A stretch of 64,000 nt of DNA from Piromyces finnis finn (GCA_002104945.1 MCFH01000001.1:2108001-2172000), one strand, 5' to 3'. Counted from the first letter of the stretch, positions 1 to 64,000 are shown. Notes: a model not told the origin generated them from the letters alone. Translations and numbers: made by a program.

Positions 1-111
1 ACTAAAAACAGTAAAATATTTGATATATATAATATAGATTTTAATAATAATAATAATAATGAGATATAATATAATTAATGATTTTCATTCTTTAAATATA
101 TTAATTAATAG

Positions 112-3100
112 AAAAAAAGTAAAGAAAAAAATGAATTAGATGTTTGCGATATAAAAAAAGAACTATTTAAATTATTATTTATAAATTTCGGAATAGAGAA
201 AGTAAATTGTCTTTTTTTAATGCTATGTAGTACATTAGTATTTAATGAGTCCGTTTCAAGTCTATCATCTCCAATACTGAGTATAATAAAATATGTCGAT
301 GAACAAAAACATTTTATATCAGAGGAAAACTTCATTATTATGCTATTAATGAATAAAGTAGCTCATTTTGGTAGGTCTTAGAATTTAAAAATTTATTATA
401 ATATTTTTACAATATAATTATTATATTATTAATAATTATTAATAATGCCCATATAATTTTTTTTATATATATATATAATTAGAAAATAAAAGAAAAAATA
501 TTACTGATTTGCTGAGAGACAATAGGTAATAATTAAGATTTTTAGCAATTAATATTATTAGAATAATGATTTAATTATATATATGTATTTAATCATTAGT
601 ATCCCAATTATGCTTCTTAATAATTATACAAAAGAAAAAGGACAATCATATCTTGTAGAAACCTTAGGAGGACCAATGGAAAAAATATTACCAATGATTT
701 TTAAATGTGAAATAGATCCACAAAAAATTGAAAGTCAAGTTATAGAAGACATGAAAAAAAAAAACGAAGAATTAATAAATGAATCTGATCAATATAAAAA
801 TATAGATGTAGATGATAATGAAAATGAAATGAACAACAAAATAAGTGAAGAAGAAATAATAGATAAAGAAGAAGTGAAAAAACAAGTAGATTCTATTTTA
901 AAAGAAAATACACAAAATATTCAAAAATCATGTACATTATTATTAAAGGCTATTACAACATCAAAGAAAATTATGCCTAGTGGGTTTAAATCAATATGTC
1001 AATCATTAGCATATGTAATTCAAAAAATATACGAAGAAGATAATTTTTTTTTTTCACCAGATGTTTTAAATATATTTGATGAAGAAATTTATGTGGATAA
1101 TAATATAGACGATAATAGTAGTACAGGAAGCGAATTTTTAAAATCAAATGCCTCGTCTGATGAAGAAAGTAGTTTTAATGAGGAAAATATCAAGAGAAAA
1201 AGGAATAGCATTAAAAATGGAAATACAAAAAAAAGTGTAGGTAATTTATGTATTAACACAAAAATTTTAAAGCATTCTTATCAAAACTGTAATGATAATT
1301 GTAATTACAGTAATAAAACGTCAGATTCAATGGAATTAATTAATTTATGCCCACCTAGAACAGCAACTTCAGAATATTCCATTAAAATAAAATTACCAAC
1401 ACATATGCATGATTCATTTGAATCTTATGATGATTTATCATCTGATTTCTCATCATCTGAAAGTGAAAGTTCATCATCTACTATTTCATGTTCTAGTATC
1501 AAACTTTTTATTCCATCATATGAAGAAAAAAGTGCTGGAAATTATCTTATTCATGATAATGATATAAACTCTGAGATATTTGAAAATGGCTCTGATACTA
1601 AAGAAGAATCTTATCATGCAAATGAGGAATCATCAATTCAAAGTTTGATTATTGGGACATTATTGTTCTTAAGATTTTTTATTCCAGGTAGAATATATAC
1701 TAATATTAATATGCTTAAGTTTTTAATATATAATAATTTTTATTTATTTATATGCAAAATGATTTATAGCTATAACTTCTCCTGATTTATATAGTATTGT
1801 ACCAAATAAATTATCAATGGATTATAGAAGAGGATTAATTTTATGTGGTAAAGTATTAACAGCAATGTGCAATGATGTTGAATTTGGTGGAAAAGAACAA
1901 TATATGACTTGTTTTAATAATTTTTTACATGAAAAAAAATTTGATCTACAAGAATTTATATCTTGGACAATCTTACCAGATAAAAATGATGTATGAATAT
2001 ATACTTATTGTAATTTATATATTTAAATAATAGTTTGCCTAAACTATATATTTATTTAAAATATAGAAAGATGAAATAACAAAGGAAAGTATTCCTCAAA
2101 ATTGTTTACAACTAAAAAATGAAACAACGAAATCAATTTTCAATAGTACAAATTTATTTATAGGTATAAACTAATTAATAGATAAATGGAATAAAATCAG
2201 TATTATTATATTTAATAATTATTATAAATTTTACATATACTTATAATATGTAGAAAGAGAAAAGGATTATATAAAAAGCTTAAACATTTCAAGATTAACT
2301 CTAAATTCACCAGGAAATGAACTAGAAAGAAGTACTCAAGTACTAATATCACCAATTGCTGAACCAAATAGTAGTGGAATTAAAAATGGAAATAAGAACG
2401 TTAATCCAACGGCATATGACGACGAAAAAAATAATCATAAAGATATTAATAATAGTTCATTTGCTCTTCTAAACGATTCATATGAAATAATAACATCAAA
2501 ATTTACAAATAATAGAAGACAGTCTTATGATAGTGTACAAAGTGTAAATAATTCGATATATTCTATCTCACCATCATTGAAAATAAAGACAAAATTTGGA
2601 TATGAGTCTAATATATATCATTCACCATTGAATAATAATAATAGTAATAATGTTTTTTCACCTGTATCACATAAGTCATATATTTCATTAAATAATGGAG
2701 GTGTATACAACTCACTTCTATATGGGGATCGTGAATTAGAACATGAACATGAAATTGAAGGATATGTTTCTCCAATAAACAAAGAATATTTATATACTTT
2801 TTCACCTAGAGTTACTAAAGAAAATAATGATGCAGCATCTATTACATCAAGAATGTCTAGATTAACTTATCAAAATCAAACAGTATATACACCAACAAAT
2901 TTTTCGTTATCCGATAATTGTCCATATACTTATTCAAATGAGTTAAAAGGGTTAGATGATATTATTGACTTTGTAGCAAAGAAATTTTTAAGGGTTGACG
3001 AAGAAATGCATTTCTTTATATCAAATTCAAAAACATTTAAAGAAAAACAAGTTAATAAACATTTTTAATTATATATATAATAAATAATTATTTAATAATT

Positions 3101-3407
3101 TATAAAAAAAATACTAATTTTTTTTTTACTAATTCATAAAAATAATAAAATAATACTATTATATTTAGCTTGCTGATGAAATATATAGTAAATTTGTAGA
3201 AACAATACATCTTTTGACAAATGAAAATATGAACAAAGATTCTAAAAGTTGGATAAGAAAATTTTTTGGGTAAATATACAATATTTTCATGTAAAAAAAA
3301 TATAACTATAAAAAAAATATTATTTTTAATAAAATATTTATATATATATTTATAACAGGAAAAAAAGTAAGAAAAAGGATAATAAAAAAGATGATGAAAA
3401 TTCTTGA
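112..3407 (+). CDS. RasGAP-domain GTPase-activating protein, multi-exon, 5'-partial (upstream exons lie before the window)
   Basis: Exons approx. 112-370, 483-524, 600-1688, 1770-1990, 2067-2163, 2253-3050, 3169-3269, 3359-3407 join in frame at GT-AG sites. Spliced product has RasGAP hallmarks: LLRDNS (arginine-finger region), 'KGQSYLVETLGG', 'GTLLFLRFFIPAITSPD', 'RRGLILCGKVLTAMCNDVEFGGKEQYMTCFNNFL'. Confidence 0.85.
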
Positions 3408-3769
3408 AAATAAAAAATTTTTTTGTAAATTTATTATTTTTTATTATAGGATTATTTATTATATTAATAATAAATATGAAATTAACAAAACTATAAACAA
3501 TTTATATAATGCTTTTTATTAATTATTAATTTTTTTTAAAGAAAAAATATATATATGTAATTTTAAAAATATAAAATTATTTATATCATTTTCTTTAATT
3601 TAATTAATTAATCTTATGTAAAACGAGATAATATGAAGCCTTTTTTTTTTTTTTTTTTTTTTTTTAATTCATAGAACTATTACTTTTTTTATCTAATTAT
3701 TATTAAAAAAAATCAAATACAATTAAGTTTAGGTATATAAAATCAAAAATTTATTTATAAATCAATAAA

Positions 3770-6700
3770 TTAATCTGGTAATAAAGAAACTACATCGTCA
3801 TCAAAATCTAATTCCTCAGATTTATTCTATATATATATATGCATATATATAATATTAAATTTTAAAATTTAAATAATCCATATTAATATAATGAACGAAT
3901 TTAATTAACTTATATATTATATTTTACCTGAGAATTGAGTTTGTATGCTTTTTGTGTTAAAGATTCTATAATAATTGTTATTTTTATTCAAGTTATTAAA
4001 TAGTAAATAATATATTTTAATAAACGCTTTATTTATGTGTTATAGTAAATTATTTGTGTTTTAATATGTTTTACCTGTACTATTTTCAACGTTATTTGAT
4101 ATAGATTCATTCATTTTACTGCTTGATTTATTGATTGAACTAGTTATTTCACCCAAATTACTACTAACATTACTAATATTACTATTATTATTTGATATTG
4201 CTTTTAGTTTAGATAATTTATTTACATATTCTTGTACTTCCTTCATTCCTAAATCTGTACTTATTCTTACTAAAAATCTTAAACCTAAAATTTTTAATTA
4301 AAATTTTTGATTAACAAACATATCTCAATGAATTATACTCTTAATTTTAATAATTTACATACATTCAACATTTTCAGGGAATTGTTCATGTATTTTTTTG
4401 TATTTTTCATATGCATGTTGGTAATTACCACTTCTTCTATAGCAACTAGCAATCATTAATTGCCATTTAATTTCTTTAGGTTGAATGGTAGAGGCACATT
4501 CAAAGTATAAAATAGCTTGTTCATATACTTGACAGTCAACATAATATGCACCAAGCCAAGCAATAACTGATATAATACATGGGAAATATCTATATGACTA
4601 TTATTAAAAAAAATTTAATTATTATAAGCATTTCATTTTATCTAATTATTTATTTAGATATTAAATATTAAATAAATATAATACTTCTGAATAATGCTGG
4701 AATGCTTGTGTTTTATCACCCTTTTTCATTGCTAATGAACCAAATTTAGCTAAAACGCCTGGATCTGTAGGTATTACCGATATTAAAATATTGTACCATT
4801 CTATAGCTTGTTGTAAATTATTTAATCTTTCATAACTATTTAAAAAATAATTAATATATTTTTATTGTATTTTAATAAAGTATATATATTTTTTAATTAC
4901 CAATCAGCAATTTGGAATATGACTTCTGAATTATTTCGAAGAATAGCATGTAGCTTTTCGTACCATTGTAATGATTCTTTTATATTATTCATTTTTTTAC
5001 AAATTAAACCTGTATTATAAATGGCTTCGGCACATACAGCATCGACGTTAATAGCTTCTTGATAGTACTCTTTCGCTTTTTCATATTCACCTTTTTGAGC
5101 AAGACAGTTACCTTTATTTGTCAATGCTTTAGCATTATATCTGTCATTATTAATTGCAATATCAGCATATTTTTCAGCTTGTTTATAATCTCCTTCTAAG
5201 AAATATAAGAAAGATAAATTAGTAGCAGCTGTACCAATCATAACTTTATCTTTATTTTCAAATGATTTTAATGTTTCAATAGCCTAATACATGTAATTAA
5301 ATAATAAATAATATTAACAGTTTAACACATTTAGGTTATTATTATTTAATTTTTTAAAAAAATTTTTTTTATAAAATACATCAATATTAAACAATGAATA
5401 ATATTCTTACCAAATCAAATTTCTTTGATTTTAAGTATTGAATAGCTTTAGATATTTCTAATTCATTTGCAATTTCAGAGTTTGGTGAACTCTTAATTGT
5501 TTCTACAACCCAATCATAACCAAGTGAAAATGATTCTTCTATTACTGGTGCAATTAATTTTGCAGCAAGATTTATATATTTATGTGCTATTTGTTTTCTA
5601 AATTATTTGTATATTAATTTTTTTATTAATATATATTACAATAATTATATTATATAATATCATTTAATATTAAAATTGTACTTTTCTCGAGCTAAAGCTC
5701 TTAAATTATCTTCATTAAATACTTCATGATCTTCAATTGATTCATCTTTTGATAATGAACCTAATTCATCATTTTGTTCAATACAATTAGGCTGAATAAA
5801 TACTAATTGTTGGAATCCTTTTTTCATTTTTTCTCCATTACCAAGTGCAAAGTAACATAATACAAGGTTAAATCCTATTATAAACATTTAAAAATAAAAT
5901 TAATATTTCAATTAAACTTTAAGATGTTTTTTTAAATATTTTTATGATATTCATACCTGTTTGAAAATCTGGAATAGTTTCCATTACAGTTTCATATGAT
6001 GTTATTGCGTCTTGAAATTGGGCCATTTTAACGCATGCATTTCCAATATTTCTCATTATTCTTAATCTATTATTTATTGTTTATTAAAAATCGCATAATA
6101 ATTAATAATAAATATTGTATATAAAAAGAATAAATAATAAAGTAATAATAAATATACCTTATTTCTTTATTAGCATTTGATATTTGATCTAATGCCATTC
6201 TATACATTTTAACTGCTTGTGGATATTTCTTTTGTTCAAAATATATATTTCCCATATTTACACGAAGTCTTCCTGCTTGATTAAACATTTTATTCTTAAC
6301 TATTATTGTGTATGTATTTAAAGCTTCATGATACATTTTATTAGCATGATAACAATTTGCTAACGTAAAGAGAGCACAATATGTTAAATCTAAATTTAGT
6401 TGATCTCCAAAACCCATTTGTTCTCTTTGTTTAGCTAATAATCTTTCCTTCTTAGCAGCATCTTTTGCTTTTTCTAATGCAAGTTGAATATTTGGATTTG
6501 GACCTGATAAATATAATGTACTTTCTTCAACAATTTGATTTATTTTCTTTTCTAATGATTTAATTTGTTCTTCTGGTGTTGGTGATGGTGGTTTTTCATT
6601 TGAACTTGAGATATATCCTAATATATATAGTTATTATAATATAAAAAAATAGGATTATGTTTAAAAATAAAATTAAAATACAGTATAGTAGATAGTTAAT

Positions 6701-7150
6701 ACATTTTATTATAATAATAGTTTATTTTCATTCTTTTATTTTTTTTTCATTTATTTTATACATATTATTATACTTACCAGCTTGATTGAAAGGATCAAAT
6801 CCACCATGAGATGTTGATCCATTTACTTTTCCTTGACGTGAAAATCCTGCAGCACGAACAGAAGTCATTGGTCTTGCTGAATTAATACCTCCACCCATTG
6901 CAGTTGTAATTCTATTACGACTACTTGTTGATGGAATAATTGGATCCTGTCCAACATTTACACTAAGTCCAACTCCACCTACTCCATTAATACTTCCTCC
7001 AAGATTTTCAATTCCTGAATTTTTATAAGTTGATGTATAATTATTTGATCCTTTTGAATTAAAAAAATAAAGATCATCATCTACAGATGAATTATACATG
7101 TTATTCATACTTCCTTTACTTTCTGATAAAGGAATATTAGTTGATGACAT
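3770..7150 (-). CDS. IFT88: Intraflagellar transport protein 88 (TPR protein), multi-exon
   Basis: ORFs 6728-7150, 6070-6417, 5660-5887, 4897-5241 and 4061-4246 are exons. Motifs: 'ARPMTSVRAAGFS', 'LNLDLTYCALFTLANCYHANKMYHEALNTY..IVKNKMFNQAGRLRVNMGNIYFEQKKYPQAVKMYRMALDQI', 'ATNLSFLYFLEGDYKQAEKYADIA..DRYNAKALTNKGNC'. Last exon is read as NKSEELDFDDDVVSLLPD*, stop 3770-3772. Confidence 0.95.
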
Positions 7151-8727
7151 TTTTTTTATTAATATTATTTATTTACTATTAATGATGATTAAATTAATTC
7201 ATAAAATGTTATAATGTGTTTATTTATTGTATATTGACTCGAGCTATTTCAAGTTTTTTTTATATTGGGATGATATAAAAAAACCAAATAGAATATAAAC
7301 TTATAATATGATGTAAATATATATCATATAAATAATTATATATTTATTAACATTTACAATTTTTAAAAAGAATAATAAGAAAAAAAATATATAAATATTT
7401 ATTTTAATTTTCTTTATATTGTTTTTAATTCGCTTTACTTTTTTTTTTTTCTGATGAAAAAAAATTTTTAAATATTTAAAGTTTAAATACTTCTATAACG
7501 ATTAAAGTTTTTTTTTTTTGTTTTGATTTTTTAATTTGACTTCATTGTTATTTAGAATAAAAAAAAAATAAAAAATAAAAAAAACTTAAATTATTTATTA
7601 AAAGCTATATTATTTTGTTATTTTATGATTAACTTTGTTTTTTATTTTTTTATCACTTATTTATTATAATTTAATATTATAAATTTAAAACATTAAAATG
7701 AAATAAATAAAAAATCAAGTATAAAATATTATTTAATATTTTATAATAAACTATTTTAATAATTAAAATTAACATAATAATAAAAGATAAACAATATATA
7801 TAATTCAAATTTGAATCTTATTTGAGTTAATTGCTTCTATATTCATATTTATGAATAATATAAAAATATAATTCTTAACTCATACTGCACAGTTTATTAA
7901 ATGATTCATTATATGTACTCTTTATATATTCTAATTTCTATTAATGTATTAATGTTCATTTCTATCTATAATATTTTTTATATTAATATGAAAGATAAAT
8001 AAAAAAATATTTATTATTTCAACTCAAAAACATGAAAACTTTTATTTATTAAATAATTGGTTTAAAATGAATATTTTATTTTCATTTATATAAAAGTTAC
8101 TATGTTATGTAAACTTTTTTTTAAGCATATATTAAAAATTAAATAACGTCAAAAATTGAATTAACATATTATAAATGAGTTTAGAATTAACTAAAGTTAT
8201 AGTAATATATTATAAACTATTATAAAGCAGTATATATATATATATTTAACATTCTCTAAATAAAAATTTTAATGCTATTTCTCAATTAAATACTTTTTAT
8301 TTAATGTCTATACCTCCAATGTCCACAGATTTATATATCTAGGTAGGTAGAGAGGTAGAGAGATTAAAGTTATATTAATGAATTTTCAAAATTTCTGTAT
8401 AATAAATTATGTGTAGAATACATAAATATGTATATTTATAATTTAATACTACCAATATATTAACAATATATTAATATATATTATTAATTGTACATATTGA
8501 TTCGGTAATAAGAAAAATATATTTTAAATATTATTGATTGTTTTATCCTAAATGTTAAAAAGTTGAATTTATAAAAATATTATATATATAATATTATATC
8601 TATAATTTTTTTTTCCAAAATATATAAAAAATATAAATATTTCTTTTTAAGAAAACAGTAGTGGTAACAATAATAATAATATTAGAAAAATATATATATA
8701 TATATATATAATATAGAAAAAGTAACA

Positions 8728-9471
8728 ATGGAAAGAGTTTCTGAAAGTGAAATGGTATTTTTAAATTTAAAAAAAAATATGGAATATATTAATTAATAAT
8801 TTCATTTTAACATTATTAAATAATCTAATATAATTTTATGAATAGCAAAGAAGAAGAGAAATATGGATAAATACTCCAATGGAAAAATTAATAAATGCTG
8901 ATGATTTATTATCTGATAATTGTATATATTTTAATAAATATGTTTTAACCAAAAAAAGTAGTTTATTTCATTAATAAAATAAATTTTTAATTTTTAAAAA
9001 TATAATTAGTTGTATATAATAAGCCTTCAAGAAAACATAATGATATAACTATCCGTGAAACAATTAATAAAGATGTAGCAACTGTAAGTGTATATTAGCT
9101 TTTTTAAAATTTTTATTTAATTTACATAAAATAAACTTTTAATAATTTTATCATGAAAATATATTATTTATTTTATTTTAATAGTCTAGTAAGAGAAAAA
9201 GAGTTAAAATAAACTAATATTTTTAAATAGTAAAATAAAATAAAAAAATAATAATTGGTAGCTATTTCGTTATATATTTTATGATATAAAATCTTTAAAA
9301 TATTGGAAGCAAAATTATACTAACACTATTATTATTATTATTATTATTATATAACAAAAGAAGGATTCGATAAAAGATATTTTAACATCTGAAATTATAA
9401 ATTCAATTCAAACCATTACTATTCAAAATCAAAGAGTGGTATTAGATTTAGATGATGACCTTTCATTTTAA
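8728..9471 (+). CDS. Hypothetical ~95-101 aa protein (4-5 exons), no recognised family
   Basis: Exons 8728-8754, 8846-8921, 9010-9083, optional 9185-9202, and 9361-9471 join in frame with GT-AG junctions: MERVSESEMQRRREIWINTPMEKLINADDLLSDNFVYNKPSRKHNDITIRETINKDVAT(SSKRKR)KDSIKDILTSEIINSIQTITIQNQRVVLDLDDDLSF*. The exons are less AT-rich than their flanks. Absent from the ORF track because all exons are short. Confidence 0.5.
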
Positions 9472-10682
9472 AATTTTAAAAAATATATATAATTTTCAAA
9501 TAAATATATATGTATTTACTTAATTAAAATGAGAAATGCAAATTTTGAGTAAAAAATATATCAAAAAGAATTAAATCAAAATTTTAAAATATAATATCAA
9601 GTAATATTAATAATACATAAATTATTATATATGTATAATAAAAATTTATAATTACATAGATTTTAATTAATTTAGTAATTTCACTTAATAAACACCATTG
9701 TTATTATTATGTATATAACAACAAAATTAATATTAAATTATTACTATAATATATTATTTAAATAACTTCCGGATTCCATAAAAATGTCATATATTATATA
9801 TATAAAACAATAAATAATTTCATAAATTCATGTTAATATAAGAAGATATAATAAAAATATATTTAATATCTTTTTTAAATAATTATAAGCAATATTTTCG
9901 TTTTTAATATATATAAATATAAATTACCAATTTAAAATGTTTATATTATTTTTATATAAATAATTGATTCTTAATATTTCTTATTCATTATTTAAGAATA
10001 GTTATAATGTTATTAAAAGCTTTTCAACTACCTATGAAATATTCATATATATATATATTTAAAATCTTTGGGAGATAATACTTATAATTATTTATATATT
10101 ATAATAATTATTGAATTGTCATTTTTAATATTAAAATCGAAAGTATATAATTATAATATCAAAAGTAAAGTAAAATAAAATAATAAAAATTAAAAAATAT
10201 ACAATATTAATAAAATGTATAGATTGACATATAACCAATATTGCTTTAGGATAAATGAAATATATTTCTAAATGACTATGGAATAATTTCTAATACCTAC
10301 ATATATATTTTATTTTATTTTAATATACTTTTATTATTATTATAATATTTGGTTTTTGAATTTAAATTATAGGTTAAAAAAAAAAAATACCTATATATAT
10401 CATATATTTATTATTATTTTTATTTATCTTTTTATTTTTATTTTTAATTTTTTATTTTTTTTATTTTTATTTATTTAATTATTTTTTTCTTTTTTAAAAA
10501 ATTATGGTTATTTAATTTTTATTAATAATTGTTATGATTTTTTATTTATATTAAATTATTTTTGATTTATTGAAAAAATTGGCATATTCGCTTTCTTTTT
10601 TTTTCTTCTTCTTCTTAAAAAAAGAAAATAAGCTTTACATTAAAATGAATCATGATAATTGCAGTATAAAATTATTATTTAT

Positions 10683-12766
<2,084 letters not shown>

Positions 12767-13794
12767 TTTATAATAATATATATATTTCTGTTATTACATA
12801 TAAAATAATAAAAAAAGTTTGAAAACGGGAGTTGTTATTACAAAATCAAATTTATTTTCATTATTTATTCAATATTAATGAAATTAAAGGTTATATAAAT
12901 TGAAATATTTCATATCAAATATTTAAGTTAATACTTGATACTTTAATATTTTCAATTTTTATTTAAAAAAAAAATAATAAATATATTTTTATATTATTTA
13001 CCTTTTTATATTAAACTTTTTTATCTTCTTTTAAATTCAAAATTTCTTTTTAATTATTTTATTTATTAATTTACTTTTGTTTTAAAGTAAAAAAATAAAA
13101 ATATTAAAAAAAATTTAATAAAAAAATAAAGACAAAACAAAATTTTGAATGTAATTTTAAATAAATTTTATTTTAATTATTAATTAATTTTTTACAGTAA
13201 TTAATATAAAAAAGTTTCTAAATATTTAAAATCTTTATAAATAAAATATTTTATTATAAAATTAATTAAAATAATTAAGATATAAATAATAATTATTTAT
13301 ATATATTTTTATACATACTTTAAAATTCTATGTAATCATAAAAATATCATATGAATATCACGATTTTGTTAATACATTAAATAAAGATTAATGTACATTT
13401 AAATGATCTATGTAATATTATTGGTAAATATATACTATATAAATATGATTGGTTTATTTCTACTTTTATTAGTGAAATTTTAAAATTTTGTTTTTTTTAA
13501 ATAAGTATTTAATTTAAAAAAAAAAAAATATTAAAATTTTATATAATTTTAAACTAAAATTAAATATAAATTGAAGTTCAATATTTTTACTTACAAATTG
13601 AATTGACATTAATCAATTATAAGAAAGAATTAAACATTTTAAATAACTTTGTAACACCCAATTCATATTATTTGGGAATAAAATATTTTTAATAATTTGA
13701 TATTTCTTATACAAGTTTATATCAATTAAATAAAACAAATTTTGAAAATTATCTTTTTCTCAAAAATTAAAAAGAATTTTATAATTATATAAAA

Positions 13795-16700
13795 ATGAAG
13801 TTAGATTTCAAGGTAATTTATAGTAATAATACATAATAAAGTCTGTTTAAATTCAAAAATATTTTATATTAAATGGAGAAAATCAATAATCTATTAAATT
13901 CTATTATATTGGAAAATCTTGTCAAAACATCGAATTTCAAAATTTTTTCAGTTTTTTTTTATTTTTTTTATGAACATTGAAGTTTTCTATAAACAATTTA
14001 AAAAGCATTTTAAAAGTTCATTTTAAAAAAACAGTTGAAGAAATTATGAAATAAAAAATAATATTTTGAAATACTAATCAAATATATTCTTTCAATTATT
14101 ATTATAATAATTATTTAATATTAAAATATAATTTAAAGTTCTCGAATTTATGTGGTACAGTATATAAGCAAGGAAATTTGGTATTTACACCAGATGGTAA
14201 TTCAATTTTAAGTCCTGTTGGAAATAGAATATCAGTTTTTGATCTTGTCAAGTAATAAATCTAAATATTATATAAAAAATATATATTAATGATAATTTAA
14301 TTAATATTAAATAATATTTATCAAATATTATTATAATATAATTATTTATTATAGTAATAAATCAGTAACATTACCTTTTGAAAACCGTAAAAACATATCA
14401 AGAATTGCATTATCACCAAATGGAATTTTGTTGTTATCAATTGATGAAGGTTCTTAAATAATATTATTTAAATATAACAAAATTTTTAAAATCTTTAATA
14501 CTTTACTAAATAATACAATGTAAGACTAATTATTTTCTTATTGCATAATCAAAAATATAAAAGATGGTAGAGCAATACTTTGTAATTTTGTAAGAAGAAT
14601 TATTCTTCACCGTTTTAATTTTAAGAAGAAGGTATTAGATGTTAAGTTTAGTCCTGATGGTCAATATATTGCTGTAACACATGGAAACCAAGTCCAAGTT
14701 TGGAAAACTCCAACATATGAAAGAGAATTTGCACCATTTGAATTACATCGTGCTTACACAGGACATTATGATGATGTAATTTCAATAACATGGTCACCAG
14801 ACTCACAATATTTCCTTACAACATCAAAAGATATGACAGCAAAAATGTATTCTTTACATTCATTAGAGGATTTTGTACCAATTACTTTAAGCGGTCACCG
14901 TGATACCGTTATAGCTGCATTCTTTTCAAGTGATCAAGAAACAATATATACTGTTAGTAAGGATGGTGGTATGTTTATTTGGAAAGATCCAGATTCAGAA
15001 AAAATGAAAAATGATGATGATTTACCAGATGATATGCAACAAGCTTTAAAGAGAACACGTATGGAAATAGAAGCTAGTGATCGCAAACGTAAATATCGTC
15101 GTTGGTGGGTTACACAACGTGAATATTTTAATCAAGGAAAGGTACAATGTGCTACTTTCCATATTAAAAATAATTTATTGGTAGTTGGTTTTAATAGCGG
15201 TATTTTTGGTCTTTATGAACTTCCAGATTTCAATAATATTCATACACTTAGGTATAATGTTTATTTTAATTAACGTCGTTTATAAAATATTTGAAAATAT
15301 TATAATAAAATAAGTATTAATTACGTTATATATATATATTTTATTTTAAATTTAAAGTATATCTCAAAACAAAATAGATTTTGTTGCATTAAATAACACG
15401 GGTGAATGGATTGCATTTGGATCATCAAAATTAGGTCAACTTTTAATTTGGGAATGGCAATCAGAAACCTATGTTCTTAAGCAACAAGGTCATTATTATG
15501 ATACAAATACTCTTTCATATTCATCAGATGGTAAATATATTGCTACTGGTGGTGATGATGGTAAAGTAAAAATCTGGAGTACTGTAACTGGTTTCTGTTT
15601 TGTTACCTTTAATGAACATTCATCAGGTGTTAGTTCAGTTCAATTTGCTAAAAATGGACAAGTTGTTTTTTCTGCATCATTAGATGGTACTGTAAGAGCA
15701 TTTGATCTTATTCGTTATAGAAACTTCCGTACATTCACTTCACCAACACCAGTTCAATTTAATTGTTTAGCTGTTGATCCAAGTGGTGAAATAGTTTGTG
15801 CTGGTTCATTAGATACATTTGAAATATATATTTGGTCTGTTCAAACCGGTAAATTATTAGATATTTTAAGTGGTCATGAAGGTCCAGTTAGTTCATTAGC
15901 TTTTAATAATACTGGAAATATGTTAGTATCTGGATCATGGGATAAAACTGTACGTACATGGGATGTATTTGGAAGAGGTAGATTTACAGAAACATTTAAT
16001 CATAATTCTGATGTATTAGCAGTCGCTTATCGCCCAGATGGACAAGAAATTTGTGCTTCAACTTTAGATGGTCAAATTTCTTTCTGGAATCCTAATGATG
16101 GTAAAATGATGGGTACTATTGAAGGAAGAGATGACTTAGGTGCTGGTAGAAAAGCAACTGATCGTATGACTGCAAAAAATTCTGCTTACGGTAAAGCTTT
16201 TAACAGTTTATGTTACACTGCAGATGGTGAAAATATTCTTGCCGGTGGAAATTCAAAATATGTTTGTTTATATTCTACTGTTCAAAAAATCTTATTAACT
16301 CGTTTTGAACTTTCTAATAATCTTTCATATGATGGTATGTTAGAAATGTTAAACAGTAAAAATATGACTGAAGCTGGTCCAATGGATCTTATAGATGATG
16401 AATCTGAAGAAGAAAGTGATTTAGAAGATCGTTTAGATAAAAGTTTACCAGGTGCATCTAATATGGATAAGAAAGGTGATCCAAGTCTTAGAAGAACTCG
16501 TCCAACTTTCCGTACTAAGGATGTAAAATTCTCTCCAACTGGTCAAGCTTGGGCTACTGCTACAACCGAAGGTTTAATAATTTATTCATTAGATCAAGCT
16601 ATTCTTTTTGATCCATTTGATTTAGAAATTGATATTACTCCAGAAACTATTCAAGAAGCTTTAGAAAATGAAGAATACCTTAAAGCTTTAGTAATGTCTT

Positions 16701-17167
16701 TCCGTTTAGGTGATCATTCAATTTCCGTTAAAATTTATAACAGTATACCATCTCGTGATATTGAATTGATTAGTAAGAATTTCCCATTAAAATATTTGGA
16801 TAGAATGTTCCGTTTAGTAGTAACAATGTTAGAGCAATCAAAAAGTGTTCAATTTAGTATGATGTGGGTATGTGCTTTATTAAAATATCATGCAAAATAT
16901 ATGAAACAAAATTCAAATGAATATATGACTATTTTCAGAGGTGTATATAAATCCATGGCAAAACATTATGAAGATTTAGGACAAGTGTAAGTATTTTAAA
17001 TAAGTATATAACTATAGTTGTTTAGTAAATATTAACTTTATATCATTATTTAATATAGATGTAACTCCAATACTTATAAGATGAAATATTTAATGAAAAA
17101 AGGCCAACAAAAAATGGCAAAGAAGCAAACATCTGATTCAATGGACATAGAAAATATCGAATTTTAA
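13795..17167 (+). CDS. PWP2: Periodic tryptophan protein 2 (WD40, small-subunit processome, UTP1), 6 exons
   Basis: MKLDFK|FSNLCGTVYKQGNLVFTPDGNSILSPVGNRISVFDL; 'LGQLLIWEWQSETYVLKQQGHYYD', 'ATGGDDGKVKIW', 'GTVRAFDLIRYRNFRTFTSP', and a C-terminal Utp12-like region. Exons approx. 13795-13812, 14140-14251, 14355-14449, 14564-15251, 15358-16986, 17059-17167. Confidence 0.96.
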
Positions 17168-17557
17168 ATTTAAAGAATACATATTTTAATATTAATTGTT
17201 TACAAATCTTAAAAGTTTAAAAAAAAAAAAAGTCAATAGATGAAGAATAGAATTTTTTTTTTTTTTTAATTATTATTATTATTATTTATTTATATATTTA
17301 ATTATATATTCTTTTTTTTTTTTTTTACTTTTCTGCTAAACTCAATTTATTAATAAATTATCATAAATAAATTACTTTTTTTAAAAAAAAAAATCAAGTG
17401 TTACACAAAAAAAATATTTATTATATAAATATATAAATATAATTGAATTATTAATCTTAAAAATTTATTTATATAAAATGAAAAAAAAAAAAATCTAATT
17501 TTAATTACTATAGGATAGATATTTTTTGTTTTGTTATTTAGTAATATTTATTTATTT

Positions 17558-19466
17558 TTAGTCAAGGTTTTGTAGTTTTCTTTTCATATTATTAACAGAA
17601 TCCATTAATTTTTTGTTTTCATCGATATCCATTTCATTATTCTTTTCTGATTTCTCAACAACATATTCCATTTTGCAGTTTTCTTCCTTTGTTAAATCTT
17701 GGAAATTTTTGACTTTAATTTCTTTACTTTCTCCTTCTTTAATAACCTTTGGATTTGCTCTTGCTTTTTTCTATAAAAAATATATATTAATAATTAATAT
17801 ATACACATAGGTCGTAATATATTTATATTTATATATCAAATAAATTTCTTACTGATTTTTTAATACCAAGACTTAATAAAAAAAAAAAAAAAAAGATAAA
17901 ATAGTATATAATTAAATATTAATAAACATTATTGATTTATAATGATTTATATATATCTAATAAATAATTAGGATATACCTTGGTAATCCCTTATTAAGAC
18001 CTTCTAAGAGAACACAAGCTTTACATATTTTGTTACTTGACATATAACCACATCTTTCACATACTTTACTTGTAGGTATATTATTATTTGATTGATTTTC
18101 ATATGACTCTCCCGAATATATTATATCTATATTGAATTTAGTTCAAAAATATTATTTCATTAAATTAAAAACTACTAAAAATTAATTGTTATTCCTATAT
18201 ATTTACTATATATTTCCTACCCATAATAGCTGTAGATCTAACTTTTTCTAAATCCTTAAGAAAAACTCTTGCATTTCCTCTAAAAGCATTTGGTGCATAA
18301 ATACATTCAGTTGAAAAATAATCTAATTTTTTAAAGTGTGCATACATAACAATTTCTTTTTCATATGTATATTTAAATGGTTTTGACCGTTTAATCATAC
18401 TGTCATTTCCTGTAGTTATAAATGTGCAACGTTGTAATCTAGGGATATCTCCTCTTAATACTGTTATATATCATCAATCAATTTAAATAATTATAATATA
18501 TATTATATTAATAAAAATTTTTAAATATATATATATATTATTATTATTATTATTTTTATTTATTTATTTATTTATTTATAAAAATAAATGTTATTTACTA
18601 TTCATCAATACAGTTTCAGCTATATCATCTGCGTTATGTCCTGTAAGAATATGTTTTGCACCTAACATAACTGCACCTCTATCTAAAGCTTGACGTCTTA
18701 ATACCCCGCAAAAAGTACCTTAAATTATATAGTTGTTATATTTTTAAATATTAATTTTCATGTAATAATGAACAAAAGGAATGCTAATAACATTAATATT
18801 TACAATTATTCTTGTTTCCTGCTTCTTTAACAATTTCATCCATGCTCCAACCATACAATTCTTTATATGAAACAATTTTTAAAGGTAAATTATATTGTCT
18901 TGCATTTCTTTTTACCGTCTGGTATATTTATAAAATAAAGAAAATTTAAAATATATATATATATATGTAAATATTTATTGAAAGAACAGAAAACTTTAAT
19001 AAATATATAATATACCTCTAAAGAATCATCTCTATATCCCGTAATTCCTTCATCGATAGATAATAATACTAAATCAAGTTTGTAATTATGTCTTTTATTT
19101 AATAAATTCATTACATAAGCTAATACAGTTGAATCTTTTAATATAGTACATTTTAAATAATACATTAATATATTAATTTAATTATTAAAAATACTAAATT
19201 TATAATATATATGCTAAATATTTTTATATAAATTATAATATATAATTTAAACCTTTTCCACCACTTGCACCAATGGCAACTTTTTCATTTTCTTTAAATA
19301 CATTTCCTTGGATAATTGTTTGATGAATTTCTTCTTCAAATACAAAATAAAAACATTCTTTACAAACTAATTGACCAGTTTTTGGGCGTTTAATAACTGG
19401 TTTTCCTGATTTACATATATCGCATGTTTTTTTTGGTTTTTTAATTCTTGGTGTGTTAGAAGACAT
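17558..19466 (-). CDS. CTU1: Cytoplasmic tRNA 2-thiolation protein 1 (NCS6/CTU1), multi-exon
   Basis: N-terminal CxxC...KRPKTG..CKECF..FEEEIH; PP-loop '[15 protein letters not shown]'; '[17 protein letters not shown]'; '[18 protein letters not shown]'; '[15 protein letters not shown]'; '[36 protein letters not shown]'; C-terminal '[23 protein letters not shown]'. Confidence 0.96.
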
Positions 19467-19843
19467 TATTAATTTATTAAAAATTTCTGAAAAAAATAAA
19501 ATAATAAATATATAAATAAATAAATTTCTTATTAATAAAAGCTATAATAAAATAAAATTCACTAATTAATAATTAGAATTATATATACACATTATTATGT
19601 ATTTTTTTTTTTTTTTTTTTTGAAACTGAATAATTTTTAATTCTAAATGATATATGTAAATTATATCTTATTTTTTTAAAAAAAAAATAAAATAAATATA
19701 TATATATCATTTAAAGGAATTCATTAATAACTATCTTGTTTTTATACTACCTACTTGTCAGTATTTGTCGATATTAAAGCTATTCTTTTTTATAGTAATT
19801 TATATTTTGTTTCAAGTAAAAATATTATTTATTTTATACTTCG

Positions 19844-19877
<34 letters not shown>

Positions 19878-20672
19878 TATATTATAATATTAGTTTATAT
19901 TCAATATTATTGGATATATCAAATTCTGATTGACTAAAAAATTATAAAAATAATAATTTAAAAAGTAATTCAATATAATTAATAACAAACTAATAAATTA
20001 ATTAATATTTTATTACTTTTCTACTTTACCAAATTTAAATAAATTTAATTTGGATGGATATATTTTTTGATAAAAAATTAATTTTATAATAATATTTATT
20101 TATTTTTTTTTTTTTTTTTTTTTTTGTTATTTGTAATAGGAATATTTATTTATTTATAAATTCAAATATTCAAAAGAGTATATAACATTTATCCTTGTAA
20201 AAATAACTAAGACTTATACTGATGAAAGTAATAATAATATATTTAAAAATATGAACATTCAATTTTTAAAATTTCCTAATTGTCAAAAATTTTAAAATGT
20301 TACATTTAAAATTAGATAAAAATAAATACATGTAAAAAATTTAAGGGTTTTTAAATAAAGATATAAGAATATAATTTAATAGCATATGTATAAAAATATA
20401 AGAATAAGAATAAGAATTCGTAACTAAATTAAAAATATAAAAAGAAAAAAAAACCGTCATAAAAATCATTAGATATAATTTAGAAATAAACAAAATATTT
20501 TAACCACATATTAAATTATATATATAAATAATATATAAATAATTTGATAATGTTGCTAATAATAATTGATTTAAAGGAGATAATGATATTAAATAAATAG
20601 TGATATATTATTAAAATTGGTATTATGATATTTTCATTTAAGAAATTAAAAATTGATTTTTTTTTTTTTTTT

Positions 20673-20705
<33 letters not shown>

Positions 20706-20750
20706 TATAAAGATATTATTATATAGATAATACATCATATATACTCTATT

Positions 20751-23598
20751 ATGGAAAACACAACTAAAAAAACATACGAAAAAGAATTATTTATAATACG
20801 TGGTTTACCAGGTTCAGGTAAAACCACATTAGCTAATTCAATACTAGGTAATGGAGCTGGAATCATTCATTCTTCAGATGATTTTTTTACAAATAAAAGA
20901 AATGTTTTTAAATTTGATAAAGCAAAAATAAATGAGGCTTTAAAATTTAATCAAAAACAATGTGAAGAATCTTGCAGTAAAGGAATTTTAAGAATTATTG
21001 TTGATGATAATCATGTTAAGCGTTGGAATGTCAAACCGATAATTGAAACAGGAAAGAAATACAACTATAAAATTATCATTCGGGAGCCAGAAACAACCTG
21101 GTGGAAGACTCGTAACGTTAATGAAATGGCAAAGCGTTCAAAACATAATTACTCAATTAATGTTATAAAAAAATTATTAGAATTATGGGATACAGATTTT
21201 TCAATTGAATCGATATTAAAAGAAAAAATTCCAGAAAATAAAGAAGATATTATTGATCAATTAGTCCAAAATACAGTAAAATCTTTACAAGGAAAGAATG
21301 CATTAAATTTAAATAACAAGGTATTTTCATTATTTATTTTATTGGTATTTCTAATTTTTTTTTTTTTTTTTTTTTTTTTTAAGCTTTTATAAAAAAATAT
21401 ATAAATTTTATTATTATGTTTCCAAGGAAATCAAATGAAATATAAATATATTATGTTAAAAAAAATGAGGGGGGAAAAAAAAGAGTGATGAATAAAGAAG
21501 AAATTTGAATATACATAAGAAATAAATATAATATTTACTAAATATTTAAGTGCTTTATATATATTAGATGTTAAATAAAAATTGAAATTTACATTTGTAT
21601 ATATTAAATAATGAAATCATCAATTTAAGAAATACCTTTATTCAATCTTATAATATTTAAAATTTATGGAATATTTTAAAAATAATTTAAAAGAATATTT
21701 ATAAATACACAACATTTAATATAAAACATATATAAAAAAAAAAAAATAAATATGATAAATACAATTTTATTTTGAATTTATGAATAATTATAATTATATA
21801 TAAATAATTAAAGAAAAATTAAAAATATATCGATATTTTCATTGCTAACTGAAATTAATAATTAACCTTAGTTAATGTTTTCTTTATACTTTAAAATATA
21901 TTCATTACATTTATTATTCATAATTAATAATAATAAAATCATAAAAGCTAATATTTGATAAATATTTAATTAAACATTATATATATATATTTATAAATTC
22001 ATAATTATGTTATTTCAATAACTTAAAATAACTTTTAAATAATTTCTAATTAAATACAATAATATTATTTAAAAACATAAAATTTAAAAGAAATTTAATT
22101 CAAGACATAATCATCATAATGGTAAAGTTTTCAATATTTTTTTTAATTTTTTTTTTTTATATATATATCATCAGAATATAGACTATCATCATAAATTTTA
22201 TTTTCATAAATGGCGTATTAAAAAAAAAACTATTATTAATTATGAGTATAATTAAATATAATTGCCAAAAAATTTAAATAAATAAAATATGAATATAGTC
22301 ATTATTATTATCATTATTAGCTTATATAATAATAGAATAAATATGATATAGTGATTAAAAACTAGTAATAATAATAACATAATAGAGATTAAACAATTTT
22401 AAAGTAAAAATAGATAAAAACAAATACTACATAATTATTTTTTATTTTATAAACTAAATGGTTTTAATTATTAATTATATTAATAATAATAATAAAAAAA
22501 AGTATAAAAGAAAAATTCATATTTTACAAACTATTATTTATACTATAAAAAAATAATAATTAAATAACTGAATAAGCAACAATAAAAAATTTATATTATC
22601 AGAATGTTATTAGTAAAAATCTTTTATAACTTTTGCTAATTATTTAATCTTTTTTTCTTTTTTTTTATTTTAATTTTAATGTAATAATTGTTATAAACTG
22701 TGATAACAAAATTCAATAATTAGGACCACCAAAAAGTAATATAAATCCAGGAAGAAATAATTATGTAGCTCAAAAACCAAAAAATATAGATAATTTTAGA
22801 TCACAACCATATTATGGACCAAATAGAGGAAGAGATAATCCTAATTCTCGTGGTAATTATTACGATAGGCCTCCAAACAATAGTTTTGAACGTAGTAACA
22901 GTAATAGACGTCCATATAAGCCTACTAATCATGATCGTGGATATTATTCACCACCTCCACCATCTCCACCACTACCACCTCCATCTGGTGGTTATCGAAA
23001 TTCATATCCTCCAGCATACGACCGTTATGATAGAAATGATAATCTTCATCCATCAACATTATCTCCACACAATTACGATCGCTACGACCGTAATGATAAC
23101 CCACCATATAATGAACGATACCCTGGACGTGTTAATAAACCACATGATAATCGTGATCATAATAGAGGTGAACCTCCATTACCTCCACCACCAACAAACG
23201 AACGTTATAATAAAAGAATAAATGGAGGAATGCCAATGTATGATAAATATGATAGAAGTAAGACTGGAATTAATCCATCATCACAATATTATAATCGTAG
23301 AGATAATCCTCCACCACCTCCTCCACCACCACCACCAATGTATGATCACCATGAACGTAGAAATAATCATTTACAACAAGGATATGATCGTCGTGGTAAA
23401 GGCCCTGCTCCACCACCAGGTCCACGCTTTGACAGAAGAGATCATAATCCACCTCCAGCTCCAGGATATTATGATGGACCACTAGTCGGTAATAACAGCA
23501 ATAGAAATTATTATGGTAGAGGAGGATCAACACCTCCAAACCGAATGATGAATAATCCTCCACCATATAACTATAGAGGTGGATGGAAAAGGAAATAA
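20751..23598 (+). CDS. N4BP2-like (AAA_33-type) P-loop kinase with long Pro/Arg/Tyr/Gly/Asn-rich C-terminal tail; proposed 3 exons, 491 aa
   Basis: Walker A 'IIRGLPGSGKTTLA', 'IIHSSDDFF', 'IIVDDNH..WNVKP', 'EPETTWWK..NVNEMAKRSKHN'. Proposed exons: 20751-21320 (phase 0 donor GTATTT), 22091-22121 (AG|...|GTAAAG, KFNSRHNHHNG) and 22724-23598 (phase 1, stop-free, ending ...YNYRGGWKRK*). The kinase domain is solid; the link to the tail is inferred. Confidence 0.7.
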
Positions 23599-24130
23599 AG
23601 AAATAAAAAATCATGAATATATACAAATTTGAATCATAGTGCTTTTAATAAGAAGAAAGGAAGAAAAAAAAGAAAAAGAAAAAAAGCATTTTTTATCATT
23701 ATATCATTATTATTTTAATTTAATTTTATAAATAAATATGTGTAATTTTGTTAAAAAAAAAAAAAAAAAAAAAAATATTTTCTATTGTAATTATATTTAT
23801 TGCAATTTACCATAACTGTACTTTTTAAGATGAAAAAAAAAAAAAAAAAATTACACATACTATTACATACTAATAAAATTAATTATAATTAAATCTTTAC
23901 ATTAAAATTTAATAAAAATAAAAAATCATAAATATTATTTTTATTGAGGTAATCTTTTATGAATTTATCAAAAATATTTATATATAATATATATATTTTC
24001 CTATTAAAACTTTTTATATACAAAACATATTTAATTTTTAATATTTAATATTTTTAATATCTAATATGTTTAATTTTATATAATAAAAAAAAAATAAATA
24101 ACTCTTTAGTTATTTATTTAAAGAGAAATC

Positions 24131-24131
<1 letters not shown>

Positions 24132-24207
<76 letters not shown>
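24132..24207. repeat. (TAT)n microsatellite, about 25 units
   Basis: Perfect TAT/ATT run between the convergent 3' ends of the kinase gene and the carboxypeptidase gene. Confidence 0.95.
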
Positions 24208-24380
24208 TTAATTAGTTTTATTTTTATTTTATTTTTAATTTTAAATTATTATATACAGAGGTTTATTAATTATTATCGTTTTTTTTTTTTTTTTTTTCTG
24301 GTTTAATATATGATAAATATGAAATTTTAAATATTATTACTATCTTTTATTACTATATTTTTCTTAATTTTGTTTTCTTT

Positions 24381-26493
24381 TTATAATTTTTTATCTTCAC
24401 CAAGTTCACCATTAATCCAGGCATTAATCATATCTTCAGAGGCCTTTGGTTGATCATATGGAACCTAGTTTTATGTAAAATATATATATTATTATTATTA
24501 TTATTATTTGTTATTTTATGATATTAAATTCCATGAAAAAAATAATATTATCTATACTATATAAAATTTATCCTAATCAATAATAAACTAAAGTTTTATT
24601 ATTTTATGTAATTACCATGTGGCCAGCTTGGTAAATTCTTAAGAAAGTAAAGTTCATGTAAGAACGAACTTGACCATAACTGTTTCCTGGTTCTTTCTTT
24701 TCTTGATAACCGTACCATTCCTTATCAAGAGAGAAATTAAAACCTAATTTACCATCCCAATCTAATTCCATAGTCCAAGCTTTATTACCAATCCAATTAC
24801 AAATGAAATCAGCATCACCAGCATAAATCAATACTTTAATACCAGATTCAAGAATATCTGGTAAGAATCTAACATATGGAAGCATCCTGTTTAATATAAT
24901 TGAGAGTATTTTAATAAATGAAAAATATAAATTTATTATTTAAATAATTTCATATTTAAAAAAATAAAAACATTTACCAGTCACCAGCTGAATTAAAATC
25001 TAAATTAATTTGCATATTACAACTCTTGTAGTTCATATTTGGATCAACACCAAGAGTTTGCTTTACATCATCTCTATTTAAATAAGTTTCGATATCATCC
25101 ATAATGGAATAACAAAGATTACTATTTTCACAATTGGTACGTACATCATAAACATTTCTACCAGTTTTTTGGAAAGGACCAATTAAAGCATTATTACAAT
25201 AAACAGAGGATGGGACGCAAATGAATGGCTATTATATATATTATATTTATTTAATTAATTGTTAATAATATTATTATCTTATATAATTATATAGTTTTTC
25301 ATTATAAATATTAAATTATATATTATTTACATTTTCCCATTGATAGCATGAACCAATTAATCTAACACAAGTACCTTCTTTCTTATGCATACCCATACAG
25401 TCTTCTTCACTGACTAATGGTCCATCTAAAAAACATGAATAAATTATGAAAATATATATTAATTTAGAAGAAAAAAAATATAATTAAAAAATTAATAGTA
25501 ATTCAATAATAGCACTTACAGTCAGAACCACAAGCCATTTCAGTATAATAACGATATTGGATCAATGGATCTACCATACCATTACCAATACCTAAACTTT
25601 CTAAATCAATCTTAACTAAACTTTTTTGTTCTTTAACAGTGAATTCACTTTTAATATTAACATCTTCTAATTCTTTGTTATGAGTAGTAATTTCATTACC
25701 AATAGCTGGAATGTAGTGTCCAGCATAACTTTCACCAAAGACATGAACCTTACGATTGAATTGTGGGAATTTCTTAAAGAATAATTGTAAAAATGCATAA
25801 ACATCTTTACCAGCAGAAATAGTATCCTTAATATTTTTGGAGTCAGAGTATGAATAACCAACATTAACTGGTTGATCTAAGAATAATAAATTAGCCTTAT
25901 TATTCCAAGAATGTTCATTGATAATGGTTGAGTTACCAGAAGGGGCAACACGACATGGACCTAATTCCATTAAAAGTCCTGTTAATGAAGAACAACCTGG
26001 ACCACCATTTAACCAAAGAATAGTTGGATCAGTTTCTGGATTAGAACGTGATTCAAAGAACCAGAAAAAGAAATGCTAATAATTTAAGAATATTGTATAT
26101 TTTATTATTAATAATTCAAATACTAAAACTTTTATTTAAAATAATAAAAATAATATTTTATTAACAGGCTATAACTAAAAGAATTCCTGAACTATTGGTT
26201 GTTTATGTTTAATTCTTTATATTATGTACCTTATCTTCATCTTCAATATCTAAGTAACCAGCATATTGATTGACACCTTCTGTAGTTTCACAAAGATCTG
26301 GTTCACGATAACGAAGTTGAATTGATGGGAAGGCTGCATGGGTGACAATAGCCCAATCTAATGGGTTTGATTGTTGCTTAAAAGTTAATTCATCTCCTTG
26401 TGGATCTTGAAGAAGAATTTGTTGAAATTGACCTAATACCTTAGTGGCAAGTAAACCAACAGTGGTTAAAAGTGCTTTATTAAAAATTTTCAT
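24381..26493 (-). CDS. Serine carboxypeptidase, family S10 (carboxypeptidase Y-like), with signal peptide, multi-exon
   Basis: Hydrophobic N-terminus [21 protein letters not shown]; 'QYAGYLD', '[40 protein letters not shown]'. Catalytic Ser in [10 protein letters not shown], Asp in [11 protein letters not shown], His in AGHMVPYDQP. Ends ...[14 protein letters not shown]. Confidence 0.95.
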
Positions 26494-27282
26494 TACTACA
26501 CTTAAATGTATATGTTGCTGCCTTTTATGTAATTATTTTTTTTTTATAAATCTTTTTCTTTTACTTATTTTCTTTTCTCAAATATAATACTTATTTTTAT
26601 TATATTCTAAAATTATATTTAAATTATATATTATTATTAGAATAATTATATATTAATATATTAATAAAAATTTAATATTGATTACTTTTATAATTATTTT
26701 TAAATAATAAAATAATATAATAATGATAATGTTTTTTAAAATAAATAATGATTAATATAATTTATGTTTATCATTTAAAAATATATCTTTTATTACAATA
26801 ATACTATAATTATTATTATAGTTATTATTATTATTATTTATTAAAATATAGATTTCAAAGAATTTTATATTATATTCAGAGCTTAAAAAATATATAATGC
26901 CACATTTTTGTTTTGTTTTATTATTATACTCTTATGTTAAGATAAATATATTATTATATTAATTATAATTAATTATTATACTTCATTTTAAAAATATAAT
27001 TACTTAAAATTTAAAGGAATAAATAAAATTTTAATTATTGATGAAGTTTTTTTTTTAAGTTTCCATTTACAACTTATATAAATAATATACACTGTAAAAG
27101 CTGATAGGAAATAAAATATATATATATAAAGGTTTTTTTTTATCTATAATTTAAACCAGATTCATATTATAAAGATTGATATTTACTTTTATTTTTGATT
27201 AATTATTGTTATTTTTTTATTATTTATTTCTTTTCTTGTTTTTCTTTTCCTTTTGTTTTTCTCTTTGTTTTTGCTTTTCTTT

Positions 27283-27315
<33 letters not shown>

Positions 27316-29300
27316 TGACTTTTTTATCTTTAAAATGAATTATTCTTTTCTTAAATTCAAATTAGAGATAAAAAAAAATTAATATAAAACGTTTTATAAT
27401 TTAAAGTGTCTAAAAATGTTTATTCATTATTTTATAACGGAGAAAAAAAACCTAAAAGTAATTATATATAATTATATTTCTTAATTTAAAATTATATATA
27501 TCATGTTAAATAATTAATTTTTTTTAATTATTATGTATATATTATAATATATTTTAATATACCAAATATAATAATTTTAAACTTTAATTTCTTTGTTTAA
27601 TATTAAAGATTTTTGCAGGTGTAACAGCAAATATAAAAAGGTTATTTAAAAAAAAATAGTAGTAAAAAAAAATGGTTAAAGATAGTGTTAAAAATATTAT
27701 TCTATTACTTTAAATATTTAAAATATATATATAACAGTTATCGATTCTTAACATTTTTCAAAAAATAAAAAAAAATGAATTGAAATGAACTCTAGAAAAA
27801 AAAAATTAATTAAAAACTTTAAATTTCATATAATTTTTCTTTATGATTAAAAAAGTTAATGTAAAATGTTCAAATGTTCTTATAAATATCATATGATACT
27901 TTGAACTATTTTTTAATATTTAATCTATATAACCCTTTTCTTTATTTCTTGTTATGTTAATGTTATTATATAATTATTTTATATTTCAATAATTTTGGTA
28001 TATATACACATGCACACACAAAAATGATATTAATATATTAATACGAAAATTTATTCTTTAAAGATATTCATTTTTTATAAGAATTATCTATTTAAAAATT
28101 GTTTATTGTTATTATTGTTATTTATATTATATATATGATATAATGAAAAAGATAGTTTAACCAATGTTAAAGAATTATTGATGTAAAATAGACTATTTTA
28201 TTGTTTCTTTAAAAATCATTATTGGTATTTTTTTTTTTTTATTTTTTTTTGATATTATAAAATGTTAGATATAATGATAATAAATATAATAAAAAGTAAT
28301 AATAAGCTATTTAATATATAATTTTTTATTTTACAAGTATAAATTAACAACGTTCAAAATAACAAACAAGAGCGTCAATATAAAAAAATAAATGATATTA
28401 ATATTTGAATTTTTTATCTATTTCATTAGTACTTAAATACAATTATTACCAAACTAAAATGTGTTATTTTATTCTTTTTATATGTATAAAACTTTTTGTT
28501 TATTTTTGGTCTTTTGAATTTTATATTAATTAAAGCTCTAGAGGAAAAAAAAAATATTTTTTTCTTTTTTTTTAGAAATATTATAATATTTTGCCTGCAA
28601 ATGTAAGGTGGTCTATTTTTTTGTAATATCAATATCAATAAAAATTATTTTCTGTTTTTTTTAAAGAGTTTATTACTTTAATTTATATATTTTAACTTTA
28701 ACAATATATATATATATATAATGTATAGTTAATTATTTCTATCTATTGTATTTTGTATAGTAAAGACGGTTCTCTACAAAGTTTTTTTTAACAAATATGA
28801 AATAAAATAAAAACCAAATGTTTAATTAAATTTATATGATTTATTTATCATAAAAAAAAGGTTTTGAAAATGTTTTTTTTTTTTTTTTTCGTGTGACACA
28901 AAATTTTATTTATATTAAAATGATTTGTGGAATGATAAGAAATAAAAAATAGGTCGAAGAAGAGTAAACATTTAAAAAATGAAAAAATATTTTATTATAA
29001 AAATAATCATCATCATCATAATAATAATGTAAATAAAAAGATAATACTTTCTTTAATAATAAAGGAAATATATTAAATTTCAGTAGATATAATTGATTAT
29101 TATTATTATTATTATTATATAATTTTATTTTAATATTATAATATTAAAAATAAAATGTATTTATTATTTTAATTTAAAAAGTTATTTGTTTATAAAAGAT
29201 TAAATGAATTTGAATTTTATATAAAAAATTAAATAATTTAGATAATAATATAATTACTAATAAATATAAATCTATAACAATAGCAGTACAGGCAATATCA

Positions 29301-29303
29301 AAA

Positions 29304-29362
<59 letters not shown>
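29301..29362. repeat. (AAAT)n microsatellite, about 15 units, just upstream of ankyrin copy A
   Basis: Perfect AAAT run ending about 27 bp before the ATG at 29390. Confidence 0.95.
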
Positions 29363-29364
<2 letters not shown>

Positions 29365-29389
29365 AGAATATATATGATTACTTTTAATA

Positions 29390-32300
29390 ATGTCTAGATT
29401 AAAAATTCAAGAAGAAAAGGAAAGTATTCAAGTTGAAGAAATAAAAAAATTAGATATTGAGGATGAGGAATCAAAAAAACAACTAATATTAAATAAAAAA
29501 TTAATTACTCTTTTATTAAAGAATAAAGATGAGAGCATTATTTCTCAGTATATTGAAACTTCTGGAGTAGATATAAATTACTTTAATAATGAATACAATC
29601 CTTTATTTCAAATATTAAAAACATACCAAAAAGATGAAAAAATTCTTTTAAAATTATTAAACATCTTAAGTAAATTTCACGTTAATTATAATATTATATG
29701 GAAAGATAACAACACACCTTTATTTGAATTTCTAACTTTAGAAACAGATATTTGCTGCAAATTGTTAAAATTAGCAAAAGAAAATGGAGCAAATATTTAT
29801 CAATTAGATTTAAAGAAAAGAAATTTATTAATGTGTGCAATAGAATTGAAAGTTAATTTTAAAGTTGTTAAATATTTATTTTCATTAAATTTTAATCTTG
29901 GTCAACAAGATATTGATGGGAATACCGTTTATAATTATGCCACCATTAGTTTTAATATTAATAGTAATAATAAAGTGTTACCGTATTTATTAAAAAATTA
30001 CATTTATGATACTGATGTTATTATAAGACTTATAATAATGGGAAAAAATAAACAACCAACAAGTAAACAAAATATTATTAATGTAATAAAAAATGATAAT
30101 AAGTTAATTAATATTAAAAACAATGATGGTAATAATCCATTATTTATTTCAATAAGAAGTTACCGTCCTTTAAAAATCTTATCATATCTTATGCAATTGG
30201 GTTCTCATATTAACGAAGTTGATAATAACGGTTCATCTCCATTAATTATTGCTGCTGAAAGCAGAAATTATAAAGCATTTTATTATCTTATGCAATTTCA
30301 TCCAGATATAAATTTAAAAAACAAAAATAATGATACAGCTTTAATTATGGCTGCAAAGAATAACTATATAAATATGGTTAATTTATTATTGAATTTTTGT
30401 GAAGTAAAGAAAGGTGAATTGAAAAAAGCAAAGACAATAATAAGTATTATTACTTCAAATTCCCATTCAAGCTCATTAAATGATTTTGAAGATGAAGATA
30501 CTTTGAATGTTAAAAATTTAGATAATACAAAAAATTTAAAGGTAAACGAACAAAATAATGATGGGGAAACAGCATTATCTCTTGCAATTAAAAATGAAAA
30601 TAAAGAAATGGTTTATAATTTGTTAACTTGTGGAGCCGATCCATCTATCATGAACAATAAAAAAGAAACAGCATTAATTAATGCTGTTCAAATTAATAAC
30701 GAGAGAATTGTGGATTTAATTTTAAATGCCCAAGATAATATAAATGGAGTTGATGAAAATCACGATACAGCTATGATCATTGCCGTTAGAAATGGAAATT
30801 ATGAAATTGTTAAAAAATTAGTTAAAAGGAATGCAGATATTACAATAAGAGATAAAGATCATAATACCCCGTTAATGATTGCTATACGCAGCAAAGAAAA
30901 TATTCCAATCATCAAAATAATTCTGAGTCAACCTAATAATACACTTCATTATAGAGATAAAAATGGTAAAACTGCATTTTTATTAAGTATTGAAAACTAC
31001 TTTCTCGGAGTTACTAAACTGTTATTAGAATTTGGTGCTTCATTATCAGACTTAGATTCAAAAAAAAATAATGCTTTAATGATAGCTTGTAAATTTGGTA
31101 AAGAAGAAATGGTCCATTATCTTATTGAAAACAAAAGCATTGATCTAAATGCTCAAAATGCTAATCTAAATACGGCTTTGATTAAGGCTTGTAAATATAG
31201 TTATAATAGCACAACAGTAGCGATACTTTTGAATGAAAAAAATAATTGTAATTTGGAAATAAAAAATAACAAAGGTAATACAGCATTGCTTGTTGCGTGC
31301 TTAAATAAGAATATCGATATAGCAAAACATTTATTAAACCATAATGCTAATGTGGAAGTTATTAATAATGAAAATGTCACACCCTTTGTTATAGCTTGTC
31401 AAAATAATGATATAGCTATGGCTAATATGCTTATTAATTCTTATAAATGTAAAGTCAATTATGATGATCCAATTACGCAGGAAAAAATGAGCGATTGCTT
31501 TATTAATGCTGTAGAAAATGGTCAACAACAATTAGTTCTTTTGTTATTAAATAATGGGTATAAAATAAATATATCTAATAGAAATAATGGTTTTTATAAA
31601 CTTCTTTCAGCATTGATTACTGCCACAAATAATGCTTATTATAAAATTTTAGATGAAATATTAAGTAAACCATATTTTTCAGAAATATTAAAAGAATTTC
31701 GTCAGACAACAGTTTTAATTACAGCATGTAAACTTTTAAAGAAAAAAACTATTGAATTATTAATTAATTATCAAATTGATGTTAATGTAAGAGATGATCA
31801 TAATAATACAGCATTAATTGAAGCTTCTAATTATCCATATTTATTTAATAATATTAAGACGTTTATTAAATTGAATGCTAATGTGAATGTGATTAATGAT
31901 GAAGGCACATCTGCACTTTTAAATAGTTGTAAGCTGGCAGATAATAAAATATTTAAGCTTTTAGTTAATAAAGGTGCAAATATATATATTACAGACAACC
32001 AAGGAAATAATGCATTAATGTATGCTTGCTCTAATAATGATATATATAAAATAAGATATTTATTGAAAAAAGGTATTAATATTGATACCCAAAATAGTGA
32101 TGGAGAAACAGCATTAATGCAATCTGTTAGAGCTAGAAATGATAATATCGTGAAATTTTTACTTAAGTATAAGGCTAGTATTAACATTTTGAATAAAAAA
32201 AATCAAAGTGCATTGACTATTGGATTTATAACATTATATGATCAAGAGGTAGTTAATTACAAGGATTTATCTGTCATTAAAGTTTTAATTTCAAAAAATG

Positions 32301-33202
32301 CTGATCCAAATATTCCAATTGATGCCATAGGCAATAGTGTGTTAATGTTTTTAATTATGAAAAATGATATTAGTATGATAAAATATTTTTTAAAAAAATA
32401 TTCAAAGGTTTTAGATTTTAATCATAAAAATAATTTAGGACATAATGCCTTTACTTATGCTTTAAAATGCAAAAATAATGATATTATTAATCTTTTAATC
32501 TCAACAAATAAATTTGATGTTCTTAATGAGGATGACTATGGCAATGATATGCTAATGTATATTACTTGCAGTTTGAGCTTAAGCTCATTTAGAATTTTTT
32601 CAGCACATATTGAAGATACTGTAATAAATAAATGTAATCATAATCGAGAATCTTATTTAATTATGGCTACAAAAGTCAATAATGAAAAGATCATTGATAT
32701 TTTACTTGATAAGGGAATTGATGTTGATCATCAAGAATCTCAAGGTAACACCGCATTGCATTATGCAGCACTTCAAGATAACATGGCTACAATTGAAAAA
32801 TTAATTAAATATGGGGCTAATTTAGAAATTCAGAATTATAAGGGAGAAACACCTCTTATGGTTGCATGTCGTTTTAAACAACAAAACGCAATTAAAACAT
32901 TATTAGATAATGGAGCACAATCACTTTTTGTTGATAATGTAATATATAGTAAAGAAAAATCATTTGATTTTAAACAAAATCAAGATTTATATATCGAAAT
33001 GATGATTGAATATTATAATGATATATCAGCAATTGTACCAGATAATTATATGTCAAATATTACATTACTTAATCGTATGAAAGTATTCTATGAACCAGTT
33101 TCTATTAAAGATCGTATTGAAAATATGGAAGAATATATTAAGGATGGACTTGAAGAAATTTTTGAATTTTGTGTGGATGCCATAACGGGTAATGATGATT
33201 AA
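29390..33202 (+). CDS. Giant ankyrin-repeat protein, copy A (1270 aa, intronless)
   Basis: Single uninterrupted ORF. More than 20 ankyrin-type units (e.g. DGNNPLFISI, NGSSPLIIAA, DGETALSLAI, QGNTALHYAA, KGETPLMVAC). No other domain recognised. Confidence 0.93.
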   Translation: MSRLKIQEEKESIQVEEIKKLDIEDEESKKQLILNKKLITLLLKNKDESIISQYIETSGVDINYFNNEYNPLFQILKTYQKDEKILLKLLNILSKFHVNYNIIWKDNNTPLFEFLTLETDICCKLLKLAKENGANIYQLDLKKRNLLMCAIELKVNFKVVKYLFSLNFNLGQQDIDGNTVYNYATISFNINSNNKVLPYLLKNYIYDTDVIIRLIIMGKNKQPTSKQNIINVIKNDNKLINIKNNDGNNPLFISIRSYRPLKILSYLMQLGSHINEVDNNGSSPLIIAAESRNYKAFYYLMQFHPDINLKNKNNDTALIMAAKNNYINMVNLLLNFCEVKKGELKKAKTIISIITSNSHSSSLNDFEDEDTLNVKNLDNTKNLKVNEQNNDGETALSLAIKNENKEMVYNLLTCGADPSIMNNKKETALINAVQINNERIVDLILNAQDNINGVDENHDTAMIIAVRNGNYEIVKKLVKRNADITIRDKDHNTPLMIAIRSKENIPIIKIILSQPNNTLHYRDKNGKTAFLLSIENYFLGVTKLLLEFGASLSDLDSKKNNALMIACKFGKEEMVHYLIENKSIDLNAQNANLNTALIKACKYSYNSTTVAILLNEKNNCNLEIKNNKGNTALLVACLNKNIDIAKHLLNHNANVEVINNENVTPFVIACQNNDIAMANMLINSYKCKVNYDDPITQEKMSDCFINAVENGQQQLVLLLLNNGYKINISNRNNGFYKLLSALITATNNAYYKILDEILSKPYFSEILKEFRQTTVLITACKLLKKKTIELLINYQIDVNVRDDHNNTALIEASNYPYLFNNIKTFIKLNANVNVINDEGTSALLNSCKLADNKIFKLLVNKGANIYITDNQGNNALMYACSNNDIYKIRYLLKKGINIDTQNSDGETALMQSVRARNDNIVKFLLKYKASINILNKKNQSALTIGFITLYDQEVVNYKDLSVIKVLISKNADPNIPIDAIGNSVLMFLIMKNDISMIKYFLKKYSKVLDFNHKNNLGHNAFTYALKCKNNDIINLLISTNKFDVLNEDDYGNDMLMYITCSLSLSSFRIFSAHIEDTVINKCNHNRESYLIMATKVNNEKIIDILLDKGIDVDHQESQGNTALHYAALQDNMATIEKLIKYGANLEIQNYKGETPLMVACRFKQQNAIKTLLDNGAQSLFVDNVIYSKEKSFDFKQNQDLYIEMMIEYYNDISAIVPDNYMSNITLLNRMKVFYEPVSIKDRIENMEEYIKDGLEEIFEFCVDAITGNDD

Positions 33203-33207
33203 GTCAA

Positions 33208-33295
33208 AATAAATAAATAAATAAATGAAAAATAAATAAATAAAAAATAAATAAATAAATAAAAAATAAAAAATAAATAAATAATAAATAAATAA

Positions 33296-33326
<31 letters not shown>

Positions 33327-33400
33327 AAAGTAAATAAATAAAAAATAAATTAATAAATAAATAAAAAATAAATAAATAAATAAAAAATAAATAAATAAAA
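33208..33400. repeat. Degenerate (AAAT/AAAAAT)n tract just downstream of ankyrin copy A
   Basis: About 190 bp made almost entirely of AAAT-type units, starting a few bp after the stop at 33202. Confidence 0.9.
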
Positions 33401-34441
33401 TAATATTGAATATACTAAATAAAAATTAAAGATAATAATTAATCAAATTAATTTGAATAAAAATATATGTGTAACTTTTATTTCTTTAGCTGTAAATTTT
33501 TTTTATCTACATTTAAATGTTTCTAATATTTTGGATATTAGAAATTCCTTATTTTTTTTTTATTTAGAATTTAGTTTTTTTCTTTTCTTATAAAAGAAAT
33601 ACTTTATTACATGATTTTTTTATAGCTTTCACACCTTATAATGATACATAATTTTTTCAAATATTAAATTTTTATACTGCATTATTTTCTATAAGTTTTT
33701 ACATTGTTTTAATTTTTTAATTTATTTCAATTATTCCATATTTAAGAAATTAGAATTTCAGATCCTTCATTTTCAAATGGTTATTTTAAATTAAGAATAT
33801 ATAAAATTTTTATTATTATAATTATAATATTAATAATCATAATAAATAAGGTTCAAATATAAATTAAAAATTATTTTATTAAAACTTTGTATGGATTATG
33901 AAGATAGAGATAGTTTCTACATTCCTATGAGAAAGATTATAAAGCAAAAATAATTAAAAATGAAAATGATGCATTTATAATACCTTAAAAATACTATATT
34001 TTATTATTTAAAGATAAAAACAAATATATAAATAAAAATAAAATTAAGCATTATATTTATATTATCCAGAATTGTTTTAATTAATTTCTTTAAATTCTAT
34101 CAACTAATAAAAAAATAAAGTAATTTTATTATCAATTATTAAATACATGATATTGAAAACTAAAAATTAAAAGATTTATTATTGTTTGTATATTTGAAAA
34201 AAAAAAAAAAAAACTTGGTAAAAAACTCTAAAGCCAATTTTTAATATTAATATATATTAATATTAAACTTTAATAAGATTATATCAATATTCAAGTTCTA
34301 TTTAACTTTTTTTTTTTTTTTACAAAAATATTTTTTATTGTAATACAAAGTTAAAAAAAAAAAAAAAAAACAATAACAGCAATAGTAATAATAAATAAAT
34401 GCATAAATGAGGATATTATTAAAAGATATTTTTTTTAGAAA

Positions 34442-37400
34442 ATGGATCAAGGTATAACTGAAAATACTATTGAAAGAGGAATTTCTGAACTTGAACAAAT
34501 TAATCCAGTAAATAAAAATTCAAAAAGAGAACAATTATTACTTACTAAGAAATTAATTATTCTTATTCTTCAAAATAGAAGCGAAGAAATTATATCACAA
34601 TTTATTGAAACCTCGAGTGTAGATATAAATTATTTTAATAATGAATATAATCCTTTGTTTCAAGTATTAAAAAGATATCAATATAACGAAAGTGTAATTT
34701 TAAAATTAGTAAATATTTTAAATAATTTTGGTATTAATTATAACGCCGTATGGAAAGATGGCTATATACCATTATTTGAATTTTTAAAACTTGAAACCTT
34801 CACTTGTCTTAAATTATTAAAATTAGCAAGGAAGAGTGGTGCAAATATGTATCAATTGGATGGAAAAAAAAGAAATTTATTTATGTATTCTATTGAAATT
34901 AATGTCAATGTTATAATTATTAAATATTTATTGTCATTAAATTATAACATGAGCATTCAAGATATAAATGGAAATACAATTTATATGTATGCTACTCTTT
35001 ATCATTATAATTTAAATAATTCGTATGGGAAGATATTACCTTACCTATTAGAGAATTTTATTTTTAATAATGATATTATTATATCACTTATTTTAATGGG
35101 AAAAAATAAACGACCTGCAAGTATTCAAAATATTATTAATATTATTAAAAGTAATAATGAATTAATTAACATTAAAAATAATGAAGGGGATAATACTTTA
35201 TTTATTGCAATTAAAAATCATTTCCAACCCTATATTTTAACATATTTAATGCAATTAGGATCACGCATTGATGAAGTAGATAATAATGGCAATTCCCCAT
35301 TAATTCTTGCTACTGCGCACAGAAATTTTAAATCAGTTAATTGTATTATGTATTTTCATCCAAATTTAAATTTAAAAAATAAAAATAATGATACTGCATT
35401 AACTATAGCTGTTAGAAACAATGACATAAATATAGTTAAATTATTATTGAATTTTTGTAGTGAAGTTAAGGAATCAGAACAAATAATTCGTAACAAAAAA
35501 ACTATTTTTAGTTTTCGTTCAAAATCAATTGATGATTTTGAAGATGAAGATACTTTGAATGTTAAAAGTTTAGATAATACAAAAAATTTAAAGGTAAACG
35601 AACAAAATAATGATGGGGAAACAGCATTATCTCTTGCAATTAAAAATGAAAATAAAGAAATGGTTTATAATTTGTTAACTTGTGGAGCCGATCCATCTAT
35701 CGTGAACAATAAAAAAGAAACAGCATTAATTAATGCTGTTCAAATTAATAACGAGAGAATTGTGGATTTAATTTTAAATGCCCAAGATGATATAAATGGA
35801 GTTGATGAAAATCACGATACAGCTATAATCATTGCCGTTAGAAATGGAAATTATGAAATTGTTAAAAAATTAGTTGAAAGGAATGCAGATATTACAATAA
35901 GAGATAAGGATCAAAACACACCATTAATGATTGCAGTATGTAATGAATGCAATTATATGATTGTTAAGAAATTACTAACTTTACCTGAAAATACTCTATA
36001 TGAAATAGATAAAAATGGTAAAACTGCATTTTTATTAAGTATATTAAATAATTGTCCTAAAATAGCAGCTTTATTAATAGAATCTGGTGCTTCAATATCA
36101 GATATAGATACCGATTCAAAAAATAACAATGCTTTATTATTAGCAAGTAAATATGGAAATTATGAAATCGTTAGCTATCTTGTTAAAAATAAAAGTATTG
36201 ATATTGACTCACAAAATAAAAATTTAAATACGTCCTTAATTAAAGCTTCCAAAAAAAATAATGTTGATATTGTTAGATTTCTTTTAAGAAAAGGCGCTAA
36301 TCCAGAAACTAAAAATAAAAATGGTAATACAGCATTGATTGTGGCATGCCTTCAAAAAAATATGAATATAATTGAGTGCTTAATAACTTACGGTGCCAAT
36401 ATAGAGTGTTATAATAATGAAGGTTTTACTCCACTCATATTAGCATGTCAAAATAATGATGCGTCAATGGCGGATACTTTTATTAATAAATACAATGCAA
36501 AAATAAATTATACTAATCCCATTCTTAGAAAGGAAATGGATAAATGCTTTATTAAAGCAGTGGAAAGTGGTTATTTTAGAATTGTTAAATTATTATTAAA
36601 ATGTGGATATATTATTGATATATCCAATAAAAACAATAACTATTATAAATTACTTGTTGCATTAATTAATGCAACTAATAGTGCTTTTTATAGAGTTTTG
36701 AATGAAATATTACCAAATCCTTATTTTGAAGAAGTATTAAAAGACTGGCGCAATTCAGAAATACTTATTTTTGCATGTAGAAATTCAAATAGGAGAATTA
36801 TTGATTTATTACTTAAATACGAAGTAAATGTAAACGTACGGGATAAATATAATAATACTGCCTTAATTGAATTATCATCACAACCATATTTATTTAATTA
36901 TATTAAAGAATTAATAAAAAGAAATGCCGAAATAAATGTAATTAATAATGAAGGTATATCTGCACTTTTAAATAGTTGTAAAGAATTAGATAGTAGAATA
37001 TTTAAATATTTAATTAACAAAGGTGCAAATTTTTACTTATGTGATTTTTATGGAAATAACGCGTTAATGTATGCTTGCTCCTATGGGGATATTGATAAAA
37101 TAAAATTTTTATTAAAAAGACACATTAATATTAATACCCAGAATAACGATGGAGAAACAGCATTAATGCAATCTGTTAGAGCAGGAAAAGCTTATATTGT
37201 AAAATTTCTTCTTAGATGTCGAGCAAATGTTAATATTTTAAATCGTAAAAATCAAAGTGCATTAATCATTGGTTTTTTAACATTTTATGAAAAAGATATT
37301 GTTGATAATAATGATATAGATATTATTAAGATGTTAATTTTAAAAAAAGCAGATCTCAATGTTCCAATAGATACTTCAGGAAATAGTATATTAATGTTTT

Positions 37401-38245
37401 TAATTATGAAAAATGATATTAGTACGATAAAATATTTATCGAAATTATACTTCCGTCAGATAGATTTCAGTCACAAAAATTATTTAGGACATAACGCCTT
37501 TACTTACGCCTTGAAATGTAATAATCAAAAAATTATAAATTTTTTAATTTCAACAAATAAAGTCAATGCTTTTGATGAAGACGATAATGGTAATGATATG
37601 ATTATGTATACTATTTGTAATACGAATGTAGATTATTTCAAAAAACTTTCAGAATATCTTAATGGTAGTATGATCAATAAATGTAATTATAGTCGAGAAT
37701 CTTATTTGATTATGGCTACAAAAGTCAATAATGAAAAGATCATTGATATTTTACTTGATAAGGGAATTGATGTTGATCATCAAGAATCTCAAGGTAACAC
37801 CGCATTGCATTATGCAGCACTTCAAGATAACATGGCTACAATTGAAAAATTAATTAAATATGGGGCTAATTTAGAAATTCAGAATTATAAGGGAGAAACA
37901 CCTCTTATGGTTGCATGTCGTTTTAAACAACAAAACGCAATTAAAACATTATTAGATAATGGAGCACAATCACTTTTTGTTGATAATGTAATATATAGTA
38001 AAGAAAAATCATTTGATTTTAAACAAAATCAAGATTTATATATCGAAATGATGATTGAATATTATAATGATATATCAGCAATTGTACCAGATAATTATAT
38101 GTCAAATATTACATTACTTAAACGTATGGAAATATTTTATAAGCCAGCTTCATTCAAAAGTCGTTTTGAAGATGTGGAAGATATTATTAAGGATGGACTT
38201 GAAGAAATATTTGAAAATTGGGTTGATTCTTTTGTAAGTCCATAA
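34442..38245 (+). CDS. Giant ankyrin-repeat protein, copy B (1267 aa, intronless), tandem paralog of copy A
   Basis: Single ORF colinear end to end with 29390-33202 at an offset of about 5050 bp. Same repeat order, with two near-identical DNA blocks shared. Confidence 0.93.
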   Translation: MDQGITENTIERGISELEQINPVNKNSKREQLLLTKKLIILILQNRSEEIISQFIETSSVDINYFNNEYNPLFQVLKRYQYNESVILKLVNILNNFGINYNAVWKDGYIPLFEFLKLETFTCLKLLKLARKSGANMYQLDGKKRNLFMYSIEINVNVIIIKYLLSLNYNMSIQDINGNTIYMYATLYHYNLNNSYGKILPYLLENFIFNNDIIISLILMGKNKRPASIQNIINIIKSNNELINIKNNEGDNTLFIAIKNHFQPYILTYLMQLGSRIDEVDNNGNSPLILATAHRNFKSVNCIMYFHPNLNLKNKNNDTALTIAVRNNDINIVKLLLNFCSEVKESEQIIRNKKTIFSFRSKSIDDFEDEDTLNVKSLDNTKNLKVNEQNNDGETALSLAIKNENKEMVYNLLTCGADPSIVNNKKETALINAVQINNERIVDLILNAQDDINGVDENHDTAIIIAVRNGNYEIVKKLVERNADITIRDKDQNTPLMIAVCNECNYMIVKKLLTLPENTLYEIDKNGKTAFLLSILNNCPKIAALLIESGASISDIDTDSKNNNALLLASKYGNYEIVSYLVKNKSIDIDSQNKNLNTSLIKASKKNNVDIVRFLLRKGANPETKNKNGNTALIVACLQKNMNIIECLITYGANIECYNNEGFTPLILACQNNDASMADTFINKYNAKINYTNPILRKEMDKCFIKAVESGYFRIVKLLLKCGYIIDISNKNNNYYKLLVALINATNSAFYRVLNEILPNPYFEEVLKDWRNSEILIFACRNSNRRIIDLLLKYEVNVNVRDKYNNTALIELSSQPYLFNYIKELIKRNAEINVINNEGISALLNSCKELDSRIFKYLINKGANFYLCDFYGNNALMYACSYGDIDKIKFLLKRHININTQNNDGETALMQSVRAGKAYIVKFLLRCRANVNILNRKNQSALIIGFLTFYEKDIVDNNDIDIIKMLILKKADLNVPIDTSGNSILMFLIMKNDISTIKYLSKLYFRQIDFSHKNYLGHNAFTYALKCNNQKIINFLISTNKVNAFDEDDNGNDMIMYTICNTNVDYFKKLSEYLNGSMINKCNYSRESYLIMATKVNNEKIIDILLDKGIDVDHQESQGNTALHYAALQDNMATIEKLIKYGANLEIQNYKGETPLMVACRFKQQNAIKTLLDNGAQSLFVDNVIYSKEKSFDFKQNQDLYIEMMIEYYNDISAIVPDNYMSNITLLKRMEIFYKPASFKSRFEDVEDIIKDGLEEIFENWVDSFVSP

Positions 38246-39458
38246 AATTTATATATATATTTTAAAAAAACAAAACAAAACAAAAAAAAAAAAAAACGGG
38301 AAAATAGTTGAGTGATAATTAAATTAAGTTTACTTCTATCTTTTATAAAATAAATTTTATAATGTTATAAATTTATTTTCACCAAATTTTGATAAATGAA
38401 TTTAAATATTCATTTTTTTTTTTTTTAGTTTATTCATAATAAACAAAATAAATATTATAATAATAACAGAATTATAATAGAAAAATAAAAATAGAATAAA
38501 AGTATATAAACCGTAGATTATGATATAGGGAATAGAAAAAACCATACACATGAATATAAAAATATTAAATTAAGTATTGAACCATTTTTTAAAATTTCTA
38601 AATTTTTTTAACTGGTTTGAATGTAATAAAAAAAAATACAAATTAAAAAAAGATAAAAAAAAAAAAAAATTACTATTATTATTAACAAAATTTAAATTAT
38701 ATAAATCTATAATATTTAATAATAAATTTCAAAGAAATTAAATATAACAATAAAAAATTAAAAAAATAAAATAATAAAATAATAATAATAATAATAATAA
38801 AAAAAAATCATTATATTAAAATACATCTTACCAACATTAATTAAAATGTATTTTAAATTGATTATTTTAAAGTATATGATTATATTCATACTTTATTATA
38901 AAATTTTTCAATTATATTATTTATTGTAATTTTTTTATTTTGTTTATATTTTTTAATGAATATGTCAATTAATAATAGTTTATGTATAATGTAGTAGTAT
39001 TAAAAAGTAAACAAAAAACTTTAATTTCAGAAAAACTTTAATTGATATAATAAAAACTATAGAAATAAAATATAATCTAATGCTTAATATTTTTTTTGGA
39101 GTTAAAAAAGTAAAAAAAAAAAAAAAAAAAAATTAATTTTTATTTTAAAATAAAATAAAATTAGTGTGTTATTTTACAAATAGAATTAAAATTCAAATTG
39201 AATTTTTGTTTTTTATTTCAAAATAAAAAAAAAAAAAAAAAAAAAAAACAGTATCCAAAATAAAATTAAATTAAATAATATAGTATTAATAGAACTTCAA
39301 TAATAATATAAAAAATAACCTTTAATAGAATAACAAATTTATTCGATTTTTTTTTTTTTATTAATAAATTCAATAAAAAAAAAAAAGGATGAAAATTTAG
39401 AAATAATAAAAAATTTAATATTAATTGTTATATACTATTTATAAATAAAAATAAAAAA

Positions 39459-42400
39459 ATGTTAAAAGCAAAGTTTAGAAGAAATGATATTGAATTAAGC
39501 GACCCCGATATTAACGAAGGCGTTGGTAAATGTTTATTAAAAATAATAATTTAATATATATTAGTAAAGCTATCAATTTATACCTAATCTTATAATATAA
39601 AACAGCAAAAGAAACCGAACTTTTACGCCTTCAGAGACAATATCGCTTAATGGAGGGTGATAGAAAATCATACTGTGATAGTTCTAAATCATTATTAGCA
39701 AAACAAAGGTTAATAAAATAATATTATTTTAATACTAAAAATTTTAAAACAATATTATTAATATTTAAATATTATTTTAATACTAAAAATTTTAAAACAA
39801 TATTATTATTAATATTTAAATATTATTTTAATTAGAGAATCAATTGTGAAATTACAAAAAGAAAACTCGATGCTTCATTTTCAATTAACTTTAGTTGAAA
39901 GAAGACTTGATTATCAAGAGAAAAATGGTATTCGTCATAAAAAAGCAAAAGAAACGATTAACAAAGGAGGTAAAAATTAAAGAGAAATGATAAATATTGT
40001 TATTTTCTTTCTTTTTTTTTTTTTTGAATAATAAAAGGAATAATTTTATAAATGAATATAATATTTATACTCTATCTAAAATAAAAAAAAAATTTATACA
40101 CAAAAGAAATGTATGTAAAGAAATATAAAAGTTTACTTGAACAAATACAAGAAGTTGATTCAAAAATAAAAAATATGAAAAATGAAATAGAAAAAAAGAA
40201 GCATGAATGTACAAAAGCATCTTCTATAAAACAGACTCCAAAGTATAAACAACAAGTCATTGCTCAATTAGAAAATAAATTAAATAAAGTATATAACTTA
40301 TTAATAAATTTAAATTAATTTAATGTTTGAACGAAAATAATATTAAATAAAAAATTAAAATATATATAACATCAATTTTTTATTAAAAAAAAAAAAAATG
40401 AAATAAAATTATTTTAAAATTAAATAATTGAATATAAAACATCTTTTAAATAAAATCCAAAAAGGCGTTAGTTAAATTCAATCAAACATTAGCTATTAAT
40501 AAAAAAACAAGATTATTAATCGATGATTTAAGAGGGGAAAGAGCTTGTTTTGATAATTTATCAAGAAAATATGAAAAAGCAATTAATGAACAAAAAAAGA
40601 AAATGACAGAAGTAATTGAGGCTTCAACTTCAGCTTACGAAATGAGGTTAATAATAATTAATATATTTAATATTTTAATTTTAAAAAAAAGAAAAAATAA
40701 CACAATATATACTTAATTTTTGAAATTTATATATCTGAATAAAACAAAGACTTGAAGCTCAAAATCGTATTTCTGTATTAAAAGAAAAAACTGAAAAAGA
40801 ATGTCAAGCATTTACTCAAGAAATGAATGAAATTAATAGACAATTAGAACATGATCAAAAACTTAGACAATTCATGAATACTAAATCTCAAGAAAAATCA
40901 TTAAAATCTAACAGTAAAAAAAAGAAGCAAGGTATATATTGTATATATATTATTTTAAAAAAAATTATTAATTATTATATACGAATGTATTTTATTTAAT
41001 TATTGTAAAAATGAAATAAATGATAAGATACTATTTTTTAATGCTAATTATAATAAAATAAATTATTTCAATAATAATATAAAGGTCAATTTAATGAAGA
41101 AGAATCAATATATGAAATATATAATAATTCATTGAATAATTATGAAAATCTTTTCAATACTATTCGTAAGGTGACAGGAATAGAAGATATCAATGAATTT
41201 GTAAAAACATTTAATGATATAGAAGACAAAAACTTTTCATTATTTAATTATGTTAGTGAAGTTAGTAATGAAATCGAATATAGTGAAAATGAAATTAAGG
41301 CTTTAAAAGAAAAAATTGAATTACTCAAAAAAGAAGAAGAAGAAAATAAGGAAAAAAAGCAAAAAACCATTAAAAAGATGGAAGTAAGTATATTGAATAT
41401 ATTAAATTATATTAAAATTATTTTATTTAATATATATATTTATATATTATACATTAATATATAAATAGGAATGTTTAGAATCAAATAAAGAAAAAAATAA
41501 AAATTATATTAATGATACAAGAGAAAAACAAAATATTATTAATACTATATGTAATAATGTAATAAATATAATAAATCTTTTAATAGACTATAAACCACCA
41601 CCAGGTGCTGAATTTTATTTAACACCTTCAACCTTTGTTACAAATGCTCAAGCTATTATAGAAAAACAAAATAAATTGAAAGCGCAAGATGATAATAATG
41701 AATCTTTAAACAACCAAAATCCAGAAAATGAAAAAACTAGTGAAAATAATGATCAAGGAGATGAAGGTATAAATGAAAATAAAAAACAAGAATCAACATT
41801 AACAGAAAATACAAATAATGACGAATTACAAAAAGCTGAAAATAAAGATTCAAATACAGTAGAGAATAATGAAGATGAAATAGCTAAGAAAGAAGAAGAT
41901 AAAAATAAAAAAGAATCTGAAAATGAAATAGAGAAAAAGGAATCAGAAACCAATAATAAAGATAATATAAAAGAGGATGAATCAATTTCTGTAGATAATA
42001 ATGAAGTTCAGGATGAATCTGATAATAATTCAAAACCAGGAGTTTCTTCGGATGAAGAAACAAAAAACAATACGAAACTTACTGAAGATGTTATAAACTT
42101 AATTCTTAGTAAACCTGAAACTAATAAAGTAATTGATTCTGAAACTGGTAAAAATGCTACAGTTATTAATCTTTTGGAAGATAAAAAAGTTAATGCAATT
42201 AATTTATTGGAGGTTTTAAGATATATTGAAGAAAAAATAAATGAATTGTTAGTATTCAATTACATGACACATTTACCAAAACGTAAAGATCCAGCTGATG
42301 AAGAAATCAAACCAACTGAGAAGATGTTTATGAGTAATGAGAATGTTGATTCTCAACAAAATATAACACTTCTTGGTCCAGGTCCAGAAGCTCCAATTAC

Positions 42401-42783
42401 TAATTTGAATATTAAAATACCTGAGAGGTAATTTAAAATATTAATATAGTAATTTATTTAAATTTAATTAAATATAACAATAATAATAATTAAAAAAATA
42501 AACTTTTTTTTATTATAGCGAGGATTTACCAGATTATCTTAATAGTGGTGAAGAAGAAAAAAGATTATTTACTCGTGAAGAATTAACAAAAAGAACAATT
42601 ATGAGTGTAAGTAGAGTATAAATAATAGTAATATATAATGTAGATGTATTTTTATAAAATGTTTTGTTTTTCATATTATTATCTTCATTTGTACTGATGT
42701 GCTGATGTAATTTAATATATATTCATATATCATTTATATAGTTCAATAATACATCAAAAGAAGAAAGTGATTCAAATAATTAG
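39459..42783 (+). CDS. Outer dynein arm docking complex subunit DC2 (ODA1/ODAD1/CCDC114/CCDC63 family), multi-exon coiled-coil protein
   Basis: 'ELLRLQRQYRLMEGDRKSYCDSSKSLLAKQR', 'ENKLNK|ALVKFNQTLAINKKTRLLIDDLRGERACFD', 'SAYEMRLEAQNRISVLKEK', 'TIRKVTGIEDINEFVKTFNDIEDKNFSLFNYVSEVSNEIE', 'INLLEVLRYIEEKINELL', 'RLFTREELTKR'. All exons were joined in frame by hand. Confidence 0.85.
39721..39830. repeat. Tandem duplication (~48/51-bp unit, ~2.2 copies) inside intron 2 of the ODA-DC2 gene
   Basis: ATATTATTTTAATACTAAAAATTTTAAAACAATATTATT(ATT)AATATTTAA occurs twice, followed by a partial third start. Confidence 0.85.
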
Positions 42784-43114
42784 ATTTTATAATGATAATA
42801 TCACAAATCACAAATCTTTTACAATATTACATACAGTTAAATAATAATAATATATAAATTCATATTTATAATTTATTAAATATTATTTTTAAAAAATAGT
42901 ATTTTTAATATATAGATATTATTAATATCATATTATAAATAAATATCAAAAATTATATTAGTATATTATTATTATTTATATTTATTTATTAATTAATTTA
43001 CATTGAGATAATTATTTATTTTATGTAACTTTCATATTTCTTTTTTTTTTTTTAAAAAAAAAAATAAAATCGTTTACCAAAAGCTTTTTAATATTGATAA
43101 TAATAAATTTTTGT

Positions 43115-43151
<37 letters not shown>

Positions 43152-44321
43152 ATACCTTTAAAGTTAAATTTTATATAAGAATAAAATCGGCGTGTAAAAC
43201 TTAAAATATTATTATTGTGTATAACTCATTATTGAATTGAAGGTTATTCTCAAAAAAGACTACTTATTATAATAGTTGTAGTATAGAATACCTATTTTAT
43301 AATTTTTTTTATAAATAATATATAAAATAATAAAATAAAATAGTATATTCATTTATTTATTTTTATTATATTTCTGTAATAGAAGGTCATGTTAGTAGAA
43401 GTTGCCTATTTTATGTGGTTATAATTATATTATTTATTAAACTCTAATTTTTAATAATTTTGATAATCGTAATTTTTAATTATCTTTTTTATTATTATTA
43501 TTATTTTTTTTTTAAAGTAAAAAAACTAAATTAAAATTTCCATATATATCTATCTCAACAAAAAAGTACCAAAAAATAAAATAATATATATATATAATAT
43601 ATATAATATATTATTTAATTAAATAGGATATAGATGAATAAATTAATTAAAAAATTTTAATTAAATTAAAATAATAATGTGTCATATGAGTGATAAAAAA
43701 GAAATGAATGATAGGAAATATTATTAAACTTATTATCACAAAATAAATATAATTTAATAATAAACATTTTAATAAAAAAGTTTATTTTTTTTTTGTGAAT
43801 GGCATATGGCGTACGACATCTATAAAAGAAAAGTTTTTGCCTGTTTTTTTTTATTTATTTTAGAAAGTTTTAATTTTTTTTTCAAAAAACAAAAAAAAAA
43901 AAAAAAAAATAATAATAATAACAATAATAATAATTTATAATTAAAAAGAATTAAGAAAAAAAAAAAAAAAATTAAGTTTCAACAAATTATTTGATATAAA
44001 GATACTCATAAACCAATTTTATTATATATATTAAAAAGAATAAAAAAAGTAAGTCAAAAAGTAATATTTTTAATATAAAATGTATATTTTGAAAAAAAAA
44101 ATAAAATAATTCAGAGTGTAATATTAACATTGAATGTGTATTTTTAATAAAAATAATACAAAATATTAAATAATTTTTAAATGTGTTTCAGCTCACTACA
44201 TAAGTCAATAAAATTTAAATTTTAAAGAAAAAAAAAGCATAATAACAAGAACAAAATTAAAAAATAATTAATATAATAAAAAAGAAAATATAATAATAAT
44301 AAAAGAATATACCAAGAGAAA

Positions 44322-45073
44322 ATGTTGGAAATTCATAATGATAATATTATTACAAACAAAATCAATCAACCTAAATCAGGGGATTATTTAAAACAAACTT
44401 CTATTTTATACGCTTCAAATCCACCTACAATTATTCCTTTAGTTGATATTCCTTCAGATTCTAAGATAATTTATGAAGTAAATTTATCAGTACCAAAAGA
44501 AAAAGCTAATGAATTTGTAGAATGGTTGAATATTTACTCTAGAGTATTATGTCAAACCATACCAGGTATATATTTTAATTTGAGTAATAGTTAATTATTA
44601 AACTATTTATTATTTTTAATATAAAATATTAATTAAAAATAATGATTATTATAGGTTTTACAAACTGTAATGTTTTTAGTCAACCAAAACCATGTAAATA
44701 AATAGTTATTATTATTTTTATATATTAATATGTAAATAATATATACTAATTGTATCTAATATAATTTATATGTTATTATAGTTGGTTTACATTGGTTAAG
44801 CGAAGAAGGAGACTCTAAAGTAATTAATATAATAATAAGATGGAATATAATAAAAAAATAAATTATACTTTATATATTAATATTTATACTTTCTTAATAT
44901 TATTTTAATCATAGTGTTATTTCTTAATTCAATATCATATCCGTTCTCAAGAGTATCTAAAAGAATATTTAAAGAATGGGCAGACTAAAGTTTCAGTTAC
45001 TGAAATAGATCGTTTCAAATATAATATTATATCAAGGAGGGTTATAAGAAATTTATTTACTATATCAGCATAA
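44322..45073 (+). CDS. Small DUF4286-like (dimeric alpha/beta-barrel-like) protein, 4 exons, 159 aa
   Basis: Exons 44322-44565, 44655-44693, 44782-44819 and 44915-45073 total 480 nt in frame: ...KIIYEVNLSVPKEKANEFVEWLNIYSRVLCQTIPGFTNCNVFSQPKPFGLHWLSEEGDSKCYFLIQYHIRSQEYLKEYLKNGQTKVSVTEIDRFKYNIISRRVIRNLFTISA*. The pattern (IIYxVx..F.EWL..PGF..QY..S.E.L..Y) resembles DUF4286 from memory; no search was run. Confidence 0.6.
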
Positions 45074-46652
45074 TTCTTTATCACATAATCGATTGTATAT
45101 ATATTATTTTTAACCATTATTATCTTTAGAGTGATTTTATTATAATACAATAAAAATAATAATAAAAACTCACATATATTAGTTAAATTTCATACTATAT
45201 GATATTTGAAAATTTAAATTTTATAAAAAAATAATAATTTAAATTTTTTTAAAAATAATATGAATTCTTATAGTTTAAAAAAATTAATAAACTTTTAAAT
45301 ACAAAAATATTATTGCTTTTTAATTATGCTTCATTTGTTCTCAGTTATTTAAAAAAAAAAAAAGTAAAAAACTTTTTTTTTTAAATATTGTTATTATTTA
45401 TTATGGTTAACGACAATTCAAAATTGTATAATTGTATATGATATTTTTAATTTTTAATTGGTGAAAAAAGATATAAAAAATTAATATATATTAATTTTTT
45501 TTTTTTTTTGGAATATTTCTTTTTAATAAAAGTAAATGTAACACAAAAAAATATGGATCTACAGAATATACAGAAAAAACTTTATTATAAAATATATTAA
45601 AAATATCAATTATAATAAAAAAAAAAACAATAAATATTAAAATTAAAATTTATATAATTTAAACTTTTTTTACCAAGAATTAAAAAATTTCATTCCATAC
45701 TTTAAAAATATTATATTGGTGTATTAATAACCTTTTCTAGTTTATTTTTAAAAAAAAATAACGAAAATACTTTTTAAAAGTAACTTTAGTTATTAATTTT
45801 TTAACTATTGTATGTTTAAATAAAAAGTATTTAAATAGAATTTAAAATTAGTGATATATACAAGATAAAAAATTATATATTACAAATATCAAAATGAAAT
45901 ATAAAATATATTATATATATAATAAAAATAGTATGAAACAAATTTTATTTTATATTAAATAGTTATAGTTATTTCATGTATTTAAACAATATAATCTGCT
46001 ATTTGTTTATGTCTTAAACCGAAATTAAATTAAGTATATATTTTTTTTTAAAAAAAAGTTAACAATAATTATTATTTGGTTTCTATGTATAATACATTTA
46101 TACATCTTTTGATACATTATTAAATAATTACTACATTATTTACTATTAATGTAATTAAAAATTTATTTATATGTATTATTTTTGGAAATAATATTTCTTT
46201 TTTAAAAAATAAAAACAAAAAAGAATAAAAAATATTTGTTTTCTTAAATAATCAATATTAACATAATAAATTAGAGGTAATTGCAATTGCATCCAAGAAA
46301 CTATTGTTTTTTTATTTATTATATAAAGATATAAGTATTTATTATATCTTTTATAATAAATAAATTTAATATTCTTATTCTAACTTTTTTATTTTGTTTT
46401 ATAATATATACCTTTTATATATCCTTGCTATGCATATCTTTAAGTAGTTATCAAAAACTATTATCCATTTATATATATATGAAATAATAAAATTATTATT
46501 CATTTATTAATATTTTTTATTAATTTGTTATAACAAATTATTATTTAGAAAACAAATAATTATACTAAATAAGCAAAAAATAAAATAAAAAAAAAAAGTA
46601 CTTTTAAATTAATTTAAACAAGAATATAAACTTTTAATTAAATTATAAAAAT

Positions 46653-49600
46653 ATGGCTTTTCACTGGACCTCGAAAACCAGTAGTAGTTCTTCAGCGGTA
46701 AAATATTTACATTGCATATAATAATATAATAATATATAATAAATATATATGTATGCCAAAGTCATTGTTTTTAAAATTAAATTTAGCTCGGTATTTATTG
46801 AGTTCGGTATTTATATCAATAACAAGTTAACTCGAATTTAATTTATTATATATATAAAAAATGTAAATAATAAATAAAATAATAGCAATAATAGCAATAA
46901 TAGTTGATATATGAGTAAAGAATTTTAGTATATACAGTAATATATTATATAAAATGCAATTAATTTTATTATTTAAAACAAAAAATTAGTAGAAATTAAA
47001 AAAAAAAAAAAAAAAAAAAATGAAAAAAAATGAAAAACTAAATGATTAATATAATATATATTTATAATTTATATTGACATTGACATATATATTGTTTTTA
47101 TATAAAATCCCAATGACACAATTAATTAACAAATTATATAAAATCTATATTTTTATATTTACAAATGATATATACTTAAATAAAAAAATAAAAATATTGA
47201 TTATTTATAATAAAAAGGGTGTTGAAGATATGGTTTTACTTTCAAAAGTAACTGAAGAACAGATAGTAGACAATCTTCGTAAAAGGTATATAAATATTTT
47301 AAAAACTACATATTATGTTAATATTAATATTTTGATAATATGAAGATTATAGATTGCTTCGATAGTAATTATAATTGTAATTAATTTCATTTAATATATA
47401 ATATAATAAATATTTAGATATCAAAATGATTTAATTTATACATATATTGGTCCAACTTTAGTAGCTGTTAATCCTTATAAGCAACTTCCATATTTCACTC
47501 AAAAGGAAATTGGTAAAATAATGCTATATTTATGCTATAATTATAATATAAATACAATATTTATTTTTTTTATTTTTTTTATTTTTTTTTAATATTATAT
47601 AAAATCTATAAATAAAATAGATATGTATCGAGGAGCTGTAAGAATATATATCTATAATTGAAAATTCTAATTTTATTATAACATGATTTCATTAAATAAA
47701 TTGGAATATAATAACTTAGGCATCCCATGAAAATGCACCACATATTTATGCAACAGCAGATACAATGTATATAATATTATTCATCAAGAATTTTATAATT
47801 ATCAAAGAAATAAAAATTAAAGATATTACTATTATTTATTATTTATCATTTATCAAAATAATATAGGTTTCAGAATATGATGACAGATGAAGAAAATCAA
47901 TGTGTTATTATTAGGTAATAAAGCAGCAATTTAATGTAATAATTATAAAGACATATTTCTAATTATTATAATATATATACAACAATAAAAATAATTATAT
48001 GTTAATTAACAGTGGTGAAAGTGGTGCAGGTATACATTTTTTTTTTTATTTAAGATAAAGCCATATTTTATATTTATATATCCTTTTAAATTAATGATTT
48101 GTTTTATTTATAATTTGAAATAAATAGGAAAAACTGAATCAGCTAAATTAATTATGTAAAATAGATATACCAATAAAAAAACAAATATTAAATATCATGT
48201 AATTTTTATATTAATAATCATATAATTTTATTTTAAATTAATATCAATGTAAAAATAAATAATTTATATTATATAGGGTAAGTTAGTTTATAATTAATCA
48301 TATTATTATTGATTATAAAAATATTGCTAATGATGGATTTATCTATAAATTGAATTAATAGAACTATATTGCTGCCGTATCAGATAGAGGAGGTTCTGGA
48401 AGTAATATTGTTGAACAAGTAAAAAATATTATTTTAGGTGTAAGCAATCTATAAGTATTATAAATAATCTTTTTGATATGAAAGACTTTTCATTATTAAT
48501 ATTATTAATATTTAAACTAACTAATTATCAATATATAAATGCTAAACAATTAAATTTAATAATAACCAAATTTTGATTAAAGTCTAATCCATTATTAGAA
48601 TCTTTTGGTAATGCTAAAACATTAAGAAATAATAATTCATCTCGTTTTGGTAAATATTTTGAAATTCGTTTCTTAAGAGGTGGTCAACCAGTTGGTGGTA
48701 ATATTTCAAATTTCTTATTAGAAAAGGTAATTTAAAATTTTATTCAAGATTATAGATAGTACTACGTATTTTAATATGATTCTTTAAAGTATAAATAAAA
48801 TATTATAAATACTTAAACAATTTATTTTAATATAATTTATTATTAAATATATAAATTATATTTTTAAATCAATTAATAGTCTCGTGTTGTTTCTCCAGGA
48901 AAAGGTGAAAGAAATTTCCACATTTTTTACCAACTTACTAAAAATGTCACTGAAAAAGATAGAACTGAATTAGGATTAAGTGCTCCAAGTAATTTCAATT
49001 ATTTAAATTGTAGTGGTACTTATGATGCTGATGGTATTGACGATACTAAGGAATATGCTGAAATGAAGAAATCATTAACAATTTGTGGTGTAAGTGAAGA
49101 AGACCAAAATTCTTTATTCCAAATTGTTGCTGGTATTTTACATTTAGGTAATATTGATTTCACCGAAGAAAATAATGAGGCCGTTGTAATTGATCCAAGA
49201 ACTTTAGAATTTCCAGCCTATCTTTTAGGTGTTTCTGCAGACGCTCTTCATGATAAATTAGTTTCAAGATTAATGCAAACAGGTTTTATGAAAAAACGTC
49301 AATCTGATATTCGTATGACATTAAATCGTGAACAAGCTTGTAGTAGTCGTGATGCTTTAGCAAAGGCTCTCTACAGTCGTATGTTTGATTGGTTAGTTCA
49401 AGAAATTAATATTGCAATGAAAAAACTTCAAGGTAGTAACCAAGATCAAATTCTTAACCTTGGTGTATTAGATATTTACGGTTTTGAAATTTTTGAAAAG
49501 AATGGTTTTGAACAATTTTGTATTAATTATGTAAATGAACGTCTTCAACAAATTTTCATTGAATTAACCTTAAAATCAGAACAAGAAGAATACGTTCATG

Positions 49601-51901
49601 AAAATATTCAATGGGTACCAATTGAATTCTTTAACAACAAGGTTGTTGTAGATTTAATTGAATCTAAGAGACCACCAGGTATAATGTGTATTTTAGATGA
49701 TGTTTGTGCTACAACACATGCTGTATCAAAGGGTTCTGATGAAGATTTTGTTAGAAAGATGGATTCTAATTGTGGTGATAGTAAGCATTACCAAGGTATG
49801 CAAACAAAATTCTTAATTCGTCACTATGCTGGTCCAGTTACTTACGATTGTGAAGGTTTCTGTGAAGCTAATAAGGATACTCTTTTCAAAGATTTAATTA
49901 TTTTAATGCAAACCACCACTAAACCATTTATTCGTAATCTTTTCCCAGAAAATATTGATGCTGATGATAAGAAAAGACCAACTACCTTTTCTTTCAAGAT
50001 TAAGTCTCAATGTCACGAATTGGTTGATACTTTAATGAAATGTACACCTTCCTACGTTAGATGTATTAAGCCAAATGAAAATAAGGTTCCAAAGGAATGG
50101 GATAGCAAACGTGTTGAACATCAAACACACTATTTGAACTTGAAGGAAAATATAAAGGTTAGAAGAGCAGGTTTTTGTTACCGTCAAACCTTTGAAAAGA
50201 TGTTAAAACGTTACGCTATTCTTACCCCCGAAACTTATCCATCCTGGAATGGTAATCCAAAAGATGGTGTCAAACATATTTTGGAAGCTGTCGATATGGA
50301 TAAGGATCAATGGCAATTTGGTCTCACCAAGGTCTTCATTAAGACTCCAGAATCTTTGTTTATTTTAGAAGAATTGCGTGACAGAAAATACCATGGTTAT
50401 GCCAAGACCATTCAAACATGTTATAGAAAATGGAAATCAAGAAAATACTTCCTTGATTTAAAGAAGGAAGCCACAGATATTTTCTATAATAAGAAGCAAA
50501 GAAGAAGATTCTCTATTAATCGTGACTTTAATGGGGATTATATTAATTATTTAAGTAATCCAATATTAAAACAACTTGTTGGAAAGAATGAAAAGGTTTA
50601 CTTTGCCTCGGAAATGAACAAATTTGATCGTAAATTTAAGAATGTTTCCATTTTTGATTTTATTATTGGTGAACAAACTGTTTACTTTATCGGAAAAGAA
50701 AAGGCCAAGAAAGGACCAAATAAGGGTAAATTTATTAAAGTTGTAAAACGTGCCGTTCCAATAGATCTAATAACCGGTGTTTCTACTAGTGCTCTTGCAG
50801 ATGATATTATTGTATTCCATCTCCCAGAATATGATTATGTTTGTGAAAATGTATTCAAAACAGAATTGGTTACTATTCTTAACAATCAATATAAAAAGCA
50901 CACCAATAGAACATTATCTATTACAATTAATAATACTATTAATTATACGGTTAAGAAGACCAAATGGTCTGGCGGTGGTGTATACAACCTTCAATTTATT
51001 GAAGATCCATCTATTCCAACCAATATTGAAGGTACCACCGGTATACCAAAAGCTGGTAAGGCAATGACAAAACCAAAGAATAAGGGTGCCGAAATTCGTA
51101 TGCCACCTGGTCTTCCAGCAAGTACTAAACCTGTTCATAAGGAACCACCTGTTAATACATACCATGCACCAGAAAAGAAATATATTCAACCGGCTGCTGC
51201 TTCATCTACTCCAGCAGCAACTTACACACCAGCTGCTGCTCCAGTCAGTGCTACTCCTTCAGCACAAATTTCCAATCCAATTTCTTCTTCTATCCTAGCT
51301 AAAGCTCAAAGTATCAATACCAATTTAAGTAGTTTGGCTAATCCACCTGTTGCTCAACAAGTCAAGGTTACTAAAGCTGGTACTACTCCAAAATCAATTA
51401 CTTCACCAGTGAATCCAAAGATTAGTCAAATCAAGAAACGTCCTCCACCAACACCACCACCAAAGAAGAAGTTACCAACTGTTAAAGCCATTTATGCCTA
51501 TCAAGTAATTAATCTTTTTTTTTTTTTATTATTATTATTATTTATATTTTTATTCTTTCATTGTACTAATTAATTTTATTGCTTCCCCCCCCCTTTTTTT
51601 TTTTTATTCTTCTTTATTAATTCTTCATTTTATTATAGGCTAGTGAAGCTGATGAACTTTCCTTTAATGCTGGTGATATTATTTATGTAATTTCTAAAGA
51701 TGAATCTGGATGGTGGACTGGTGTAAAACAAGGAGAACAAAAGAAGGGTTTAGTAAGTAGTATTATTATAATTAAATGATTATTATAATAAAAAGTTTAA
51801 TTTTTTTTTTTTTTTTTCATACATTAAATTTTTAATATTACTAATTTATTTATTTTTTCTATTTATCCTAGTTCCCATCCAACTATGTACAGGAAAATTA
51901 A
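46653..51901 (+). CDS. Long-tailed class I myosin (motor, IQ, TH1, Pro/Ala-rich TH2, SH3; MYO1E/F-like), multi-exon
   Basis: MAFHW...[23 protein letters not shown]|[18 protein letters not shown]; P-loop IIS|GESGA|GKTE; '[28 protein letters not shown]'; '[44 protein letters not shown]'; IQ '[12 protein letters not shown]'; SH3 '[37 protein letters not shown]'. Includes a 2625-nt exon 48880-51504. Confidence 0.96.
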
Positions 51902-52179
51902 AAATAATAAAAATAATATTAAAAAAGAAATAAAGAAATTAAAAAAAAAAAAAAAAAAAAAATGTAGAGGGAATATATAATAAAGATGAAATAAAATATT
52001 AGAAAAAAAAAATAATAAATTATTTATTTAATAAAAAAAAAAAATAAAAAAAAAAAATAAAAAATTATACATTGATTAAAAAAACTACAATAAATAAAAA
52101 AAATATATAATAAAAAAATCTATCTATTTATAAATATTTAAAAAAAAAAAAAAAAGTCTTCCATAAATGAGAAATTTTA

Positions 52180-52185
52180 TTATTA

Positions 52186-52220
<35 letters not shown>

Positions 52221-52262
52221 GTTTATTATGTTTATTATTATGTTTATTATTATTATTATTAT
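52180..52262. repeat. Imperfect (TAT)n / (TTTATTATG)n microsatellite 3' of myosin I
   Basis: TAT run interrupted by repeated GTT insertions. Confidence 0.85.
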
Positions 52263-53443
52263 AACAGTATGATAAGTATACTATTTACTATCATGCTTAA
52301 TTTATATGTATATACATATATATTTTAGAATCAAAATTTAAAACATAAGTAGAAGTAAGGTTTTTTTTACAAAAATTTTAATTTATACATAAAAAGATAA
52401 ACCAAAATATTGACAAATAATATATAGATTTAAAAAAGTATTCTTTTTTTTTTTATTTATTTATTTTATTTATTTAATAATCTTTATTTTTTTGTTTTTT
52501 ATTATTATTTTTTTTTTTTTTTTTTTTTTTTGGTTTAATTTTACAAATTATTTATTGGGGTTTTTTTTTTTTATTTATAATAAAATTTTTTTAAATAAAT
52601 TAATATATAAATATGTTATATATGTATTTAAGATTAAAATAGACAACTTTTAAACTGTATATTTGTTTGGTAAACAACTTTATATATACACATTTTAATC
52701 ATTGTTAATTCTATAATAAAAATACTATACCTTGAAAAGAGATAAAATAATAATGAAATATAATCACTTTAACCTTATTAATACATCATTAATAAAAAAA
52801 ATAAATTTTATCTCTTATTTTCTTATTTTAATATCTATTATTATTGTTATTATTACTTCTATTAAACTTTTAAGAAACAGTAATCTTTAGATGATTTGCC
52901 TTTTAATTATATTTAAATTTTATTAAGTTAATGATTTTTAAATTAACATTATCACTAGATAGTAAATAATAATAGCTCTATTTAATTTTTGTAAAATAAA
53001 AAATATATATATTCTAAGGTATATTACTTATTGAACTGATAAATAATGATTAAACTCTTAAATTAAAACTTTGATAATATATATAATATTAAAACTAAAA
53101 TGATACTTAAATATTTTTCTTGCTTTCTTTTTTTTTTTTTTTTTTTTTGTAATTAATAAGTTGTAGTAAAACTTTTTTTTTTTTCTATATTATTTTTTTT
53201 TACTACTACTAAATTTTGTATTTATGAAGAATTATATATATTTCATTTTTCATTTTTTTTTTTTTTTTTAGATAAAAAAAAATAATAATTTTATTATATT
53301 TTTAAATCTTTAAAGTCTATATTTAAATTGTTTAAAAAAAAATGGGTATAAAAATATATATAGTTTTTTTTTTTTCAGTTATTTATGTTATAATTTTTGA
53401 AAGCGATTTTTTGATAAATTCTATATATATATGTGATATTTGC

Positions 53444-54405
53444 TTAATGGAATATACGATCTCTAAATACTGTAAATAATGTAACAATAATGCCAATAAT
53501 TACAATAAATGATACAACAGTAGCATAACGATTTATTTTTCTCCATTTAAATTCCTTTTCTGTTATTGGATGTAATGGAATGATTGAAGCAAACCACCAA
53601 AATGGGAATAATACAAACCTATTTATACATTTAAGAAAATATTCCAAAATGAAATAAAATGATTATTATTAATTTTTCCTAAAAAAAAAAATCAATAAAT
53701 CATATTAATTAAATTTATATTATTGCATACCCTATTATAAAAAATATCATTCCAGGTACTAAGCATTCTTTGTTATTATCTACTATATAAGCATTGGCAT
53801 TTTCTTCAGCTGTTGGAAGGGTATACATCATTTTATTTTTTGTAGTAGTTGTATTTGTTGTAGTCATTGGGGGTGATTGAAAAGAAGACAATATACGTGA
53901 ATTAGAAGCTTCTGAAAAACCATATGATCTTGGTGGTTTTGGAATTCTAAAAAAATTTACAAAACTCTTTTCACTCTTTGAGTAATTTGAATTAAATTGT
54001 GATGAAACAACTGACATATTTGTTGAATCTCCACGTCTTACTTGTAAAGCGACTTGGTCATATATATTTCTAACTTCTTCTTCGATTGCACTTGAAGTTG
54101 TGCTATATCTTCTATTATTATTACTACTATATGCTCCAGTAGCCTATTATTATTACATCATATTACATCATTATTATATTATTATCATTTATATATATAT
54201 TTATAATTTAAAATTATTTCATTTAGCATACCAATTCTTTCCAACATTTTTCTAATTGTTGGGACATTTGCCTATTATTCATTGTTGAACCATATGAACT
54301 ACTGTATCCTGGTCTATAACTTGATCCATAATTTGAATCTGAATATATTTGTGGTGGATAACCCAATTTACTTTTATTTTTTGGATAATTTGTACTACTA
54401 CTCAT
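53444..54405 (-). CDS. Uncharacterised membrane protein (253 aa): Ser/Tyr-rich disordered N-terminus, C-terminal hydrophobic hairpin plus TM helix, 3 exons
   Basis: Exons 54232-54405, 53731-54143 and 53444-53618 total 762 nt in frame. C-terminus: 'VPGMIFFIIGFVLFPFWWFASIIPLHPITEKEFKWRKINRYATVVSFIVIIGIIVTLFTVFRDRIFH*'. Confidence 0.75.
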
Positions 54406-54768
54406 CTTAATAATTATTTAATGTTTAATTATTTTTTTATTATTAAATTTATTTTTCTTAAATTAATTATTGTTCAATTTTAACATTTATTAATTAAAAA
54501 AAAAACTTTAAATGGATTTATTAATTTAAAGTTTTTTTTTTCTTTGTAAATAAATAAATAAATAATTGACTTTTCGGTAAAAAGAATATAACTTTTTTTT
54601 AATGTTTTATTTATAATTTGTCTTTTTTTAAATAAATATGAATATATTTATTAGTATTTGTATTTTTTAAGAAGCTTTCCACTTTTTAATTTGATTTCTT
54701 TTATCAATGAATTTTTTAATGGAAAAATTATAGATGAAAAAAAAAAAAAGAAAAAAAGAAAAATTGAC

Positions 54769-54808
<40 letters not shown>

Positions 54809-55867
54809 GATGACGGTTTGTAAAATTCATTCTAATTGAACAAAATAATAATTATTATAATTATTATTATTATTGTTACAATAACCACTTTTTCATAGTT
54901 AATTTAAATTGAAATTATTATATATTGGCAATAGTAATAGAATATATAATAATAATTCTTTTTTAATTATATATAAAACATTCAATATATTAATAATAAA
55001 TTCATTGTTTACATCATTAAAAATTATTTATATTTATTTAATATATTGAATATGTCAATTTATAATTGAGTAACCATTTATTATTATTTAATTATAATAT
55101 ATGAAAATTTATTTAATTTCAAATTATTGTGTAATATTAAAAAAAAAGATTTTAAAAAATTTTTACGGCAAACTTTTAATAATAGGAAGAATAATAAAAT
55201 TTTATTTTATATCAAAAGATTTTTTCAAACTCACTTGATCTAATATCAATTTTAATATAATTTTAAGTATATTATAATATATGTTCTATGATATCATTAA
55301 TATATTTATGATTAATATATAATAATATTTTTATATATTATTATATATCATACTCATCCAAAAAAATTCAATCTAAAAAATATATAAATAAGGTTTTTTA
55401 AACTTTAAATATATTGAAATAGAATATAATATTTTTATATATTAATAGTTTATTTTAAAATAAACTATTTCTATAAAAGGAATTAATCTATAGAATATTT
55501 AAAAATTATAAAAGAAATATATAATAATTAATATATTTTAATTAAATGTAATATATATAATTTAATTTTAATTTTTTAATTATTAGAAATCAAATTGTCA
55601 ACGTTTTTAAAATATAAAAGCATTTTAATAATAATTAATCCATTGATATTATAGAAAAGTGAAAGTGGAGAATGATAAAGGAAAAGAAAGCGCGTAATAA
55701 TCATAATAAATAATAAATTAACGATTGGAAATACACGTCAACAATAACATTCTTAAATAATATTAACAAAAGAAAGAAGGAAAGAATTTTTTTTTTCATC
55801 TTTAGTTTTACTCTAACAGAAATAATCATCAATCAATATTGAATGTAATAAAATCAAACAGAAATAA

Positions 55868-56009
55868 TTGTCTGTAATATAATATTAGTTATGATTAGTT
55901 ATTTTGTCTGTAATATAATATTAGTTATGATTAGTTATTTTGTCTGTAATATAATATTAGTTATGATTAGTTATTTTGTCTGTAATATAATATTAGTTAT
56001 GATTAGTTA
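55868..56009. repeat. 36-bp minisatellite, 4 near-perfect copies, intergenic
   Basis: Unit TTGTCTGTAATATAATATTAGTTATGATTAGTTATT starts at 55868, 55904, 55940 and 55976 with no spacers. Confidence 0.95.
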
Positions 56010-56910
56010 GTTTAACACATTTTAATGTTAAAAGGGAATTTTTGTTAAAATTAGCTTTATTTAATATTTAAAGTATATATCATTTCAATGCTTCCATTTA
56101 TATTTAGTAGAATTTAAGGTATAAAGATTATAATAATTAAATGAATAATTAATAATGATACCGAAAATATTTTGTAAATTAAAAATTCAAAATAATGAAT
56201 ATCTCTTTGATAAAATCAATTATATTTTTTTAAAAAAAAAATAAGTGTATAATGATTATTAACGGTTTTTTTTAAAAAAAAAAAAAAAAAACAGTAGACT
56301 TTAATCGTTAAATATTAAATAATTAACATTTTTATAAAAAAATATATATATAGAAAATAAATTTTAATTATTTTTTTATATAAAGATATTAATAACAATT
56401 TTAGAATAAAATGTTTATAAAGATGATTAAAAAATTACTTTCGTAAAAGAATGTTTTAATGCATAAAAATCAAAGTTGTAGCAATGTATATATAATTTTT
56501 AATAATAATTACTTTTATAGAATAACGAATACTATTGTAATTTCCATTTTCGATAATAACTAGATAAACTATATATAATCCAATAGTCATTACAATTTTA
56601 TAATAATCACATTAAAAATTATTATAAAATAATAATATTATAATATTAATTTAATTTATATCAATTTTGAATTTTTTAAAAGAAAAAAAAATTAATTAAA
56701 GAATGAATTTTAATTAAAATCAATTTTAAAAATAAAAGATAAAGGATAAAATACTTCCTTAACATATTTACTAATTTTAAAGATTATTTTAAATTTTATA
56801 GTTTTTAACTAATAGTTTTCATATATATTTATAATAAAATCAATAGTAATAGTAATAATAATCTTCAAAAGGAAATATTAATAGTTTTTATATAATATTG
56901 ATAAATTATT

Positions 56911-60819
<3,909 letters not shown>

Positions 60820-63800
60820 AATAATAAATTAAGCTTTGTATGATAAATGGTTTTAAATATTATAATATATAATATTTTTTATATTCTAATTTTTTTTTCC
60901 CAAAATATAACATGAAAAAAAGTCTTTTACTATAAAATAGATAATAAAAAAAGATATTTAAAAAGTACATATAAATATGTAAAAAAAAAAAAAAAAGATA
61001 TCGAAAGTAATATTTATAAATTTTATAATAATAAATATTACAAACTATTATCATTATTAAATTAAACATTTTATATATTAGGTATATTTAATTGTTTAAA
61101 ATATTTAGTATTCATTTTCCTTAATATTTTCCTTCGAATTTATTTTTTCTAATATTCTATTTCTTTGTTTATTTCTTTTACATTTTAAAAAAAATGATTT
61201 TTTTTATTATATAGATGACAATATAAAAAATTAATTTATCCTATTTAAATAATATTTAAATAATATATGAAAAGATAATATAAAATTTTATTCAATATAT
61301 TCTAGTATATTAAAATAATTTTCTTTTTAATATATAAATATTATTATATATATAATATTTATATTATCAATATCAATATATAATATATCAATCTGTAAAA
61401 ATGTAATTGATGGATGATACATTATTATCCTATCCATATATAAAAATAAAGAAAAAAACAATGTTATAAAAAAAATAAATAGATAAAAAATACATATAAC
61501 TACAAAAAAAAAAAAAAAAAAAAAAAGAATTGAAATATATTATATATTAAAATAAATATTATTTAATGTGCAATTATATTTTAAATTTAAATATTTTTGA
61601 CAGTATATATTTTAATTGAATTAATAGTTGAATATTAAATTTTATTTTGACATATAATTCTATAACACTTATCAAATTATATATTAAAACAGTCTAAATA
61701 AAATAATAAGTATTCATGGTATGTAGTTTTTGAAATTAGGAAACAACTCTATATATAATATAATAATAATTATATATCTTTTATTGTTATTATTTTTATT
61801 ATATTTACTAGTTAATGGGGTTAGTTAGGGAAGGAAGGTTAAAACTTCAAATGAAAATATAATTTAATTGATATATATATATATATTGGAAAAAAGGATA
61901 TTACTGAACAAAACTATAAATTTATAGTCTTTCATTACAACTTTTTTTATACTTAATATTGATTAATGTTATGTATCCATTAGTTTTTCTTTTTTTTTTT
62001 TTCAATAGCAAGAAAGTTTTTAAAATAAATAAAAATTAATCAAGCATTTTAAAGTTTCAATTCAATTAACTTGCTTTATTTAATGTGAATAATCTCAAAT
62101 AAAAAAATATATTAATTTAATTAAATATTATATATAATATATATATTATAATAATAATATACTAAATTGATTACCAAATTTGTTAAAAATCAATATTTTG
62201 TTAAAAAGTTAAAATTTTATTTAATAATATATTAATATATATATTAATACATTGTTTATAAATCCTTTTTTATTGGCTATTTTTTGAATTATTGTATACA
62301 ATACAGGATAGTAGAAAAAAAATAAATTAATTAAATCGATTATTGAAAGATAAAAAAAAAATCTCTTGTAAGATGGTGGTAGAAAGAATACAATAATAAA
62401 GTATACAAGTATATATAATAATTTAAAAAATTCTCGAAAAAATATTATTTTTACAGAGATGTAGTTAATACAAGGTAAAAAAAAAAAATTATAAATTTTT
62501 TAAAAATATAAAAATTAATTTTTCATACATAATATTTTATATTTTCAAACGTACAACGATCTTTATATTAAAATAATTTCAATTAAATATATTTATTTTA
62601 TGTATAAATTTATTGTTTCTATTTATTAATTGATATATTAAATAAAGCATACATATATTATAATATATTGATTATATATTACTCTTAATATTTGCTTTGT
62701 TTTTTTTTTTTGTTGTAAATTTTTTATCATTATTTATTAGTAGTTATTAAAAAAAATTTTTTATTCTTATTTTATAAAATTATTTATAAAAGAGTAAAGA
62801 TATATAACACCATATAATATAAAATATAAAAATATATAATTAAAATAGAAAAGATTTAAATTTTAATCTTTTTTCTTTTAATATAATATTTAACATATTT
62901 TTATATATGATAATATAATAAAAACTTAATCTTATATTAGAAATTCTTTATTATATAAGAAAAAGTAAATTTAAATATTTTTATTTATTTATTTATTATT
63001 TTAGATTATTACAAAATATCATAAATTTTTTAATCAAAATTAACAATCATTATGAATTGAAAAACAATTAATTTGTTGATATAAAAGGCTATAAATAGTA
63101 TACAGAATAATATACAGAATACTCATTCTAAACAGAAACTTCAATTAATTAAATTATTTTTAATCAATCAATTAACAAAATTTTTTAAGTCTTGAGTATT
63201 AAATGAGTTGTTTATTAATTGGTACACTTTAAATCTAAATATAATACTAAACATTCAAATTAATATAAAAATTTAAAGTGAGAAGAAATAAGTAAATGTA
63301 TAACGAAAATGAAAAATAAATGAAAATTAACAATAAATGTATACAAATGAAATTTAGTAGAAAATTATAACAATAATAAATAATAAATAATTATTAAGCT
63401 ATAAATTCATAATATGCTGAATCAATGAAAATATTAAACACAACTTTGTTTATTATCACCATAATCTGTGAAACTAATAGAAAGGAAATATATAGTATTA
63501 TAAATTTGACGAAATTTCAAAGCCTCTTTATAATAAAAAGAATATTATTATTATTATGATTATTATTATGATTTGATAATTCGATTTTTTGAAAAGAATA
63601 AGTAGATTCTTGATTTTTAATGAATGTTTATAGTCATATAAATTCAAATAATACTATATTTGCGTCATGAATATTATTTCTTTTTTCAATATATTAATAA
63701 TATTGGTATTTTAAAAAAAAAATTCAAAAAGGTCATACAAAATTTTTATATAATGAAACAATATGGATATTATATAATTTAAAATATTTATCAAACACAT

Positions 63801-64000
63801 TCTTTTTCTATAAAAAACAAATTCCATGTTTGTAAAGAAATATAAAAATTAAAATTACAATTGATTCAAAATAAATTTATTCATTTTTAAAAAATTTTTA
63901 AAGTTTAAAACAATAAAATATATTATTATTATAAAAATATTAATAAAATTTTTTTTATATCTTTATAAATAATTAAAGAAAAATAATATTCAACATGACA

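What the first reader, a model, noticed from the sequence alone, without database searches (positions are those of the whole stretch)
48128..48439. Apparent single-nucleotide exon (G at 48277) needed to keep myosin I in frame
Seen in sequence: the exon 48128-48155 ends ...AAA TTA ATT AT|GTAAAA (phase 2). The next recognisable exon starts at 48362 (AG|AAC TAT ATT GCT GCC GTA TCA) in phase 0, so one base is missing. Between them sits ATATAG|G|GTAAGT: an acceptor AG at 48275-76, a lone G at 48277 and a consensus donor at 48278-83. The downstream 84-nt intron has a TGCTAAT branch-like motif. Including the G gives AKLIM-NYIAAVS, matching the conserved class I myosin segment after the P-loop. The upstream AGs I checked run into stops. 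The only other in-frame canonical option (AG at 48386-87) deletes MNYIAAVSD. Established: single-nucleotide exons are extremely rare (one is reported in Arabidopsis APC11). I know of no fungal case, but did not search. Inference: this is a 1-nt exon or an offset recursive (ratchet) splice site, spliced by intron definition.
Basis: partly seen in the sequence, partly recalled or inferred. Interest (0 to 1): 0.82.

Follow-up and report, generated by a model that had tools for sequence, protein, structure and literature searches.

The report
One-nucleotide exon in gut-fungus myosin I
In the class I myosin gene of the anaerobic gut fungus Piromyces finnis, a single G between two ordinary introns almost certainly acts as a one-letter exon; it is conserved in every gut-fungus relative sampled and breaks most public gene models, but one-letter exons are already known in plants and other fungi.

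Summary
The window is Piromyces finnis and the gene is a long-tailed class I myosin. Exon 48128-48155 ends ...ATT AT. Exon 48362-48439 starts AAC TAT. Only the path GT48156...AG48276 | G48277 | GT48278...AG48361 gives the conserved [22 protein letters not shown] using canonical splice sites.

Seven distinct genomic lineages of Neocallimastigomycota carry exactly one AGGGT(AA) at this spot. They are two Piromyces genomes, Anaeromyces, two Neocallimastix paralogues and two metagenome lineages. The surrounding intron sequence does not otherwise align.

Transcript contigs of Neocallimastix and Anaeromyces match their genomes exactly. They read ATT-AT-G-AAT, and a GT-AG path exists only if a 1-nt exon is allowed.

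Two chytrid outgroups have one ordinary intron at AT|G, with the G as first base of the next exon. The 1-nt exon therefore probably arose when a second intron was gained just after that G.

Four of six public gene models are wrong at this exact spot, including the P. finnis one.

One-nt exons are already published: Arabidopsis APC11, Fusarium CYP621A, and 13 in Coprinopsis. This is a new member of a known kind.

The parts
46653..46697 (+). Exon 1 of the myosin I gene (ATG; [15 protein letters not shown])
   Evidence: Same length as Neocallimastix exon 1, 41/45 identical, followed by GTAAAA. The N-terminus matches the transcript-derived orthologues P0003, P0004, P0005 and P0123.
47218..47285 (+). 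Exon 2 (68 nt)
   Evidence: Homologous to the transcript-confirmed Neocallimastix exon, flanked by AG and GT.
47418..47512 (+). Exon 3 (95 nt)
47621..47637 (+). Exon 4, a 17-nt micro-exon ((D)MYRGA)
47720..47766 (+). Exon 5 (47 nt)
47867..47914 (+). Exon 6 (48 nt)
48013..48029 (+). Exon 7, a 17-nt micro-exon (first half of the P-loop, GESGAG)
   Evidence: 17/17 identical to the Neocallimastix exon.
48128..48155 (+). Exon 8, 28 nt ((G)KTESAKLI plus AT of the Met codon); it ends in phase 2
   Evidence: 28/28 identical to the Neocallimastix exon. An exon of the same 28-nt length is present in the chytrids Rhizoclosmatium and Polychytrium.
48156..48276 (+). Upstream intron, 121 nt, GTAAAA...TATATAG
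   Evidence: Canonical GT-AG. Its length lies within the 82-153 nt range of the gene's other internal introns. Its position (AT|G) is shared with two chytrids.
48277..48277 (+). One-nucleotide exon: G, the third base of the Met codon in AKLIM
   Evidence: It is the only canonical path that keeps AKLIM-NYIAAVS. AGGGTAA is invariant in 7 lineages. Orthologous transcripts contain exactly one G here.
48278..48361 (+). Downstream intron, 84 nt, GTAAGT...TAATAG (CTAAT at 48327-31)
   Evidence: Canonical GT-AG. Absent from the chytrid outgroups, so inferred to be the younger intron.
48362..48439 (+). Exon 10, 78 nt ([26 protein letters not shown])
48583..48726 (+). Exon 11 (144 nt)
48880..51504 (+). 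Exon 12, 2625 nt (rest of the motor, IQ, TH1, Pro/Ala-rich tail)
   Evidence: Open frame of 875 aa. 100% identical to P. finnis ORX61173.1 over this stretch.
51639..51752 (+). Exon 13 (SH3 domain, first part)
   Evidence: matches the C-terminus of P0001.
51872..51901 (+). Exon 14 (FPSNYVQEN plus stop codon)

Best explanation
The single G at 48277 is a constitutive one-nucleotide exon of the Piromyces finnis long-tailed class I myosin gene.

The primary transcript carries two complete U2-type GT-AG introns that abut it: 48156-48276 (121 nt) and 48278-48361 (84 nt). Removing both joins ATT AT + G + AAC TAT. This restores the Met codon of the conserved helix after the P-loop ([22 protein letters not shown]).

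The 3' splice site of the first intron and the 5' splice site of the second lie within one U1 footprint. The two introns are therefore probably removed one after the other (inference). Either order gives the same mRNA.

The arrangement most likely arose in the stem of the Neocallimastigomycota. An old phase-2 intron (AT|G, still single in chytrids, where the G is the first base of the next exon) acquired a new neighbour intron directly 3' of that G.
For: Shown in the sequence:
- Only the 1-nt-exon path gives the conserved peptide with canonical sites.
- With it, the whole 14-exon model is in frame and every intron is GT-AG. The two sub-introns (121 and 84 nt) fit the 82-153 nt range of the other internal introns.

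Shown by comparison:
- Seven distinct genomic lineages each have exactly one AGGGT between ...ATT AT and AAY TAT. They are P. finnis, Piromyces sp. E2, a Piromyces-like metagenome lineage, a fourth-genus metagenome lineage, Anaeromyces robustus, and two Neocallimastix paralogues.
- The motif always splits the stretch into two intron-sized parts of 106-206 and 78-142 nt.
- In the alignment the only invariant run inside the stretch is AGGGTAA.
- The per-lineage chance is 0.1-1.9%.

Shown with RNA of relatives:
- Metatranscriptome contigs L006-L008 match Neocallimastix genome L003 exactly, and Logan transcript contig L033 matches Anaeromyces genome L002 exactly.
- All their other introns are GT-AG. 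An exact canonical path exists only when a 1-nt exon is allowed.

Outgroups:
- Rhizoclosmatium and Polychytrium have the same 28-nt exon and one ordinary intron AT|GT...AG|G AAC, with no internal AGGGT.

Annotation and expression:
- Gene models fail at exactly this spot in P. finnis, Piromyces E2, A. robustus and N. lanati, each in a different way.
- Four runs guessed to be RNA, from three studies of the same organism, hold 55-58% of the locus's words, as expected for spliced mRNA.
Against: - No P. finnis transcript-derived protein was found.
- The mature mRNA cannot by itself distinguish a 1-nt exon from one TA-AG or GT-TA intron.
- No partly spliced contig was found in assembled metagenomes or metatranscriptomes. 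Exon 8 + G + GTAA gave 0 hits. AG + G + exon 10 gave only unrelated chance hits.
- Branch-site motifs are not conserved across lineages.
- The order of removal and the use of intron definition are untested.
Confidence: 0.88

Rival explanations
1. One non-canonical intron of 205 nt is removed in a single step, either TA...AG (48157-48361) or GT...TA (48156-48360). The G then comes from 48156 or 48361, and the internal AGGGTAA is conserved for some other reason.
For: It gives the same mature mRNA as seen in relatives. No splicing intermediates were found.
Against: All other introns of this gene in three species are GT-AG. It offers no reason why AGGGTAA should be the only invariant island in seven otherwise unalignable intron sequences. 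The chytrids solve the same junction with a plain GT-AG intron. A 205-nt intron would be longer than every other internal intron of the gene apart from the first.
Confidence: 0.06
2. The deposited model is right for P. finnis. The acceptor at 48387 is used, and the protein lacks [10 protein letters not shown] (giving AKLII-GGSGS).
For: The path is canonical and in frame. It is the public annotation ORX61173.1.
Against: It deletes a segment that is invariant in every transcript-derived orthologue and in chytrids. The same deposited model also has a spurious N-terminus. Exon 48362-48386 is conserved as coding sequence across genera. Models of three other genomes fail at this spot in mutually inconsistent ways.
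Confidence: 0.03
3. A 1-bp assembly error or a real frameshift (pseudogene) in P. finnis.
For: The sequence is very AT-rich, and the only DNA run found may be the assembly's own source.
Against: The same one-base deficit, with the same AG-G-GT solution, is present in independent assemblies of six other lineages. With the G included, the whole gene is open and 14 exons long.
Confidence: 0.01

Closest known systems
One-nucleotide exon of Fusarium CYP621A P450 genes (Nelson & Syed 2026, PMC12940212)
   Same: The same AGGGT architecture: a lone G between a canonical acceptor and a canonical donor. It lies inside a conserved motif, is conserved among orthologues, is supported by reads across the joint, and is missed by automatic annotation.
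   Different: A different gene (myosin I, not a P450) and a different phylum (Neocallimastigomycota, not Ascomycota). The G is the third base of a Met codon, not the middle base of a Gly codon. Here it is conserved across several genera and in two paralogues. Here outgroups show the ancestral single intron, which favours origin by intron gain over that paper's proposed rescue of a 1-bp deletion.
Single-nucleotide exon of Arabidopsis APC11 (Guo & Liu 2015, PMC4674806)
   Same: A constitutive 1-nt exon between two GT-AG introns, misannotated in databases.
   Different: A plant gene, and a function shown by reporter constructs. No experiment exists here.
One-nt exons in the long-read annotation of Coprinopsis cinerea (PMC12230235: 13 exons of 1 nt in 13 genes)
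   Same: It shows that fungal spliceosomes handle 1-nt exons, and that omitting them breaks gene models.
   Different: That is a genome-wide list in a basidiomycete. No conservation or origin analysis, and no such case in gut fungi, was found.
Stwintrons (spliceosomal twin introns of Pezizomycotina; e.g. PMC5587772, PMC5639578)
   Same: Two U2 introns in one intervening stretch, removed by consecutive splicing reactions. They are discussed in connection with one-nucleotide intron shifts.
   Different: In a stwintron the internal intron interrupts a splice signal of the external one, and nothing stays in the mRNA. Here both introns have intact signals in the primary transcript, and one base between them is kept.
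Recursive splice sites / ratchet points (my own knowledge of Drosophila Ubx-type AG|GT sites)
   Same: A 3' splice site directly followed by a 5' splice site inside a long intervening stretch, with stepwise removal.
   Different: Ratchet points are zero-length (AG|GT) and leave nothing in the mRNA. Here AG and GT are one base apart and that base codes.

Membership tests
One-nucleotide exon | Genomic DNA has two complete GT-AG introns separated by exactly one base | tested here: met
   GT48156...AG48276, G48277, GT48278...AG48361. The same arrangement is present in six other lineages.
One-nucleotide exon | The mature mRNA carries exactly that one base between the flanking exons | tested here: inconclusive
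   Met for the orthologues: Neocallimastix contigs L006-8 and Anaeromyces contig L033 read ATTAT-G-AATTAT and match their genomes exactly.
One-nucleotide exon | No canonical splice path without the 1-nt exon reproduces the mRNA or the conserved protein | tested here: met
   Path enumeration in the window. Exact spliced alignment with a minimum exon of 2 nt finds no path in Neocallimastix or Anaeromyces.
One-nucleotide exon | The internal AG-N-GT is conserved among orthologues while the intron sequence drifts | tested here: met
   AGGGTAA is the only invariant internal run in alignment A1. Exactly one AGGGT per lineage.
One-nucleotide exon | Two separate splicing events shown directly (partly spliced RNA, two lariats, or mutagenesis) | tested here: inconclusive
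   Searches of assembled metagenome and metatranscriptome contigs for either intermediate found none. Assembled contigs rarely keep intermediates.
Stwintron | An internal intron interrupts the donor, branch site or acceptor of an external intron, which becomes functional only after the first excision | tested here: not met
   Both introns have complete 5' GT and 3' AG in the unspliced sequence, and a base between them is retained.
Recursive splice site (zero-length ratchet point) | AG directly abuts GT, and no nucleotide is left in the mRNA | tested here: not met
   AG48275-76 and GT48278-79 are separated by G48277, which is needed in the mRNA.
U12-type or other non-canonical intron | A 5' /RTATCCTT consensus with a TCCTTAAC-type branch site, or AT-AC ends | tested here: not met
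   The stretch begins GTAAAATAG and ends TTAATAG. No such motifs are present.
Long-tailed class I myosin (Myo1e/f, fungal Myo3/5 type) | Myosin head, TH1 tail domain and C-terminal SH3 domain | tested here: met
   Precomputed Pfam hits PF00063, PF06017 and PF00018/PF07653/PF14604 on P0001, which is 100% identical to the large exon. The corrected model reads through all parts.

The most novel reading that the evidence does not exclude
The 1-nt exon was created in the common ancestor of the anaerobic gut fungi, when a new intron landed directly next to an ancient phase-2 intron. It has since been held for the whole history of the phylum, and through a gene duplication in Neocallimastix, in an essential motor gene. 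Because the acceptor of one intron and the donor of the next share one U1 footprint, the two must be removed in an obligate sequence. That would make this a natural, deeply conserved model of how a spliceosome working by intron definition handles an exon with no length to define.
Probability: 0.45. Interest if true: 0.65.

Novelty: new member of a known kind. Interest (0 to 1): 0.55.

Why it matters
1. It corrects the gene model of a core cytoskeletal motor. The public proteins of P. finnis, Piromyces sp. E2, A. robustus and one N. lanati paralogue are all wrong in the helix just after the P-loop. Anyone using them for phylogeny or structure work inherits the error.

2. It adds a deeply conserved case, seen in several genera, to the very short list of documented 1-nt exons. 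It is the first I could find in early-diverging fungi.

3. The chytrid outgroups give a readable before-and-after picture of how such an exon can arise, by intron gain beside an existing intron. This differs from the deletion-rescue scenario proposed for Fusarium.

4. Gene finders for these intron-rich, extremely AT-rich genomes should allow AG-N-GT exons.

Tried and rejected
- Laying reads of one DNA run and three probable RNA runs on window:46500-52000. I masked them in the one later script that scanned that stretch. They lie inside intron 1 and play no part in the finding.
- Search for the intermediate 'exon 8 + G + GTAA' in metagenome contigs: 0 hits.
- Search for the intermediate 'AG + G + exon 10': 13 hits, all unrelated contigs of 33-55% G+C and mostly bacterial-looking. 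None is a myosin.
- Word search with the N-terminal 330 aa of a Piromyces-like transcript protein, to find P. finnis transcript fragments: none found.
- Batrachochytrium look-up: protein not on record.
- Branch-site motifs as evidence. CTAAT is present in P. finnis intron 9, but YTRAY motifs are neither conserved nor consistently present across lineages. I dropped this as an argument.
- Earlier scan notes: nothing bearing on this locus.
- Considered and rejected on sequence grounds: stwintron, zero-length recursive site and U12 intron (see Membership tests).

Full report
**What is in the sequence**

The window is extremely AT-rich, with 8-20% G+C in non-coding parts. It carries on its + strand a long-tailed class I myosin gene. 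The large exon 48880-51504 is 100% identical to Piromyces finnis ORX61173.1, so the window is P. finnis.

- The 17-nt exon 48013-48029 (T GGT GAA AGT GGT GCA G) is followed by the 28-nt exon 48128-48155 (GA AAA ACT GAA TCA GCT AAA TTA ATT AT), then GTAAAA.
- At 48270-48283 stands TATATAG-G-GTAAGT.
- TAATAG ends at 48361.
- Exon 48362-48439 (AAC TAT ATT GCT GCC GTA TCA ... TTA GGT) is followed by GTAAGC.

I enumerated every GT/GC...AG combination between 48128 and 48439. Exactly one path gives [21 protein letters not shown]: GT48156-AG48276, exon G48277, GT48278-AG48361.

Three other single-intron paths are in frame: to AG48387, to AG48402, and from GC48142. All of them delete conserved residues.

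**How the public annotations cope**
- The deposited P. finnis protein uses acceptor 48387 and reads AKLII-GGSGS. Its N-terminus is also spurious.
- The Piromyces sp. E2 model reads [12 protein letters not shown].
- The Anaeromyces robustus model inserts IICKII.
- One Neocallimastix lanati paralogue inserts IFNFILIII.
- Two N. californiae models are correct.
- All transcript-derived orthologues (Logan and JGI contigs of about 3.5 kb) read [26 protein letters not shown].

Four different wrong answers at one spot are what a feature outside the gene finders' rules would produce.

I fetched the genomic loci of the orthologues. Seven distinct lineages were available:
- P. finnis
- Piromyces sp. E2
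- a Piromyces-like lineage seen in 17 metagenome contigs
- a fourth-genus metagenome contig
- A. robustus
- two Neocallimastix paralogues

In each of them the stretch between ...ATT AT and AAY TAT holds exactly one AGGGT. It divides the stretch into parts of 106-206 nt and 78-142 nt.

In the MAFFT alignment, the only invariant run inside the stretch, apart from the 5' GTAA and the 3' AG, is AGGGTAA. The rest does not align.

Composition-preserving shuffles give such a motif, with both parts at least 40 nt long, in 0.1-1.9% of trials per lineage. In the window itself AGGGTAA occurs 3 times on both strands against 5.2 expected. One genome alone would therefore be only a 1% coincidence. Seven are not.

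**RNA evidence from relatives**

Three JGI metatranscriptome contigs (L006-L008) encode exactly the N. californiae/lanati protein. A Logan transcript contig (L033) encodes the A. robustus protein.

I ran an exact-match spliced alignment of these on their genomes. It gives 12 and 8 introns respectively, all GT-AG, with a 1-nt exon at the expected place (L003:4188 and L002:3567). When exons must be at least 2 nt long, no canonical path exists.

So in two genera the mature mRNA does carry exactly one G between the two exons.

By homology to these confirmed exons, the P. finnis gene resolves into 14 exons (coordinates are in the parts list). All introns are GT-AG. Internal intron lengths are 82-153 nt, and the frame is open with the N-terminus [21 protein letters not shown].... 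The two sub-introns (121 and 84 nt) fit that range. A single 205-nt intron would not.

**What could not be shown**

P. finnis RNA was not examined.
- The look-up of sequencing runs found four runs guessed to be RNA, from three studies, holding 55-58% of the locus's words. That is about the exonic share.
They lie in intron 1.
- No P. finnis transcript-derived protein is in the protein collection.

The mature mRNA cannot tell a 1-nt exon from one TA-AG or GT-TA intron. I therefore searched assembled metagenome and metatranscriptome contigs for either half-spliced form. Both searches were blank for myosin. That is weak negative evidence, since assemblies drop rare intermediates.

Branch-site motifs are not conserved and add nothing.

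The case against the single non-canonical intron thus rests on three points:
- the invariant internal AGGGTAA;
- canonical GT-AG at every other intron of this gene that I examined;
- intron lengths.

**Origin**

Two chytrids from different orders have the same intron after GESGAG, the same 28-nt exon, and then one ordinary intron. They are Rhizoclosmatium globosum (L036) and Polychytrium aggregatum (L038). The junction reads ATC AT|GTAA...AG|G AAC TAY, with introns of 58 and about 180 nt and no internal AGGGT. There the G is simply the first base of the next exon.

Gonapodya and Gaertneriomyces have no intron here.

The simplest reading is inference, not proof. The phase-2 intron AT|G is old. 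A second intron was gained immediately 3' of the G in the stem of the Neocallimastigomycota and stranded that base. The gain predates the Neocallimastix duplication, since both paralogues have it.

This differs from the scenario offered for Fusarium, where a 1-bp deletion is rescued by a cryptic AGGGT (PMC12940212).

**Mechanism**

Shown: two complete GT-AG introns one base apart, and one G in the mRNA of relatives.

Inferred: U1 pairing at the second donor (positions -3 to +6, i.e. 48275-48283) overlaps the first intron's AG. The two introns are therefore probably recognised or removed sequentially. Either order leaves usable signals: ATG|GTAAGT after the first removal, or TATATAG|G AAC after the second. 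Intron definition is plausible for such short introns but is untested.

**Comparison with what is known**

One-nt exons are published:
- Arabidopsis APC11 (PMC4674806).
- Fusarium CYP621A, with the identical AGGGT design. It is called there the second example overall and the first fungal one (PMC12940212).
- A long-read annotation of Coprinopsis cinerea lists 13 exons of 1 nt (PMC12230235).

A full-text search listed nothing on micro-exons in Neocallimastigomycota.

The feature is not a stwintron, because no splice signal is interrupted. It is not a zero-length recursive site, because one base is kept. It is not a U12 intron.

**Verdict**

It is a new member of a known kind. It is notable for its depth of conservation, its readable origin, and the annotation errors it causes. 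It is not a new phenomenon. Interest 0.55.

Noticed in passing
window 46653-47285: The deposited P. finnis model (ORX61173.1) starts inside intron 1 ([12 protein letters not shown]...). Orthologous transcripts and the sequence support a 45-nt first exon at 46653-46697 ([15 protein letters not shown]), followed by a 520-nt intron.
   Followed up: partly
window 47621-47637 and 48013-48029: Two 17-nt micro-exons in the same gene. The 5' third of the motor domain is cut into 11 exons of 1-144 nt, while the remaining 2.6 kb is one exon.
   Followed up: partly
L002:3210-3274 versus L003:3323-3543: Anaeromyces lacks the intron between VIIS and GESGAG that Piromyces and Neocallimastix have (one 65-nt exon instead of 48 + 17 nt). 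Intron content therefore varies between genera, yet the pair around the 1-nt exon is kept in all of them.
   Followed up: no
L003:4055-4165 (and L004, L005): The upstream sub-intron of Neocallimastix holds a long (ATT)n(ACT)n microsatellite. The N. californiae copy (L005) is 2 nt longer than those in the other two assemblies.
   Followed up: no
L003 and L034: Neocallimastix has two myosin I paralogues on different contigs, and both have the 1-nt exon. N. californiae additionally has a 307-aa N-terminal fragment model (P0149) on the same contig as the partial model P0143. This suggests one gene split by annotation.
   Followed up: no
window 46714-46758: These places, inside intron 1, made read laying refuse the whole stretch. 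The tool says the filter also trips by chance. I did not examine them further or send them anywhere.
   Followed up: no
L022:1-33: An unrelated ENA metagenome contig, hit by chance, begins with what looks like a transposase library adapter (…AGATGTGTATAAGAGACAG). It is probably untrimmed adapter in a public assembly.
   Followed up: no
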